Shown here: positions 1-64,000 of the stretch, piece after piece | Numbering within the stretch: position 1 is the first letter of the stretch | How the letters are laid out: every line of letters starts with the position of its first letter | Sequence record: OQ555404.1 | Direction: 5' to 3' (one strand) | Length of the DNA: 64,000 bases | DNA from: Escherichia phage vB_EcoP_HC-25922 | Made by a program: the position numbers and the translations under genes | Notes under the pieces: generated by a model | The model's database searches: none | What the model saw: the letters and a program-made list of their open reading frames with translations, nothing else | What the model was told of the DNA's origin: nothing

Positions 1-32
1 GTCGTCTTGGTAGTAGAAAATAAGGATACTGA

Positions 33-269
33 ATGAATACAAGACAGCAATTCAATAAAGAGCACGCCGCCGCTTTGGCGGCTCTCAATCACAACGGCAT
101 TCTTGACGCAGCATTAGAGGCATTAAAAGAAACCCTCATGAGAGATATTGTATTAACCGAGGCTCATGAGAATAAGAAACGCGAAGAGTGTTATCAAAAG
201 TATAAAATGGTTGGTAGCTTAAAAGAGGTCATAAAAGCTGCTATCAATAATGCAGGAGATATTTCCTAA
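33..269 (+). CDS. hypothetical protein (78 aa)
   Basis: ORF ending 1 nt before the scaffold-like gene; no recognisable motif. Confidence 0.4.
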   Translation: MNTRQQFNKEHAAALAALNHNGILDAALEALKETLMRDIVLTEAHENKKREECYQKYKMVGSLKEVIKAAINNAGDIS

Positions 270-1351
270 TGGCAAATGATTATATTGACCCGAACGATTT
301 TAAATCTTTCCTCCAACTAGACGACTTAAAAGGCTCCTTCAAAGAAGAGCTTAGTCAATTAGAATCAGAACGTGAACCAGAAGTGAACATTGATGATGAA
401 TTCCCAGAACAGTCTGAGACTTTTGATCTTGATGCTTCCGACCTTCTCGGTGATGACGATACGTTAGCGTTCGAAGATGAAGATGGTTGGGAAGATCGTG
501 AAGAGGAAGGCGAAGAAGAAGAGGAAGAGTCTGAGTTCTCTGATGAAGACGATGAAGAAGATGATTCCGGTGAAGCAGATCACGATGAAGCTGCTAACAG
601 TGATGAAGATGGCGAAGAAGGTGAAGTCTTTGACGTAGATTATGAAACTGTTATCACCCTTCCTGATGGTCGTGAGATGACTATTGAAGAGTTGTCTAAT
701 GGCTATTTGACTGGTGCAGAAATGTCCGAACGTGAGACTACTTTGCAGCGTCATGTTGAAGCTTTTGAAGAACGTGTTTCTGGCTTGGGTGATGTATTAG
801 AACTAGCTGCCCTAGAAGCAGACCGAGTAATTGAAGATTACAACGGTTTTGATTGGGACAAACTCGCACAAGAAGATCCTCAAGCTTATGTAGAAAATAA
901 ACGTTTCTTAGAAAAATATACAGCTCGTCGCCAACAGCTTGAACAAGCTCAGCTTAAAATCAAGCAAGAAGCACTAGCAAAAGAACAACAGCTCTTCCAA
1001 GCTAAATGTACTGAGTGTGTAAGCGTACTTAAACGTGAGATTCCTAATTGGGATGACAACTTGTATCAGAACCTGATGCAGTATGCAATCGACTTAGGTG
1101 CTACAGAAGAAGAAGTGCTGAAAGAGAACCGTCCGTCAATCTTCCTAGCTCTACACAAAGCATACCAGTTTGATAAAGGTAAGCAGCAGGTGATGGCTAA
1201 GATTAAACGTCCCGGCTCTCCACGCAAGGTTGTGAAGTCCGATGCTTCTAAGTCTCGTTCTTCCAATACGCCAGACAACGCTAAGGTTGCCAAGGCATTC
1301 TCAGAGGGTCGTATTCGTCACGAAGACGCATTTAAGTATCTCGTAGATTAA
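269..1351 (+). CDS. putative capsid scaffolding protein
   Basis: 360 aa with a long D/E-rich acidic tract and helical C-terminal half; lies immediately upstream of the capsid gene as in T7-like head modules. Confidence 0.5.
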   Translation: MANDYIDPNDFKSFLQLDDLKGSFKEELSQLESEREPEVNIDDEFPEQSETFDLDASDLLGDDDTLAFEDEDGWEDREEEGEEEEEESEFSDEDDEEDDSGEADHDEAANSDEDGEEGEVFDVDYETVITLPDGREMTIEELSNGYLTGAEMSERETTLQRHVEAFEERVSGLGDVLELAALEADRVIEDYNGFDWDKLAQEDPQAYVENKRFLEKYTARRQQLEQAQLKIKQEALAKEQQLFQAKCTECVSVLKREIPNWDDNLYQNLMQYAIDLGATEEEVLKENRPSIFLALHKAYQFDKGKQQVMAKIKRPGSPRKVVKSDASKSRSSNTPDNAKVAKAFSEGRIRHEDAFKYLVD

Positions 1352-1391
1352 TCGACAAATTTATTTTTAATAGTATAGGAGCTAATATAAC

Positions 1392-2450
1392 ATGGCAAAT
1401 CCAACTTTATTTGTATCTTACGACCAGAATGGTAAAAAACTTTCTTTTGCTAACTGGATTTCTGTCCTGTCTCCGCAAGACACTCCGTTTGTGTCTATGA
1501 CTGGTAAAGAGTCTATCAATCAGACTATTTTCAGCTGGCAGACCGATGCTCTGGCGAGCGTAGATGCTAACAACGCCCACGTCGAAGGCTCTCGTGCTGA
1601 AGACGGCGAAATGAAACCGACTGTAATTAAGTCCAACGTTACTCAGATCCTGCGTAAAGTTGTTCGTGTTTCTGATACTGCTAACACCACCGCTAACTAC
1701 GGTCGTGGTCGTGAACTGATGTATCAGCTGGAGAAGAAAGGTAAAGAGATTAAACGTGACCTCGAGAAAATCTTGCTGTCCGGTCAGGCTCGTACCGATA
1801 TTCTGGCAGACCAGTATCTGACCAACTCTGCAACTGATCCTGCTGTTGTAGGTCAGAATGATACCTCAGCTGCTCGTAAGACTGGTGCTTTCCAGTTCCT
1901 GTGTGCACACAATGGTGTTGCTGGTGGTGTTGTTAAGAAAGAAGATGGTCCTGCTGACCCGGATACTGGTGCAGTAACTGTTAAAGTTGCACAGAATGCT
2001 TCTAACCCGACTACTAACATCGGTTTTGATGAAGCTGATATCTTTGATATGACTCTGCAATTGTATACCGCTGGTTCTGAAGCAGACATCATCATGATTA
2101 ACCCTGCTCACGCTAGTATTTTTGCTAAGCTTCAGGAAAACTCTGTTGGTTCTCGTCAGCGTATCTTTGAGAACACCAAACAGTTCATCTATGAAGTTAA
2201 CAGCATCACTGACCCGCTGGGCCAGAGCTATAAAATCATCGTTAACCGTTGGATGCCTGCTGATGCAGTTTACTTCTTCCGCAGCTCTGACTGGACTCAG
2301 ATGGTTCTTCGTGCTCCGAAACGTACTGAACTGGCGAAAGATGGTTCTTACGAGAAATGGATGATCGAAATGGAAGTTGGTCTGCGTCACCGCAACCCGT
2401 ATGCTTCTGGTGTACTGTTCACTGCTGCGGGAAAGGTGGGAGCGGCGTAA
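1392..2450 (+). CDS. major capsid protein (short isoform)
   Basis: 352 aa, AGGAG RBS upstream, follows scaffold gene, carries a -1 frame overlapping extension analogous to T7 gp10A/10B; size matches T7-like capsid proteins. Confidence 0.6.
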   Translation: MANPTLFVSYDQNGKKLSFANWISVLSPQDTPFVSMTGKESINQTIFSWQTDALASVDANNAHVEGSRAEDGEMKPTVIKSNVTQILRKVVRVSDTANTTANYGRGRELMYQLEKKGKEIKRDLEKILLSGQARTDILADQYLTNSATDPAVVGQNDTSAARKTGAFQFLCAHNGVAGGVVKKEDGPADPDTGAVTVKVAQNASNPTTNIGFDEADIFDMTLQLYTAGSEADIIMINPAHASIFAKLQENSVGSRQRIFENTKQFIYEVNSITDPLGQSYKIIVNRWMPADAVYFFRSSDWTQMVLRAPKRTELAKDGSYEKWMIEMEVGLRHRNPYASGVLFTAAGKVGAA

Positions 2451-3229
2451 CAGTAGATTCCGTAACTGTTAGTCCTTCGTCGGTTGCAAGCCTTCCGACG
2501 GGGGCTACTCAGCAGTTTACAGCTACAGCAGAAATGAGCGACGGCTCCACAAGCACAACCGGATTTAATTGGTCCGTTGAGGGCGGTGGGGCTGTTTCTG
2601 TTTCTGGGCTATATACTGCACCGAGTACGTCGCAAGAAACCCCAGCAACTATTACGGCTACTAAAGGTGGTAAGTCAGGTACTGCTACAGTTCTATCTGT
2701 TTTTGAACCTGCTACTATTGAAGCCAAAGCTAACATCTCGGGTAAAGTAGGTGGAAGCACCACAGCTTTTACTACAATGTTTACAGCAACTAACTCTTCA
2801 GCAGAAGATTATTCTTTTGTTGTATCTCCAACGTCAGCAGGAACCGTTAGTGCCGCAGGAGTTTTAACTTTAAGTAATGATGCAACTGGCACAGTTACTG
2901 TTAAAGCAACTCATAAAACTCAGTCAGGTGTTGAAGCCACTATAACCTTTACAGGTGTTGTTGCTAAAGCAGCTATTACTGGAAAAACCGTCACTGGTAA
3001 GGTTGGTAGTGATACTGTTACGTTTGCTGAGTTATTTACAGCAACTAACTCTTCAGCAGAAGATTACAACTTCGTATCAAGTCCTCCTGAAATGACTTCA
3101 TCTATCGATGAGAGCACTGGTCTTGTTACCTTGGCTGCTGGCGCTACAGGTGATATCACAATTACTGCTACTCACAAAACACAAACGTCTGTGACAGCAA
3201 CTGCTACGATTACGGTGGTATCAGAGTAA
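1392..3229 (+). CDS. capsid protein long isoform by programmed -1 frameshift (capsid fused to two Ig-like repeats)
   Basis: zero-frame slippery heptamer G_GGA_AAG at 2429-2435, 16 nt before the stop; the -1 frame (ORF 2357-3229) is open and encodes a duplicated module (FTATNSSAEDY...ATHKTQ...). Confidence 0.5.
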
Positions 3230-3336
3230 CTGTTATTCTACTAGCACTTATTGTCAGTGCAGGTGTGAAAATTACATTTAGAAAGAGTTCTGGTGTTTTC
3301 TGTAATCACTATGTTAAATCTAGTACATAAGAATAA

Positions 3337-3365
3337 AGCTGCCTTCGGGCGGCTTTTCTTGTTTT
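3337..3365 (+). terminator. rho-independent terminator
   Basis: hairpin AGCTGCC-TTCG-GGCGGCT followed by TTTTCTTGTTTT. Confidence 0.6.
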
Positions 3366-3387
3366 AAGACCTATACACGACCGAATG

Positions 3388-3396
3388 TAATGTATA
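3388..3396 (+). promoter_or_regulatory. TAATGTATA promoter-like motif (candidate phage-sigma promoter)
   Basis: exact 9-mer 33 nt upstream of the ATG at 3430; same motif and spacing recur at 20077 and 35772. Confidence 0.45.
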
Positions 3397-3429
3397 TTCT
3401 TTGTCTACATACAACTAGGAGGACAATCT

Positions 3430-4182
3430 ATGGCTATGCCAGACGTTCAGAACCCAATTAATACCTACGGATGGCTTAAGAAGGCTGTGTCCCTCTGGGC
3501 CGACCGTGATGACCCTGAATTTGTTAATCAGATTCCGAACTTTATTAACTTTGCAGAAAAGGAAATCTATCGTAATTTACGTATTCCTCCTTTGGAAAAA
3601 GAAGTATACTTAGATATTAAAGATGGTGTGGCTTTTATTCCACCAGACTATTTAGAAGCTCAGTGGATGATGAGAGCCAAAGATGGCACAATCTTCCAAG
3701 TAACCTCTCCTGAAGAGATTAGCTATCGTAGACAGCATGGAACAATTAACCCATCTCACTGGAATAACCAACCTGTCAACTTTGCTCGTTTCGGTAGTCG
3801 TTTCATTTTCTACCCTAGCATCGAAGCAGATACCCCGTACTACCCTGATGATGGAAGCCCTTTGATTCCAGCAGAAAACTCAGTGATTCTTAGCTATTAT
3901 GCAGACCCACCGGAATTCCATGAAGATACAGATACTAGTACTATTCTTACTATAGCACCGGAACTTCTTCTGTACTTCACCCTACGTCATGCTTGTCTCT
4001 TTGTTCAAGATGATAATGGTGTTCAGAAATGGTCAGCATTAGGAAAAGCTATCCTTGATGAAATGGTAGAACAGAATAAGAAACAAGAGTACTCAGGTTC
4101 ACCTATCGCAATTCCGAATAACATGACTCGACTTCAGAGCAGCTTGCCTGATATTTATGGTATTCGTACTTCTCGTGTATAA
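3430..4182 (+). CDS. virion structural protein (putative adaptor or tail tubular protein)
   Basis: 250 aa ORF with AGGAGG RBS, first gene after the capsid terminator/promoter; function inferred from position only. Confidence 0.35.
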   Translation: MAMPDVQNPINTYGWLKKAVSLWADRDDPEFVNQIPNFINFAEKEIYRNLRIPPLEKEVYLDIKDGVAFIPPDYLEAQWMMRAKDGTIFQVTSPEEISYRRQHGTINPSHWNNQPVNFARFGSRFIFYPSIEADTPYYPDDGSPLIPAENSVILSYYADPPEFHEDTDTSTILTIAPELLLYFTLRHACLFVQDDNGVQKWSALGKAILDEMVEQNKKQEYSGSPIAIPNNMTRLQSSLPDIYGIRTSRV

Positions 4183-4191
4183 GGAGATAAT

Positions 4192-6552
4192 ATGATCGTT
4201 TATAATAACCAAGCACCTGATGCAGTGAATAACGTTGGGCAGTTTGGTGCTACTGAAGGCTCTATTGGAGCTTATAAGCAAGCCGCAGAATATGCAGCTG
4301 ACTCCAAATATTGGGCACTGTTAGCAGAGTCTAAGTTTGGTACAATTGATGACCTGATCGCTGAAGTAGAACGTTTGTATCAGCAAGGTGTTCTGATGAA
4401 GCAGGATATCGAAGATCTTAAGCAGGACTTTAAAGATCAAGATGCTCGTCTGATGAGTTTGATTGCTCAAACTAACGCAGCGGTATCAGATGCGAATAAT
4501 GCTGTAGCTCTAATTAATCAGAAACTTATTGAAGTCCAGAACCAGCTTGACGTTCTGTTAGGAATGTCCGTTGATGTAACCACACTTCCTCCGGGAACTC
4601 CGGCTACTGGTTCTTTTAATCCTAACACTGGTGTAATTTCTTTAGGTATCCCAGAAGGCGAACCCGGAAAGGATGGTTCTGTTAAGGATTTAGACACAGC
4701 TCCTACTGGTGTTCCAGAGCTAGGTGACTTGGGTTTCTATGTTGATAAAGATGACAATACCGTCCATAAAACTACTCTAGAGAATATTGCTAACTTAATC
4801 CCATCTGTTCGTTCTGTTTCTGTTAATGGGGGACCAGCTCTTGATGGAGAGGTTGCTCTAACAATCAACAAAGAGACAGTAGGTTTAGGAAATGTTCTGA
4901 ATGTTGCTCAGTACAGTCGTCAAGAGATTAATGACAAATTTGACAAAACTACCAAGACATACCAATCAAAAGCAGAAGCTGATGCTGACGCTCAGTATCG
5001 TCAAGTTGGTGAGAAAGTCTTAGTCTGGGAAGCTACTAAGTATGAGTTCTACACTGTTGCTGCTAACAAAACATTAACTCCAGTTAAAACTGAAGGTAGA
5101 ATTCTTACCGTTAACTCCCGTTCTCCAGATTCCAGTGGTAACATTGACATTACCATTCCAACAGGAAACCCTTCTCTGTATCTTGGTGAGATGGTGATGT
5201 TCCCTTACGACCCATCTAAGAATATCTCCTACCCAGGAGTTCTTCCTGCTGATGGTCGTCTGGTATCAAAAGAATCTGCTTCAGATTTAGGCCCATCCCT
5301 TGTCAGCGGACAGCTCCCTGTTGTTTCAGAAACTGAATGGCAATCGGGGGCTAAACAGTACTTCTCTTGGGGCAAGTTAGCAGACGGTATTACCGATGCG
5401 GATTCTACTAATTTTATCAACATTCGACTCCCTGATTGGACTGGAGGGGAGGCAATAAGAGCACCAGATTCTGATAAAGACTCTCAGTACAATGGGTCTG
5501 TACAGGCTCAGAAACCTTATGTTGTTACTGTAAATAACCAAGCTCCTGATGAGATTACTGGTAATGTGAACATCTCCAGATCAATTTTAGGTGCTGCTTC
5601 TTCTGGAGCAAACTCTGACATTACATCTTTATCTGGACTCACAACACCGCTATCCATCTCTCAAGGTGGTACTGGAGCTAAAAATGCTGCTAGTGCCCGA
5701 TCTAACTTGGGGTTGGGGAGTGTTTCCACTCTAGATAACGTCCCTATCGCTAGTGGTGGGACAGGGGCTGGAGATGCTGCTGGTGCAAGGTTTAATCTTG
5801 GGTTAGGTAACTCAGCCACAATGAATACCGGAACTAACAGTGATAATGTTCTTAAGGTTGGTGATTTTGGAATTGGAAGACCTGACGGCGCTCTTGTTTT
5901 TGATACTACTTCACAAGACCAACTTCTTGCTGGACTTGACACTTATGGGTTGTGTGTGTTTAGGAATAACCAACAAATAGCAGCACCTTGGGACATATGG
6001 AACTACTCCTCAAACCTTTTCTTTAGGGCGGGTGACACATACAGTATGATAAGTATTCCGTTTGAGTCTGCTGGTAAGATAAAAGTTTTTGGTGGTGCAT
6101 CGGGCAGTGGGTGGAAAACCTCAAGGACGATATACGATACTATAAATACAACTGTTGACGTCAATGGCTTTATTAAAGCAGCGTCACCAATAGTTAAGGT
6201 ATTTCATGACGGAAGTTTTGAAACAAATGAACAATCTGATGGAGTTAGTGTTAAGAAAATCTCCACCGGGGTTTATTTAATTTCAGGGTGTCTTGGTCTT
6301 AATTCTGATGCAGGATGGGGTGGGGTAGATGGAGGTTTTGAAATCCCAATAGACCGAAACAAACAACCTAGAGTCTGGCTGGATTATGAGATTAAAGAAG
6401 ATGGTTCTATTTTAGTTAAAACTTATCACAGAATCCATCCAACCTCTCCGGTTTTTGCTAGAAATGAGATAGAAGGTTTCTCTGACGGCGATCCTATTGA
6501 TATCCCGAGTGATGCTTTTATCTCAGTTCGTGTTGAAATGCCATCCAAATAA
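4192..6552 (+). CDS. tail fiber protein
   Basis: 786 aa; C-terminal part has repeated GGTGA...AR.NLGLG tail-fiber-type repeats. Confidence 0.5.
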   Translation: MIVYNNQAPDAVNNVGQFGATEGSIGAYKQAAEYAADSKYWALLAESKFGTIDDLIAEVERLYQQGVLMKQDIEDLKQDFKDQDARLMSLIAQTNAAVSDANNAVALINQKLIEVQNQLDVLLGMSVDVTTLPPGTPATGSFNPNTGVISLGIPEGEPGKDGSVKDLDTAPTGVPELGDLGFYVDKDDNTVHKTTLENIANLIPSVRSVSVNGGPALDGEVALTINKETVGLGNVLNVAQYSRQEINDKFDKTTKTYQSKAEADADAQYRQVGEKVLVWEATKYEFYTVAANKTLTPVKTEGRILTVNSRSPDSSGNIDITIPTGNPSLYLGEMVMFPYDPSKNISYPGVLPADGRLVSKESASDLGPSLVSGQLPVVSETEWQSGAKQYFSWGKLADGITDADSTNFINIRLPDWTGGEAIRAPDSDKDSQYNGSVQAQKPYVVTVNNQAPDEITGNVNISRSILGAASSGANSDITSLSGLTTPLSISQGGTGAKNAASARSNLGLGSVSTLDNVPIASGGTGAGDAAGARFNLGLGNSATMNTGTNSDNVLKVGDFGIGRPDGALVFDTTSQDQLLAGLDTYGLCVFRNNQQIAAPWDIWNYSSNLFFRAGDTYSMISIPFESAGKIKVFGGASGSGWKTSRTIYDTINTTVDVNGFIKAASPIVKVFHDGSFETNEQSDGVSVKKISTGVYLISGCLGLNSDAGWGGVDGGFEIPIDRNKQPRVWLDYEIKEDGSILVKTYHRIHPTSPVFARNEIEGFSDGDPIDIPSDAFISVRVEMPSK

Positions 6553-6562
6553 ATTTAAGGAT

Positions 6563-6582
6563 GCCCTCTTCGGAGGGCTTTA
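6563..6582 (+). terminator. possible weak terminator
   Basis: hairpin GCCCTC-TTCG-GAGGGC followed by TTTA. Confidence 0.3.
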
Positions 6583-6595
6583 TGGAGGATTATAA

Positions 6596-8791
6596 ATGTC
6601 TAGAGAATTAATGCCCAAATCTGGGATAATGATGCCTCACGTGGTAGTTACTAGAGATGCCGCAGTTGTGGGTGTGTCTACAGTTGATGGCGTGGCAGGT
6701 GCTGTTAATTTAACAGATAAATATCTACAAAAGTCTGATGCTGAAGCAACATATCAAACGAAAGCAGAAGGGGCTACTAAGCAATATGTAACCGATGCTA
6801 TTAACCCTATTATGACAAATGCTCTGTTTAAAGATGACCCTTTTGTCAATAATGATACACCTATCCGCTCTGGTGGTGGTAACGGTGTTGAATCGGTAGA
6901 CATGATTAAAGTCACTCCTGAGAATAATATCAAACTGGGGAGCTATGCTTCTTCTGTTCAGGGGGTTGAGATTCATTCTGCTGGTCGTCTTCAGGTTGTT
7001 GATCAGAACGATTCTGGAGTCGAAACTAAATACCCGATATACTCCAAAAGGTATCGCCCGGAAGTTGAGGATTTACCTTTCGCTTCAATCGGTTCCTACG
7101 TCAAAGATTCCAAAGGACGCACTATTGGTGTAACTCGTACTGGTATCAACTCTGATATCAAACAACTTACCCAGAAGGTAACTTTCACTCAACCCGTTAC
7201 TGTTCCTGATGCAGTTGGTGATTATGATGCGGTTACTTTGAGACAGCTTCGAAACAGCGGTGGTGGTTCTGGTGGTCCTACAATGAGTGGAATTTCTAAC
7301 TTTGGGATTGGGGATTTTCATTTACGTGACAGCCGTGCTTTCATCCCAGCTTTTGAGGTAGTGTCTGATGGGCAGCTTTTGAATCGTGCTGACTACCCAG
7401 ATCTGTGGGCTTATGCACAATTATTGTCGCCTATAGAGGATTCAGAGTGGCTTTCTGACAAGTTTAAGCGTGGTCGGTACAGTACGGGGGATGGTACTAC
7501 AACCTTCCGTGTACCTGACAGAAACGGCATTCAGGCTGGTTCTGTACGCGCTCTATACGGTCGTGGTGATGGTGGGTCCAGTTCTGCTAACGGAGACATA
7601 TTCGAATCCGCCGCACCAAACATCTGGGCGCGGACGGCAAGCTACTCCGGTTCCAGCTATGCACAGGTTTTTGGTGATATAGCGCAGGGTGCCTTCGTAG
7701 CGGATAACACGCTGTTCCCTGCTGCTGCTGGTGATGCTATCCCAGATACAGGCGCAATCGCTATCTCTGGGCGCTATAACACACTGACCTTTGACGCATC
7801 TCGTTCAAGCCCTATTTATGGCGGGTCCGTTGATGAGATTATGGGTCGTAACTTTGTAGGTGTTTGGACTATCCGTGCTCATGGTGGTTTTACTGCTGCT
7901 AACACCTCTTGGTCTGTTATTAACAGTGATGCAAACCGTCCTGCTGGTGGAACTAGGGTAACTAGCGGTTCAGTTGTTTCTGAATATAAAATAGGTTCAG
8001 AAGTAGAAGCCTCTACTACGCTCCAAACTGATGCTTATATCGACGGAGCTTATTATGGGATTATCAATGTTTATAATAAAACCAAAGGAGTTACCAAGCA
8101 ATTAGCTTTTGACGATTCTGGAACCCTGAACTCTGATAGATATGTTGCTCGGTCTAGAACATTGATGTCTTGGAATGAAACAGGAAGTCGCAGAGGGACG
8201 TTTTCTATAGACAACCAAGGGGTTGGTGCTAACTACTCTTTTAACTCTATACTGAGTGCTTCCCAAGCATCCCAAGGTGGATACAAAACTACTACCCATG
8301 TAGGGATGATTCACAATGATGCTGGATCTTTTGCTGATTCCTGTTGGCATGTTTCGGGAGATGAAGACAACAAATATGGTTGTCGTTTAACTCTCCGACC
8401 AAACAGGAACGAGATTTACTACTACACTTGGCAGCCAAGTTCAACCGGAACTTATACTCTTGCTATGAATCCTGTATCTGATGAAAAGTTGAAACATAAC
8501 ATCCAAGATATCTCTCCTGATGAAGCAATTCGTGCGATAAAAGGTTTGGATTTCAAATCGTTTGTGTACAACAATGATAATCAAGGAAGAACTCGTCGTG
8601 GTATCATTGCACAGCAGGCAGAGAAAGTTGAACCTCTTTATGTTAAAACTCGTAAATTCCATGACAACGATGGGGTAGAGCAGGAACAGAAAGAGTTGGA
8701 TGCAACTCCAATGCTTTTAGATACCATACAGGTTGTTCAAGATCTGCTGAAGCGTATTGAAGTTCTAGAAGCGAAGTTAGCAGAGAAGTGA
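6596..8791 (+). CDS. tail fiber/spike with tail-collar motif and C-terminal intramolecular chaperone (peptidase S74-like) domain
   Basis: YPDLWAYA...TFRVPDRNG collar-like motif; C-terminal SDEKLKHNI...GIIAQQ segment with Ser/Lys(+5) dyad typical of autocleaving fiber chaperones. Confidence 0.55.
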   Translation: MSRELMPKSGIMMPHVVVTRDAAVVGVSTVDGVAGAVNLTDKYLQKSDAEATYQTKAEGATKQYVTDAINPIMTNALFKDDPFVNNDTPIRSGGGNGVESVDMIKVTPENNIKLGSYASSVQGVEIHSAGRLQVVDQNDSGVETKYPIYSKRYRPEVEDLPFASIGSYVKDSKGRTIGVTRTGINSDIKQLTQKVTFTQPVTVPDAVGDYDAVTLRQLRNSGGGSGGPTMSGISNFGIGDFHLRDSRAFIPAFEVVSDGQLLNRADYPDLWAYAQLLSPIEDSEWLSDKFKRGRYSTGDGTTTFRVPDRNGIQAGSVRALYGRGDGGSSSANGDIFESAAPNIWARTASYSGSSYAQVFGDIAQGAFVADNTLFPAAAGDAIPDTGAIAISGRYNTLTFDASRSSPIYGGSVDEIMGRNFVGVWTIRAHGGFTAANTSWSVINSDANRPAGGTRVTSGSVVSEYKIGSEVEASTTLQTDAYIDGAYYGIINVYNKTKGVTKQLAFDDSGTLNSDRYVARSRTLMSWNETGSRRGTFSIDNQGVGANYSFNSILSASQASQGGYKTTTHVGMIHNDAGSFADSCWHVSGDEDNKYGCRLTLRPNRNEIYYYTWQPSSTGTYTLAMNPVSDEKLKHNIQDISPDEAIRAIKGLDFKSFVYNNDNQGRTRRGIIAQQAEKVEPLYVKTRKFHDNDGVEQEQKELDATPMLLDTIQVVQDLLKRIEVLEAKLAEK

Positions 8792-8795
8792 GATA

Positions 8796-8817
8796 AGCCC
8801 CTTCGGGGGCTTTTAGG
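8796..8817 (+). terminator. rho-independent terminator
   Basis: AGCCCC-TTCG-GGGGCT followed by TTTTAGG. Confidence 0.5.
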
Positions 8818-8880
8818 AGTGAAACTGGTGAATAAGTAATGAAACTACTATATCCAAAAGGAAAATGAAAGGAGAAGAAA

Positions 8881-9099
8881 ATGAAAATGATGAAACAGGT
8901 AACTTATGGTCTAGCTTGCTTAGGGACAGGTTTTGTGATTTCCACAGCAGTACCTGTAAATGCAGTAGGCTCTCATTCTATTATAGAAGCTCCTGTAGAG
9001 AAGCTTAGTTCTCAATGTAAACAAAGGACCATTCAAAATAATTTGGTTGTTATTTGCCCAGACGCTCAATCTTCAGCTCTGAGAAAAATTCTTCCTTAA
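8881..9099 (+). CDS. small protein with N-terminal hydrophobic segment (secreted protein or holin candidate)
   Basis: 72 aa, hydrophobic stretch YGLACLGTGFVISTAVPV, directly upstream of the lysozyme gene. Confidence 0.35.
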   Translation: MKMMKQVTYGLACLGTGFVISTAVPVNAVGSHSIIEAPVEKLSSQCKQRTIQNNLVVICPDAQSSALRKILP

Positions 9100-9132
9100 T
9101 TGACCTAAAATAACAACAAAAGGAGGTCAAAG

Positions 9133-9624
9133 ATGGACGCTATCGCATTGCCGCCTGTACAGATGAGCCTAAGTCCGGCTGGTATGGAGTTTATTATGAA
9201 ACATGAAGGCATGAGAACTAAAGCCTATAAAGACTCCGCTGGAATCTGGACTATATGTGTAGGGGCTACGCGCGATATGAATGGGTATCCAGTAAGACAA
9301 GGATTAACGTATTCTATAGAGGATTGTCTAGCTCTGCTAGATAGAGACACACAAGACTCTGTTCGTGCTACTCAGAAAAACATAAGAGTTCCTATGCTAG
9401 CTCATGAATTTGATGCTGTCACTTCTTTCAACTTTAATGTTGGTGGTGGTGCTTTGTCAGCTTCAAAACTTAGGAAAGTGATCAACGGAGATGTGAAGGG
9501 TGATGTTTACTCAGAGTTCTTACGTTGGGATAAGATAACTGTTAAAGGTGTAAAGCAGCGGAGTCCGGGACTTCACAATCGCAGGGTTGCAGAAGCAAAT
9601 CTATACACTACAGGAAAATATTAA
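9133..9624 (+). CDS. lysozyme (T4 e-type, GH24)
   Basis: HEGMRTKAYKDSAGIWTICVGAT reproduces the Glu-x8-Asp-x5-Thr catalytic spacing of T4 lysozyme. Confidence 0.8.
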   Translation: MDAIALPPVQMSLSPAGMEFIMKHEGMRTKAYKDSAGIWTICVGATRDMNGYPVRQGLTYSIEDCLALLDRDTQDSVRATQKNIRVPMLAHEFDAVTSFNFNVGGGALSASKLRKVINGDVKGDVYSEFLRWDKITVKGVKQRSPGLHNRRVAEANLYTTGKY

Positions 9625-9636
9625 TGGAGGTGCCTT

Positions 9637-10440
9637 TTGGCTATCGAAACAACTGCGGTAGTTACTACCGATTTAAACCCCCTATACCCACGGGACAGGG
9701 ATTATCTTTATGAAGGGGCTGCCCAGATACGACTGGTCAAACAAGTATTAATTAACACCTTTCCTAACATCACAGAGCCAGTTCAACTTGACTCAGATTC
9801 TTTCAACATCTTAGCAAACAAGGTTTCCTTTACTGGAGATTCTATGGATGTTGGAGGTTTGATGATCAAAAACTTAACTCCGGGAACTGGTGATAAAGAT
9901 GCTGTAACCAAAGGTCAGATGGAAGCTTTCATGTTAAACTGGATGCAGAATAAACTCTATCGTATTGGGGCTTACTATATCACTGAAGAAGATATCAACC
10001 CCGGAGATTCTAGCTCTCTTGGTTTTGGTTCTTGGGCTAAAGTAACTGGTGTTGTTATGGGTACTGGTGTTGTTAACCCTGATGGCTCTGTTCCTAATGC
10101 TCAGCGTGTAGAGTTCCAAGCAGGTGGTACTGGTGGTCGTGTATTTAACACAATTCGTGCTGACAACATGCCTCTGACTACAATCAATGGTTCTAGTTTT
10201 CAAGTTAGTTCTTATTCTCACTCACATAATATCACAATGGGTCGTGGAGATGCTAGTGGTCACAACAGCAGTCCTAATTGGTATAGTCCGGGTGGTGGTT
10301 ATACTCAGGTAACTGACACTAACACCCACTCTCACTCAATTACAGGTTCTGTTAGTTTTGGACGTGATGATGTATCAAGACAACCTATTAACACTTTGCC
10401 GCCTTTCAGAGCAGCGCATATCTGGAGACGTATTAGCTAA
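9637..10440 (+). CDS. virion protein, possible receptor-binding fiber tip
   Basis: 267 aa with Gly-rich and HxH (SHSHNIT, HSHSITG) motifs; assignment by composition and position. Confidence 0.35.
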   Translation: MAIETTAVVTTDLNPLYPRDRDYLYEGAAQIRLVKQVLINTFPNITEPVQLDSDSFNILANKVSFTGDSMDVGGLMIKNLTPGTGDKDAVTKGQMEAFMLNWMQNKLYRIGAYYITEEDINPGDSSSLGFGSWAKVTGVVMGTGVVNPDGSVPNAQRVEFQAGGTGGRVFNTIRADNMPLTTINGSSFQVSSYSHSHNITMGRGDASGHNSSPNWYSPGGGYTQVTDTNTHSHSITGSVSFGRDDVSRQPINTLPPFRAAHIWRRIS

Positions 10441-10449
10441 GGAGGAATT

Positions 10450-13400
10450 ATGGCGCTTTATCCAATAAAATCTTTAGGGGCTGTAGGGGTTATTGCTGAC
10501 CAAGCTCCGACTGATTTAGCACCTAATGCTTTCACTAATGCTATCAATGCCCGCTTTGTAGAGCAAAGAGTTTTTAAGACGGGGGGCAATGCCCCTCTTT
10601 CTTATGTAGAAGAAGATAAAGAGATTACACCACTTTCTTTTATATCAATGCCTTTTGACTACTACAGTGCAGGTAATAGCTTTCTGATTGTTGGTACAGA
10701 CAAAAAGCTATACAAGCTAACAGATGAAAGTTTGACAGATATTAGCCGAAAGGTTGCTACTGTCACAAAAAGAGCTTCCGCTTCTATTAAGATATATCCA
10801 GTTGTTTCTCAGATTGTTCCTAAAGAAACTTCTATTTCAATGAATTTCAATCAAACTAAAACCTTGGAAGTTTCTATTCTTCCTGAAGATGCTAACAACA
10901 CAGCTTTAGTTTGGGAGGTTAGTAATTCTTCTTATGGTAAAGTAGAAGCTGACACCGAGAACCCTAAAACTGCAACCTTGACGTCTTATGAAAAAGAAGG
11001 GAATTTAGTAGTTACTGTATCAACAGCTGATAAATCTATTAGTGCTCAGATTGCAGTAAACATCATAGACGGTGATTCTGGTATCTTCTTAAGTCAGGAT
11101 ACAATAACTGTCCGTAAAGGTGGTAACACAACGCTAACTGCTGTTACTGGAAAAACTCCTGTAACTTGGGTCTCTAGTAATGCTTCTGTTGTGTCTGTAA
11201 CACCTAATGCTAATACACTGACAGCTACTTTGTCTGCTAATGGTGAGGGTACTGTAACAATAACTGCTGATAACGGAACTAAGAGTGCTTCTTGTCAAAT
11301 TACTGTTATATCTCAGATAGACAGTATCACTCTGAGTCAGACAAGCGTTCAAATGAGCAGGGGTACTCAGTATGTTTTAACTGCTACGGTTAATCCTTCA
11401 GATGCTCCCAATAAAAACATAACTTGGACTTCCTCTAATCCTGCCATTGCCACAGTTTCTGGAAATAGTACAGAAGCGGTAATAACAGGGTTACTAGCTG
11501 GGTTTACTGAAATCACAGCTGTTACTCAAGAGGGTGATAGATCAGCAACCTGTACAGTGAGAGTTGATTTAGCTGGGAGAATGATGCGAACTTCTGCAAT
11601 GGCTTTATCAGAACCTGTTGTAGATTCTATACAAGAAGAAGAAACCAATAATACTCCTATCGAATCAGAAGAGGTTTTGTATTTTGTTAATGAGCCATCT
11701 GGAGTTGATACCTCAGGGATGTATGAAGGTAACAACTTCTATGATTACTCAAACGTCAATGATATGGAAGGTTTTGCACGAGCTGCACTTATGTCCAGCG
11801 ATACTCCGTTGCAATCTTTATCACTAGATATCATCGATGCCTCTCTTGATGTTGGGGAAGATATTGTAATTACAGCCAATGCTTTGCCTGAGGGAGAGTA
11901 TTTATATCAGTGGACAGTGGACAAAGCAGGATATGTTTCAACCACATCTACTACCGGGAAATCTCTAAAACTGACAGCTATTCGTAAAGGTGAGATCAAA
12001 GTTACTTGTACTGCTAGTCAAATGACTCAGAAAGATTATGATGCTTTTGACGACTATCCTTGGTATCACACCATAATCTCTAACTGTGCAGTGGCTACCA
12101 CTCACTATGAAACACCACAGGTCAAAGAATTTGAATCTGAGTATTTCGTAGATCTTCCGGGATGGGGTGAGCAAACAGTCGTTGATAATGATGGCAACCC
12201 TTCTGTTAAGAAATTTAACTGGAAGTGTGAGCGTATTCGTGCATTCAACAACAGACTTTTTGCTCTGAATATGAGGGAATCTAATGCATCTGGTGTAACT
12301 ACTCACTACCCTCTAAGACTTCGGTGGTCGAATTTCGCTAACGAAAACAAAGCTCCATCTCTTTGGGATGATTATGCTTATGATCGTTTAACAACTTCAG
12401 ACCTATCAGCAAACATTGTTGGTCAAACTGAGGCTTTGGAAAATGGGTACGCTGGGTATATAGATTTAGCAGATTCTAACGGAAGCTTGATTGATGTACT
12501 TCCTCTGAAAGATTACCTTTTTGTTTACACGGAGTTCGAAACCTACATTGGTTCTCCAACCAATAACACATATCAGCCTCTTATGTTTAAGAAGCTGTTT
12601 AATGACTCTGGCATACTTGCTCCTGAGTGTGCAGTTGAAGTCGAAGGTGGACACTTCGTAGTAACTCAAAATGATGTGATCTTACACAATGGTGCATCTA
12701 AAAAATCTATAGCATCTAACCGAGTCAAGAATCTTCTCATTAATGAGATCTGTCTAGTAAACCCTCTAGCTACTAGAGTTCACCTACACCAAGACAAGAA
12801 AGAGGTTTGGGTTTTATATGTAGGTCCGGGAGAGCCTAAAGAGAGTTTTGCTTGTAATAAAGCCGCTGTTTGGAATTATGAGTTTGACACTTGGTCTTTC
12901 CGTACAATACCATATGCTCAGTGTATTGGGTTAGTCGATCCACCAGTTCTTGAGAGAGGTCCAATCTGGGCAGATTTTCAAGAGATCACTTGGGATAATC
13001 CCTCTATTAACCAATTAGTCTGGAGAAAGGATGCTAATAACTTCCGTCAAAGGATTACAATAGTTGGCTCTTTCCTGAAGGGATTCTATCAAGTGGATGT
13101 TGGTGCTCTGGACTACATCTATGACAGAACCAATGATAGGATTATAGAAAAACCTTTAGAAATGAGGCTAGAAAGAACTGGTATTGATTTTGATAGTGTC
13201 ACTAACGAGTGGAATCAAAAACATATTAATAGATTTAGACCTCAAGTCACTGGTACGGGTACTTATACTTTTGAAGTCGGTGGAAGTCAATTCTCAAACG
13301 AGTATGGACACAATCACTCAACTAAAGAGTTTAGGGTAGGCTCAGATCGTCATGTATCCGTGAGACTGAACCATCCATACCTATTCTATAATGTTATAGA

Positions 13401-13470
13401 TAATGATGTTAACAGTAATGCTTCTATGAATGGTTTAACCATAGAGTTTAGTGTTGGCGGTCGAAGATAA
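10450..13470 (+). CDS. large virion protein with bacterial Ig-like (Big_2-type) domains
   Basis: 1006 aa; several about 80-aa repeats resembling Ig-like group 2 domains (e.g. VTPNANTLTATLSANGEGTVTITADNG). Confidence 0.45.
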   Translation: MALYPIKSLGAVGVIADQAPTDLAPNAFTNAINARFVEQRVFKTGGNAPLSYVEEDKEITPLSFISMPFDYYSAGNSFLIVGTDKKLYKLTDESLTDISRKVATVTKRASASIKIYPVVSQIVPKETSISMNFNQTKTLEVSILPEDANNTALVWEVSNSSYGKVEADTENPKTATLTSYEKEGNLVVTVSTADKSISAQIAVNIIDGDSGIFLSQDTITVRKGGNTTLTAVTGKTPVTWVSSNASVVSVTPNANTLTATLSANGEGTVTITADNGTKSASCQITVISQIDSITLSQTSVQMSRGTQYVLTATVNPSDAPNKNITWTSSNPAIATVSGNSTEAVITGLLAGFTEITAVTQEGDRSATCTVRVDLAGRMMRTSAMALSEPVVDSIQEEETNNTPIESEEVLYFVNEPSGVDTSGMYEGNNFYDYSNVNDMEGFARAALMSSDTPLQSLSLDIIDASLDVGEDIVITANALPEGEYLYQWTVDKAGYVSTTSTTGKSLKLTAIRKGEIKVTCTASQMTQKDYDAFDDYPWYHTIISNCAVATTHYETPQVKEFESEYFVDLPGWGEQTVVDNDGNPSVKKFNWKCERIRAFNNRLFALNMRESNASGVTTHYPLRLRWSNFANENKAPSLWDDYAYDRLTTSDLSANIVGQTEALENGYAGYIDLADSNGSLIDVLPLKDYLFVYTEFETYIGSPTNNTYQPLMFKKLFNDSGILAPECAVEVEGGHFVVTQNDVILHNGASKKSIASNRVKNLLINEICLVNPLATRVHLHQDKKEVWVLYVGPGEPKESFACNKAAVWNYEFDTWSFRTIPYAQCIGLVDPPVLERGPIWADFQEITWDNPSINQLVWRKDANNFRQRITIVGSFLKGFYQVDVGALDYIYDRTNDRIIEKPLEMRLERTGIDFDSVTNEWNQKHINRFRPQVTGTGTYTFEVGGSQFSNEYGHNHSTKEFRVGSDRHVSVRLNHPYLFYNVIDNDVNSNASMNGLTIEFSVGGRR

Positions 13471-13476
13471 CAAATA

Positions 13477-13504
13477 GGGGCTTCGGCCCCTTTTATTGTT
13501 TTTA
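13477..13504 (+). terminator. rho-independent terminator
   Basis: GGGGC-TTCG-GCCCC followed by TTTTATTGTTTTT. Confidence 0.6.
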
Positions 13505-13505
13505 A

Positions 13506-14486
13506 TTGGAGGTACTTATGGGTGCTGGAGGTTTTCGAAAGAATACTGGTAGAAACAACACCACACTTCCGTACAATGTTGGTTTTCTAAACAATGTGCA
13601 GGATACAGAAACTTACAACGTTGCCGTCTATGATGAACTACAAAAAGTTAGTACAGCAACTAATCAGATGTTTCAAGCTATTGATGAAATACATGAAGAA
13701 ATTGATGTTAGGATTAAAGCTCTTAATGCAATGAATCTTCAATTTGATGAACTTGAAAACAGAATTACTACAGAGATCGAAACAGCTATTGCTGATATTC
13801 AAACACAGATGGGCAATCTGTCCACTGAAGATATTTGGGATAATTCAGTACAACCGCCAGTTAAGCTAGAAAGTTCTATGGCAGGGTTTAAAACTTCTAT
13901 AGAAGGTAATGAGGTTAAGATACAATCTGTTGAGGGAATCGTAAACCAGCAGGGAGAGGAAATTGGCTTAGTTCAAACAGAGATCTCCAACATTAACAGC
14001 AGTCTATCTTCTTATATGAAGCTATCTGACTACGAGGCTACGTGGGGGGTTAACTCAAATGTCAACGGTAGGTATGCTGGTGTCAAGTTAACTAACAACG
14101 GAACAAACAGTCAATTCCAAGTAACAGCTAACAAATTTATTGTTGGTGATGGCAGCTCTGGTAACACACCTTTTGTGTTTGAGGGTGGTAGGGCTAGAAT
14201 GGAGTTCGCTGACATAAAGAACGTCAACATCACAACTGCTCAGATTGCCAACGCTAGGATCCAATGGGCACAGATTGATAACGTATCTATCTCCAATGCT
14301 CAGATTCAGAATTTATCAGCGGATAAAATCACTGCTGGTTCTATGTGGGGTTCTAACTGGAGACTTACTGTTGGTGGTGATTTTGTTATGGGTGGTACAG
14401 GTGGTTCTCAGTTGTGGATGAATGGTAATAGAATAGATTTTTATGATGGGAGTGGAACTCTTCGCATAAGAATAGGGAGTTGGTAA
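13506..14486 (+). CDS. virion protein (coiled-coil N-terminus, beta-rich C-terminus)
   Basis: 326 aa ORF within structural module. Confidence 0.4.
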   Translation: MEVLMGAGGFRKNTGRNNTTLPYNVGFLNNVQDTETYNVAVYDELQKVSTATNQMFQAIDEIHEEIDVRIKALNAMNLQFDELENRITTEIETAIADIQTQMGNLSTEDIWDNSVQPPVKLESSMAGFKTSIEGNEVKIQSVEGIVNQQGEEIGLVQTEISNINSSLSSYMKLSDYEATWGVNSNVNGRYAGVKLTNNGTNSQFQVTANKFIVGDGSSGNTPFVFEGGRARMEFADIKNVNITTAQIANARIQWAQIDNVSISNAQIQNLSADKITAGSMWGSNWRLTVGGDFVMGGTGGSQLWMNGNRIDFYDGSGTLRIRIGSW

Positions 14487-14487
14487 C

Positions 14488-15522
14488 ATGGCATATGGAA
14501 TATGGACACGCCCGGTTGGTCCGGGTCCAGCGGCCCCTGCTGATATTTATATTGATAGTGGTAGCACATTCCCTCAACTCAGAAATAGGGTCAGTGGGAA
14601 TTTCTCTTTTAGTGGAAATACCTGTGACTTGCCTATAAGTGGTTGGGATGGTAGTGGTCAGATAGTTATAGTTCCAACAGGGTCTGTTGTTTGGGAGAGA
14701 TACATACCTCCCAATTTAACATCTGATGTATATTGGATAACTGACATATCTGTTATTAATAACTCAACCTTCAGAGTTACTATGGACTATAATGTAAACG
14801 GTTGGATATTTGATATGGCTTTTAATGTGTATCAAATATGGCCTAGAGCTAATAGGAACTATGGAATCACATTCTCCAACTCTGCTGACTATTTCTCAAT
14901 CTCTGATTCTGGAGTTGTTGGTCAATGTATTTGGGCTTGGGAAGGTGACATAAATGGTTCTCTTCAAATACCAGATATTGGTGGTTTTGATATGAGCCGA
15001 GCAACTGTCTACGCAAATTGGAGTAACGGAGGAGCAGGGCTTCTATACAATCCATCCAATAGGGTTGTTTATGTGTACCAGAACAGGTCTCATGATAATG
15101 GTAACACAAACCAAACAGGATCCATTGGCGGTGTTAGAATTGCCGTCTTCTGTGATGGTTCTGGAGTACCGACTCATAATGGAGGTTTAAATATCTTTTC
15201 TCCAAATGGGTCTCAGTGTGTATTTTCTACATATAGAACCCCTTTTAGTGTTGAGGGATTTATGCCTATGAGTGGTGGTAACACATCTCTGGCCTATCCA
15301 ATGATACCACTATCTTACGGAGCCGGAGCAATAAGAGGCAGGACTAGTGGTTGGTATTTTCAACACACAAGATCTCACATGATGAATGGCTCTTCTTTCA
15401 GCACAGGTTTCGGTAGGATGATTTACTCTTGGAGTGACCAATACGATTTAGGAGGAGGTGGTGCTCTCGGATTAAGCATTCCGATATTAGATGCTAGGAA
15501 AATATTCAGGAGTATACAATAA
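14488..15522 (+). CDS. virion protein
   Basis: 344 aa ORF starting 2 nt after the upstream stop. Confidence 0.4.
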   Translation: MAYGIWTRPVGPGPAAPADIYIDSGSTFPQLRNRVSGNFSFSGNTCDLPISGWDGSGQIVIVPTGSVVWERYIPPNLTSDVYWITDISVINNSTFRVTMDYNVNGWIFDMAFNVYQIWPRANRNYGITFSNSADYFSISDSGVVGQCIWAWEGDINGSLQIPDIGGFDMSRATVYANWSNGGAGLLYNPSNRVVYVYQNRSHDNGNTNQTGSIGGVRIAVFCDGSGVPTHNGGLNIFSPNGSQCVFSTYRTPFSVEGFMPMSGGNTSLAYPMIPLSYGAGAIRGRTSGWYFQHTRSHMMNGSSFSTGFGRMIYSWSDQYDLGGGGALGLSIPILDARKIFRSIQ

Positions 15523-15531
15523 GGAGTTATT

Positions 15532-16329
15532 ATGTCAATTAGAATGGGTATTGAAGAACTAGACCCAATGGTTCAACAGGCTTCAAAGAAGTATGGGATT
15601 CCTGCTGCTTTGATTCATGCTGTAATCCAAAGAGAGTCTAGTGGTCGTCCTACAGTGGCTTCTGGAACTGGTCCTGTAGGTTTAATGCAGATTAGTAAAG
15701 GGTTGGCTAAAGATTACGGTTACAAACTTGAAGATAGGTTAGACCCTGCAAAGAATATTGACATGGGTGCTAGATATTTAAGAGATAACCTGAAAGCTTT
15801 TGACGGTGATGTGAGGAAGGCTTTGGTGGGGTATTCAGAAGGGACTGGTGGTGCTAAGCAAATGTTTGCTGGTAAGAAAGGGTTTACACCTCAAGCTTTA
15901 GATTCAATGAATAATAAGCTGTTCCTACCATTCTTTGATAAGAATACAGCAGCGGCACAAGTGGCTAATCCTGTAGGTGCTTTGAAAGCAGTACAGCCTG
16001 TGGACCAGTTTGATTCTAATACGCTGACTAGAGAAGGTGCTGCAAACGCTCCTACTCAAGCAGAGATAGCTGCAAGCAAGGCTGGAGCTTTAGGTGGTCG
16101 TCCTGTAGAGTTTTACTCTGATGAACAATCTACTGGGGAAAATCAAAAACCTCAACAGAACTTTGGAAATGCTGTATTGGCAGCTGCTTCTATGCTTGCA
16201 GGAAAACAGCCTAACTCTCAAACCGTACAGAGAGCACATGCCCCTACTCAAGCAGGTTCTCGATATAGTCCACAAACACAAGCCGTGCTGAGACGTTTGT
16301 CTAGCATAGGTACTGATATTTACAGATAA
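15532..16329 (+). CDS. internal virion protein with lytic transglycosylase (SLT) domain
   Basis: AVIQRESSGRP...SGTGPVGLMQI matches the SLT catalytic ES and GLMQ motifs. Confidence 0.7.
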   Translation: MSIRMGIEELDPMVQQASKKYGIPAALIHAVIQRESSGRPTVASGTGPVGLMQISKGLAKDYGYKLEDRLDPAKNIDMGARYLRDNLKAFDGDVRKALVGYSEGTGGAKQMFAGKKGFTPQALDSMNNKLFLPFFDKNTAAAQVANPVGALKAVQPVDQFDSNTLTREGAANAPTQAEIAASKAGALGGRPVEFYSDEQSTGENQKPQQNFGNAVLAAASMLAGKQPNSQTVQRAHAPTQAGSRYSPQTQAVLRRLSSIGTDIYR

Positions 16330-16338
16330 GGAGGACGT

Positions 16339-17391
16339 ATGTCTCTTTTCGGTTCTGCTCCTAAATCTAAGACTACGGTAGCTCCGTCTTCTCAGGTTGA
16401 TGCTCTTCTGAAACAGATTGTAGCAAATGCTCAGGCTATGAATCAAAACGATCAAGGTTTTATTAATCGTAACATAGCAGGTTTTAATGAAAATCAAACA
16501 GCAGCTCTTTCTAATTTAGCAAATTCTAACACACTCAACCAACTCAGTCAGATGTACACCCCTAGAACTCAACAAGGGTTGGACCAGATGAATGAGTTGG
16601 CTCAGAAATATCAAAACCTAGTTAATAAGGGTGGTATCTCCGCTCAAGATGTTAATAATTTTAGCTCTGGACTGAATAACTCTGCATTAGCTAAATCCAC
16701 AGGTAAAGCTGCTGCTAATGTGTCTCTTGGTAATGGCTCTGATTCAGGTTCTCTGAGACGTGCTGCTGCTCAAGGTGCTGCTCTTTCTTCAGCGAATACA
16801 AATCTTTCTCGTTCTATTCAAGGTAAGAATATGGGTGTTAACACTCTTCTGAATAACAACTCCTATCAGCAAGGTTTGCTCAATGCTCAGTCTGGTTTAG
16901 CAAATCAGAACCTGAATCTAGGAGCTGCTGGGGTACAAGCTGGTCAACAGGCAATACATAATCAGCTCACTGCTGGAAACCTTCAACAGCAGCAAGATCA
17001 ACTCCAAGCTAACAACAATTGGGAGAATGCTATTGGCAGTCAGCAGTATGGTTGGAATCAGCTTAACAATCAGCTTAATGTATTAAACTCAGTAAGTCCA
17101 ATGGCTGGGTACACTATTACTAATAGAGGTGCTGCCCCTAATGCTTCACAACAAATCCTTGGTGCTGGGGTTACTGGTCTTGGTATTGCTGGTCGTCTAG
17201 GTGCTTTTACCCCTAATCAGCAAACTACTAATGCTTGGAACTCATACAATGCTTCTGGAGGTCAAGCTGGGATGGCTGGTCCTATGATTGGCGGCTCAAA
17301 CCTGTCTCAACAGAATGGTCAGAGCAACTGGTTATCTACCGCAGGAAGTAATATCTTAGGTGGTGTTCTAGGAGCCTTTGGAGCAAATTAA
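16339..17391 (+). CDS. Q/N/G/S-rich low-complexity internal virion protein
   Basis: 350 aa; paralogous to the next gene. Confidence 0.45.
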   Translation: MSLFGSAPKSKTTVAPSSQVDALLKQIVANAQAMNQNDQGFINRNIAGFNENQTAALSNLANSNTLNQLSQMYTPRTQQGLDQMNELAQKYQNLVNKGGISAQDVNNFSSGLNNSALAKSTGKAAANVSLGNGSDSGSLRRAAAQGAALSSANTNLSRSIQGKNMGVNTLLNNNSYQQGLLNAQSGLANQNLNLGAAGVQAGQQAIHNQLTAGNLQQQQDQLQANNNWENAIGSQQYGWNQLNNQLNVLNSVSPMAGYTITNRGAAPNASQQILGAGVTGLGIAGRLGAFTPNQQTTNAWNSYNASGGQAGMAGPMIGGSNLSQQNGQSNWLSTAGSNILGGVLGAFGAN

Positions 17392-17400
17392 GGAGGAGCT

Positions 17401-18369
17401 ATGGCTTTATTCGGTGGTGGGAGTAGCAAGACTACTTCTAAAATGACAAGACCTGACTACATTCAGTCCTATATTGATCAGTTGGTCAATCAGGTTAATA
17501 ACACTAGTTCAGGCGATTATGTGTATCGAGAAAATGTTGGACTTAATCAAAACCAGCAAGAAGCTCTGAATAATCTATCACAATCTGGTGCATTAGGTGC
17601 ACTTTCTTCTCAGTATATGGATGCTGCTCAATCTGGCTTAGGTTATCTAGATAATGCATACTCTGGATATAACAACCTGTCTAACTCTGGTCAAATCACT
17701 GGGGAACAGATTGGTGCTCTTGCAGGCCAGCTCTATGACGATGAGGCTGTGCAAGCAGCTATTGCAGCGAATAATGAACAAACCCAACAGAGTTTGGCTA
17801 GGAATGCACTTCCTCAAATCTCTCAGCAGTTTGCTGGTCAGCAAGGTTCTGGTGCACGTATGGCTAAATCTTTTGCTCAGGGTGATGCTCTGAACCAGAT
17901 GCAGAACACAGCAACCAATATTACTAATAGTGCTTATGACTCCGCTCTAACTCAAGCACAGAACATTCTTTCTGGTAATAGACAAACACAAGCATCTGCT
18001 TTAGGTGGTTTATCTAACATTGGCTCCAATCTTGCTAATCTAGGAAACCAAGCTGGTCAGTTATCACAACAGCAAATGATGAATCAGTGGAATGCAGGAC
18101 TGCAACAGCAGCAACAACAGCAGTCTGATTTGAACAATGCTTATGAGAATGCTCAGAATGCCGCTAATTGGGGTTGGCAGGATATTAACAATCAACTAGG
18201 TGCTGCCGGGGTTCTTAATGGAGCTTTAGGGACAACCACAACTACTAAAACATCTGGTGGTAGTGGAGGCTTCCTAGGTGGTGCTGCTAGCGGTGCTGCT
18301 GCTGGTTCAGCTTTTGGCCCTTGGGGTGCTTTAGCTGGCGGTGTTATCGGTGGATTAGCTAGCTCTTAA
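17401..18369 (+). CDS. Q/N/G/S-rich low-complexity internal virion protein (paralog)
   Basis: 322 aa; shares M.LFG...KTT and GLNQNQQEALNNLSQS-type N-terminal motifs with 16339-17391. Confidence 0.45.
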   Translation: MALFGGGSSKTTSKMTRPDYIQSYIDQLVNQVNNTSSGDYVYRENVGLNQNQQEALNNLSQSGALGALSSQYMDAAQSGLGYLDNAYSGYNNLSNSGQITGEQIGALAGQLYDDEAVQAAIAANNEQTQQSLARNALPQISQQFAGQQGSGARMAKSFAQGDALNQMQNTATNITNSAYDSALTQAQNILSGNRQTQASALGGLSNIGSNLANLGNQAGQLSQQQMMNQWNAGLQQQQQQQSDLNNAYENAQNAANWGWQDINNQLGAAGVLNGALGTTTTTKTSGGSGGFLGGAASGAAAGSAFGPWGALAGGVIGGLASS

Positions 18370-18383
18370 TTAGGAGAATAATT

Positions 18384-20051
18384 ATGCAACAAACTTCTTA
18401 TGCGTATCTTCGCAGTCAAGACCCAAGAAATCAGATTTATGGTGTTAAACAAGGGGCCGCTTCGGCCTCTCCATACATGGCAAGACCTGCTTATCCAGCT
18501 GCTGATGTTTCTATGTATAACCGGAGACCTCCTGCTTCTCCTGTAGGTTTGTCTTCTCTTGTTGCCAATGCTCAAGAAGACCAAGAAGCTATGTTAAATC
18601 CGGGATTTAGACAGCGCCTTATGGAAGCAGAGAATCAAGGAACTCCTACAAGCCTTCAGGGTATTGATATTGGTGAACCAGCTCCTGCTATGAATAACCC
18701 AGATCTATCCTCTGATGAGGGTCTACAAGCTGCTGGGTTGATGCCTAGTGACCCACTTCCTGTTACTCCTCCTCGTAAACCTCTGGAAGAAACAGATAAA
18801 GAGTTCTCTCCAGTTCAGGTGGAACAGGCTCAGAATGTTATTAACACTTTAGCTAATAGTAATCCAGCTCCTGAAGGTATGGCTGGTGCAACTCGTGCTA
18901 AAGACCAAGAACGTATTAATAATGATATTATGGAAGTAGCTAAAGCTAAAGACCCAGCACAAGCTTGGAATGAGCTTCAGAAGCAACCGTTCTATCAGAA
19001 GTCTAGTTTCTACACTGGCTTAATGGGTGTTGGTCTTTCTATCATGTCAGGTAAATCCCCTATTGAAGCTTTCCAGATTGGTTCTGGCTTAGCTGCTCAG
19101 GATGAAACTAAACAACAACTAGAAGCCAATCGCGATGCTCTGTTAGAACAAGGCTATTCTCAAGATTCAGTTGCTGCTGCAATTGCTTCGGGAGATCCTT
19201 CCCTTCTCAAAATGCGTCAGATTAGTCCTCAGGAGAAGATGGCTCTTGCTGCTCAGGATGAAGAACGTGCTAATCGTGAGTGGGATAGACGTCAACAGAT
19301 TCAGGATCAATCAGTTCGTGAACGTGCTGCTGAGACTCGTCGTGCTGCTGAAGAACGTGCTGATGCACAATTTGCTAAACAGAAAGAGCTTATTGAATAT
19401 CGTGATAAGGTTAAAGCAGACCGCGCTGAACAAGCTGCTCAGAGCTTCAACTTCAGTACGAAAGAGCTTCGTAACGTTCAGAATACTGCTGAAGGTTCTG
19501 TTGCTAAGCAGTGGGCAGAAAAAGCTGCTCTGTTTAAACAGTCTCATAAGGACTTGGATTTGGCAGATCAGGCTATTAAAGATAAAGACTACCAATCCGC
19601 TCGTACCGCTTACATGCAGGCTATTATGAACTCCGCAAGGGCAGAAATTGGTGCTAACCGCTCTCTCCAAGCTGATGACTTGGCCCACTTTGCAGAAGAT
19701 CCATCAATCTTTGTTAAGGTTGGTAATACTTGGTCACTTAAAGCAGGCTATCGTCCTTCTGATGCTGCTCTGTCATACGCTCGTAAGCAGGCAACTGTTG
19801 GTGCTTCTTCGGCTGACAAAGGTGTTCTGGAGTCTAAGAAATCAACTATTGATGCTTATGTGGGTTCTGGCATGAACAAGAAACGTGCAACAGCTTTGGT
19901 TAACCGTGGTATACCTTCTGGCGGTTTCTATGACCCATACAAGACTTTTGATGCAGAAGCTGAAGAATCTGTTGGTGGAGATGCTACAAATCCTCGATTA
20001 GCAGGTGCTCTTTCTTCTTCAGCGGCAGATACGAGTTGGATGTTCCAGTAA
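18384..20051 (+). CDS. internal virion protein
   Basis: 555 aa ORF with RBS, in structural module. Confidence 0.45.
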   Translation: MQQTSYAYLRSQDPRNQIYGVKQGAASASPYMARPAYPAADVSMYNRRPPASPVGLSSLVANAQEDQEAMLNPGFRQRLMEAENQGTPTSLQGIDIGEPAPAMNNPDLSSDEGLQAAGLMPSDPLPVTPPRKPLEETDKEFSPVQVEQAQNVINTLANSNPAPEGMAGATRAKDQERINNDIMEVAKAKDPAQAWNELQKQPFYQKSSFYTGLMGVGLSIMSGKSPIEAFQIGSGLAAQDETKQQLEANRDALLEQGYSQDSVAAAIASGDPSLLKMRQISPQEKMALAAQDEERANREWDRRQQIQDQSVRERAAETRRAAEERADAQFAKQKELIEYRDKVKADRAEQAAQSFNFSTKELRNVQNTAEGSVAKQWAEKAALFKQSHKDLDLADQAIKDKDYQSARTAYMQAIMNSARAEIGANRSLQADDLAHFAEDPSIFVKVGNTWSLKAGYRPSDAALSYARKQATVGASSADKGVLESKKSTIDAYVGSGMNKKRATALVNRGIPSGGFYDPYKTFDAEAEESVGGDATNPRLAGALSSSAADTSWMFQ

Positions 20052-20076
20052 TCTAAGACCTAAGTCCTATCTCTTA

Positions 20077-20085
20077 TAATGTATA
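20077..20085 (+). promoter_or_regulatory. TAATGTATA promoter-like motif
   Basis: exact 9-mer 36 nt upstream of the ATG at 20122. Confidence 0.45.
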
Positions 20086-20121
20086 TAGGAGGTAGGACAT
20101 TTTTATTTATAAGGAGACGTT

Positions 20122-23100
20122 ATGGCTAATTTAAAATCGTGGGAAGAAGCTTCCAAAGCTCCTGCGTATCTGAACGCCTCTCCAGAGCAACAGGCTCAAA
20201 TGAGAGAACAATACAAGGCAGCAGGGGGCACTATTCCTGAGACTCAACCACAAGAGCAACCACAACAAGAAGAACGAGGTGCTATTGGGGAGTTTGCTCA
20301 AGGTGTGTCTAACGCTCTTCAATCAGGTGGTGCTAACATTGCAGCTAGTGCTGCTAAAGGTTTAGGTGGGCTGGTAGAGATTGGTGAAAACCTAACTGGT
20401 TCGGAAACAAGCTATGGTAAGCGCATTCAAGAGAACTCTAAGCAATTGCTGGAAGAACGCTTATCCAAGATAGAAGATGGTTTTGGTAAAACAGCTGGTC
20501 AGTATGCTGGTGTTGCTGCTGATATCGGTTTGACAGTTGCAAACCCTGCTGTTGCTGCTGCTGTGATTGCAGCTCGTGAAACAGGTCGTGCTTATGCTGA
20601 TCAAACTCCTAAAGAAGATGAAGATAAATCAGTTTTAGATGCCGCTCTTGTTGGTGGCGCTAACTACGCTGCTCAGAAGATCCTTCCGGGCATGACTGGT
20701 ACAGCTTCTACTACTCTTGGTCGTGTAGGACAAAGCGTAGCCTCTAACGCAGTTGCTGGTGCTAAGGGTGGTGCTATTGTAGGTGCTGCTGAAGCTCAGA
20801 ACAAATATGGGGATGATACTACTCTCGCTAACGTCTTAGAAGGGGCTATTGAAGAGGGTGCACTTGGTGCTGCTTATGGTGGGGCGATTGGTGGAGTTCA
20901 TGGGTTAATAAGCCGTCCTAGCCCTCAAGTGTTTGATCGTACTCCTGAGCATGTTAAGACTGACATTGCTGCTGAAGATGAGGCTATTCGTAAAGCTACT
21001 AACGCTGATGAACTTCGTGAAGCCTATGCTAAAGCTGAGAATGCTAATGCTGCCTCTGCTTTAAACCTTCTGGATGAAAATGGTTTCCGAATCACAGATG
21101 CAGTTGCTATGGACTCTCCTGCTGTTCAGCGTATTTTAAATACAGACCAAAGCCGCGCTGAGAAGGCTGCTACGGTTCAGAAAGATAGCTCTAATGTTCC
21201 CGGTCTCAATCCTCTCGCTTCTCCTAAGAAGACTCAAGGTAAAGCTTTTGCTGACAATGAGTACAACCAGAAACAAGCTGTGGCAATGAAAGATGCAATG
21301 GCTGACTACACTAAAGATAACACCAAAGCCCTTACTGATGTTCTAGACAACCTAGACCGAGAGTTAGTAGCTCTGAGAGCAAGTGGTGATTTTACTGGTA
21401 GTGCTATTGACATTAAAAACCGTACTCAAGCTGATCGTGATTTTATTGATGCTTATAAAACTTTTTACAGTGAAGCTAATCGTTTCAAAGCTCGTGATGG
21501 TGAAGACCTAAACAACTTCATTGATAAAGCTACTCAGTTGCAGAAGCTCTCTGAAAATGTTTCTCCAGAAATGAAGAAGGCCATTGGTGGATTAAAGAAA
21601 CTAAAAGGTATGCCTGAAGGTTTTAACCCTATCCAAGATGCTTTCACTCTGAATAATACAGCTAAGTTCATGAGTAACCAAGACCGTGGTTGGACCTCTC
21701 TGACTGATGACGGTTTTCGTGAAGCTCCGGCTCCTGTGTTAGTTAAGAATCCTCTCGGTGCAGCCAAGTATGTACTTAACCGCTTTACTTCCGATCGTGC
21801 TCGTGCTCAACGTGAGAAGCAACAGTCAGCTAATAGTGAAGCTATCCGCTCTTTGGCTAGGGCTGATTTAGAAGTACAACGAGCTAGGACTCAGGCTGAA
21901 GAAGCAAGAGCAAAAATGGAAGAAGAACCAACCACAGAAGACATCAAATTCCGTACTCAAAATGATGCACCTTCCGAACCGGTTCGTGAGGAGCCTTCTG
22001 CTACTACTGTGACGGAAGAAATTCCTTCCTCTCCAGCTCCAACTGAAACACCTCTTACTGCGAGGGATTTGGTTGCTCAAAGACGTGCTCTCCAACAAGC
22101 AGAGCTTAGACGTCAAGAAGCTGAAGCTGCTCAGGCTCAAGAAAGTGCTACACCAGAACCTGAACCACAGCAAGAAGCTCTTACAGCTAGAGAATTAGTA
22201 GCTCAGCGTAGGGCTGTAGCAGAGGCTAAGAAACGTCAAGAGGCAGAAGAAGCAGAACGTGCTAAAGAAGCTCCTAAGGAAGCCGTAGAAGAACCTAAAG
22301 AGAAACCTGAGCCATTACCTGCTCGTGCTCCTAAAGCTCCTGAGAAGGCTCCTGAGCCTGTTAAACCGTCACTTGGTGTAGAGCGTCTAGCTTCTATGTC
22401 AACTGCTGCTCGTCAAGCAACGAAAGACCGTGCTGATCGATTTGCTCGTTCTTTGTATTCGGCTGCTGCTAAAGCTAAAGCCACTGCGGAAAATTTCCTT
22501 TCTTACAAGGGAGATCCTAAAGAGCTTATGCGTCGTATCCGTCAGGAAGACCAAGCAAACAACACACAGCGTCATGAAGAGATGGCTAGAAACCAACTAG
22601 CTTCACAGCAAGGCATTGCTTCTGCTAAATCTCAACATGTTCGTGCTTCTTTTGCTGATTGGGTGAAAGAACGTGGGTTGCCTTCTGATATTGCTACTAA
22701 GGCTTTACGGGCTGAAGAGAAAGGTTTAGGTGGGAACGTCACAAGTCTAGATTCACTGAAGCGAAGAGCTGAGCGTTTATATCAGAAACAAAGAGATGAT
22801 GAGTTTGACCGTCTCTATCGAGAGGCTCTGGAAGAGAATAAAGCTTTTGATAAGAGAGATGCTCCTAAACTGGTAGACCAGAAGAAAGAGCTTCAGGATG
22901 AAATTGGTGCGTTGCTTGATGCTGAACCATTACGTCCTGCTCAGAAAGATGCTATGCGTAGGATTATGGAAGACTTCGTGGAGAGTAAGTTTAAATCTTC
23001 AGAGAGAGCTGGAAGGGTTGAGGCTTTGGAAGTTGGTCAGATGAAGGATGTGTGGGATGGGTTTATTAATACCTATAACCGAGAAGTTAACATGTTCAAC

Positions 23101-24567
23101 AAGGCTAACAAGAATTCTCAATACGAAGCAGCAGCTAAACACTTGCAAGCACGTCAAGAACGTCTTGAGACGCTCCGTAACAGAGCTAAGGCTCGCAGTG
23201 ATGCTAAGGCAGCCATGGAGGCTGAGAAGCAGTCCTTGGAGGCTATAGCGGCTCAGAAATCAGAGATAGAGAAGATGTTCAAAGAATTGCCTGAAAGTGT
23301 CAGAGAGGCTCAGGAAGGGCGTACTTTGAAACAGCTTGCTGCTCACCATGATAAGAACTCTCCAGTACCACCAGAGCGTTTCCGTAGTATCATTGAACGT
23401 ATTCACAACGCTGAGAGTGATTACCTCGATCGCAAACGTCGTTTGACCGAAGCAGAGGAAGATGCTCGTGAAGCTAAGTGGAATAGGATGTATGAACAGG
23501 CTGAGGAAATGAACCGTAAGTTTGATATCGATGCTAGAGTGAAGAGAGATAAGGCTCTGAAGGAAGCTCAAGAACGAGAGAATGACTTAATGGCAGTTCA
23601 ACGTCAGCGTGACGACATTCATAAGCGTTTGGTCAATACTCTGGAAGAGAAGGGAGTTTCTAGAGAAGATGCTGAAGCATATGCTGGGTCTTACATGGAT
23701 AATCGGTATGCTTTGTTAGAGAAACCAATGACTCCAGTGGAACATCAGAATGCTCGTGCTCGTATCGAATCTGACGTAGAGAAGTTTGTTAAGAAATACG
23801 AAACAGCTACTCCAATCGAAAGAGAGATTGCTAAAGCAACTGGTGATGCAGATGGGAAACCTTCTGACTTAGATGCAGAAACATTAAAAGCTATCGAAGA
23901 TGCTCGTAAAGTTGATTCCGATTTTAAGAAACTCTTAGATGAAGAGAAGGAAATGGAGAAGATTCGTTCAGCTCTACCTGAAGATGAAAGATCTCAGGCG
24001 AACTCTGATATTCTGGAAAGTATTAAGAAACAGGAAGATGATTTTGCTAGCAAAGCAGAGAAAGCTTTTATTGAAGGGAAGGACTTGCAGGAGTTAGCGA
24101 GTGTTGCAGAAGTTCTAGATAGGGTTCATGGTGCAGACAAGGCTGGTAACAACCGTCGATTTGTACGTGCTCTACAGACTGCTGCCGAGAACAAGAAACG
24201 TTATGGGGATAATCCAGTGGCTTGGTTTAGTGCTGATGATTATTCTGCTATTGCGAAACTTGGTGCTGCTTCGGCAGGTGGTAACAAATCTCGAGCACTT
24301 GAGAAGATCTTTGGTTCTACAGCAGAACAAGCTAAAGGGAAACTTTTAGGGCGGGATGATGTAGCTAAGATTAGACGTGTGATTGAAGCGAATCCCAATG
24401 TTAAGATTCCTTCTTACAAGACAACTACTCGACAAGAGTACATGCAGTTCTTGGAGAAGTATAATGACGAGGGAGAGTTGAAAGTCAAACGTGGTTCTCT
24501 GTCTGACAAGTTGGAGAGAGGTAAGCGTCAAGCTAAACTCCGTGTTAGAGTTCGAGCTAAGGAGTAA
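20122..24567 (+). CDS. large internal virion/ejection protein (1481 aa)
   Basis: A/E/K/R-rich helical protein with an internal tandem repeat (LTAR[DE]LVAQRRA...); last gene of the plus-strand module. Confidence 0.5.
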   Translation: MANLKSWEEASKAPAYLNASPEQQAQMREQYKAAGGTIPETQPQEQPQQEERGAIGEFAQGVSNALQSGGANIAASAAKGLGGLVEIGENLTGSETSYGKRIQENSKQLLEERLSKIEDGFGKTAGQYAGVAADIGLTVANPAVAAAVIAARETGRAYADQTPKEDEDKSVLDAALVGGANYAAQKILPGMTGTASTTLGRVGQSVASNAVAGAKGGAIVGAAEAQNKYGDDTTLANVLEGAIEEGALGAAYGGAIGGVHGLISRPSPQVFDRTPEHVKTDIAAEDEAIRKATNADELREAYAKAENANAASALNLLDENGFRITDAVAMDSPAVQRILNTDQSRAEKAATVQKDSSNVPGLNPLASPKKTQGKAFADNEYNQKQAVAMKDAMADYTKDNTKALTDVLDNLDRELVALRASGDFTGSAIDIKNRTQADRDFIDAYKTFYSEANRFKARDGEDLNNFIDKATQLQKLSENVSPEMKKAIGGLKKLKGMPEGFNPIQDAFTLNNTAKFMSNQDRGWTSLTDDGFREAPAPVLVKNPLGAAKYVLNRFTSDRARAQREKQQSANSEAIRSLARADLEVQRARTQAEEARAKMEEEPTTEDIKFRTQNDAPSEPVREEPSATTVTEEIPSSPAPTETPLTARDLVAQRRALQQAELRRQEAEAAQAQESATPEPEPQQEALTARELVAQRRAVAEAKKRQEAEEAERAKEAPKEAVEEPKEKPEPLPARAPKAPEKAPEPVKPSLGVERLASMSTAARQATKDRADRFARSLYSAAAKAKATAENFLSYKGDPKELMRRIRQEDQANNTQRHEEMARNQLASQQGIASAKSQHVRASFADWVKERGLPSDIATKALRAEEKGLGGNVTSLDSLKRRAERLYQKQRDDEFDRLYREALEENKAFDKRDAPKLVDQKKELQDEIGALLDAEPLRPAQKDAMRRIMEDFVESKFKSSERAGRVEALEVGQMKDVWDGFINTYNREVNMFNKANKNSQYEAAAKHLQARQERLETLRNRAKARSDAKAAMEAEKQSLEAIAAQKSEIEKMFKELPESVREAQEGRTLKQLAAHHDKNSPVPPERFRSIIERIHNAESDYLDRKRRLTEAEEDAREAKWNRMYEQAEEMNRKFDIDARVKRDKALKEAQERENDLMAVQRQRDDIHKRLVNTLEEKGVSREDAEAYAGSYMDNRYALLEKPMTPVEHQNARARIESDVEKFVKKYETATPIEREIAKATGDADGKPSDLDAETLKAIEDARKVDSDFKKLLDEEKEMEKIRSALPEDERSQANSDILESIKKQEDDFASKAEKAFIEGKDLQELASVAEVLDRVHGADKAGNNRRFVRALQTAAENKKRYGDNPVAWFSADDYSAIAKLGAASAGGNKSRALEKIFGSTAEQAKGKLLGRDDVAKIRRVIEANPNVKIPSYKTTTRQEYMQFLEKYNDEGELKVKRGSLSDKLERGKRQAKLRVRVRAKE

Positions 24568-24574
24568 ACAAGAA

Positions 24575-24615
24575 AAGCCCCCAACCTGTAAAAAGGAAGG
24601 GGGCTTCTTTATTTC
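24575..24615. terminator. terminator hairpin at the convergence point of the two blocks
   Basis: AAGCCCCC...GGGGGCTT stem with T-run after it on plus and A-run before it (T-run for minus). Confidence 0.45.
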
Positions 24616-24684
24616 TAGATGTTAGAATCCATCAAATTCATCATACATCCCAATTTTCTTCTTCAAAGTCAATCATAAAACCTC

Positions 24685-24927
24685 CTAGATTAAATCGTAA
24701 TACTTAATAATATCAGAGAGCTTAAACTCTCTAATGTCATTCTTGTCATTATCCCAAGCAGTCATTATCCAACAAGGTTTGCCCCCATTATGATAAGGGG
24801 AAGAAGCAACTGAGGTTCGTATAGGAATAACGGAGCGGTCTGCAATCTCGCCTCTCCAATTACGATAGCTAAAGCGAAGAATTTGTTTCGTAGATACTTG
24901 ATCATTTGTGCTTTCCTTGTTCATTGA
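24685..24927 (-). CDS. hypothetical protein (about 80 aa)
   Basis: C-terminal part of ORF 24685-25107 taken from the internal ATG after the HNH stop; start uncertain. Confidence 0.3.
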   Translation of the reverse strand, partial: SMNKESTNDQVSTKQILRFSYRNWRGEIADRSVIPIRTSVASSPYHNGGKPCWIMTAWDNDKNDIREFKLSDIIKYYDLI

Positions 24928-24946
24928 TTCAAAGACTTCTTTTTCT

Positions 24947-25351
24947 TCAGGAGTCTCTAGATTTTTTAAATTCACGTCTTGCATCGTTTTCCTCTTTAGT
25001 TTTAATCTTATGGCACGGTTCTTTACATAAGACCTGAAAGCCATCTTTCTCAACCAAAGCTCTCTCAATAATCTCATCCCAAGTAGCTTCACGGTCCACT
25101 GGAACAATAGGCTCGATGTGGTCGACAGCCACCTCTTTCAGAGGAGAGTCATTACCGCACATGGCACACTTGTAGTGCATTGCCAGCTTGCCAGTCTTAG
25201 GATTGATTTTACGTTCTGTCTGAGCTTCTTTGAGAGCATCAAACATAGGCTTCCACTTTCTAGTCAGAGAACGAATCCCTGACTTAATGAAGGAGTTGTA
25301 ACGTGCTTCAGTCCACTGATTTGAACATCTTGTCTTCTCAGCCTTCGCCAT
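24947..25351 (-). CDS. HNH endonuclease
   Basis: CAMCG...VDHIEP...LCKEPCHKIK matches the HNH pattern. Confidence 0.65.
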   Translation of the reverse strand: MAKAEKTRCSNQWTEARYNSFIKSGIRSLTRKWKPMFDALKEAQTERKINPKTGKLAMHYKCAMCGNDSPLKEVAVDHIEPIVPVDREATWDEIIERALVEKDGFQVLCKEPCHKIKTKEENDARREFKKSRDS

Positions 25352-25529
25352 AACCTACATCCATATCAGCGTCTTCCCAAATGCGTTTATTGACTCGGTG
25401 TGATTCTTTATCAGCACGAGGGATACGACCTGTGCGACGATCAAATGCTTGGTGCTTAATCTTTTGATCTTTACGAGATTCACGAGTAGAGAAGTTTTCA
25501 TCATACGAACGATAGTCAAATTTACCCAT
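25338..25529 (-). CDS. hypothetical small protein
   Basis: 63 aa ORF overlapping the HNH start by 14 nt. Confidence 0.25.
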   Translation of the reverse strand: MGKFDYRSYDENFSTRESRKDQKIKHQAFDRRTGRIPRADKESHRVNKRIWEDADMDVGYGEG

Positions 25530-25539
25530 TATAATATCC

Positions 25540-26361
25540 TTATTCCCAAGTTTTATCTAACCATGACCAATCAAAGAGGTCACCTTCAGCTTGTCCAACG
25601 AAGAGCAATCGAGCGTTTTCTAACATCTTATCTTCTGCTTCTTCCTCGAACCTCTTATAGTATTCCATTCGTATAATATGATAAAGAGTCCACTTATCGA
25701 ATACCTTCTCAATAAGTTTGATTGCAGCCTTGCTACCAATGCCTTTACGGCGCATAACCAAGTTGCCACCCCACATCATTTCAACCTTCTCACCACAACC
25801 GGGAATATTATCTGTATTATCCCCAATCAACATTTGGTAGAAGAAATTCTGCCATGCTACTTCTTCTGATACATAATGAGGAGGTACTTCTTTCTGTCTT
25901 TCTCCACAAGCCCAACGATAATGCCATCCGGGAGTGATTAACAAATCTTTATCACGAGTACAGATAATCGTATTCTTATCTCGTCTCTGTCTTTCAGCTA
26001 GGGCATCATCTGCCTCTCTCCCAAAGACTTCTACATACTCGTAATTTTCTTTAATATAATCACTAACGTTCTGCCAGTGGTGGGGTCTTTCTCCCGGTGG
26101 GCGATTAGCTTTGTAGCCTTGCTGTTTAGCAATGTTAAATCGAAAATTACCACCTTCGCTGAAGTAAAAGATTGTTTTCTCGCAACCAGACCTTGCAATG
26201 ATTACATCTATTTTATGCTGAAGTCGTTCAATCAAGAATCCATAATCAACTGGAACACGACCTGTGTCTAGAAAAGGATGCTCTTGTGTAAGAGCACCGA
26301 CTTCATATCGCAGAACATCTGCATCCACAATTGCTACTTCAGGATAGATTACATCAGACAT
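25540..26361 (-). CDS. 5'-3' exonuclease / flap endonuclease
   Basis: GREADDALAE (EADD) and GIG motifs typical of FEN-family nucleases; start set at the ATG overlapping the upstream stop (ATGTCTGA). Confidence 0.6.
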   Translation of the reverse strand: MSDVIYPEVAIVDADVLRYEVGALTQEHPFLDTGRVPVDYGFLIERLQHKIDVIIARSGCEKTIFYFSEGGNFRFNIAKQQGYKANRPPGERPHHWQNVSDYIKENYEYVEVFGREADDALAERQRRDKNTIICTRDKDLLITPGWHYRWACGERQKEVPPHYVSEEVAWQNFFYQMLIGDNTDNIPGCGEKVEMMWGGNLVMRRKGIGSKAAIKLIEKVFDKWTLYHIIRMEYYKRFEEEAEDKMLENARLLFVGQAEGDLFDWSWLDKTWE

Positions 26362-26950
26362 AGAGTTCTCTCCGTGTCCGTACAACAATCCAGTTTAAAT
26401 AATCTACTGCATCTTCTACAGTAGAATTATTCGCTAGGTAGTATGTATTTCTCTGACTGCCTTCAATGTAGGAACGAGAATCTCCTTTAAAATCACAACC
26501 TTCACGAATCACCTGAATTACCTGAACATGGAAATGTTTCTCTAGTTCTTCAACTTCGGCTTTGAACCCACCATCAGAGAAGACGATAACATCATTCTGT
26601 GATGGGATACGTTGTTGAATACTGCTAACAGCAAGTTTACCCATGCAGGTCTCACCAAACATAGGTTTCAGGTAATCCTCACTAGTTGCAATCATCAAGT
26701 CTCGAACTGACTTACCGTCCCATTCAGGACGGCTATGTTCTTTCCACTCACGGTCGTTGTACAGCTCCATGAACTCATAAAGAGGTAGACCTAATGCAGC
26801 AGCAGCCACTCGATATATAGGCTCCTTAAAAGCCTTTACATGCGGCCTAAACTCGGTGTTACCAAGTGTTTTCTCTAACCAAGAATTAGCGATTGTATCT
26901 TTACCACAACCCGGTGGTCCATTCAGAATTACTACTAATGGTTTACTCAT
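26354..26950 (-). CDS. P-loop kinase, dNMP kinase-like
   Basis: GPPGCGKDT P-loop resembling the T4 gp1 SGKDT signature. Confidence 0.45.
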   Translation of the reverse strand: MSKPLVVILNGPPGCGKDTIANSWLEKTLGNTEFRPHVKAFKEPIYRVAAAALGLPLYEFMELYNDREWKEHSRPEWDGKSVRDLMIATSEDYLKPMFGETCMGKLAVSSIQQRIPSQNDVIVFSDGGFKAEVEELEKHFHVQVIQVIREGCDFKGDSRSYIEGSQRNTYYLANNSTVEDAVDYLNWIVVRTRRELYV

Positions 26951-27600
26951 TATTGAATCATCCCTTGAAGATCTTCTTTATCAAAGTGCTTCTCTACTAC
27001 CGCTTCATACAGATCACGATTCTCTGAATAACGACGATAGAAGGTTCCGTGTGAAATTCCCAACTCTTGCTGGATGTGATCATGTGGGATGCCGAGAAAG
27101 AGCATTGAGAACATGCTTGCCATCTTACGGTTTTCCATAATGTCACTCAGGTCTTGGAAGAAGAAAAAGATTCTAGATTCCAAGAACGGGTCTCCAGTAG
27201 AATCATGCTTATCCATCGCAATCTCTAAAGGACTTTCCCATGAATTCATCTCAGGAGGTCTAAACATATCAGCCTCTGGAATAGAGTAGATACGTCGGTC
27301 TCCAACTGTCTGGCGATTAGAACGAATCGACCAGATGATATTCTTGACACGATAAGTCATGTGCTCAATATCTTTTTCATCAGTGAGCAGAAGTTCTTCT
27401 TGCTTTGCAAACACAAAACGCCAAGCGTTCAGTAATACTTCCTGAGCAACATCCTCTGCCTCGTGATAGTCTTTAATGTCATACATAAAATACTTATGCA
27501 CAACTTTCCAGTTCTCTCGATAAAATTCATCGAAGGTTGGATAATATTTAATAGGAATGCCATGAATACGATAGCGTGTGGGTGTTGTCTTCTTCTTCAT
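26950..27600 (-). CDS. ECF-like sigma factor
   Basis: [14 protein letters not shown] resembles sigma region 2; C-terminal [22 protein letters not shown] resembles a region 4 helix-turn-helix. Confidence 0.5.
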
Positions 27601-27624
27601 AAGTCGTCCTTAACTTACTTTATG

Positions 27625-27849
27625 TTAGGCTACACAGAATAGATACATTGCTGTGTCAGGACAAGGAATGGCTGTCTGAATACCACTTACCTTAATCCAC
27701 ATATCTTCTTCAGAGTCATAATAGGCCCAATAGGATTGGTCTCCATCTACAAAGAACTTAAAAGTTCGTCCCCAAACTTGATTGTTGTATTCCCATACTG
27801 CATGAAGTTGAGTAACGCCTTCTGGTATTGTAAGTTCTGCTCTTATCAT
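27625..27849 (-). CDS. hypothetical protein
   Basis: 74 aa ORF. Confidence 0.35.
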   Translation of the reverse strand: MIRAELTIPEGVTQLHAVWEYNNQVWGRTFKFFVDGDQSYWAYYDSEEDMWIKVSGIQTAIPCPDTAMYLFCVA

Positions 27850-28106
27850 TGTATCCCTCTCTCTTTGAGAGCTTTAAGTAAACCATTGTGATTAGCAGCA
27901 CAGGTTGTATAATTATCCTGATACCACTCAAGTGTTGTTGCAAGTGCTACTCCCTGTCCACTCTGAAGTAAAGGGAGGTCTATATCACACTCAGTTTTTA
28001 GGTTTGTTGGTAAGGGCACTAACTGCCTGCTGTTGTCTCTCGTTGAACAAGCTGACATACTCATCGCTAGCACACACATTGTAAAAAACTGGCTTAGTCT
28101 TTTCAT
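27846..28106 (-). CDS. o-spanin (Rz1-like lipoprotein)
   Basis: signal peptide ending in lipobox-like MSAC; starts inside the 3' end of the i-spanin gene in another frame. Confidence 0.5.
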   Translation of the reverse strand: MKRLSQFFTMCVLAMSMSACSTRDNSRQLVPLPTNLKTECDIDLPLLQSGQGVALATTLEWYQDNYTTCAANHNGLLKALKERGIQ

Positions 28107-28338
28107 AATGCATCTCTTTGTAAATAGTTTCTGTGTTCTTCTTCCAGTTTGATAAACTAGTTAGAACTTTCTGAGCCACTTCATCAGCAGCCTTAGCTCT
28201 CTCAATCTCGATCTCTTGTTGTTTCTTCTCTTGGTCAAGAGTGTTACTATCATTTCTATATTGCTCAAACTTCATGCCACCAAAGAAAATAATAGCTGTG
28301 AAAATAAGAAAGCCTATATTGTTTTGAAGCTTTTCCAT
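27991..28338 (-). CDS. i-spanin (Rz-like)
   Basis: N-terminal transmembrane segment IGFLIFTAIIFFGG then coiled coil; start moved to the ATG with a GGAG RBS just after the terminator. Confidence 0.5.
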   Translation of the reverse strand: MEKLQNNIGFLIFTAIIFFGGMKFEQYRNDSNTLDQEKKQQEIEIERAKAADEVAQKVLTSLSNWKKNTETIYKEMHYEKTKPVFYNVCASDEYVSLFNERQQQAVSALTNKPKN

Positions 28339-28350
28339 TTTAACTCCAAC

Positions 28351-28374
28351 GAAAAAAGCCACCCGAAGGTGGCT
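28351..28374 (-). terminator. rho-independent terminator (minus strand)
   Basis: minus-strand AGCCACC-TTCG-GGTGGCT followed by TTTTTT. Confidence 0.6.
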
Positions 28375-28397
28375 AAGCTATTACAAGGAGAGATTCA

Positions 28398-29138
28398 TTA
28401 GAAAGGGCTGTCATCTTCTTCAAAGGTAGACTGCGGCTCTTCGTTAATAGTAGGGATACTTGGAGTAGCATCTTTCTGTTCAGTATCAGAAGCTTTAGTA
28501 ACTTCACGACCAGCCAGAGGGATGTTCTTAGCATCATTAGCTTGGGTCAGAAGATTACGTTGGAATGGGAAGATTGCTTGATAAGCAGCCAAGTTAGCAT
28601 CAGTCTCAGCATACGGTTCGAAGAAGATCAACTCACTACGAGGGGCACCTACAGCATCACGATATTTGGTAGGGATTGGAGTGATACTCTTAATGGAGTT
28701 TTTCTTCTCACCAGCTTTGTTTACATAGGAATTAACCAGAATGTTAACAGGCTGACCTAGCAGCATATCTTTAAACCAACCCAAATCACCTTTCAGTGCT
28801 TGAACACTTGGGTCGATCATTTTGATCAGATTCAGAATACCAGAGTTCTTAGCTCGTGGGTTTACGTCGAAAGTTTTAAACTGGCAAGCAGGACGAGGGT
28901 CCAGAGGTTTGCCTTCATTATCAGTCCCTGTTGCATCCACGCCAATCAGTTCAAAAGCCAAGTCCATACGGAAAGCTGGGTTCTTAGGAGTAACTGCTTT
29001 AGTCTTAGGGTCAATCCAAGGGTCACGATTGTGAACACCTAAACCTACAACACGAACAATACGTGCTTCGTACTCACCATCAGGGATTACATCGTAGTTG
29101 GATTTACGGGATACAGACAGTTCAGGGATCATAGACAT
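28398..29138 (-). CDS. single-stranded DNA-binding protein (T7 gp2.5-like)
   Basis: 246 aa with acidic C-terminal tail ending in Phe (EEDDSPF). Confidence 0.45.
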   Translation of the reverse strand: MSMIPELSVSRKSNYDVIPDGEYEARIVRVVGLGVHNRDPWIDPKTKAVTPKNPAFRMDLAFELIGVDATGTDNEGKPLDPRPACQFKTFDVNPRAKNSGILNLIKMIDPSVQALKGDLGWFKDMLLGQPVNILVNSYVNKAGEKKNSIKSITPIPTKYRDAVGAPRSELIFFEPYAETDANLAAYQAIFPFQRNLLTQANDAKNIPLAGREVTKASDTEQKDATPSIPTINEEPQSTFEEDDSPF

Positions 29139-29556
29139 ATTAATATTTCCTTATATAAATTTAAGATTGTTGCTCTCTTTGAGCGGTTTGTATACTATAT
29201 ACATTACACTTATACAGATAAGGTTCTATTATACTATAACCTTTTTGGTAGTAGATAATAACAAATAGTAATGTATATATATGGTATAGCTAGTAAAGCT
29301 ATTGCAGGCTTGTATATTGGGCAATTCATAGAATCCCTTGCAAGTACCGAAGGGCAGGAGCCACCTGCGAGATAAAAATAGAGAATTAAGGAAATCCTTG
29401 ATTTAGGTTGTAGGGACTCCTAGGGACTTTGATTCTCTATTTAAAAGAATATTAATTACTTACTACCTAAATAATTAACTAACTTACTTAAACCAAACTC
29501 AAGAATAATAGATAAAAAGATTATTCCTAAGAAAGCTAAAAAGTAAAGGATATAAG
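29139..29556. promoter_or_regulatory. 418-bp AT-rich noncoding region with divergent TAATGTATA motifs, palindromes and direct repeats
   Basis: no ORF of 60 aa or more; TAATGTATA on minus at 29198-29206 and on plus at 29269-29277; inverted repeat AAATAGAGAAT/ATTCTCTATTT; direct repeat TAGGGACT x2. Confidence 0.4.
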
Positions 29557-29686
29557 TTACCATTCAAGTAAACCTTTAAAGTTAGTTTGTTCTACTATCC
29601 TCTGATAATGAAGATTAGAATCAGCTTGTTTCTTTAACATCTCATTATATTTATCTCTGATAGAGTCTTTATAAACTACAGGTTCT

Positions 29687-30208
29687 TTAAATAATGAGAT
29701 CTTGTTCTTTTCTTCTTTCATCGAAAACCTTCCTAATCTCTTGCAGAGAAACAGCTTTATAATTAATTTGCTCCATTGATGTACAGAAATATCTCCAATC
29801 ATCAATTACATGATTATGGGTATGAGCATAAATATTAAACTTCCCTCTCATTTCATCAGTGTGAATAGGAATATGAGTTACCCAAAACTCTTTATATTTA
29901 TAATCACCAGAGATTCTACGGAAGACTTTCATCATATCAGGGAGAAGTTCTAACCTGTCATGGTTTCCTAAGACTAGATGCTTCTCTCCTTTTACTTCAG
30001 CGATGATATCAAGGGCATACTTTTCAAACACCCAATCACCGGTAAAGAAAGTTTTATCACGTTTAGTAACATGGTCAAACGCTGCTAAGATAGCGTTGTC
30101 GTGTTCTTCAATACTACTAAACCTCTTCCTAAAGCTACAGATGTTACGATGGCCTAGGTGACCATCACCTGCAAAATAAACTTCAGCCATTCTCGTATGT
30201 GTCCTCAT
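29687..30208 (-). CDS. metallophosphoesterase (calcineurin-like)
   Basis: GDGHLGH, GNHD and HTHNH motifs. Confidence 0.65.
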   Translation of the reverse strand: MRTHTRMAEVYFAGDGHLGHRNICSFRKRFSSIEEHDNAILAAFDHVTKRDKTFFTGDWVFEKYALDIIAEVKGEKHLVLGNHDRLELLPDMMKVFRRISGDYKYKEFWVTHIPIHTDEMRGKFNIYAHTHNHVIDDWRYFCTSMEQINYKAVSLQEIRKVFDERRKEQDLII

Positions 30209-30333
30209 AATATGAGTAGTTGAAGGATTCAGCTTTCGTTTCAGCCTCCTCCATATCGTCTGTTTCCAGAATCACTCTCCAGCCAGAACCGTTAGGATAT
30301 TCAGCTCCCTCATCTAGCCAGACTTTGTATCGT

Positions 30334-30537
30334 TTAGATTGTGCAACCATCGCAGATGTAATCTCCGCTTAGAGACTCTTGCAAGAGCCGGGATTGTTCA
30401 TCTGATACCAACTTGTCAACCTCTTCTTTCAGAGCCATAAGATCAACAAAGGTTAGTAGCTCGTGTCGGTCAGCAATCACTTGGTATTTGTAGTCATTAA
30501 TATGTGGTGCGCTTTGTACGACGTAAATATTAGACAT
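30334..30537 (-). CDS. hypothetical small protein
   Basis: 67 aa ORF. Confidence 0.35.
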   Translation of the reverse strand: MSNIYVVQSAPHINDYKYQVIADRHELLTFVDLMALKEEVDKLVSDEQSRLLQESLSGDYICDGCTI

Positions 30538-30761
30538 TATAAGATCTCCCTTTGTTTAGCGTTAATGACTGACATTGCTGTGATTGGGTTGTTTGTTCCA
30601 AGATATTCCAGAACAGGGACACCCTTAGTCGGTTTATCAGCCTCTGTGTAATTCTTAACCTTGCCACCAAGAACCTCTAGAGAAGCCTGAGCTTCCGCTT
30701 CATCATAGTGAATTCGGTCAACTGTTTTCTTTCCAATCCTATAAGTGTGAACGTAAATCAT
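30537..30761 (-). CDS. hypothetical small protein
   Basis: 74 aa ORF. Confidence 0.35.
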   Translation of the reverse strand: MIYVHTYRIGKKTVDRIHYDEAEAQASLEVLGGKVKNYTEADKPTKGVPVLEYLGTNNPITAMSVINAKQREIL

Positions 30762-30964
30762 TTAACTTCCTCAATATCAACTAATTCAAAACTTCCTATT
30801 TCTTCAAGCTTAATAATCTCTTTAACCTTCTCAACAGCTTTAATAGGGTTTTCTTCTTCTACAACTTTACACCCTGATACTTCAAGACTGCCTGTTCCAC
30901 GAAGGTATAAATTCAACTTATAAACTACTTTGTAGTATTTCATCGTGCTCCCAATTTCTTTCAT
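30758..30964 (-). CDS. hypothetical small protein
   Basis: 68 aa ORF. Confidence 0.35.
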   Translation of the reverse strand: MKEIGSTMKYYKVVYKLNLYLRGTGSLEVSGCKVVEEENPIKAVEKVKEIIKLEEIGSFELVDIEEVK

Positions 30965-31097
30965 AATATCCAGAGTTGTAGTTTAGGGCGCATTTCTCGG
31001 CCTCTTCTATGTCGTCTGTGTTTAGGATATTAACCCAACCACCAACTTCATCAAAACCCTCTTCTACCTCATTGAACCACACGCTGTATTTCTTCAT
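30918..31097 (-). CDS. hypothetical small protein
   Basis: start set at MKKYSVWF, whose ATG overlaps the upstream stop (ATGA). Confidence 0.3.
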   Translation of the reverse strand: MKKYSVWFNEVEEGFDEVGGWVNILNTDDIEEAEKCALNYNSGYYERNWEHDEILQSSL

Positions 31098-31272
31098 CTT
31101 GATAAGACCCTTCCCCAATCCTTGGTGTAACATCGACCATCAACCCACTTGGTCTCTGATTTAAACTCTTGAGAGATTCTTGTTTCACAGTCTTCTTTAC
31201 TGTAATCACCAAGAGCATCCATCACCCAAAGAAACAGAGCAATTACAATAGACCAGATTAGAAACTTCTTCA
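31094..31272 (-). CDS. small signal-peptide/membrane protein (59 aa, below ORF-track cutoff)
   Basis: MKKFLIWSIVIALFLWVMDA...; ATG overlaps the upstream stop and its own stop overlaps the next ATG. Confidence 0.3.
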
Positions 31273-31662
31273 TCGTATCACCAGAGGCTCTTCAGAGTAC
31301 ACAGGAGAGGTTATTTCTACCGGAGGTGCTGCTCTAAGGTCATTAAGTCTTACGCCCTTCAGCATACCATCTAGGTGGTCCATTTTAGGGATACCTACAG
31401 GGAAGTCATCAATCCAAACATCCACAAAGAAACCCAAGCTCTGAGTGACGGAATCCTTCTGAACACCATTGCAAAAGATAACAGGAATATCTAGACTTGC
31501 TGCATCTGCTAGAAGCTCCTCATTTGAATACCCATTAGGTTGAGCAAAACGATAGGTGACAATACGTACATCATGTCCACGAGATTTCATAAGACCTACA
31601 ATGTGGGTCCACATCTCTTTGTCCACTGTAAAAGTATCATCATAATCTAAACCAATATTCAT
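31270..31662 (-). CDS. hypothetical protein, possible HAD-like phosphatase
   Basis: N-terminal IGLDYDDTF resembles HAD motif I; weak. Confidence 0.3.
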   Translation of the reverse strand: MNIGLDYDDTFTVDKEMWTHIVGLMKSRGHDVRIVTYRFAQPNGYSNEELLADAASLDIPVIFCNGVQKDSVTQSLGFFVDVWIDDFPVGIPKMDHLDGMLKGVRLNDLRAAPPVEITSPVYSEEPLVIR

Positions 31663-31679
31663 ATTAGCCTCTTAGACAA

Positions 31680-31701
31680 GAAAAGCCACCCGAAGGTAGC
31701 T
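31680..31701 (-). terminator. rho-independent terminator (minus strand)
   Basis: minus-strand AGCTACC-TTCG-GGTGGCT followed by TTTTCTTGTC. Confidence 0.5.
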
Positions 31702-31946
31702 TATTTATTCTGTGTTTCCAGTTCGCTGATACGAACTTTCAAACCGTTAATCTCAGCCTGAGCAGCTTCTAGTTTAATTAGGGCTTCTTCAGCGTCAGCT
31801 TCTGTTTGAAGAACCGCAGTGGTTAGTTCGTATAAAGCTTGGCGGAGAGAGTCTTTGCCCATAGCATGAATCTGTGCAACAAAGAATTGCTTACCTTCCG
31901 TGGTTTCCAAAGTCTCTTTTAATTCTTTAGATGTTAAAGTCATCAT
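31701..31946 (-). CDS. coiled-coil protein
   Basis: 81 aa helical ORF. Confidence 0.35.
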   Translation of the reverse strand: MMTLTSKELKETLETTEGKQFFVAQIHAMGKDSLRQALYELTTAVLQTEADAEEALIKLEAAQAEINGLKVRISELETQNK

Positions 31947-32110
31947 TACTCCCTTTCATAAATTTTAAGAACTGTACCGCCATCTGCTTCAATCTGAGCA
32001 ACTACTTCATCGCGCTCTTTATCAGAATAAACCAGTTGGTTGTGAAATTTGCCTGTACTGTCTTGGAAATATACATTCCATTTTGGAGCAGGTTTACGAA
32101 TCAAATCCAT
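31944..32110 (-). CDS. small protein (55 aa, below ORF-track cutoff)
   Basis: MMDLIRKPAPKW... with GAGGAG RBS; stop overlaps the next start (TAATG). Confidence 0.3.
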
Positions 32111-32325
32111 CATTGATCTTTCTCCTCTCGTTCAACCCATGTACGGAAAAGCTCCCCATACACTTTGGCATCATCAAAACGTCCTTCTTCCTGTGCGAGT
32201 TTTTGTTGCTTCAAGCACCATTCAGAACTTTTTACTTCTTCCACTTCCTTGTCTCCTTAAAAAGAACTAATCAATAAGACTAGTTCATTTCGTAATACGA
32301 TTCAGCTCTTCCACTGAACTAATCA

Positions 32326-32637
32326 CTACTTCTCCACCACAAAGAGGTTAACTTCAATGAAAGTTTCGTATTGTGTTGACTCCTGCTTACGGGTGTAGTA
32401 GAAATGACGACCTTCTAATGCACCTCCGTACTGAGTGGCACATCTTTTAACCATCTCTTTTATCACATCTACAACTGATTCGCCTTTCCACGGACGTAAC
32501 CCCTGAGTTGGGACTTTTGCTGTACAGGTTACTTGTGTGTAACCTACATCTTGTAGAGATATCTCAAGAATCAGCTTTGCCCAAGCATCAAAATTAAGCT
32601 TGGGGTTATATTTAACTTCAGTTTTGATATCAATCAT
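32326..32637 (-). CDS. hypothetical protein
   Basis: 103 aa ORF directly downstream of the DNA polymerase gene. Confidence 0.4.
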   Translation of the reverse strand: MIDIKTEVKYNPKLNFDAWAKLILEISLQDVGYTQVTCTAKVPTQGLRPWKGESVVDVIKEMVKRCATQYGGALEGRHFYYTRKQESTQYETFIEVNLFVVEK

Positions 32638-34484
32638 TAGTGAGTATGATTCCAGTTTAATCCAATCTTACAATCTGATGCAAGAGGACATTCCATCTTG
32701 AGGTATTCCCCTGCTTTACGAACACATTCTTCAGTGAGGGTACGAAGTTTGTTAACATCATCACGATGTACAGTGAACTGTCCTTCATCATGCATGTCAA
32801 TAACCTTCGCACAACGAACACCATCCCGCTCAATCCATTTATTGAGGAATAGCATTGCATACTTCATAACAATCGCCCCAGCGCTCTGTAAGAGTGTATT
32901 TAAGGCTTTATGGACCATAACCTTTCCAGTTGCATCTCTTCTCATTGTAATACGACGTCCATCCACACCGTAGATATATCCACTTTGCGCTTTCTCTGTC
33001 ATACGTTCAATAAGGATTGCAATACAAGGGTTCTCTGCTAAGAATCTTGCTCTCATGATAGCCCCTTCGTCAGAGCCACCACCTACAATACTTCCTAACT
33101 TAGCGTCACCTGCCCCATAGTTAAAGGCATAGATAAACGTTTTAGCATTATCACGAGTAGGAAGGCCAGCAAGTTTTTGGTTATGTGAGTGAATATCTCC
33201 TTCTAAAAGAATATCTCTATACATAACAGCAGAAGCTAGACCACGTTCAGCTTCTCGTTTCTTAGCCGGGTTGTTTTCTCGCTCTGCTTCAGCGAGCATC
33301 TCACGACATTCTTTAATAAGGTAGTGAGCTAGCATCCTCAGCTCAAGACCAGAGCCATCGTAACCTAAGAAGATTTCACGACCAGCAGGAACATAGAACT
33401 TATAGGCACCTACGGGTTTGTCTTTCTTGCCCGGTTTTCCCACTTCGTAGATAATGTTAGTACCCTTTCGTACGTAACACCCATCAGGGATATGGTTGGT
33501 AATGATGAAAGGATGGTTATGACTATCGTCTGAGGAATAGTCAGATTGAAAAAGACTGCGGCACTCGTGACCAAACAAACCGCGAGAAGGAATATTAACA
33601 ACAATGCGATGTTTAAAACGAAATGTCGGAGTAGCGCAGCTATTAGCTTCGGCGGACAACTTACCATCTTTACGTTCCTTGTCGATAAGCCCGCTAATCA
33701 AACCTAGCCTGTGAGCCGCTACAACGCGTCTCTTAAGCAAACTTCCTACACCCCCTAGCTCACCCCCAAGCCCCTCTTCAAGAGTCTCCTCAAGGTTTGT
33801 AGGGGCTGTGGGCCACTTGTTTGATGTAGCCAAAGCTTTTTTGATTTCATCAAAGGTTACAGGTTTCTTCCTATTCGGATTAAGACCTAAACCACTGACG
33901 TAGGCTTTCATGTAGTTGACAGTGTGATAACGGAAATGTTTATCCAAAAATCTTCGGATATCAGCATCTATCATCTCCGCTGTCTGTTTCTCTTTAGCAT
34001 TACCTCGAATCCAAGCAGAATACCATGCAGAGTATGTACCATACTTCTTCATAGCTCTACGGATTTCAAATGTATTCCAAGGTTTCTTAGAATAATTCCA
34101 CTCTGGAGGTATGAAGCCCTCATCCATCAAGGCTTCTTTAATACGTGCATCTTTCGATGGGTCGAAGTCTACATACTCAACGCAAGTAAACGCCCCACCG
34201 ATATCTTCTCTTTTAAGACCAACCCTATCGCAATAGAGCTGAGGCCACTTCTGTAAAGCACCTGATTTCTTAAAAGGCTTAGCATAAGTTGAACCATCCA
34301 CCCGCATTTTAGGGAGGAGAGGAATCAGTTCTTTATCAATATTGACAATAATCTCTTTGAGAAGGTGAACAAACCACCGAGCGTTTCTTCTGTTGAAGTT
34401 GACTCCATGCTTCGCTTGTTTTGAGATTATATCAGCGACTGTCATCTCCGTTATGAAAGGTAACTTATCAGGGTTATCCATCAC
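32637..34484 (-). CDS. DNA polymerase, family A, polymerase domain only
   Basis: motif A GYDGSGLELR, motif B RDNAKTFIYAFNYG, motif C VIDMHDEG; no 3'-5' exonuclease motifs in this 615-aa ORF. Confidence 0.8.
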   Translation of the reverse strand: MMDNPDKLPFITEMTVADIISKQAKHGVNFNRRNARWFVHLLKEIIVNIDKELIPLLPKMRVDGSTYAKPFKKSGALQKWPQLYCDRVGLKREDIGGAFTCVEYVDFDPSKDARIKEALMDEGFIPPEWNYSKKPWNTFEIRRAMKKYGTYSAWYSAWIRGNAKEKQTAEMIDADIRRFLDKHFRYHTVNYMKAYVSGLGLNPNRKKPVTFDEIKKALATSNKWPTAPTNLEETLEEGLGGELGGVGSLLKRRVVAAHRLGLISGLIDKERKDGKLSAEANSCATPTFRFKHRIVVNIPSRGLFGHECRSLFQSDYSSDDSHNHPFIITNHIPDGCYVRKGTNIIYEVGKPGKKDKPVGAYKFYVPAGREIFLGYDGSGLELRMLAHYLIKECREMLAEAERENNPAKKREAERGLASAVMYRDILLEGDIHSHNQKLAGLPTRDNAKTFIYAFNYGAGDAKLGSIVGGGSDEGAIMRARFLAENPCIAILIERMTEKAQSGYIYGVDGRRITMRRDATGKVMVHKALNTLLQSAGAIVMKYAMLFLNKWIERDGVRCAKVIDMHDEGQFTVHRDDVNKLRTLTEECVRKAGEYLKMECPLASDCKIGLNWNHTH

Positions 34485-34497
34485 CCACTCCTTATAG

Positions 34498-34851
34498 TTA
34501 TTGGTATATTAAGTCTGTGAATGCTTGGTTGTCTTCAACAATATCTAAAGCTTCATATGAATCAGCCAATTCATCCACATAAAAGACTGCTGGAATATCT
34601 TCTGCTCGCTGTCTACGAGATTCCCTTTGTTCATTGATATTTCTTTGAACCTGTGCAAGTTTCATACCCCACACCTGCTCATACAACTCTGGATATTTGT
34701 CACTAACCACTACATAATTTCGAGCTGGTTGGTTTCTATTAATCTTCGCTGTCAACTCAATAAACTGGCGAAACTCTTGAATAGAGAGGTTGTCATGAAT
34801 ATTATCCCATTTGAGAACGCAGTGACGTTCTAGGCGTTGAGGTACTGGCAT
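34498..34851 (-). CDS. hypothetical protein
   Basis: 117 aa ORF. Confidence 0.4.
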   Translation of the reverse strand: MPVPQRLERHCVLKWDNIHDNLSIQEFRQFIELTAKINRNQPARNYVVVSDKYPELYEQVWGMKLAQVQRNINEQRESRRQRAEDIPAVFYVDELADSYEALDIVEDNQAFTDLIYQ

Positions 34852-34854
34852 AAC

Positions 34855-35112
34855 TTACTCCACTGTCGGGAATGGTTTTAGGTTGTTCATGGCTGTACGA
34901 ACATCAGCACAGATTTCAGGATCACGATAAGAGAGGAATTTACCATCCTTACCACGAATCATTACATTAGTCCGTGCTGTTTTATTAGGCAATAAAGAAA
35001 TCCCTCCAATAAGATGGTTGGTAGGGTGTTGTCCTTGATTAACCTTGTAGTCATGAGTCTGAGCGTCACCGTTAAAGAGATGATCACGAATTTGGATTAA
35101 GCTAATCTTCAT
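34855..35112 (-). CDS. small protein, paralog of 35114-35365
   Basis: shares TARTNV..RG.DGKF.S.RD....NLKPFP with its neighbour. Confidence 0.4.
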   Translation of the reverse strand: MKISLIQIRDHLFNGDAQTHDYKVNQGQHPTNHLIGGISLLPNKTARTNVMIRGKDGKFLSYRDPEICADVRTAMNNLKPFPTVE

Positions 35113-35113
35113 A

Positions 35114-35365
35114 TTATGCACCAAAGTTAGGGAAAGGTTTCAGATTTTCAATAGACTTAGCAATACGCTTAGGAACAGCCTTATCACGGAAGGAGATGAA
35201 CTTTCCATCAGGACCACGAAGGGCTACATTAGTACGAGCTGTTGTTTTGTTAAACTGAATCATCTCAACAGAGCTTGTAACATTTTCTACAGGAAAAGTA
35301 TAGCTCTCAGTTGTGTTCAGAGAAGGGAGGAAATCAGTTACAGTGATGTAAGTTACTTTAGACAT
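35114..35365 (-). CDS. small protein, paralog of 34855-35112
   Basis: same motif; start set at MSKV with AAGGT RBS. Confidence 0.4.
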   Translation of the reverse strand: MSKVTYITVTDFLPSLNTTESYTFPVENVTSSVEMIQFNKTTARTNVALRGPDGKFISFRDKAVPKRIAKSIENLKPFPNFGA

Positions 35366-35386
35366 ATTTATTACCTTAGGTTCTAT

Positions 35387-35416
35387 AAAAGAAAAGGCCA
35401 CCCGAAATGGGTAGCC
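35387..35416 (-). terminator. rho-independent terminator (minus strand)
   Basis: minus-strand GGCTACCCA-TTTC-GGGTGGCC followed by TTTTCTTTTAT. Confidence 0.55.
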
Positions 35417-35421
35417 TTATA

Positions 35422-35739
35422 TCAACTTGAGCTTAAAGCTCCTTTGCGACCGCCTGCTGATTTTCCAGCACGATCTCCACTTTTGCCGCCGTTCGAGCGA
35501 TTTCGAGAGACTGATTCAACACGTAAGTTACTTGACGCATTAGAACCTCCCGACTTGATTGATCGTTTGTGTCCAACATCTTTACCTCGGACAGCAGCTT
35601 TTCCATCGCGCTTTTCAACGATGCGACGTGCACGGTGGCGCTGAGCATCTCCGCTCTTGCTACCAACGCCGGTCTCACCCCTTGCGATTGCAGTTCTTCG
35701 TTCTTGTGCATAATCACGTTTCGCCTTATCGTTCATCAT
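35422..35739 (-). CDS. basic Gly/Lys/Arg-rich low-complexity protein (KGG-repeat-like)
   Basis: ATG with AAGGAG RBS 4-5 nt upstream; preferred over the overlapping GTG-initiated frame 35433-35717. Confidence 0.4.
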   Translation of the reverse strand: MMNDKAKRDYAQERRTAIARGETGVGSKSGDAQRHRARRIVEKRDGKAAVRGKDVGHKRSIKSGGSNASSNLRVESVSRNRSNGGKSGDRAGKSAGGRKGALSSS

Positions 35740-35771
35740 AACTCCTTAATATATCAGTGTACACTAAGGAG

Positions 35772-35780
35772 TATACATTA
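35772..35780 (-). promoter_or_regulatory. TAATGTATA promoter-like motif (minus strand)
   Basis: plus TATACATTA; 32 nt upstream of the start codon at 35739. Confidence 0.45.
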
Positions 35781-35783
35781 TGT

Positions 35784-36521
35784 TTATGATTTTTCAGATT
35801 CCATTGCTTTAACAATAGCTTTACAGAAACCTGAACGAACAATATCATCTGATTCGCCATCTACTAGAGCGGCAAATTCAAATAACTGGTGACGGTAGAT
35901 GAAATCAGTAGCCCAATCAAGACCGCTCTCACCACGCATGTCGTGCTGGTTAGTGTCCCCCATGCAGAACATCTGAGAGGTTTCACCAAGACGTGTCATG
36001 ATTGAATATGCTTCATCAGGAGTAGTGTTCTGGAACTCATCAACAATCACGATAGCATCGTTGAACGAGCGACCGCGTAGATATTCCAGAGGTACGAACT
36101 CAATATTACCATTACCTACTTGACATTCGTAGAAACCTTTACCGTAGCGCTGAGTAATAACATCAACGATTGGCATTAGGTATGGTTCAAACTTCTCACG
36201 AAGCCCACCGGGAAGTAATCCAAGACTATTACCCATACCAACAGCAGGTCGGCTTAGGATAATCTTCTCAATCTTCCCACTCTTCAGAGCATCAATCACT
36301 GTAGAAGTGATTACGAAGGTCTTACCACAACCAGCAGGAGCATCTGTGAATACAACCTGTTTGGTTTTAATTGCATCAAGCAGCTCACTCTGGAATTGGT
36401 TCTGAGGTACTACCGGCTTAGCAAGAACTACTTCTTCAAATTCCCGCTTTCCTTTCTTGGTGACGAGAGCTTCACGACGTAATTCTCTCCGTGATGCTTT
36501 CCGAGATTCTCTACGACTCAT
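35784..36521 (-). CDS. phoH: PhoH-like ATPase
   Basis: Walker A DAPAGCGKT and IVIVDEFQN Walker B-like segment in PhoH-like arrangement. Confidence 0.65.
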   Translation of the reverse strand: MSRRESRKASRRELRREALVTKKGKREFEEVVLAKPVVPQNQFQSELLDAIKTKQVVFTDAPAGCGKTFVITSTVIDALKSGKIEKIILSRPAVGMGNSLGLLPGGLREKFEPYLMPIVDVITQRYGKGFYECQVGNGNIEFVPLEYLRGRSFNDAIVIVDEFQNTTPDEAYSIMTRLGETSQMFCMGDTNQHDMRGESGLDWATDFIYRHQLFEFAALVDGESDDIVRSGFCKAIVKAMESEKS

Positions 36522-36699
36522 TTCCTACCTCCGTGTTCTTCATATAAGAAGCTACAGGATTTACACTCTGAGCAATGGATACCTATAACCTTAATTTCGA
36601 CAAACTTCTTATTCTTCCCTTTAGTCGGGGAGCCTTTGGCAAGCTCCCGTATTACTTTCGAGTCCAAATGGAGAAGAGTTGATTCACATTTAAAACATT

Positions 36700-37020
36700 T
36701 CAGATTGATTTGTCCTTATGTAAACGGTATACTTCAGTAGCCATACAAGCTATACGCTCGTCATGTGGGAGATGCATACCAGTAGAGCCGTTCCATCCTT
36801 CGAACTCTGAATCAAAGAATCCAATAGGCTCGGGATACATCTCTTGCAAGGTGGTTAAGTCATCAGCCACTTGTTGCCACTTATCGTCAGACCAGATTGG
36901 GTCATCCAACCAATAATACAAATAGGAGTGGATAAGCATCTGTGTTCTATGTCGTTTAATCACTTCAGCAGGACTGATTTCATTTCCGTTACCAGTCCTA
37001 AATGTATTATTGTTGATCAT
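36700..37020 (-). CDS. hypothetical protein
   Basis: 106 aa ORF. Confidence 0.4.
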   Translation of the reverse strand: MINNNTFRTGNGNEISPAEVIKRHRTQMLIHSYLYYWLDDPIWSDDKWQQVADDLTTLQEMYPEPIGFFDSEFEGWNGSTGMHLPHDERIACMATEVYRLHKDKSI

Positions 37021-37496
37021 TCCAAAACCCTTTCTTCTAAATCATAAAAGATTTGATTTGTCCCATTATTCTCAACAAGCACTGTTCCATTATCTAGCAG
37101 GGTAGCAACTTGGGAATAAGGAATGTTCTTTAACATCAGAGCATTAATGGTCGGCTTGTTTTTGAAGTAAGCGACAGGCTCAACATAGAAGGAAATCCCA
37201 CGACTTCCTTTAATTGGGGTGCTTGAAGATAGAACCCAAATTGTTTCTGGCTTGTCTATTTCCTTTTCAACACCAACCTCAACAAGAGAGTCAGCAGCGA
37301 AACCTACAGGACGCCTAGAAGAACCAAGCAACCGAACATATCCCGGTAATTTTGACATATTAGACCAACTACCAGTGTTTTCATTAAACACAGGTCTTAC
37401 ATCACCATATGCCCAAACCAGATTATCATAGTCACGGGCTATGTATTTAACCCAATCAGGAACATCATACTCCCTTCCTTCAAAAATAGCTTTCAT
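37017..37496 (-). CDS. hypothetical protein
   Basis: 159 aa ORF. Confidence 0.4.
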   Translation of the reverse strand: MKAIFEGREYDVPDWVKYIARDYDNLVWAYGDVRPVFNENTGSWSNMSKLPGYVRLLGSSRRPVGFAADSLVEVGVEKEIDKPETIWVLSSSTPIKGSRGISFYVEPVAYFKNKPTINALMLKNIPYSQVATLLDNGTVLVENNGTNQIFYDLEERVLE

Positions 37497-37805
37497 TTAG
37501 ATAACCTTGTGCTTATAGATGTTAGGGTTGTAGTAATGCAACCAGTTTATGTATTGCTTCTGTTCGAGGTAGTGCCTGCAATCATGACAAAAAGCATGAC
37601 CCAAACCTGTTTCCTCGTTCAGCTTGAAATTGATAAGAAGCTTCTGCTTTCGACAGAAGCTACATGCTTTAGTGGGCTTCACGTAATGCATCCCAAGAGA
37701 TTGGATATATTTTACGAAGCTCTTCATCAATGGTTGATGCGAACACTCGTACTTCGTACTGAGCATGGTCTGACAGTCGCTGACGACACAACTCTGACCA
37801 ACCAT
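37497..37805 (-). CDS. Cys/His-rich small protein (possible zinc-binding); start uncertain
   Basis: CSFCRK...CHDCRH; N-terminus overlaps the ThyX-like gene so the true start is probably internal. Confidence 0.3.
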   Translation of the reverse strand: MVGQSCVVSDCQTMLSTKYECSHQPLMKSFVKYIQSLGMHYVKPTKACSFCRKQKLLINFKLNEETGLGHAFCHDCRHYLEQKQYINWLHYYNPNIYKHKVI

Positions 37806-38319
37806 ATAGAGAACCGGTCCATACCCACTCAGTGATCATACCCTGAGGTAATACGAATCGAGCTTGTTCTGGAGCAATGAACTTAATCAATTCATCATAC
37901 GACTCAAGAGCTGTTTCATATGCTCGGTTAATCAGAACTAGTGCAGAGTTTTGTGCTCCTGTGGTGAGGAGATTCCCTGCACCTGCATGGAGGTCCGAAG
38001 GTCTTTCAAAAATCTCTTTAGGGATGAAGAGTTCAACTGCTCCATCTTTATACCGCCGGGACATTTCGTTCCACGAGAATCCAACTTGATGCTTGCCCAG
38101 CTGTCTCGCAATTGCGATTGGCGCTTTGCATCGGAAGCTAATTGTCGGATGGCGGAATGGTGTGACATGCTTTTCTCTGGCAAGGAACTTGATAAGGCGT
38201 TCATCTCGTTCATTTAACTCTCCTTCACGAGTAACCCCAAAGGAAACTCGAGCTGCATTAACAACAGATTTATCAGAACCCATTGCTTCAATTAGTGTTG
38301 CTTGTAATTGTTCGTTCAT
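37669..38319 (-). CDS. ThyX-family flavin-dependent thymidylate synthase homolog with non-canonical signature motif
   Basis: AARVSF, TPF.H...F..KAPI..ARQ, S.NE.S.RY, ARFVLP and DHAQ blocks align with ThyX; the RHR of the signature is KHQ here. Confidence 0.6.
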   Translation of the reverse strand: MNEQLQATLIEAMGSDKSVVNAARVSFGVTREGELNERDERLIKFLAREKHVTPFRHPTISFRCKAPIAIARQLGKHQVGFSWNEMSRRYKDGAVELFIPKEIFERPSDLHAGAGNLLTTGAQNSALVLINRAYETALESYDELIKFIAPEQARFVLPQGMITEWVWTGSLYGWSELCRQRLSDHAQYEVRVFASTIDEELRKIYPISWDALREAH

Positions 38320-38333
38320 CCTTGAATTCTTCC

Positions 38334-38549
38334 TTAGTAATGAATCTTTTTATAAATCAGGTTGCTTCCACTTTCTGTTTCAATCCCTTTCTGGATTGTA
38401 ATCTTAGAAGCACCGGTATTAGCAATTTTTAAAGCTCGTTTAAAGCGGCGAGCCTCTCTCCGTGTTGTGTATGAGGAGAAGCTAGGGATTGTACTATCAA
38501 AATTAAACCACTTAACTACCCAAAAAGTAATCCAAGGTTTCTTTTCCAT
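38334..38549 (-). CDS. small protein, TRQEAR...YY family paralog 1
   Basis: TRREARRFKR...IYKKIHY shared with 40415-40630 and 40630-40842. Confidence 0.4.
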   Translation of the reverse strand: MEKKPWITFWVVKWFNFDSTIPSFSSYTTRREARRFKRALKIANTGASKITIQKGIETESGSNLIYKKIHY

Positions 38550-38550
38550 A

Positions 38551-38826
38551 TTAAATACCTTTCAGAGCTGTATCTAAAAACGCACGGAGGTTTGATTCAG
38601 TTTGCATACCGGACAAGCTGTAGTGAGCACCACTGTTCATGTTAGGAACCACAAAGGCTGGGATACTGCGAACACCATATTCAATGGCTCGCTCTCGACC
38701 ATCACCTTCAGAGATATTTACTTCTTCAACTTCTACGTTGTAATCAGCTACAACTTTCTTAAACACAGGAGCCATAGCTGCACATGGAGCACAGGAATTA
38801 CTATAAAACTTAATTACTTTACTCAT
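38551..38826 (-). CDS. thioredoxin/glutaredoxin-like protein
   Basis: CAPC active-site motif in thioredoxin-fold context; start set at MSKVIKFY. Confidence 0.55.
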   Translation of the reverse strand: MSKVIKFYSNSCAPCAAMAPVFKKVVADYNVEVEEVNISEGDGRERAIEYGVRSIPAFVVPNMNSGAHYSLSGMQTESNLRAFLDTALKGI

Positions 38827-39016
38827 TTTATTCCTTGTTAATAAACAGATTGATATGACGCTGGGTAGCAGGAACAACAATAAAAGACTTATACTGCCCT
38901 TTTGCTAAATCATGAGCAATCTTCTTTGTCTGACCAAGACCCATCACACAGCCACTAACGATAATGGCATGTGCTTGTAATTCTTCAGGTAGGTTTAGTT
39001 TCACTCTTTGGGTTCC

Positions 39017-39202
39017 TTATAGCATACAAAGAATAATAACAAGAGGTAGTGTTATAGCAAAATGTACCAGAACAACACTACCCAGCTTGATAGCTTTAAC
39101 ATCCTCTTCTGCTGGGTTTTCTTTAATTGCTAAATTTCGAGCTTTATATATAACAGTACCAACTATTAACGACCACACGGCCCACACAATCAGTGAAATC
39201 AT
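39017..39202 (-). CDS. small membrane protein
   Basis: 61 aa with two hydrophobic segments. Confidence 0.3.
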   Translation of the reverse strand: MISLIVWAVWSLIVGTVIYKARNLAIKENPAEEDVKAIKLGSVVLVHFAITLPLVIILCML

Positions 39203-39455
39203 ATCAAACCCTCATGCAGTCAACAGGTGGAGAAGGAAAGGAATGACAACAGAGAAGACTACCAGAGCAATGCTGCCATGTTTAATGGGTTTAGCGTCAT
39301 TCGGGTTCTCTTTAAGCATCTGTTTCTGAGCTACATAAACGATACCGCCAACAAAAAATTGCCCATACAGACCATACGATTGCTGAAAACATACTCATAT
39401 CCTTATAAAGAAGTTCGCCCCACCTCTTGAACAAAGAGACAGGGCGGAGGTTTGA

Positions 39456-40031
39456 TTAGTAAGACACATCACCACTGGAGTGGGACATGTTGCTCTTGAC
39501 GAAGTAACAGAACTTGCCAAGACCTTCATTAATTTCTTGAAGCATACTCTGGTCCACTGGATAGGTGCACAAGTCTGAATCAAACTCATCCATCTTCTCA
39601 ATGATACACATAAGAGTCATGCACATGTCGGAAAGCATACCGTCCATGTCAAGATCAGCGTTACCTTCTCGGAACCAAGCATGACCTAAATAATTACTAG
39701 CAGTAGCATCCACTTTAACACAATGAAAGCGCATACGCTCTGCTATTCGGTCGCCTGCCTCACGAGCATAATCTTCTAGTTCATCGAACATACCATGAAC
39801 ACCTTGGAAACCAGCTCCAGAGACGTTCCAGTGGTAGTTCTTTGCTTTGATGTGTAGAAGTTCAAGGTTAGCTTGCACACCACACAAGATGTGTTCTAAA
39901 CTGTTACCGCTAATCAGTTTATTCATTCCCTCAAGACGAGAGATAGAAGAGTCAGTAGTAGAGAATGGGTTGCTAGAACCCACTCGTGTTAGTTCTGGTA
40001 AGTCGAAGACATTATTATGCATTAGGTGCAT
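39456..40031 (-). CDS. Dps/ferritin-like protein
   Basis: AKNYHWNVSGAGFQGVHGMFDELEDYAREAGDRIAERM parallels the Dps ferroxidase-site helices. Confidence 0.55.
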   Translation of the reverse strand: MHLMHNNVFDLPELTRVGSSNPFSTTDSSISRLEGMNKLISGNSLEHILCGVQANLELLHIKAKNYHWNVSGAGFQGVHGMFDELEDYAREAGDRIAERMRFHCVKVDATASNYLGHAWFREGNADLDMDGMLSDMCMTLMCIIEKMDEFDSDLCTYPVDQSMLQEINEGLGKFCYFVKSNMSHSSGDVSY

Positions 40032-40362
40032 CCCCTTCTAAGTTAGTTGAATTAGCTACATTACGAGCAATGTTATCCATGACCTGCTGTGTAATAACAA
40101 TACAATTCTGAGGGTCTACTGATTTAGAACGCCCCATCTCAGGGTCATAGACTTTGACTCGCTTGGCTGTTGAGCCAGTAACTTGCAACACTTTGAGAAG
40201 ATAGCCTTGGTTTCCAATAGACCATGCAACAACATCACGATTCTTGATATAACGACCAAGCATGTCACGATGATAGAACTGCTGCATAACTTTAGCTTTG
40301 CTAATCTCTTCAGATGGCGGGGCCACTTTACTCAAATCTAACATAACTCTCTCCTGTTTCAT
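40015..40362 (-). CDS. hypothetical protein
   Basis: 115 aa ORF. Confidence 0.4.
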   Translation of the reverse strand: MKQERVMLDLSKVAPPSEEISKAKVMQQFYHRDMLGRYIKNRDVVAWSIGNQGYLLKVLQVTGSTAKRVKVYDPEMGRSKSVDPQNCIVITQQVMDNIARNVANSTNLEGDAPNA

Positions 40363-40414
40363 ACAATATTCTTATACTGTATATACATTTGAGAGTTATC
40401 ATATCTACTACCAA

Positions 40415-40630
40415 CTAGTAATAAACCTTGCTGGATATGAATCCAGCACTGTTATGGATATTTTCAATCCAACGATGAATCTCCACCTTTTCAGCGATTC
40501 CTAAAGCTTTTGTAGCTTTTATAGTTTTCTTAGCAAGACGAGCCTCTTGTCTTGTGTTGAATAATTGAATACAATCACCACCAAGAGCTTTGTTAGCCCA
40601 TTTAGTACGAACTGCCCATAATTTATCCAT
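40415..40630 (-). CDS. small protein, TRQEAR family paralog 2
   Basis: NTRQEARLAKK...FISSKVYY. Confidence 0.4.
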   Translation of the reverse strand: MDKLWAVRTKWANKALGGDCIQLFNTRQEARLAKKTIKATKALGIAEKVEIHRWIENIHNSAGFISSKVYY

Positions 40631-40842
40631 TAGTAATGTACCTTTCCGCTGATATAGAAACGACCTGATTTAAAGTCTTGAGCTTTGTGGATAGTGATCT
40701 TATTAATTGTGCTTTCACAACTTAATAAGAACTTCTTATGAGCGCGAGCTTCTTGACGGGTATTCCTAATACCCATTGACTCTGTACCACTGCTCCAGTG
40801 AATACGAACTACCCAACGTCTTTTCATTGTTCCAAACTCCAT
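40630..40842 (-). CDS. small protein, TRQEAR family paralog 3
   Basis: NTRQEARAHKK...FYISGKVHY. Confidence 0.4.
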   Translation of the reverse strand: MEFGTMKRRWVVRIHWSSGTESMGIRNTRQEARAHKKFLLSCESTINKITIHKAQDFKSGRFYISGKVHY

Positions 40843-41033
40843 TATCTGTCAACCGATTTAGGGACAAACTGCATTACACAGACCTGACTACGAGGGAGAT
40901 TTATTTCACAAGCGGCTCTTCTCGTCTCAATCTTAACGCTAGAATCTGGACCAACGTTAGATATAAATACTCCCATAGCAAATGCCCCAACTACAAAACC
41001 TATAGCTAAGTAAGTAGCTTTTTCTTCTTTCAT
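40842..41033 (-). CDS. small membrane protein
   Basis: 63 aa with hydrophobic N-terminal segment. Confidence 0.3.
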   Translation of the reverse strand: MKEEKATYLAIGFVVGAFAMGVFISNVGPDSSVKIETRRAACEINLPRSQVCVMQFVPKSVDR

Positions 41034-41038
41034 CTTGG

Positions 41039-41572
41039 TTATACACCCTTAGATGCAACTACACCATTACTGCCGTTGTATCGACCCTTCACTGCATAAG
41101 AGTCATCACCAGCGTGAGAGTGTTCGAACATAACCATTTGACCAACACGCATCCCAGCACGAACTCGTAAGCTATGATTATGGGTAACGTTATGAAATTC
41201 AAAGGTTAGTTTACTGCTGTTAAACCCTGCATCAGCCCAACCAGCATGGAGGTGGTTTAAACCACAACGAGCCATTGAGGAGCGAAGTACAAACAGGCTT
41301 GAGATGTTATCTGGAAGGTTAAACTCTTCCATTGAGTGCGCTAAGAAGAATTGCCCCGGAGTGATAACAATACCATCTTCAGGGATTTTTACTTCTTTCC
41401 ACTTGAGGTTTTCTTTAGCATCAATGTCAACAATTCCGTCAGCCTGTTCTTCAACAAGGATAGTATCACCAATACGGATATCCACGCTAGCAGCGTTAAC
41501 ATATTTATGCTCCGCATCTAAAAAGCCATTATCAATAACGCTGTGTAATTCTTGAGAACCTAAAAGACTCAT
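41039..41572 (-). CDS. dcd: dCTP deaminase family protein
   Basis: ASVDIRIG and RSSMARCGL blocks and the C-terminal YNGSNGVVAS region parallel bacterial Dcd. Confidence 0.65.
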   Translation of the reverse strand: MSLLGSQELHSVIDNGFLDAEHKYVNAASVDIRIGDTILVEEQADGIVDIDAKENLKWKEVKIPEDGIVITPGQFFLAHSMEEFNLPDNISSLFVLRSSMARCGLNHLHAGWADAGFNSSKLTFEFHNVTHNHSLRVRAGMRVGQMVMFEHSHAGDDSYAVKGRYNGSNGVVASKGV

Positions 41573-43032
41573 GAGTTTCTGTTTCCTTGTACAGATGATG
41601 CCAAATTATTAATCATGTTACGAGCTGTTTCACGAGATAGTGTAACACCTGCTAAGTTGTTATGAAGCTCACCAGATAGCTCACGAGCAGCAGCTCGAAG
41701 TTCTGTACCAAGTGTAGTATCGGAGTGAGCCAAACCATTACGACGACTATAAGGTCGAGGAGCTTCGTTAGCGTCATTAGCCAATGATGCAAAACCAATA
41801 TGAGCAGCTTCACGAGCCGCTATAGTTGACACTCGATCTTCCGTAGGGGTTGGCAAATCACCAACTTCTACACGTTCTATATCACCAGCACGTAGACCCT
41901 GAACGACTGAGCTTACTGTTTCCCATGAACGACGAGAACGCTGTAAATCACCCATTGACGGAGAAGAAGCAGGTCGAACAGTTACTCCACCTGTATCATG
42001 AGTGACATGCCATGTACGAGTATCCATTCCAGAAGAGCGTGCACTACCAAAACTGCCAGTGAAAGTGTCACGAGGTGCCATTGTAGGAGGAACTGCGAAT
42101 CTTTCCTGTTGCCAAGAATCGCGTCTGTTAGTTCCCGGAGTCCAAGGCTGCGTGATTGCTTCAGCACCTATAGTGGTTAATCCGCTAGACCATTCTGTCT
42201 GTAGGTTAACTTCCTCGTCCAGATAACTACGACCCCTTTCCTGAGGAATGTTTAATATAGTTTCCATCATCTTCAGGGTATAATGACGACGCTGATTCTG
42301 ATATAAATTTACACCAGCCATAGGTCCAACTAAATCACTAATCAGGTGAACTTCTGGCTCACCGAAAGCTCCCATTGCAAGGTGCATATATTCGATAGAA
42401 CTGCTATAAACTGCAACAGTTGCTTCAGGCCACTTTTTGTGAACATACTTCATTTCACGACTAGATACCACAGGAATGTCACGAGTGTATGACATTGCAA
42501 ACAAACCTTCGTTTGACACATACATGTCATCAAGAGACATGAACCCCTGACAGATCATAGGAAAGCGACGGCTTAAAGTATCCATATCCAAAGGTAGATT
42601 AATCATCATCTGGATTTTAACTTGATCAATCTCAATTTCCAGAATCTCTTGGAAAGTGAAAAGTGATTCAGTATAGGTTGTTCCACTGATAGGCTGAACT
42701 AGTCGAGATGTAACTTGAAGCCCCTTACTCTCTGTCCAAGACAAGAAGTTGTCAAGGAATAGTGCAGCATTACTTACGTTAGCAGGGCTGTTTTCCTGAC
42801 GAGTGTTCCAACGGAACCCTCCTTGAACTAGGAAGATATCAACATCATTCGGAGTTCGATTTTGGAAGAACGTATCACGGATAGCACCACCTGCAATGAC
42901 AGGATAGATACCATCAGGGACTACGTTATCTCTGATCAGATTGCGAATCAGATCAAGCCCTACGCTGAGGGCTTCTCCTTCTTGAAGGTTTAATTCAGAC
43001 AATGGAATCTTAATCATTTCTACATTTTCCAA
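41569..43032 (-). CDS. Pol-beta superfamily nucleotidyltransferase, CCA-adding/poly(A) polymerase-like head
   Basis: AGGAIRD-x9-DVD matches the GGxVRD...DxD head motif of class II tRNA nucleotidyltransferases; overlaps the exonuclease gene by 13 nt. Confidence 0.5.
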
Positions 43033-43568
43033 TTTAGAGATGGGGGATTCTTATAATCAAATCCAGCCATTTGACAAAGACACATGTAAACTTTAACTGT
43101 CAAGTTAACGTCTTGCTCACAATAGGTGAACATGTCTTCAGTGAATGCGTCCCATGCCTCCTCCTGTTCTCCATAATCTCCTTTCAGCTCCCCAAGAAAC
43201 TCGCCCCATTGTTTGAGGCCGTGACCACGAGGGCCATGTCTAGGGTCGCCTTTGGGGTATTCTGGACTATCACCAATACGGTCAGGCTTGAGATATCTAC
43301 TCAGGCACAAAGTATCGAAGACGTTAAAGCGAAAAGGTATCACATGAGAATAAAACTTAAACAAAGCAGGAAGGTCAAAATCAATAATATTGTGACCTAT
43401 TACTACATCAGCTTCTTTCAGTTTGTGTAGTGCTTCTTCAATTTGGTGAGGGCGATACCCCCACCGCTCTCCAGATAATACATCAAATATCCAGATACAC
43501 CAGACATTCTGAATACCATCATAGAGATTATCCCCCTCGATATCAAACGCATACAGTTTCTTTACCAC
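43020..43568 (-). CDS. DEDDy 3'-5' exonuclease (DnaQ-like), likely proofreading partner of the polymerase
   Basis: Exo I YAFDIEGD, Exo II HNIIDFD, Exo III YCEQD. Confidence 0.6.
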
Positions 43569-45352
43569 GGACGTGCCTCCCCTTCTTGTGCAAGTAAGGA
43601 AGCTGCATCCTCTCCATTGGTAACGGTAAAAGGATGCTCTTCATCAACTTCATGATCTTCTCGTTCTACAAGACGACCTGTTTCATTGATGTATTTGGTA
43701 TAGCAAACCCCTGTCTGTCCATAGTTACGCTCTTTGAGCAGTCGTATGATTGACAAGTTTTTACCTAACCCATCCGCTTGTTTATTACGTTCAAAACCAA
43801 TAATACACTGACACCAGCGCATCAATGAACGTGAACCAGTAAACTGTACTTCTTTAACCTGACCACCTTCTTCGTGGGGTGCACCACCTGCCGGAGCGTT
43901 CAAGTGAGATAATACAAAAGCAGTGAAGTCTAATTCCTTACACATACCAGCAAGCTCTGAAGCAATCTTGCTGATTTCTGTGTTTACCTCAGATGGGGTT
44001 AAGTGAGATACCAATGCAGTGATGTTATCAAGAATGATAAATTTACACTGATTCTCAACTACCCAAAAGCGAATACACTGCTTAATGTCTTCCCACTCGT
44101 TCTGCCCAAAGTTGTCATACAAGAAAAACTTATCAGCGTATCGAAGTGCTTCATCTCGTAGCTGGCTTTCTTCGTACTCAACATCTGGTCGGTGGAATGG
44201 AATAGATGCAGATTTACCTGCAATGTTCTTAACAGACATGCCTACCTTCTCTTCCAAGAAGAAGCCACCACCATTAAAACCATGCTCAAGGCAAAGCCAT
44301 GCTACTAGTTCGTGTGCGATTAAGGTTTTACCTGAACCAACACCACCGCCGATTGCAACCATCTCTCCCCAACGAATACCAAAGGTCATGTCGTTAAGAG
44401 TTTTCCACGGATAAGGAATACCCCATTCCGCTTTCTTCAGAGCATCTTCGAGGCAATCAAAAACTGTAACAGCTCCAGCAGGGGATTCCCGCTTAGCTGA
44501 ATATTTCAGATTGTTGAAAAGCTCTTGACCTCTCCCTGCAAGTAACATGTCGTTTGCATCTTTGATTTCCTTTTCTTGTCCGTTATAAGTGAACGTACCT
44601 TTTGGAATCCTTGCAAACTTAACATGCGGGTACAGAGAACGACCCTTAGTTAAAGCAATCTCACCTGCATCATCATTGTCCATGCAGAGTACAATCTCCT
44701 CGAAACCATTAATAAAATCACGGTTTCTTGATAATACAGAAGAGATTGAACCTGCACCGAACGGAAGAGAGACGCAAGCAGGTTTGATGTTAGTTGCGTT
44801 TGTAAACGCGGTAAGTACGTGGAACCCAGACATACAAGAGAGAGGATCTTCAAAGATGAAGAGTTTCTTGTTGTATACGTCACCACGTTGTGCTTGAGCC
44901 ATACCAAACAAGTCGGCTTCTTTCACATTACCTACATAATAGAACTTCTTGCTGTCTAGAAGTTTTACTTCATATCCAACAATGTTCCCATCACGTTCAC
45001 GAGGGAAGAAGTAGCTGTCAGGAGTTTGACCATCTGTTTGGCTTAAACCGATACGGCATCCATAACGTTCAGATACAGCTTTAGGGATTAAGCGACGAGT
45101 CAACTCTCCCTGAGGAAGCTCTAAGCAATCGTCTAAGACTTCTCGGAGTTCTTCAGGGGACAGCTCTTTCTTTTCATTAGGAGTGGGCGTCGTTCCTTTC
45201 TCGAAGATTTCATACGCACCACATCTGTTACATGAACCCCACTCCTCACCGGACTCTTCATTTCGGAAGAGAATCATGTGATTGCGGGTCTTATCACGAC
45301 CATGAGAGATACACTCTTTACAGCCCGTGTCTCCCAAAATGATCTTTGACAT
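43562..45352 (-). CDS. primase-helicase (T7 gp4-like)
   Basis: N-terminal Cys4 zinc-binding region (CKEC...CNRC), Walker [10 protein letters not shown] in DnaB-like helicase context. Confidence 0.8.
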
Positions 45353-45387
45353 GCTCTATCCTCCTTGGAATTCCTTGAGCAATCTTC

Positions 45388-45594
45388 TTAGTAAAACGAT
45401 CGTATTTCTTCCCACACATCATCTTGCAAGTTTCTAAAACCCTGCAAGGTTTGCTTTGTTCTGTGAATAAATTCTTCAGAGTGCTTATCAGGTGTGAGCA
45501 TACTGACAAACTTTTCATAGCGATTAATCTTCCACCGCATCTTCAAGTAGTCAGATTCCAGCTTTCTTAACTTCTGCCTGTCAGTTACTGTCAT
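45388..45594 (-). CDS. hypothetical small protein
   Basis: start set at internal Met to reduce overlap with upstream gene. Confidence 0.3.
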   Translation of the reverse strand: MTVTDRQKLRKLESDYLKMRWKINRYEKFVSMLTPDKHSEEFIHRTKQTLQGFRNLQDDVWEEIRSFY

Positions 45595-46012
45595 CCTTCT
45601 CACCTGCCAGATATGCTGTCCAGTCACCAGATTCAACCAGAACATCTTGTTCTTCGTCGATGTGATAAATCCACGCTTCCACAGTTTCACCGCTGTCCAA
45701 TAATACTGGAATCAGTGTACGCTTGTAAAAGGTGTATGGGTTATCATTACCACGATGACCTTCCAGACCGTCATACGGACCTTCCAGACCAGCTTGGGTT
45801 GTTTCAAAGACTTCTACACGAACAGGCTTACCGTTGCTGTCATGCTCCAAAGATACACTTGGGAAGTATGCTGTGCAATACTGATACAGGTTACAGTTGT
45901 TTACTGTCCACCCTTCACCAATAGACACACCACCTGCACGAGCATTGATAGCGTGGTTGTGTTGACCTTTACGAAGAGAACCATACGTTGCAACTAATAC
46001 TTTATCAGACAT
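45581..46012 (-). CDS. gamma-glutamyl cyclotransferase-like (AIG2/GGCT fold) protein
   Basis: N-terminal VATYGSLRKGQHNH resembles the YGSL motif of the GGCT/AIG2 family. Confidence 0.45.
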   Translation of the reverse strand: MSDKVLVATYGSLRKGQHNHAINARAGGVSIGEGWTVNNCNLYQYCTAYFPSVSLEHDSNGKPVRVEVFETTQAGLEGPYDGLEGHRGNDNPYTFYKRTLIPVLLDSGETVEAWIYHIDEEQDVLVESGDWTAYLAGEKDDSN

Positions 46013-46016
46013 TACA

Positions 46017-46214
46017 TTACCTTTTGTTTAAAATTTCTTTTGTACAAGAAGTCCCGTTACACACGAGAACTGTTTGAGTTATAGAATCGACAACTGTTAC
46101 ATGGCTGCCGCATTGAGTTATGATTTGACCTCTCCCTGAATCTTTAGAGATGCATTCATCAGCGGCGATCGCTGACACACTGAATAAGGAGAGGAAAAAT
46201 AGAATCTTTTTCAT
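46017..46214 (-). CDS. small secreted Cys-rich protein
   Basis: signal-peptide-like MKKILFFLSLFSVSAIA followed by 6 Cys. Confidence 0.35.
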   Translation of the reverse strand: MKKILFFLSLFSVSAIAADECISKDSGRGQIITQCGSHVTVVDSITQTVLVCNGTSCTKEILNKR

Positions 46215-46220
46215 GGCTGC

Positions 46221-46637
46221 TTACCAATCATGTTGGAAACCAGAATATCCAGAGAAGATGATTGATCGGATTGGCTTTTCAGGGAATTCTTCAAAACATC
46301 CCTTAATGGCTTTCTTGGTTTCATCAGAAATTGACTCTTTTTCACCAAACCAATATTCTTCAAAAATATCAGAGAAGATATAAGTTCGGTATCTTTCCAA
46401 GTCATAAAAACCTTCCACTGCACTTGTAACAGCTCTACTAATTACACTTGAAGCTACAGGAAATAAGTCACCGTGTTCCAGAAACAAGCACCAACGATCA
46501 AAGAGAGGAATCTCTTCATCTTTCAGAAGACTTTCTAACTCTTCCTTTGCCTCTTTCTTGTGCTTCTCAAAGAGGTTTTTGGAATACTCTACATCTAAGA
46601 TACGACTTTTAAACATATCCAGTTTATTATTAACCAT
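46221..46637 (-). CDS. hypothetical protein
   Basis: 138 aa ORF. Confidence 0.4.
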   Translation of the reverse strand: MVNNKLDMFKSRILDVEYSKNLFEKHKKEAKEELESLLKDEEIPLFDRWCLFLEHGDLFPVASSVISRAVTSAVEGFYDLERYRTYIFSDIFEEYWFGEKESISDETKKAIKGCFEEFPEKPIRSIIFSGYSGFQHDW

Positions 46638-46694
46638 TTTACAACCTCTAGTTAAATTCGAACTAGCCTCCTCTTTCGAAGAGGCTAAAGCAAA

Positions 46695-46880
46695 TTATTC
46701 TACTTCGAAGTGTTTGATCACACCAGTCAGTACATCAGATTGGAATGTACCCACTAGCTCTGTACCTCGGAAGAAGTTAACACTTGTTCCAAGTGCTTCA
46801 AAGCGATCTGCTTGAATGTCCAGAGATTGAATATTTCCTTCTGCTGACATTGTACGAAACATGATTGTGTATTTATTCAC
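46695..46880 (-). CDS. hypothetical small protein
   Basis: 61 aa ORF. Confidence 0.3.
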   Translation of the reverse strand: MNKYTIMFRTMSAEGNIQSLDIQADRFEALGTSVNFFRGTELVGTFQSDVLTGVIKHFEVE

Positions 46881-47119
46881 AGACTTGTTACTCCCTTATC
46901 TGCTTGTGCAATTGCGATGATACGCTCAGCACATTCCATTGAATATTTATCACCTCGTTTGAGGAAGGTGATGATTGCAGAGAACTGATTACCAATCATT
47001 CTCTTATTTGTGATACCGAACTCTTCACAGAGTTGGTTGATAGCTTTACGAGAGCCTACAATCAGAGGCTCTTTTTCTTCGGTCATTCCACGGCTGATCA
47101 AATCTTCGATAGACAACAT
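46877..47119 (-). CDS. hypothetical protein
   Basis: 80 aa ORF. Confidence 0.35.
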   Translation of the reverse strand: MLSIEDLISRGMTEEKEPLIVGSRKAINQLCEEFGITNKRMIGNQFSAIITFLKRGDKYSMECAERIIAIAQADKGVTSL

Positions 47120-47145
47120 TACAAATTCCTTTTTGTTTAATTTAA

Positions 47146-48381
47146 TTACAGAGTTACTGCTACTTCGCTACCTTCAACATTTACAGACTCTAACTTGCGA
47201 GGGTTATGAATCTGGACTGGATTGACCGGAACGTTCCAACCACTGCGGTAGAAGTTACGACCATCACAGAACAGGATGACATTGGCAGACATTGCATTCG
47301 GTTGCAGGTTGTTGTGGACATGACGGATATTTGCAATCCAGTAGCCACGAGACAAAGTGTAGCCAGTAGGTGCATTACGAATAGTTTGAGTATTCATCTG
47401 ACCTTCCAGTTGCATTTCTTCAGGAACCACATCAACTGAATCAATCGGCTGTGCTACTTGTCCTTCCAGTGCAAAGTTTTCATCATCAGCACTTTCAATA
47501 TCATCCACTAACTCACCGTCTCCATCTTCAATCGGAGTCTGGTAAACCACTTTATACTGAGGAGTATAGAGAGGGTTCTGAGCTTTAACAAACTCAAGAA
47601 TGTTATGACGGTAGGTATCCAGAGTTGTACCAGTCAGGCCCGGTGCTGTATTAACTTCCAGTACCCACGCTTCTTGACCTTTGGTGATAATATCAACTGC
47701 ACCGAAATCCAGACCCATTGATTCAACAGCTTTCACTGCATTGATCAGAGAGGCGTCATTCGGAGCATCTGTGAAGGAGCTTGAGTAAACCCAGCCAGTG
47801 TGGTGATTACGAATATCTTCACGATAGTTAGGGTCTTCGCGATAACCATTGCGACGAATCTTCTTCTGAACATAGGTGATTACACCTTTGAACACATGGA
47901 CACGCCACTCACGACGTGGGCCTTGAATGCCTTTAGTGTACAGTTCAGCTCGACCAAGACCATCACCCGGTTCTACAACAACAATGCCCGAACCAGAGTG
48001 ACCAGTCAGCTCATGGCGCTCATACACAATATTACCAGTGTTTGACCACTCTTGAGCAGTCTCTTGAACATCTGTGTATTCCACAGTTTTAACACCTGCT
48101 TGGTCCATCACGCTGAAAGCACGACGTTTGTTCGCTGCCATATGTAAGGCTGCGGTACGGTTAAGGACGGTTGCAGAACCAAAGAATGATTCAGGATAGC
48201 GACGGTTCCCGTAGTTAACAACCACATCACCTTCACGAGAACGCCAGCGGCTATTCTCTGAAAGAAGACCCATCACGTTAGCATTGATGCGTTCATCACG
48301 GATAGTATCACTGATAGCAGATACTAGAGCGTTAACAGAATCAGACGGGCCATACGGAAGAACACGGATACGAGTAGTCAT
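47146..48381 (-). CDS. ATP-grasp ligase (RimK/glutathione synthetase-like)
   Basis: GHSGSGIVVV and FGAVDIITKGQEAWVLEVNTAPG match ATP-grasp nucleotide-binding motifs. Confidence 0.6.
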   Translation of the reverse strand: MTTRIRVLPYGPSDSVNALVSAISDTIRDERINANVMGLLSENSRWRSREGDVVVNYGNRRYPESFFGSATVLNRTAALHMAANKRRAFSVMDQAGVKTVEYTDVQETAQEWSNTGNIVYERHELTGHSGSGIVVVEPGDGLGRAELYTKGIQGPRREWRVHVFKGVITYVQKKIRRNGYREDPNYREDIRNHHTGWVYSSSFTDAPNDASLINAVKAVESMGLDFGAVDIITKGQEAWVLEVNTAPGLTGTTLDTYRHNILEFVKAQNPLYTPQYKVVYQTPIEDGDGELVDDIESADDENFALEGQVAQPIDSVDVVPEEMQLEGQMNTQTIRNAPTGYTLSRGYWIANIRHVHNNLQPNAMSANVILFCDGRNFYRSGWNVPVNPVQIHNPRKLESVNVEGSEVAVTL

Positions 48382-48383
48382 TT

Positions 48384-48614
48384 TTAGATACCTTTTAGTT
48401 TAAGAATTTCGTTACGACAGGATTGAATTTTAGCTTCGATTGCCCAATACTCAGCGAACATTTCGTCTTCTTGGGCATCACTTGGAGAGTCGATTAAGTT
48501 AAAAGCAAACGGATACAGCTTTCGCTGCTCCGTTACCAGTTGTTGAAGTCGGAGTTGTTGATACTCCAGCATTGTCAGGTGAGGCTTAGCTCCCTTGCTT
48601 GACATGAGGCTCAA
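48384..48614 (-). CDS. hypothetical small protein
   Basis: 76 aa ORF between ATP-grasp and GATase genes. Confidence 0.3.
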   Translation of the reverse strand: MSLMSSKGAKPHLTMLEYQQLRLQQLVTEQRKLYPFAFNLIDSPSDAQEDEMFAEYWAIEAKIQSCRNEILKLKGI

Positions 48615-48819
48615 CTTTAATCCCCTTCATTTTAACATAGTCAGCCAACACGTTATTGATAACGGTTGGAAAAGGGATTTCTACTGGAGAGTCAACCAGC
48701 TTCCCAATACCTTCTTGCATCCACTTCTGGATTGCTCGGAGGTTATCACATCCTGTGCTTGTCATCGGAATACGGCGGGTAGTTACCACGTTATCCAACA
48801 TCAGTTTACGAACTTCCAT
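48586..48819 (-). CDS. hypothetical small protein
   Basis: 77 aa ORF overlapping the previous one by 29 nt. Confidence 0.3.
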   Translation of the reverse strand: MEVRKLMLDNVVTTRRIPMTSTGCDNLRAIQKWMQEGIGKLVDSPVEIPFPTVINNVLADYVKMKGIKVEPHVKQGS

Positions 48820-48830
48820 AACTATACCTC

Positions 48831-50864
48831 TTAGTGTTTACCTTTACAGTAATCTGAATTACAGATCACCCTGTTTTCTTTGTTCAGTGAGCAAGTTTCT
48901 GCATCACGCCACGGAATTTGTTTATAACAGACTGCACAAAACCCAATTGAAGTCCAGAGGGCTTTTGTAAACTCAGCTGTTCGTTGTCCATCGTAACTGA
49001 CAACTGTTTTTCGGAGAGAGGTTGACTTTTCTGGAAATGTCTCCGCTTTCTCAGCGGGTACCTCCTTTGGGGCATTCTTTGGACCATAAACAGAGATGGC
49101 ATAAGTATCACCACCACGTTTTTCCAAATACGAATTAGGAACATCTGCAAGTGTGATGTCCCCTGAACGTTTTGCTGAGCTGACCATTACAATCATACGG
49201 CTAAGCATACGTTCATCAACACGAACAGCTACTTCAGGACGACGTGGGTTGGTTGTGTCTACTGCTTTAGTCCAAATATAACCTTCAGATAGAGTAACAT
49301 TCTTTACTTTATCTTTGATTTCTTTGGAGCAGATATAACAAACGTCTTCACCACGAAGTTTACTCATTTCGTTGTCAAACTCGAAATCAGTCTTGACTTC
49401 ACCACAGATAGCACATACACCCAAAGGCACATCTTCTTCCTCTTCAGAGGTTTTAGATAACGCTTCGAAGCATTCTGGATGCCAGTATGCCTGATAAGCA
49501 AACACAGCCTTACGAGCATCTTTCCAGTCAATGTGCTTATCACAACCACCACAGTCACCATGAGAGTGAGATTCCCAGAACTTACGAGTGACTTCTACAC
49601 CATTCTTAGTGATGAAGGAGTCCTCTGCATCAAAAGGGATATCATCATCAAAATCAGCAGTAGTGCTTTGAGGCTCCTTATCTGTAGCATCAACAAACAG
49701 CCCTGAAGTTAGTACGAGGCGAATCATACTGTCCACTTCGGAGATACAAGCAATCGTCCCGCGATATACTACCTTTGGGTTTTCAAGAGCCTTAAGATAT
49801 TCATCTTTGGCTACGTTGTGAACATCCCCTTCGACATACTCTTGAGCTTTATCATCGTAGATGTAACCAACCATCTTACCACGATCTGTGTTGTTATAAG
49901 CATGGAACTCGTGAGGAATAATATCCACACGACCATCACGACGATAAGGAAGACCACGATCGGCAGCCAGTTTGTTCTGGTCTTCAATCGCTTTACGACG
50001 ACGAATGTCTCCGCTTGTCACGCCGGGCTTGTCGTCTTTGTTTCCGTAAATGTCGCTTGTGCTGCTGCTTGATTTGTTTGTCTGTTGGTTCTGATAAAGA
50101 GAGGAGTTCGAGTAATAGCCGCCCCAGCGACTCGTTACCGTAAAAACCGGAAGCGTGTGCTCCACCTCTTGAACCAGAGTCATACGACTGTTAGACACAT
50201 CAAAGATATACTCAGTTCCCACTTTACATTCGAAGTGGTCATTGATACGGTTCTTATGGGACTTAGAACGCTCTAAAATCCACATAAGCATAGCTTCTTC
50301 AGAAGCTCCAAACCAATCCAAACCACAGCGGGCTAGGTGGAAAGGACGCTCATCATTACGGATAATGTGAAGTGTGTTGTCTTTAGCATCATGCCAAATC
50401 AAAGTGAATGCACCATCCAGTTTTTGGATAGTCTCTGCTGCTCCAATGGTGTTAATTGAGTGGCAGATGTTTTCACTATCAACTTCGAAACGCTTACTGT
50501 CAGGAAGGAGATCTTGATCTAACAGGGTTCCATTATGAACCAGAGTAATATCCCCGTGAGTAAATGGGTGAGCATTTCGAGCATTGACAGCCCCACGAGT
50601 GGCATGTCGGCTGTGACCAACAATCCACGAAGGAGGAACTACGTAGTTCGTAAGCCCTTTGGTAATATTTGTATATTCTGTCTGGAGCATAAAAGCATAA
50701 GAAGGAAGAGCTTCTTTATAAGAGAAGACTTGCTTTTCACCTTTACGCTGACCAAACACACCAGTTGAGTGCTGTCCACGGAAAACACCAGCATACAGAA
50801 GTTGGTTGAAAATGTCCAAATCTGCTGAGGTCATGTTGCCGCCAGCTAATACGATACCACAAAT
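48831..50864 (-). CDS. class II (Ntn) glutamine amidotransferase domain protein with C-terminal Cys-rich region; probable AUU start
   Basis: NAHPF...HNG GATase II motif; extending in frame to ATT at 50862-50864 gives MCGIVLAGG with AGGTGG SD 8 nt upstream; multiple CxxC pairs in the C-terminal third. Confidence 0.55.
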   Translation of the reverse strand: MCGIVLAGGNMTSADLDIFNQLLYAGVFRGQHSTGVFGQRKGEKQVFSYKEALPSYAFMLQTEYTNITKGLTNYVVPPSWIVGHSRHATRGAVNARNAHPFTHGDITLVHNGTLLDQDLLPDSKRFEVDSENICHSINTIGAAETIQKLDGAFTLIWHDAKDNTLHIIRNDERPFHLARCGLDWFGASEEAMLMWILERSKSHKNRINDHFECKVGTEYIFDVSNSRMTLVQEVEHTLPVFTVTSRWGGYYSNSSLYQNQQTNKSSSSTSDIYGNKDDKPGVTSGDIRRRKAIEDQNKLAADRGLPYRRDGRVDIIPHEFHAYNNTDRGKMVGYIYDDKAQEYVEGDVHNVAKDEYLKALENPKVVYRGTIACISEVDSMIRLVLTSGLFVDATDKEPQSTTADFDDDIPFDAEDSFITKNGVEVTRKFWESHSHGDCGGCDKHIDWKDARKAVFAYQAYWHPECFEALSKTSEEEEDVPLGVCAICGEVKTDFEFDNEMSKLRGEDVCYICSKEIKDKVKNVTLSEGYIWTKAVDTTNPRRPEVAVRVDERMLSRMIVMVSSAKRSGDITLADVPNSYLEKRGGDTYAISVYGPKNAPKEVPAEKAETFPEKSTSLRKTVVSYDGQRTAEFTKALWTSIGFCAVCYKQIPWRDAETCSLNKENRVICNSDYCKGKH

Positions 50865-50941
50865 TTTCTAATCCACCTGAAGGGTAAACCCTTTCATCTA
50901 ATTAACCTTTAAATGCGCCCTGTATAAGAGCGCCCGTTGTG

Positions 50942-52042
50942 TTACAGCAGTCGTTCTAATTGCATTTCCAGATGGTCTGGAATATAACCAGTGACGTTAT
51001 CATCACTGCTACCTGATTCACGCATCAATGCAAACATGTGACGAATTTCACGAACCGTTGCGATTCGAGTGCTTTCAATCTGAGGGGTGTAGTAGGTCAT
51101 GATCTCTTCGTAGACACTGTTGGCATTACCGCGCACATATCCCAAGAAACCATAGAAGTCATTCATATCACGTAAGTTGATAAGGACTTCACCATCAGGG
51201 CCAGTCTGTTGCACACGAACACGACCAACCAAAGTTACAGATTGCTCACGACAGAAGAGAATATCACGAGCAAGACGATACCCTTCAGTGAGATCACTGT
51301 CTCTTGGAGTATAGTCTAGGGGTAGATGTTGAATCATAGGAGCGAAGCGCAGCTCATTCAACTTCTCAACATAAGCTTCATTGTCTAAATCTGCATATTC
51401 AACAGCCAGTTTCTTGAGAACCAAGAAGCGGTTGACCAGATTCAGAAGTTGGCTCTTTTTCCACTTCGGCTCTGAGATACGGAACTCAACAGAACCAAAT
51501 TGAGATAGAGGCAAAAGATTAAGGGAGGTATATTTATCCCAGCTATTAACAAGAGAGTGGAAGAAAGCTTCCCCGTCTCGGTTGAACGCTGACGAAGCAT
51601 TCATAACTTGTGCTTGAACGACAGCAAAAGCTGGACAGAAGTTGCTACGATAGCGATGGTATCCAGAACATTTGAACATCATCTTTTCATAGAACGTCCA
51701 TCCAAGAATAACTTTCTTAAGGATATTACTATCAGCGTCACGCATATCCATATGAACGTGAGTGGAGCAGCGCCAAGTTCCCTCGGCTCCAGAATCCTGT
51801 ACTGCTTCACTCAGATTGTTAATAGCACGAAGTAATTCTTCACCGTTGTAAGGTCGTGCACATACTAATTCACAACCATCACGAAGAGAGCCATCTTCAG
51901 TACAAACCCACATATCAGCGTCAATGTCAGTTGTACCTTCGACTTCTAACTCAATACCAACACCACACTGAAAAGCAATACTTGGATGCGGTTCAGATAA
52001 GCGAGGGTTACGGTATCCAAAAACTTGTGCTACGGTTGTCAT
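50942..52042 (-). CDS. amidoligase-family protein
   Basis: GVGIELEVEG and STHVHMDM motifs resemble the phage amidoligase family. Confidence 0.5.
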   Translation of the reverse strand: MTTVAQVFGYRNPRLSEPHPSIAFQCGVGIELEVEGTTDIDADMWVCTEDGSLRDGCELVCARPYNGEELLRAINNLSEAVQDSGAEGTWRCSTHVHMDMRDADSNILKKVILGWTFYEKMMFKCSGYHRYRSNFCPAFAVVQAQVMNASSAFNRDGEAFFHSLVNSWDKYTSLNLLPLSQFGSVEFRISEPKWKKSQLLNLVNRFLVLKKLAVEYADLDNEAYVEKLNELRFAPMIQHLPLDYTPRDSDLTEGYRLARDILFCREQSVTLVGRVRVQQTGPDGEVLINLRDMNDFYGFLGYVRGNANSVYEEIMTYYTPQIESTRIATVREIRHMFALMRESGSSDDNVTGYIPDHLEMQLERLL

Positions 52043-52665
52043 AATGATTCCACCAACTCTACATTATATGATGACAGGTCTGAAGAAATATGCTTGAACT
52101 TCTCCAGAAGGTTTAAAGATTGACGACCATTGTCGCCATAACCAGCTTCAAGAAGCACGTTTCCAACGTAAGCCCCTTTGTAATAAACTTTTCCATCGAC
52201 AGGATTGATATAGATGAAACGAGTAACCAACCCTTCAAACTCTGGATTAAACAGGTTGTACACCAAATCACCCGGAATCGAACGTCCGAGAGAAGGTGGA
52301 GTACCACGAAGTTTATTCCCCATCAAGCCTTTAGCTCGCTGACGAACAGGGTTGATATGGGTCCAGCTCACCATGTTATTGCCATGCTGAAGGTATCCTA
52401 CATCTGGAGACTCCAGAATGAGGCTGTGATCAAACACTGGGATATTACTAACAATCTGACGTTCAAACTGACCTTCGGAGTTTTTAGTCCAGCGCTCCGC
52501 CTCAAACACTAAAGACATTTCAGCGTCGTGTGAGTAGTCGTCGATATCAAAGTTACCTTGCTGACGAACATCAAGCACATATAGAGGGAGGTTTTTACCA
52601 TCAGGTGATCGCTGAGCAATCCATGTTCCACAATAATAGTGTTGAAAATCTCTTAACAAGCTCAC
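52039..52665 (-). CDS. hypothetical protein
   Basis: 208 aa ORF overlapping the amidoligase start by 4 nt. Confidence 0.4.
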   Translation of the reverse strand: MSLLRDFQHYYCGTWIAQRSPDGKNLPLYVLDVRQQGNFDIDDYSHDAEMSLVFEAERWTKNSEGQFERQIVSNIPVFDHSLILESPDVGYLQHGNNMVSWTHINPVRQRAKGLMGNKLRGTPPSLGRSIPGDLVYNLFNPEFEGLVTRFIYINPVDGKVYYKGAYVGNVLLEAGYGDNGRQSLNLLEKFKHISSDLSSYNVELVESL

Positions 52666-52674
52666 AATATCACC

Positions 52675-53481
52675 TTATACAATCTGGAGTTTAGAGGAGA
52701 ATTTATCCGCTTCTTTAACATCGTTACTGTTGATGATGTTGTGAAGCTTTTCAATTGGAAGGCGAGAGTGAAGTGACATCAATACTTCCATATCACAGCC
52801 TTGAACAACCTTATCAACTTGCTCATAAACAAACTTGCGGGTTGACTTCTCGCCAATCCAGAAGTTAGAAAGAGAACGATATTCAATACCGTAATCTTTG
52901 TAGCGAATGGCAGAAGCCTTTCCGTATAACTCTTTACGACGAGTATCTTTATCCATGATCACAGCTGGCAAGGACAGGAAGTAATCACACAACACACCCA
53001 ACATCATTTGAGTCTGACGACTAATTTCCAGCGTACCAGTGACGCCAAGGTGAACATGACCACCAGCAGTACGCAGACCTTTGTCTGTCGCTACTGGAGA
53101 TGGGTTTTTCTGACCAGTGAAGGCGTTGAAATCAGGAGTACAACCAAATACAAAGGCTGACGGATGGAAAGATTCCATCTCTTCTGAAGTGAACACATGA
53201 GAGCTAATCCCAAGTGCTGCCTCCATGCCACGTTCATTGAGAACTTTGTTAGTCAGATCAATACCACGCTGAATGTTATCATTAAACGCTTCAAACCCTT
53301 TCTGTGGGTTAATATCGAACTCGGCCAGAACGTTGTCTTCTTGAAGACGAACATCAGGGGCCAGATCAATTTTGTTGTCTTTAGAGCAGCCCAGCTTACC
53401 AGCCACAGAGGTGATAATACCAGAAGCAGTACGAACAAACATTTCAGGGTCAGAACCAATAAGGAAAGCACGCTTAGTCAT
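52675..53481 (-). CDS. second amidoligase-like protein
   Basis: FLIGSDPEMFV and GGHVHLG parallel the motifs of 50942-52042; start set at MTKRAF. Confidence 0.35.
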   Translation of the reverse strand: MTKRAFLIGSDPEMFVRTASGIITSVAGKLGCSKDNKIDLAPDVRLQEDNVLAEFDINPQKGFEAFNDNIQRGIDLTNKVLNERGMEAALGISSHVFTSEEMESFHPSAFVFGCTPDFNAFTGQKNPSPVATDKGLRTAGGHVHLGVTGTLEISRQTQMMLGVLCDYFLSLPAVIMDKDTRRKELYGKASAIRYKDYGIEYRSLSNFWIGEKSTRKFVYEQVDKVVQGCDMEVLMSLHSRLPIEKLHNIINSNDVKEADKFSSKLQIV

Positions 53482-54424
53482 TGTAATACTCCACGAGTTC
53501 ATCAAAAAGGGAAACAACACGAGCACCAGCTTCTTCTGGTGTCATTGAGGAAGGTACTGCTTGCATCAGACGTTCGATAAAACTTCGAACAGTAATTCTG
53601 TCCATACGCTGATCTAATACTTCTCGCTTGTGACCTGCACAAGTTGACCAGAGACGTAACCACTCACTCATACTCTCATAATGGTCAGGGTCTTGGTCAC
53701 GACGACGTGCCATACGACGGAGAACTCCATCATTATGGTTTCGTACATAACCATCTCGGTTGTCATCAACACCGAATACATTCTGAACCCATACGTTTTC
53801 AGAAAATTCATCAGTGGTGCAAATTAATGGCAGAAATGCAATTGCACTCATGTCGCCATCAAAATAAGTCGCTGCTGACTCATCGGTTGAGCCTACGTCA
53901 TTACTATAACACCAGCGACCAAAGAAGTTACGACTTAAACCAGCTAAGCGTAGAGCTAAACCGATTCGTTGTCGCTTAAGCAACTCTTCCTTGTCTTGTA
54001 CGCCTTCCTGAAGGAACTCCATTCCATTAAAATCACCATCCAAATAGCTACGGATGGTCATTAGTCCAGTAAACACCTTGTCTGCTGGATGGTTTCGAAG
54101 GTTCACGGCAATGGAGTTCACCGAAGTGACAGAGAACATATCTTTATAGCAAGACATTGAGTTAAAAATATCTGTTGCTTCAACTAAAGCTCTTTCGATA
54201 TCTTTAGCTGGCACGCCATAAAAATTGTGAGGCCAGAAGTTAATAACTTCAATTTCTGAAGTTCTATCACGAAGGCTTGTTCGGTTACGACTTTCACCGT
54301 TAATGTCTGTAACAGAATACATGTGCATACAGTTAAAAGTACCAAAGCAAGCTCTTCCTTTGAACACTGACTCACCGAAATCCTCTGCCGATGTTACCGG
54401 AGCAATCGATGCGGAGATTGACAT
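53474..54424 (-). CDS. hypothetical protein
   Basis: 316 aa ORF in the amidoligase cluster. Confidence 0.4.
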   Translation of the reverse strand: MSISASIAPVTSAEDFGESVFKGRACFGTFNCMHMYSVTDINGESRNRTSLRDRTSEIEVINFWPHNFYGVPAKDIERALVEATDIFNSMSCYKDMFSVTSVNSIAVNLRNHPADKVFTGLMTIRSYLDGDFNGMEFLQEGVQDKEELLKRQRIGLALRLAGLSRNFFGRWCYSNDVGSTDESAATYFDGDMSAIAFLPLICTTDEFSENVWVQNVFGVDDNRDGYVRNHNDGVLRRMARRRDQDPDHYESMSEWLRLWSTCAGHKREVLDQRMDRITVRSFIERLMQAVPSSMTPEEAGARVVSLFDELVEYYND

Positions 54425-54432
54425 ATTCGCCT

Positions 54433-55650
54433 CTATTTATTAAAGAATAGTTTTTCCATAATGGTTTCCCACTCTTCTGAGGGGAGGGTTGAGAACCCGT
54501 TTCCGTGAAGCCTGTTTGTCATGCAACTAATAATATTGTACATGTTGTAGCTTCGGGTGGATTCTGTTCCATTGTTCCAGTTATAACCGAAAACAATTTT
54601 ATCGAAGGAGGTTTTATCCGTAGTTACTTCTCGGATAAACTCAACCAAGAGCGATTTCTCTGTGATGACCGCACGTTCACCATCTGGCAGATTGCAATAC
54701 TGAGGAAGAAGGATTGGTAAGAACATCGAATTGTTCACTCGACAATCACGAACACCTTCACTGCGATAGATTAGGCTTGAGAAGTCTTCATCACGCAGGT
54801 GTCCTTCACCTTCAGTGTATTCACACTGTCGCCACTTGGTCTGGCGAGGCTCAATCATTGTACTACCAACGCCTACTGTATACAGAGACGCTTGGAAAAT
54901 ACATGAATCGTAATCATTCCCTGTTAAAGCAACTTGCTCGTTGCCGAACACATCCACTGAAGAGTTAATCAGTCGGCTGAATGCAAGAGAGGCTAAAGGG
55001 GACCAGCCTTTCTTATACATCTTGTTCAGCATTTCATACACAGCAGATTTTTCATCATCTGTATAGAATGTACGATTCAGCATCAGATAGAACAGAGCGC
55101 GATCAGCAGGACAACCATCAGTACAAACACCCATGAATCCTACTTCATGCCATACCAGACATGAGTCAGAATCTTTATCCATGAATGCTTCAAAGGCTTC
55201 CATTACAGCCCTGTCAGTAACATCAGGACGGTTGTTTTCTTCTGCCCATGTTTCTACATGAGAAGGAGGACGAGGGTCTCCATTCTCCACCCCTTCGCGG
55301 AAATATTGAGTGGTAATAGGCTTTTTATCACCATAACGTTTTACACCATAAGCGGGAAGGTGTGTACCAGAGTTCCAGATGTACTTAATTTCGGACATAG
55401 GCATCATGTTTTCGAGAACGTTCTCTTCAGCAGTGCCTTGACGAACCATCATATTTTCACTCCACACCTTAATGCGGATATTCCAGCCGTAGTTGCTGTC
55501 ATACGTGTTATAATAATCAGGATCACCATCTTCATCTTCATCATAATCACCACCCTGATAGTAACCTGCTTTCAGGAAACCATAACAAGGAGGCCAAACA
55601 GTTACAACGTCTTCTGATTCTTTCCAGCTTTGAAGTGTTACAGGGAACAT
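54433..55650 (-). CDS. hypothetical protein
   Basis: start set at MFPVTLQ with AAAGAGG RBS, just after the upstream stop. Confidence 0.4.
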   Translation of the reverse strand: MFPVTLQSWKESEDVVTVWPPCYGFLKAGYYQGGDYDEDEDGDPDYYNTYDSNYGWNIRIKVWSENMMVRQGTAEENVLENMMPMSEIKYIWNSGTHLPAYGVKRYGDKKPITTQYFREGVENGDPRPPSHVETWAEENNRPDVTDRAVMEAFEAFMDKDSDSCLVWHEVGFMGVCTDGCPADRALFYLMLNRTFYTDDEKSAVYEMLNKMYKKGWSPLASLAFSRLINSSVDVFGNEQVALTGNDYDSCIFQASLYTVGVGSTMIEPRQTKWRQCEYTEGEGHLRDEDFSSLIYRSEGVRDCRVNNSMFLPILLPQYCNLPDGERAVITEKSLLVEFIREVTTDKTSFDKIVFGYNWNNGTESTRSYNMYNIISCMTNRLHGNGFSTLPSEEWETIMEKLFFNK

Positions 55651-55660
55651 TTTTACCTCT

Positions 55661-56023
55661 TTACTCTGATACCAGAAGGCCCAGAGATTTGCGAATGTAG
55701 TCAATACTACGGAAGTTTCGATAGTTCTCTTGGAAGCGCATCTTTTCAAATTCAGCTTCCTGAAGTTCTAACTCTGCCGCTTTATATCCCGATAAAGCTA
55801 AACTCACCACATCCTGAGGCAAGACATTACGACGGCGAATAAGATATTTATTCGCTTTTAGTTTACCTTGTGCACGAGCCATTTTGGCCTTTGCCGCCTT
55901 GATACCATGAGAAATCCAAAGCAGTTGCTGTTTCAGATCTTCCTCATCCATACCACCTAAGTCATTTGCTACTTTATGAAGCGTAGACAGGTTCACATGG
56001 CCTTTAATGGGGCGTAGGTTCAT
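55661..56023 (-). CDS. hypothetical protein (helical, basic)
   Basis: 120 aa ORF; its ATG overlaps the stop of the small gene 56020-56187. Confidence 0.4.
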   Translation of the reverse strand: MNLRPIKGHVNLSTLHKVANDLGGMDEEDLKQQLLWISHGIKAAKAKMARAQGKLKANKYLIRRRNVLPQDVVSLALSGYKAAELELQEAEFEKMRFQENYRNFRSIDYIRKSLGLLVSE

Positions 56024-56187
56024 AACTTCTCCTGTTTGTCACATTGATTGGTTAGCCAGTTGTAAGACCCTCTGTTATTCTTGCTTAACTCGCAAGATGC
56101 AAAAGAGTACATCCTGACAAACCCCACAGTGGCTAAGCAAATAAAGATTGCTGCCAATAAGAACTTAACTTTCAACTTATTATCCAT
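56020..56187 (-). CDS. small membrane protein (55 aa, below ORF-track cutoff)
   Basis: MDNKLKVKFLLAAIFICLATVGFV...; AAGAAGAGG RBS 5 nt upstream. Confidence 0.3.
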   Translation of the reverse strand: MDNKLKVKFLLAAIFICLATVGFVRMYSFASCELSKNNRGSYNWLTNQCDKQEKL

Positions 56188-56296
56188 ACAACCTCTTCTT
56201 TGAACTTAAAAAAGGACTCTCCTAAGAGAGCCAAGCTTTAAGGCCAATTAAATAGATATCACCCAATATCTGTGGATAACCTGCTCTTAAAATATT

Positions 56297-56433
56297 CTAT
56301 CCGACGGATGTTCGAGGATTATTCCTCTCCCTAGCATCGGCCCCATACGGGAAAGATTAAATTAAGTTTAGGTTAGTTGAGCCAGAATAGCTCACATAGC
56401 CCTCTGATACTCACAAGGGCTATAGATGTTACT
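56297..56433 (-). repeat. conserved noncoding element, copy A
   Basis: shares ordered blocks (ctatc, gatgtt, tctctccctagc, tcacatagccctctgata, gatgttact) and a hairpin with copy B. Confidence 0.5.
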
Positions 56434-56677
56434 CTGCGGCTCCGTCGAATCGGAGGATTGCTGCTGGAACAGGGTATACTTCCAGATCTTCATCCAGTCG
56501 GTACAGGTGCCCTGTGCTTAAATTTACAGCTGTTACTGGCTTAGAATGACCTCCAGCCTGTATGGAAGGGACTCTGATAAAGAACTCTTCCGGATATTCA
56601 ACAGAGTGGAACACACTCCCTGAATAGAGATTCTTTATTTTGGAAGTTTGTTTAGGAGTTTTATCGGCAATTTGCAT
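56429..56677 (-). CDS. small protein, GD.F-family paralog
   Basis: 82 aa; one of six small proteins sharing an L..L.PGD[VF]F-type N-terminal motif. Confidence 0.4.
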   Translation of the reverse strand: MQIADKTPKQTSKIKNLYSGSVFHSVEYPEEFFIRVPSIQAGGHSKPVTAVNLSTGHLYRLDEDLEVYPVPAAILRFDGAAE

Positions 56678-56910
56678 TACAGACCTTTCTTAGCACGATC
56701 TTTGGCAGTTTTGCCAGTGCGGATACGATGGGAAACATTAACCAGCTCGCCACCTTCGACGATGGTCACGCTTTTGTTTTTCGCAATATCAAACACAGTT
56801 TTCTCTGTACCGCCCAGACGAATCTGTTTAGGCTCGCTGTGGGTCTGAGTTGATTTAGACTGGAACTGGAACGGCTGACGGATGGCATCAATTGCACTAG
56901 CTTTAGACAT
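56677..56910 (-). CDS. hypothetical small protein
   Basis: 77 aa ORF. Confidence 0.35.
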   Translation of the reverse strand: MSKASAIDAIRQPFQFQSKSTQTHSEPKQIRLGGTEKTVFDIAKNKSVTIVEGGELVNVSHRIRTGKTAKDRAKKGL

Positions 56911-56937
56911 ATTTTATTACCTTAAATTAAAGAGATA

Positions 56938-57351
56938 TTAAACAACGAATTGGAACGCTTCGTATCCAAACTTGTATAAGAAATCGTGTTTGAACTTTAC
57001 TACACGACCACGATCGCGGAAAGCTTTCAGGCGACTGCTGAACCCAACCATTGGCTCAGGGTCAATAGGGCTACGAATCTTCATAGCTATAGAGTGCAGC
57101 TTGAAGCGTTTACCAGTGCTACAGGCCATCATCACATACTCCATACGAGTAGTCCAGATGTTGAGCACCATGCTTGTTTTCTCCGCTGACCAACCAGTCT
57201 TGCGGGCGATTTCTTTATGGACATTAAGCTCCAAAGGAAGAGGGAATTGCTTGTTGAATGAAGCCGGATATAGCTTGACCAGAAGGTCAATGTTTTCTTT
57301 ATACGTTAAGTAAGCCAATTTCTTGCTTACGTTAGGGAATTTCCCAGACAT
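56938..57351 (-). CDS. hypothetical protein
   Basis: 137 aa ORF. Confidence 0.4.
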   Translation of the reverse strand: MSGKFPNVSKKLAYLTYKENIDLLVKLYPASFNKQFPLPLELNVHKEIARKTGWSAEKTSMVLNIWTTRMEYVMMACSTGKRFKLHSIAMKIRSPIDPEPMVGFSSRLKAFRDRGRVVKFKHDFLYKFGYEAFQFVV

Positions 57352-57549
57352 TTTTGAAGCTCCAAAACAGCGCCGAAAAGAGAGGCGTCATAGTAGCTAA
57401 AAGGAGGAGAGAAGAGGGCTTATTTACTTGCTTTTTTCTGTCCGTTAATGTACCAGATAACTGAACCGTCAGGCTGTCGTTGACCGAAGCCTTTCAAGTT
57501 AACCATTTCTTCTTCAGAGTAGGCACGTTTTCTCACTGATTTTCTCCTG

Positions 57550-57807
57550 TCAGTAGAAGGTGTGTGTAGAGTCGTCGTTCATAGATAACCAAACGAAGAA
57601 GACAATCACACAGAAAGCAATAATACCGAGAGTTGCAAGGATTATAGTGTTAGCTAATGTGATATCTAACACGCTTTGCAGATACATAAAGAACTGTACG
57701 ACACCACATACCATCAGCACAACCCCAACGACAATGAGGAGCCAATATGTGCAGAGAAGGACTGCATCTAATAGTGATACATACTTTGGATGATCTTTAT
57801 GTCTCAC
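57550..57807 (-). CDS. small membrane protein (2-3 predicted transmembrane segments)
   Basis: 85 aa, strongly hydrophobic. Confidence 0.35.
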   Translation of the reverse strand: MRHKDHPKYVSLLDAVLLCTYWLLIVVGVVLMVCGVVQFFMYLQSVLDITLANTIILATLGIIAFCVIVFFVWLSMNDDSTHTFY

Positions 57808-58063
57808 TGATCTTTTCCACTAAATCCAGAGTTGCTGATTCAAATACAACACCAACTACCATATTAGGTGCCATATTACGAACGTATCCGCTCTGCATAG
57901 ACACGGCCCGAGAGTATTCAGAACCGTTAGAACTTTTGTTTACCTTCATGTAAAGGGTTTGCTCTTTATCTTCTTTCAGAGTAAAGAAAGAGCCGGGAAG
58001 AAGCCTCTGAACAGTCAGAGGGATATCTGCAACATGAGTCTTATTGATAGTAAGAACTGTCAT
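57797..58063 (-). CDS. small protein, GD.F-family paralog
   Basis: QRLLPGSFFTL...TLYMKVN. Confidence 0.35.
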   Translation of the reverse strand: MTVLTINKTHVADIPLTVQRLLPGSFFTLKEDKEQTLYMKVNKSSNGSEYSRAVSMQSGYVRNMAPNMVVGVVFESATLDLVEKISET

Positions 58064-58066
58064 TGC

Positions 58067-58321
58067 TTATTCCTTAATAGTTGCTTCAGCTTTAATAGGA
58101 ATAACAGCAACATCTTTACGAGGTGCTGTCGCTCGACCTGTGTTAAGGCAGGCTACAAGTCTATGCTCGTCCGCACCCTTGATGCAGAGTCGAGTTGAGA
58201 ACTCAGTAGACAGCAAGATGTACAAATCATCATCTTCACTGTTAGGGTACATGAAGCAATCCCCAAGTCGTAAAGCACTGAGAGGTATTGCACTCTTACC
58301 TGCTGGTTTATTAACTTTCAT
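58067..58321 (-). CDS. small protein, GD.F-family paralog
   Basis: LSALRLGDCFMY...DLYILLS; start set at internal MKVNKP. Confidence 0.35.
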   Translation of the reverse strand: MKVNKPAGKSAIPLSALRLGDCFMYPNSEDDDLYILLSTEFSTRLCIKGADEHRLVACLNTGRATAPRKDVAVIPIKAEATIKE

Positions 58322-58661
58322 TTTACCACCTTTAATTATGGACCAAATAAAAACTATCGGGGAGTGCACTAGCTCTGGGCCACGTTGTGAACATCGGCCT
58401 ACCTTTCACAACTAATTAGCTAATACACTCTCCGATAGTTTATAAATAGGGGGAGGGGACGAATCCTCCCATATCCTATTAATTAATATTGCATGTAAGA
58501 CCTAACAATCCGATGCTGTAGTGGATAGCGTAAAACGCTTACCGGCATTAAACCCAGCCCATGAGGGGCTTATGTGATTAAAATGCTCAACATTGAGCGG
58601 TTAGTTGATAGGAGATCTGAAGTCCTATCTCAAAGGACTCTCGTAAGAATCCTTCACGATA

Positions 58662-58928
58662 TTACTTAGTAATAAAGACTGTCATCTTATTCATTACCCA
58701 GCCTATTAACATAAGTAGAGGTAAGAGGAAGATAAAGATCAGCATAAAAGGCCAAAAGAATATTACCGTCCAAATAGAATATTCATCAGGCTTACCACTC
58801 CATGAGGAATGGAAGAAGTTGTAGAGTGTATTGGTTTTGAAGCACCACTTAACTACAATGGCAGCTAACCACCAACCAATAACATAAATCAGGAGGACAT
58901 ACGCTGCTGTAACCATTGACCGTTCCAT
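58662..58928 (-). CDS. small membrane protein
   Basis: 88 aa with 3 hydrophobic segments. Confidence 0.35.
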   Translation of the reverse strand: MERSMVTAAYVLLIYVIGWWLAAIVVKWCFKTNTLYNFFHSSWSGKPDEYSIWTVIFFWPFMLIFIFLLPLLMLIGWVMNKMTVFITK

Positions 58929-59143
58929 TGATAGTTGCGAGTGACCACGTTTCCGTGGATAAGGAAGTGCTGGCGGCGAAGGATATCTTTAACGTTGTAA
59001 TAGGCAGCGTTTCCTAGATGACCTTCTTTAATAAGCCAACGAAGATTACGGATATCAACCAACAGCATTTTTACTTGCTGTTGGCATGAAGTTTGAGCCG
59101 CTGTTTCAAGTAGAGCTTTCGTATCAGAATAATGACCAGACAT
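58889..59143 (-). CDS. hypothetical small protein
   Basis: 84 aa ORF. Confidence 0.3.
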   Translation of the reverse strand: MSGHYSDTKALLETAAQTSCQQQVKMLLVDIRNLRWLIKEGHLGNAAYYNVKDILRRQHFLIHGNVVTRNYQWNGQWLQQRMSS

Positions 59144-59144
59144 A

Positions 59145-59471
59145 TCACCACTCCTTACCTGTTGTTGTCACAGAACCACCACACAGCTCACCACGGGAGA
59201 TGAAGTCATAACGTGACCAATCACCTTGGGTAGCCATATCACGATCTGCATAAGCTTTCTCGTCAACAGCACCGCCATTGGAACAAGAAGCACCAGCATA
59301 ACGCATATCAATTTCACCACTAGGAATCTTCTCCCCGCTATGCCAACGGGAAACGCATACACCCTCTACAGCTACTGCACACCACCCATCAGGACGATGC
59401 TGTACACAGCCTGTAAGAGCTACACAGGCGATAAAGATACAGGTTAAGGTAATTACACCACCCCAGCTCAT
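59145..59471 (-). CDS. putative lipoprotein, Cys-rich
   Basis: signal peptide with lipobox LTGC, then a Cys-rich soluble part. Confidence 0.4.
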   Translation of the reverse strand: MSWGGVITLTCIFIACVALTGCVQHRPDGWCAVAVEGVCVSRWHSGEKIPSGEIDMRYAGASCSNGGAVDEKAYADRDMATQGDWSRYDFISRGELCGGSVTTTGKEW

Positions 59472-59626
59472 GATCCCTCCTGAAGCGCCTTACGGCGGCT
59501 ATCTCGCCAAGCCATCCATAGGTAGGTTTTAAGTTCTTCTCTTTCTTCTTCGCTGAACAAAGGAGAAGTAAAGATATCATCGAACCACTCATTAAACTCA
59601 GGGGTCATAAACCCTCCTATTTGATT

Positions 59627-59653
59627 TGGTGGACTATCTGGAATCGAACCAGA
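59627..59653 (-). other. tRNA 3'-half-like fragment (T-arm plus acceptor 3' strand)
   Basis: minus-strand TCTGG-TTCGATT-CCAGA T-arm followed by TAGTCCACCA; no complementary 5' acceptor strand found. Confidence 0.3.
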
Positions 59654-59752
59654 AGCTCACTAAGAAAGCAATTCCCACTGTTATAAAAGCACTTGCCTCA
59701 ACAGGGATACACTAACTCTGGTGCCGTACCCATACTAGCCCTTGTTTAAAAT

Positions 59753-59780
59753 TGGTCGGGACGGAAGGATTCGAACCCTC
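59753..59780 (-). other. tRNA 3'-half-like fragment ending in CCA
   Basis: minus-strand GAGGG-TTCGAAT-CCTTC T-arm followed by CGTCCCG-A-CCA; no room for a full tRNA. Confidence 0.3.
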
Positions 59781-59804
59781 CTACGTTGATTTAAAAGCTC
59801 TTAG

Positions 59805-59883
<79 letters not shown>

Positions 59884-59906
59884 ATTAAGAGCTTTCAATA
59901 TTTTGT

Positions 59907-60116
59907 TTAACTGAAAATACGCAAGGCCACATCATGACCGATATGACCGGGAACTTTGTGCTGCTCTATTTTCAAACAGAGTTTACAAACACGAGACACA
60001 CGAGACTCTTTCGCTTCGACTGGAGTGTCTTTAGCGTGAGTGATGTGTAGGTTTTCAGTGATCACCCACTCGTGTTTACATCCAGAATCTTCGGGCTTTT
60101 TCTTACGAAAGAACAT
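59907..60116 (-). CDS. small Cys/His protein, tandem paralog 1
   Basis: CKHEW...RVCKLC; start set at internal MFFRKKK. Confidence 0.35.
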   Translation of the reverse strand: MFFRKKKPEDSGCKHEWVITENLHITHAKDTPVEAKESRVSRVCKLCLKIEQHKVPGHIGHDVALRIFS

Positions 60117-60124
60117 AACACCTC

Positions 60125-60289
60125 TTAGATCAGATCTGTTTTCTTGTGCAGACCACACACTTTACAGCGAGAGTAGATACGCAACCCTTGTCGCTCTCTG
60201 TCAGTAAGTTTATTTGTGATCGTCAGTTCATAAGTATGAAGATCTTCCCACTCATGGAAATGAAAGAAACGTTTGAACCATTTAATCAT
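60125..60289 (-). CDS. small Cys/His protein, tandem paralog 2 (54 aa, below ORF-track cutoff)
   Basis: MIKWFKRFFHFHEWEDL...RCKVCGLHKKTDLI read from the minus strand. Confidence 0.35.
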   Translation of the reverse strand: MIKWFKRFFHFHEWEDLHTYELTITNKLTDRERQGLRIYSRCKVCGLHKKTDLI

Positions 60290-60298
60290 AATGATTCC

Positions 60299-60460
60299 TT
60301 AGATTACATCACGATGACTAACATCACCACACACCTTACACTGAATAACGTAACGTGTGCCCTTGTCATTGTTCCCATCTGAATCTGTATAGACCAGAGG
60401 ACGGGTGTTAATAATCTTCCAATCATGACAATGGAAGACACGCTTTAGCCATTTAATCAT
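60299..60460 (-). CDS. small Cys/His protein, tandem paralog 3
   Basis: MIKWLKRVFHCHDWKII...QCKVCGDVSHRDVI; start set at internal MIKW. Confidence 0.35.
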   Translation of the reverse strand: MIKWLKRVFHCHDWKIINTRPLVYTDSDGNNDKGTRYVIQCKVCGDVSHRDVI

Positions 60461-60461
60461 A

Positions 60462-60719
60462 CTAAGCACACGCCGGTAATTCAATTAACTGAGGAGTACG
60501 ACAAGGGCCATCCTCATACACACCTACTAGTGTTGGCATGTAAGGCCCAGCGCACTGGTATTCATCGAACAGTTCATTGTAAGTAGGCTTCCACTTCCAA
60601 GCCCACACATAACCCATTCGATCAATGGCAATGTAACGAGTGTTCAGAGGAACCTGCATCATCACATCACCAACTGCTATTACTTTCGTAATAACTACTG
60701 CTCGGAAGTTTGTCTTCAT
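60462..60719 (-). CDS. hypothetical small protein
   Basis: 85 aa ORF. Confidence 0.35.
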   Translation of the reverse strand: MKTNFRAVVITKVIAVGDVMMQVPLNTRYIAIDRMGYVWAWKWKPTYNELFDEYQCAGPYMPTLVGVYEDGPCRTPQLIELPACA

Positions 60720-61024
60720 GACTTTGCAGCCTCCATCATTTTATTCATTTTAGCCACACCTTTACGGATAAGAGGCATAAATTCATCAGCCAGTTCAGTG
60801 GATAAAAGTTTAAGCCCGCCTGATTTAATACCGTTCACCGCCTTCTCAACTTCATCCGACAGCAATGTCATTGTTAACCACGGGGATTTTATTACCACAG
60901 TAAAGCCCGGTTCATACCGCGAGTGACTGTAGGTGAACTCTAAATGAGTAACACCGGGCATCTTAGACATTTGAGCACGGATATCTACATTAGGGTTGCA
61001 GCGAGTTGAAGATGAAATTGTCAT
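60716..61024 (-). CDS. hypothetical protein
   Basis: 102 aa ORF. Confidence 0.4.
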   Translation of the reverse strand: MTISSSTRCNPNVDIRAQMSKMPGVTHLEFTYSHSRYEPGFTVVIKSPWLTMTLLSDEVEKAVNGIKSGGLKLLSTELADEFMPLIRKGVAKMNKMMEAAKS

Positions 61025-61272
61025 GGCGCTTTAATCTCAATCTGAACGTTGACGACGAATACAGTATGGTTTGCACTGTACACTGAAGTGCCTATGATTG
61101 GCTTATCATCACTGAGGATTTCAACAGCGTGCTCAAGGTTAATCTTCAGATGAAGACGCCCTGATTCCATGAAGAAATCACCAGCACGTATCTCACCGAA
61201 CTTAGCTGGCACACCGATAGAGGGTATCAGTATGTCAGTGCGACCTTTACGGTCAAATAAACGATTGAACAT
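61021..61272 (-). CDS. small protein, GD.F-family paralog
   Basis: FGEIRAGDFFME...RLHLKIN. Confidence 0.35.
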   Translation of the reverse strand: MFNRLFDRKGRTDILIPSIGVPAKFGEIRAGDFFMESGRLHLKINLEHAVEILSDDKPIIGTSVYSANHTVFVVNVQIEIKAP

Positions 61273-61281
61273 ATCAACCCC

Positions 61282-61491
61282 TTATGTAATATCAACCTCA
61301 AACCAACAGGTAAGAGCTTTTTCATTGTTGCGTTTTGGCTCAAAGGATTTAACAACCGATAATACTCGGCGCTGTTCTCCATCAAACCAGATAGTTTCAT
61401 CTTTTTCAGGGAGTAGGTTGTGTGCAGCACAAACGATTTCACCTAGCACAACCTGTCTGCCATCTTGCTTACGAACTAAACGAATGTTCAT
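61282..61491 (-). CDS. hypothetical small protein
   Basis: start set at MNIRLVRK with AGAGAGG RBS after the terminator. Confidence 0.35.
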   Translation of the reverse strand: MNIRLVRKQDGRQVVLGEIVCAAHNLLPEKDETIWFDGEQRRVLSVVKSFEPKRNNEKALTCWFEVDIT

Positions 61492-61534
61492 AACAACCTC
61501 TCTTGTTAGTTTAAGTAAGAGTTGTCCCTTAATT

Positions 61535-61567
61535 AAAACAACAAAGGCCACCCCTAAGGGCAGCCTC
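61535..61567 (-). terminator. rho-independent terminator (minus strand)
   Basis: minus-strand GGCTGCCC-TTAG-GGGTGGCC followed by TTTGTTGTTTT. Confidence 0.5.
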
Positions 61568-61571
61568 TTAT

Positions 61572-61775
61572 TTAAGCGCAAGCACTACGCAGTTTGTTAT
61601 TCAAGAAGCGATCTTCTGCATTATACAGGAATGCATAGAACAACTCTTTTGCTACATCCCGATCGCAATTGAGACATTTAGAGATCTGTAACAACAAACC
61701 ATCACGACTATTAGGATGGTCAATTATCGCAAGACGAATAATCTCACGAATACCAATGTCATGCTCAGCCGCCAT
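61572..61775 (-). CDS. hypothetical small protein
   Basis: ORF 61572-61787 taken from its internal ATG (MAAEHD). Confidence 0.3.
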   Translation of the reverse strand: MAAEHDIGIREIIRLAIIDHPNSRDGLLLQISKCLNCDRDVAKELFYAFLYNAEDRFLNNKLRSACA

Positions 61776-61905
61776 AGAACCAATCACCCTGACGTTTACG
61801 AATGTTAGTTGTCAGACGAAGCATGGCAGACTCAATCTTCAGAGCACCATTTGCTACTGCATCCATACGTTCAGGACGGTTCATACGTTTGGTTGTCTTT
61901 TTCAT
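61765..61905 (-). CDS. small basic protein (46 aa, below ORF-track cutoff)
   Basis: MKKTTKRMNRPERMDAVANGALKIESAMLRLTTNIRKRQGDWFYGG. Confidence 0.3.
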   Translation of the reverse strand: MKKTTKRMNRPERMDAVANGALKIESAMLRLTTNIRKRQGDWFYGG

Positions 61906-62085
61906 AATGTTCTCTCTTTATTGATGGAGGCAGGATTGCCAGTTAATATAAAGGGAAGCCCTACACGTCAAGGCTTCCGCTTGTACAAACTGTCGAGAAC
62001 TCTCTACCCCTAGATTGTTCTCTATCCCAAACCGATACATACCCCTACATATCGGAATGCCATTCGAAAATTAACAGGTTTTAGT

Positions 62086-62212
62086 CTATCACCGGATGTT
62101 TGAGACAAGTCTCTCCCTAGCGGTGAGCCATATGGCGTTGAGATTATAGTTAATTGAGGAACATCCTCACATAGCCCTCTGATAAACACAAGAGCTATAA
62201 GTCGATGTTACT
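62086..62212 (-). repeat. conserved noncoding element, copy B
   Basis: second copy of the element at 56297-56433, same orientation, again abutting the stop of a GD.F-family gene. Confidence 0.5.
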
Positions 62213-62432
62213 TGTTGGTTAGTCGTGCGTTAGGTACAGGTCTGACTACAGTCGATTTACACTCAGAATCACGCTTACCTGTATAAAGGTTAACAAAATA
62301 ACTTTTGTTTTCACCATAACACGCAGTACGCATGTAGTATTGAGTTTCATTGTAGTTAAACTGGAAGACTTCACCCGGATTTAGGTCTCCGAGAGTTACA
62401 ACCTCTGGCGTACTATCAATGTCAATCTTCAT
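62208..62432 (-). CDS. small protein, GD.F-family paralog
   Basis: VTLGDLNPGEVFQF...QYYMRTA. Confidence 0.4.
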   Translation of the reverse strand: MKIDIDSTPEVVTLGDLNPGEVFQFNYNETQYYMRTACYGENKSYFVNLYTGKRDSECKSTVVRPVPNARLTNK

Positions 62433-62663
62433 TTAACCACCAATATTAGTCACTTGAACATCAAATACAGGGATAACTTCATGATGTTCCTGTAACTGGA
62501 ATAGTGTTCCCTGACGAAGACCAACCACACGATGCATATCATTCAGGCAGGTGTCTGTCTTTAGATAGAGGTGTTCAGAGTTAGTTGGTAGACGGAATAC
62601 GTCACCCGGACGTAGATCGCTGAGCTTTTTAGTAACAACTAAAGATGGGAGATTAATTTTCAT
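62433..62663 (-). CDS. small protein, GD.F-family paralog
   Basis: KLSDLRPGDVFRL...HLYLKTD. Confidence 0.4.
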   Translation of the reverse strand: MKINLPSLVVTKKLSDLRPGDVFRLPTNSEHLYLKTDTCLNDMHRVVGLRQGTLFQLQEHHEVIPVFDVQVTNIGG

Positions 62664-62854
62664 TTGATTAACACCAAATCAGTACGACGTTCGAAGGAAG
62701 GGGAGGATTCACCATTCCACTGAACAAGATAACAGAGAACACCATCAATCGTTGTTCTCCGACGAATAACACCTGTAACAGTTCCACCAACAAGGCGAAC
62801 GGTGTCGCCAACGGTAAATTTAACCTTTGAGCGCATCTCCCGTTTCCTCATTCT
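62660..62854 (-). CDS. hypothetical small protein
   Basis: C-terminal part of ORF 62660-62989 from an internal Met (KFTVGDTVRLVGG...). Confidence 0.3.
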   Translation of the reverse strand, partial: RMRKREMRSKVKFTVGDTVRLVGGTVTGVIRRRTTIDGVLCYLVQWNGESSPSFERRTDLVLIK

Positions 62855-63125
62855 GGCGTTTAATTTCTTCAGTGAGTTGCTTATTAAGATCTTGAATACG
62901 TTTAATCTCCCAACCCAAAGAAGCCAAACGATCGTTACGTGCTTCGATTTGTTCCTGCATTTTAAGTAATTTGGAACGAACATCAGCATTAAAAACTTCT
63001 TCTTGCTTAAGAAGGAACTCGTAACGACGCTTCCAGCTTGCTGATTTGTTTCTTAAAATAATAAATCCTAGAGTAGAAACAGTTACAGTGAGTACGAAAA
63101 GGAACTTATAAACCTCTAAAGACAT
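62820..63125 (-). CDS. membrane-anchored coiled-coil protein
   Basis: N-terminal transmembrane segment FLFVLTVTVSTLGFIIL then helical region. Confidence 0.4.
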   Translation of the reverse strand: MSLEVYKFLFVLTVTVSTLGFIILRNKSASWKRRYEFLLKQEEVFNADVRSKLLKMQEQIEARNDRLASLGWEIKRIQDLNKQLTEEIKRQNEETGDALKG

Positions 63126-63326
63126 ATCTTTATCCTCTTAAAGTAAGATATTATAAGAAATATTATTTAGAATTTATTATTTCTAAACTTAATTCCTATC
63201 AATAATTTTCAGAGGTCTATATACAGTCATTACCTCTGGTCCCAAATCACTTCCACTTTTTACAGAGAAAATCATAAGTGTGTGATTTATAAGGAAATTT
63301 AGTTTGTCAATATTGGCACTTATGAA

Positions 63327-63713
63327 TCAGTCACGGGAGCTATTATTGAACACTAAATCACCACAATACATCGGATTGGTATACCACTTTGGCACCCCTT
63401 CGCTCTTACTCTGAAAGTATGTACCGCTGTACAAAGGCACATAACCTTTCTTCAGTGCACGCCTTGCAAGCCGCTCGCTCTCTCTGATTGATTTCTTTAT
63501 CAGAGGGTTATCATCACGAATTAGCTTTACATAACGCTTAAAAGGTTTCTCCTTCTTTAATAGGACGGGTATCCACTCGAACTGGTTTCGTTGATTTATA
63601 ACCTGCTCGGCAGTCAGTTTTCGTTGTGACATTCTGTTTATTACGGTATCCGCTACTAATGCTTTGCAAGCGGTTGGCTGATTCCCTGCCTCATAATAAA
63701 TAGTCAATGTCAA
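63327..63713 (-). CDS. SleB-like cell wall hydrolase domain protein
   Basis: IYYEAG.QP..CKALVADTVINR...QFEW and C-terminal YF....P.WYTNP...GDLVF parallel SleB-type hydrolase motifs; start is non-ATG (TTG) and uncertain. Confidence 0.45.
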   Translation of the reverse strand: MTLTIYYEAGNQPTACKALVADTVINRMSQRKLTAEQVINQRNQFEWIPVLLKKEKPFKRYVKLIRDDNPLIKKSIRESERLARRALKKGYVPLYSGTYFQSKSEGVPKWYTNPMYCGDLVFNNSSRD

Positions 63714-63763
63714 AAGTAGCTGGGCTGTCGTTATCAGAACTTACTACCCCCTTGTTTTACGGG

Positions 63764-63791
63764 CATAAAAAAGCCCCATCCGAAGACGGGG
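63764..63791 (-). terminator. rho-independent terminator (minus strand)
   Basis: minus-strand CCCCGTC-TTCG-GATGGGG followed by CTTTTTTAT. Confidence 0.6.
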
Positions 63792-63845
63792 CGGCCTGAA
63801 AAGTGAACATGACTTCACTCATTTAAGAATCCTCGTAAAGACTCT

Positions 63846-63870
63846 TAAAAAAGAGGCCTCGTTAAAGGCC
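63846..63870 (-). terminator. rho-independent terminator (minus strand)
   Basis: minus-strand GGCCT-TTAACG-AGGCC followed by TCTTTTTT. Confidence 0.5.
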
Positions 63871-63950
63871 CGGTCAAATGACCATCCAATAGGGATTGAA
63901 CCATGCCAATGATTCACAAAGGGAGTTCCCTTTAGGCATCACTAGCTACG

Positions 63951-63972
63951 AAAAAAGCCGCACAAAGGCGGC
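63951..63972 (-). terminator. rho-independent terminator (minus strand)
   Basis: minus-strand GCCGC-CTTTGT-GCGGC followed by TTTTTT. Confidence 0.55.
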
Positions 63973-64000
63973 AGACAAAGACGCTCAAGAAGAGCGTCAT

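Follow-up and report, generated by a model that had tools for sequence, protein, structure and literature searches.

A SleB-like gene behind a cluster of predicted intrinsic terminators in the early region of phiEco32-type coliphages

The Bacillus enzyme SleB acts on the muramic-delta-lactam cortex of spores, carries a signal peptide and an N-terminal peptidoglycan-binding domain, and has a partner protein, YpeB, whilst its paralogue CwlJ is a single-domain protein. Small proteins of the Hydrolase_2 type are also encoded by phages with Gram-negative hosts, amongst them the T5-like phage AKFV33 (ORF81), Phapecoctavirus, LNA4 and Erwinia phage Y2, where the protein is the endolysin. In AKFV33, Phapecoctavirus and LNA4 the Hydrolase_2 protein is additional to a regular endolysin (PMC3326045; PMC10793346; PMC12031403) and in AKFV33 ORF81 lies in the early region (PMC3326045). 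No characterisation of the SleB-domain proteins of other phages was found in the literature searched. A further relative, the type VI secretion effector T6EC3, has a SleB fold, is toxic in the E. coli periplasm and needs the aligned catalytic glutamate for this effect (PMC11148199), which shows that a protein with the SleB fold is able to damage the walls of Gram-negative cells.

Intrinsic terminators are textbook elements, and those found between the genes of lytic phages such as T4 are co-oriented, with GC-rich stems, UUCG or UACG tetraloops and U-tracts. Hairpins with conserved loops and variable stems upstream of early-operon terminators are known from the nut antitermination sites of lambda, which comprise boxA (a conserved sequence element) followed by the boxB hairpin, the latter bound by an N-type protein, and from HK022 put RNA. 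More generally, hairpins occur widely between the genes of phages and may make mRNA more stable, according to PMC8948821, which cites Tuerk et al. 1988.

Both kinds of element meet at one locus in the 64-kb stretch of DNA analysed here (the window), which belongs to a phiEco32-type (Kuravirus/Suseptimavirus-like) coliphage with E. coli as its host. Phage MLP3 shares 98.7% identity with the window, and 98 related phage records match it. Annotated relatives share the order 147-aa gene, spacer, SleB-like gene, and the same order, with a long hairpin-rich spacer, is found in distant contigs whose proteins are 46-70% identical. The spacer is ~300 nt long; the upstream 147-aa gene, annotated in MLP3, ends just past the window edge, its stop lying ~30 nt before the first hairpin, H1 (Table 1). 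In phiEco32 the locus lies at 69.6 kb of 77.5 kb, inside the genome and so not at one of its ends. The homologues of the window gene are phi32_117 in phiEco32 and gp116 in SU10, the latter labelled SleB-domain-containing in UniProt. Published work places the SleB-like gene in the early cluster and puts three sigma-70 promoters ahead of the phi32_124 homologue (PMC4281155, text and Table S2). In MLP3 we located these at 9155-9479 of its locus sequence (L001); the strong promoters of the upstream operon thus lie ~3 kb upstream of the terminators, outside the window. Another strong terminator follows the first early gene (MLP3 L001 7287-7260). The spacer separates the first early transcription unit from the remaining leftward early gene cluster, and is of practical use as a transcriptional boundary in phages studied for therapy.

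Table 1 Features of the spacer and the SleB-like gene, in order from H1 to the gene (positions are those of the 64-kb window)
Feature	Position	Strand	Description
H1	63980..63998	-	GACGCUC-UUCUU-GAGCGUC; -12.5 kcal/mol, z = -5.8
T2, putative terminator	63950..63972 (hairpin 63972-63957)	-	GCCGC-CUUUGU-GCGGC then U6; -9.1 kcal/mol
P1/P2 region	63898..63946	-	Inner stem AAAGGG-AACU-CCCUUU (63918-63933); -20.6 kcal/mol, z = -3.75
T3, putative terminator	63846..63871 (hairpin 63871-63854)	-	GGGCCUU-UAAC-GAGGCCU then CUUUUUUA; -10.1 kcal/mol
LH	63822..63849	-	UNCG-type tetraloop, UACG in the window; -9.8 kcal/mol, z = -4.0
P3	63801..63820	-	7-bp stem, invariant loop GUCAUG; followed by UUUCAGG, then T4
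T4, putative terminator	63765..63792 (hairpin 63792-63773)	-	GCCCCGTC-UUCG-GAUGGGGC then U6; -16.2 kcal/mol, z = -4.2
Shine-Dalgarno	63747..63753	-	AAGGGGG, read from the sequence; 9 nt upstream of CTG 63737
SleB/CwlJ-type (Hydrolase_2) single-domain gene	63327..63737	-	Proposed 136 aa; CTG 63737-63735 to TGA 63329-63327
Earlier ORF, nested in the longer frame	63327..63713	-	TTG start, 128 aa

A sequence-only reading of this DNA had described three tandem terminators within 210 nt on the same strand as the gene, and this we can confirm at 63773-63972. T2, T3 and T4 pass two terminator scans, all lie after the stop of the 147-aa gene, and T4 is the strongest of the three. When both strands of the 64-kb window were scanned more strictly, 13 sites were returned, three of them in one 200-nt stretch and the others all isolated. 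The cluster is far beyond chance and is the only one of its kind in the window. No kuravirus locus with its spacer read lacks T2 or T4. One pair of the T4 stem is U-A, G-C or C-G depending on the lineage, a compensatory pattern, whilst the T2 stem shows no variation among the kuraviruses examined and hence says nothing about pairing. T3 is clade-specific: it occurs in only 21 of the 98 related records, is absent from 4E8, XT18 and phiEco32, and forms with the flanking P1/P2 hairpins a variable module of ~110 nt that is missing in 77 of the 98. Judged by structure and position, T2, T3 and T4 would be canonical intrinsic terminators.

Between and around the terminators the spacer is almost all hairpin, its 263 nt folding at -110.3 kcal/mol (z = -8.0). 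The core of T2, LH, P3 and T4 is found in all but one of the kuravirus relatives with the spacer read. H1, itself a conserved hairpin, was flagged as a fourth terminator site, but its tail is weak and relatives have no T-run there (the tail is GTGCC in phiEco32 and XT18), and it was rejected as a conserved terminator. The P1/P2 region has two possible folds, a single long hairpin (63905-63946) and one that includes a further hairpin, GAAUCAU-UGGC-AUGGUUC (63898-63915); it aligns with the spacer of a distant contig (L088) whose protein is 70% identical, and the differences in the stems are paired changes. No repeats of the spacer elements were found elsewhere in the 64-kb window.

The pairing of LH and P3 is supported by covariation. 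Because MAFFT, when run on the whole LH-P3-T4 segment, shifted P3 by one base, the two hairpins were counted on separate short alignments. Across clades, and with only three or four independent lineages contributing, both sides change at 4 of the 12 LH pairs and at all 7 pairs of the P3 stem; 98.5% of LH cells and 95.8% of P3 cells pair, compared with 36-60% and 33-54%, respectively, in slid controls. The loops behave differently. That of LH is mostly UGCG or UUCG in relatives (UGAG in Bas88 and in contig L094), and its conservation is explained by UNCG-tetraloop stability alone; TTTRCGAG, considered as a recognition motif, was rejected on the same grounds and because it is not enriched. P3 is the single such hairpin in the window, and in 1.46 Mb of loci its strong-stemmed copies occur at this locus, always just upstream of T4, the remaining hits to the pattern being few, with G·T-rich stems elsewhere in kuravirus loci and in one unrelated contig. 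Its invariant GUCAUG loop is left unaccounted for by a pure terminator and stability role. Set beside the intergenic hairpins of lytic phages, the kuravirus spacer has the same GC-rich stems, UUCG/UACG tetraloops, U-tracts and shared orientation, but it packs three terminators and at least four other hairpins into ~260 nt, and P3 has an invariant loop that is not of the UNCG kind.

The explanation that we favour, and consider on balance a probable one, is a boundary of serial terminators and stability hairpins, followed by a weakly expressed accessory enzyme resembling a lytic transglycosylase. Most transcripts from the strong early sigma-70 promoters would stop at T2-T4, the stable hairpins would protect the 3' ends of these early transcripts, and read-through by RNA polymerase would be the sole route to the hydrolase gene. 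Downstream of the terminators lie ~48 early genes, all classed as early by phiEco32 macroarrays according to PMC8948821. Were three serial terminators efficient, the transcription of these genes would be hard to explain: either T2-T4 would have to be leaky or overridden, or an unrecognised promoter would have to lie downstream.

A rival explanation is regulated read-through, which we regard as unlikely. Here the hairpins, mainly P3 and H1, would be cis-acting RNA signals bound by a phage or host factor that lets RNA polymerase pass T2-T4, gating the switch from immediate-early to delayed-early transcription. A loop that stays invariant whilst every stem pair covaries is typical of hairpins recognised by proteins, and P3 is placed always just upstream of a terminator; many downstream early genes have no recognisable promoter, another strong terminator follows the first early gene, and the authors of the phage 7-11 study also propose an undefined antitermination mechanism (PMC8948821). 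This reading names no antiterminator protein, however, and no copy of P3 was seen beside the other early terminator. The covariation, moreover, comes from few lineages and the LH loop needs no binding partner to explain its conservation. The likeness to lambda nut and HK022 put, conserved loops on variable stems upstream of early-operon terminators, is a resemblance drawn from the sequence alone. P3 differs from boxB in having a 6-nt loop, and the CGCUCUU of H1 is an incomplete match to boxA and not statistically notable: the window has 12 copies of CGCTCTT, most of them within genes, with 6 expected, and a boxA reading was rejected as not specific to the H1 site. In a broader form, the hairpin array, with P3 before T4 as its key element, would be an RNA switch over passage through the terminators, both gating the early transition and metering the CUG-initiated enzyme. 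We judge this decidedly unlikely; if true, it would be antitermination or attenuation of a kind not yet described for Kuravirus phages.

The sequence-only reading had proposed instead that a number of very short transcripts or small RNAs end here. Independent transcripts between the terminators, each with its own terminator, would suit the presence of three terminators within 210 nt with a structured segment before each, as well as the retention of P1/P2 even in the distant contig L088. The proposal does not fare well, however, and we find it very doubtful. A simple consensus scan of 62000-64000, which could miss real promoters, returned no sigma-70-like promoter on either strand, where 4.4 would be expected by chance, and a consensus-only scan of the spacer region gave no match to the phage sigma consensus TAATGTATA, TCATGT(T/A) in P3 agreeing with it at only 6-7 of 9 positions. 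TTTACG...GTCAT was considered as a -35/-10 pair and rejected, since clades differ by 2 nt in the distance from the LH loop to the P3 loop and the candidate -10 lacks the key A. Separate small RNAs are thus unsupported, there being no promoter-like site between the terminators. The pieces between the terminators are stem-loops, they match no Rfam family, and the P1/P2-T3 module is absent from most relatives. It is simpler to read the set as serial back-up terminators and stabilising hairpins that close the upstream early operon.

Other products of the spacer were also looked for. A T-loop-like string without a foldable tRNA had been remarked on, and this description is accurate: GGTTCAATCCC lies at 63892-63902 on the minus strand, ARAGORN found no tRNA genes in the window, and an Rfam search of 60000-64000 that included tRNA and tmRNA yielded nothing significant, all hits being far below thresholds. 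A tRNA remnant around the GTTCAATCC loop was rejected, as the flanks form no T-stem and neither program gave a match; what the string overlaps is the 3' arm of hairpin P2, which L088 retains with compensatory changes. Short reading frames within the spacer (a 32-aa ORF, Bas88_0109, Bas88_0110 and a plus-strand 37-aa ORF in MLP3) were likewise rejected, because the U-tracts that they span vary by 1 nt among relatives (SU7, for example), breaking the frames.

It is also highly improbable that the hairpins work at the level of DNA instead of RNA, whether as a replication origin, a hot spot of recombination or a site for protein binding. The spacer is rich in insertions and deletions, different genes have been inserted after T4 in different relatives, and the opposite strand also folds well (z = -6.3). 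Against this, in every relative it is the transcribed strand that carries all of the U-tracts and the asymmetric GUCAUG loop, and the stems contain frequent G·U pairs, which are valid only in transcribed-strand RNA. The accessory genes found directly after T4 encode, according to the relative, a YadA-anchor/collagen protein, an HTH_37 protein, a 136-aa ORF or a small lipoprotein-like ORF, and the spacer is an insertion/deletion hot spot at which relatives gained such genes.

The gene beyond T4 had been read as a 128-aa minus-strand ORF with a non-ATG start and no clear ribosome-binding site. That ORF is present, and no Shine-Dalgarno sequence could be read before its TTG (63713), but for the gene itself the second point does not stand, as a CTG in the same frame at 63737 is preceded by AAGGGGG. 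The true start is probably this CTG, giving 136 aa rather than 128, because of the strong Shine-Dalgarno sequence 9 nt upstream and because distant homologues have ATG or TTG at the same codon. The Shine-Dalgarno sequence is kept in all kuravirus loci (as a GGAGGT version in most relatives), and in-frame TAG and TAA stops at 63746-63741 close the reading frame directly upstream. CTG is found in 17 of 17 E. coli kuravirus loci with the start read, whilst the distant homologues in L088, L090 and L092 have a Shine-Dalgarno sequence before their ATG or TTG. Residues TTA-LL at the N terminus are conserved, and 5 of the 6 variable sites in the first eight codons are third-codon positions. A 10-codon upstream ORF overlapping the CTG was rejected, neither its frame nor its ATG being conserved. 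Existing annotation is uneven: GenBank gene models come in four lengths (101, 128, 129 and 136 aa), the phiEco32 clade has an ATG, the annotated start, at the codon before TTG where the window has CTT (63716-63714), and Bas88 is already annotated in the 136-aa form. In the 101-aa models of MLP3 and SU7 the catalytic glutamate is cut off and the predicted fold is poor. The gene model should run for 136 aa from CTG. Initiation at CUG in E. coli proceeds at 1-2% of the AUG level (bioRxiv 10.1101/063800).

The assignment of the protein to the SleB-type family, made earlier from motifs, holds up well. PF07486 (Hydrolase_2) scores 31.4 bits with the 128-aa and 31.2 bits with the 136-aa form, above the gathering cut-off of 27 bits, and is matched by all 12 family members scanned; phrog_12974 matches with E = 1.9e-83. 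A search of the PDB with the single sequence gave no match and a family profile was therefore needed, which found the SleB structures 4F55 (E = 1.9e-11) and 4FET (E = 1.3e-10). The AlphaFold2 model (pLDDT 91.5) pointed the same way: the top three PDB matches in Foldseek are SleB catalytic domains (4FET and 4F55), with a probability of 1.0 and TM scores of 0.59-0.65 over the whole protein, whilst the remaining hits have E > 5. The catalytic domain begins at about residue 4, the N-terminal helix being helix 1 of that domain. Glutamate E16, where helix 1 ends, does not vary across 22 sequences with identities down to 28%; its counterpart in 4F55 and 4FET is the Glu of YGESRGEP, which we take to be the catalytic Glu151 of B. 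anthracis or Glu157 of B. cereus. That SleB requires a catalytic glutamate is borne out by PMC12331253. By these models, the phage protein has a SleB/CwlJ catalytic fold with an invariant glutamate.

Similarity to SleB has its limits. Although the fold is common to both, identity is only ~18%, and the EARGE and GHxF motifs of SleB are replaced by EAGNQ and GDLVF, so that enzyme activity could be altered. The phage protein has neither the signal peptide nor the N-terminal peptidoglycan-binding domain of SleB, and it is not a SleB orthologue by this standard; no other Pfam domain, cell-wall-binding domains included, was found in its 136 aa, which resembles CwlJ in being a catalytic domain alone. 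Whereas SleB acts on spore cortex, E. coli is Gram-negative and makes no such cortex, and the function of the phage protein must therefore differ from that of SleB. T6EC3, for its part, is delivered by a secretion system and has a periplasmic immunity protein, whereas the phage protein lacks a delivery signal, and none of its neighbouring genes was identified as immunity-like.

The sequence-only reading had also suggested that a peptidoglycan-acting enzyme is made outside the lysis genes, and gene positions in Bas88 support the location. Its holin and endolysin genes lie at 13.7-14.5 kb among tail genes and its spanin gene at 33 kb, with a virion transglycosylase beyond the holin-endolysin pair, whilst the SleB-like gene is at 67.2 kb in the early cluster. 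By these positions and PMC4281155, the gene is not that of a canonical lysis-cassette endolysin, which would be late and sit beside the holin or spanin. Nor does the protein look like a SAR or secreted endolysin, since no hydrophobic segment is long enough for a membrane anchor or signal, N-terminal or otherwise (maximum 19-residue Kyte-Doolittle mean 0.71); its pI is 9.8. The gene appears to be of a peptidoglycan-enzyme type, with the predicted fold, the invariant glutamate and a dN/dS of 0.08-0.13, indicating strong purifying selection, and it is intact in 116 phage records, amongst them distant matches in Salmonella, Proteus and Cronobacter phages. It is hardly credible, then, that the gene is a decaying remnant from which no protein is made: the lack of a canonical start codon and of a promoter, the position behind terminators, the four discordant gene models and the failure to detect the protein in the SU10 proteome might suggest this, but the selection, the intact reading frames, the invariant active-site residues, the confident structure model and the Shine-Dalgarno sequence conserved at the right distance from CTG all argue against it.

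Under the favoured explanation, translation from the CUG start would run at ~1-2% of the AUG level, and the enzyme would therefore be made in small amounts. The absence of SU10 gp116 from the 34 proteins detected by mass spectrometry, which include six other early proteins, agrees with low abundance, though as evidence this is weak. The protein would remain in the cytoplasm and reach peptidoglycan only once the holin breaches the membrane, whereupon it would act as an accessory lytic-transglycosylase-like enzyme beside the regular endolysin. A cytoplasmic enzyme made early lacks an obvious substrate until lysis, and its real role could thus be different.

Placed behind terminators and given a CUG start, the SleB-like gene looks deliberately throttled. 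As a whole the feature is real but mostly ordinary, and looks built for low expression. Both halves are of known kinds, SleB-domain proteins being common second cell-wall enzymes of phages. Structural matches to the phage model in BFVD are SleB-domain proteins of other phages, 16-26% identical and mostly longer (150-250 aa), with extra N-terminal segments. Compared with the genes for these, the combination of a CTG start with an array of terminators and hairpins is peculiar to the kuravirus locus.

Over its last 2 kb, the window shares 98.7% identity with Escherichia phage MLP3. These 2 kb match 98 phage records, which all come from podophages of E. coli or Shigella that belong to the phiEco32 group (named as Kuravirus, Suseptimavirus or Gordonclarkvirinae). 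In the annotated relatives MLP3, SU7, Bas88, 4E8, phiEco32 and XT18, all genes here lie on the minus strand and run leftward, and the early gene cluster of phiEco32-group phages includes this region (PMC8948821; PMC4281155). The sequence-only reading saw in it a SleB-like hydrolase gene behind three terminators at which separate small RNAs were thought to end. The observation holds except for the gene start and the meaning of a T-loop-like string. Of its interpretation, one half stands, the additional gene for a cell-wall enzyme, and the separate small RNAs are unsupported; the gene and the terminator/hairpin cluster both belong to known kinds.

The proposed 128 amino acid ORF (63327-63713, minus strand, TTG start) is confirmed, scoring 31.4 bits against PF07486 (Hydrolase_2, the SleB/CwlJ domain; Pfam gathering threshold 27) and matching PHROG 12974 from end to end. 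Whilst a single-sequence search without a profile gave no match to solved structures, a profile of 22 family members detected the SleB catalytic domains of B. cereus (4F55, E = 1.9e-11) and B. anthracis (4FET, E = 1.3e-10). AlphaFold2 gave a confident model (pLDDT 91.5), whose only significant PDB neighbours are these SleB domains (probability 1.0, TM 0.59-0.65, full-length alignment). Residues E16, A17, R35, Q52 and G126 are invariant across the family, and E16 aligns with the glutamate of the SleB motif YGESRGEP, which we take to be the catalytic Glu151/157. A catalytic glutamate is essential in SleB (PMC12331253; PMC11148199). Comparison with four relatives gives dN/dS values of 0.08-0.13.

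The protein (pI 9.8) is a bare domain in which hydropathy and Pfam analysis found no signal peptide, membrane segment or cell-wall-binding domain; typical bacterial family members, in contrast, carry N-terminal signal sequences. Action on Gram-negative peptidoglycan is plausible, since a type VI effector with the SleB fold is lethal to E. coli when acting in the periplasm, an effect that depends on its glutamate (PMC11148199). The SU10 homologue is not one of the 34 proteins that mass spectrometry detected in a crude phage preparation. According to the relatives’ annotation, the kuravirus holin and endolysin are encoded among the tail genes, and the virion transglycosylase and spanin elsewhere, so that the hydrolase gene, lying apart from the lysis genes as had been proposed, specifies a further enzyme. 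Phages of Cronobacter, Proteus and Salmonella have homologues with 30-34% identity; some of these phages, at least, are podophages with prolate heads. The homologue in Proteus phage 3H10_20 (Privateervirus) is annotated as a lytic transglycosylase, and the regular endolysin of this group is reported in the Privateer paper to be an endopeptidase encoded ~12 kb beyond the spanins. An exhaustive profile search returned 258 cluster representatives, many of them 120-145 amino acids long and beginning with the domain at residue 1.

Reading back from the TTG, the frame stays open until the in-frame stops TAG and TAA (63746-63741). A CTG (63737-63735) lies two codons past these, and AAGGGGG stands before it at 63753-63747. 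In each of the 17 E. coli kuravirus loci with a readable start, GGAGGT or GGGGGT is followed by 8-9 nt and CTG, and distant homologues in metagenomic phage contigs (46-70% protein identity) start MLTTAALLLTLTIY, the codon matching CTG 63737 being ATG in L090 and L092 and TTG in L088; a separate Shine-Dalgarno sequence precedes each of these starts. Among kuraviruses, five of the six variable sites in the first eight codons are third-codon positions. The Shine-Dalgarno sequence, conserved codon position and third-position variation together make CTG 63737 the most likely start, giving a product of 136 amino acids. CUG initiation in E. coli is ~1-2% of that from AUG (bioRxiv 10.1101/063800). The Bas88 record already uses the 136 amino acid model, other GenBank models having 101 (MLP3, SU7), 128 (4E8) or 129 amino acids (phiEco32, SU10, XT18). 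The 101 amino acid form lacks the catalytic glutamate, and its BFVD model matches our own structure model poorly (TM 0.28).

Hairpins and intrinsic terminators of the spacer between the upstream 147 amino acid gene and the hydrolase gene
Feature	Position	Strand	Transcription order	Followed by
H1 hairpin	63998-63980	minus	1	
T2 terminator	63972-63957	minus	2	U6
P1/P2 hairpin region	63946-63898	minus	3	
Small GGUC/GACC hairpin	between P1/P2 and T3	minus	4	
T3 terminator	63871-63854	minus	5	CUUUUUUA
LH hairpin	63849-63822	minus	6	
P3 hairpin	63820-63801	minus	7	UUUCAGG
T4 terminator	63792-63773	minus	8 (last)	U6, then Shine-Dalgarno sequence

The three successive terminators were recovered by a consensus scan as T2, T3 and T4, with H1 as a weaker site. 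A stricter scan of both strands of the whole 64-kb window gave 13 sites, three of them within one 200-nt stretch of the spacer and all others isolated; the cluster is real. The 263 nt 5' of the CTG have a folding energy of -110.3 kcal/mol (z = -8.0). A T-loop-like string without a tRNA had also been noticed: GGTTCAATCCC is indeed present at 63892-63902, ARAGORN detects no tRNA in the window and Rfam nothing near any threshold; the string overlaps the 3' arm of the P2 hairpin.

The whole spacer is found in only 21 of the 98 relatives; in the rest, the ~110 nt from P1/P2 to T3, which separate T2 from LH, are missing. P1/P2 is nevertheless found again in L088, a distant contig, where its stems carry paired changes, so it is no recent accident but a variable module. 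Every kuravirus locus in which the spacer was read has T2, LH, P3 and T4, with the exception of KBNP1711, where T2 and T4 are kept and ~150 nt of unrelated sequence replaces LH and P3. In P3, the loop GUCAUG is constant whilst each of the seven stem pairs differs between clades on both of its sides, with 95.8% of cells paired against 33-54% with the partner columns slid. In LH, both sides have changed in four of 12 pairs, and pairing holds in 98.5% of cells; a UNCG tetraloop (UACG, UGCG or UUCG) forms its loop in every clade except Bas88 and L094 (UGAG), so stability alone suffices to explain its conservation. One T4 pair is seen as U-A, G-C or C-G. Because only three or four lineages are involved and the segments were chosen by us, these pairing counts are supportive but short of conclusive. 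Across 1.46 Mb of fetched loci, well-paired GUCAUG-loop hairpins occur at the spacer locus, the remaining matches being G·T-rich stems on the other strand in kuravirus loci and one unrelated contig.

The point just 3' of T4 is an insertion hot spot. In phiEco32 it holds phi32_119 (L005 2628-3425), between T4 and the hydrolase gene, a 265 amino acid product labelled ‘tail protein’ with a signal-peptide-like N-terminus (MKAIVLSSILALSVMASPVFA). Its Pfam collagen repeats and YadA-like membrane anchor (E = 4.5e-19) make it look like a miniature trimeric autotransporter, not a tail part. Other inserts after T4 encode an HTH_37 (antitoxin-like) protein (L097), a 136 amino acid ORF with no family match (L099) and a 92 amino acid lipoprotein-like ORF (L090). 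Short ‘hypothetical protein’ genes annotated within the spacer, of 29 and 32 amino acids in Bas86-88 (window 63819-63917, minus strand) and 37 amino acids in MLP3 (63897-64000, plus strand), are probably not genes, as they cross terminator U-tracts that vary in length among relatives. Elsewhere, the tRNA-Arg (anticodon UCU) gene of SU7, Bas88 and 4E8 is absent from the window: its flanks align at about 59650-59900, with about 250 nt of other sequence in its place.

MLP3 has three near-consensus sigma-70 promoters (L001 9155-9479) that match the listed early promoters of SU10. From these, transcription crosses a 300 amino acid gene and a strong terminator (L001 7287-7260), then four small genes, before it comes to the spacer. 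That terminator, with a 12-bp stem directly 3' of the first early gene, lies ~1.3 kb upstream of the T2-T4 cluster, implying that the early operon is broken by terminators more than once. A consensus scan of 62000-64000, which takes in the stretches separating the terminators, found no promoter-like site, leaving separate small RNAs without support. With strong promoters upstream and none apparent locally, T2-T4 and the hairpins would act as serial terminators and 3'-stabilising hairpins closing the first early unit, and the hydrolase gene would be transcribed by read-through only. How transcription would then get to the many early genes further along is a problem also met by the authors of work on phage 7-11, who suggested antitermination (PMC8948821).

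Two conserved non-coding blocks lie on the minus strand in the 200-nt spacer 3' of the hydrolase gene. The first (63287-63310) reads TTGACAAACTAAATT(T/C)CCTTATAAA, its core retained even in L088. The second (63210-63239) forms the hairpin CAGAGGT-AATGACTGTATATAG-ACCTCTG; in its loop, the sequence is similar to the phage sigma promoter consensus TAATGTATA split in two, and the equivalent place in L088 has TAATGTAT. This could be the promoter from which transcription resumes beyond the terminators. Finally, an isolated terminator-like hairpin, GGCTCTC-TTAG-GAGAGTC (56215-56232, minus strand), has a tail, CTTTTTTAAG, identical to that of T3.
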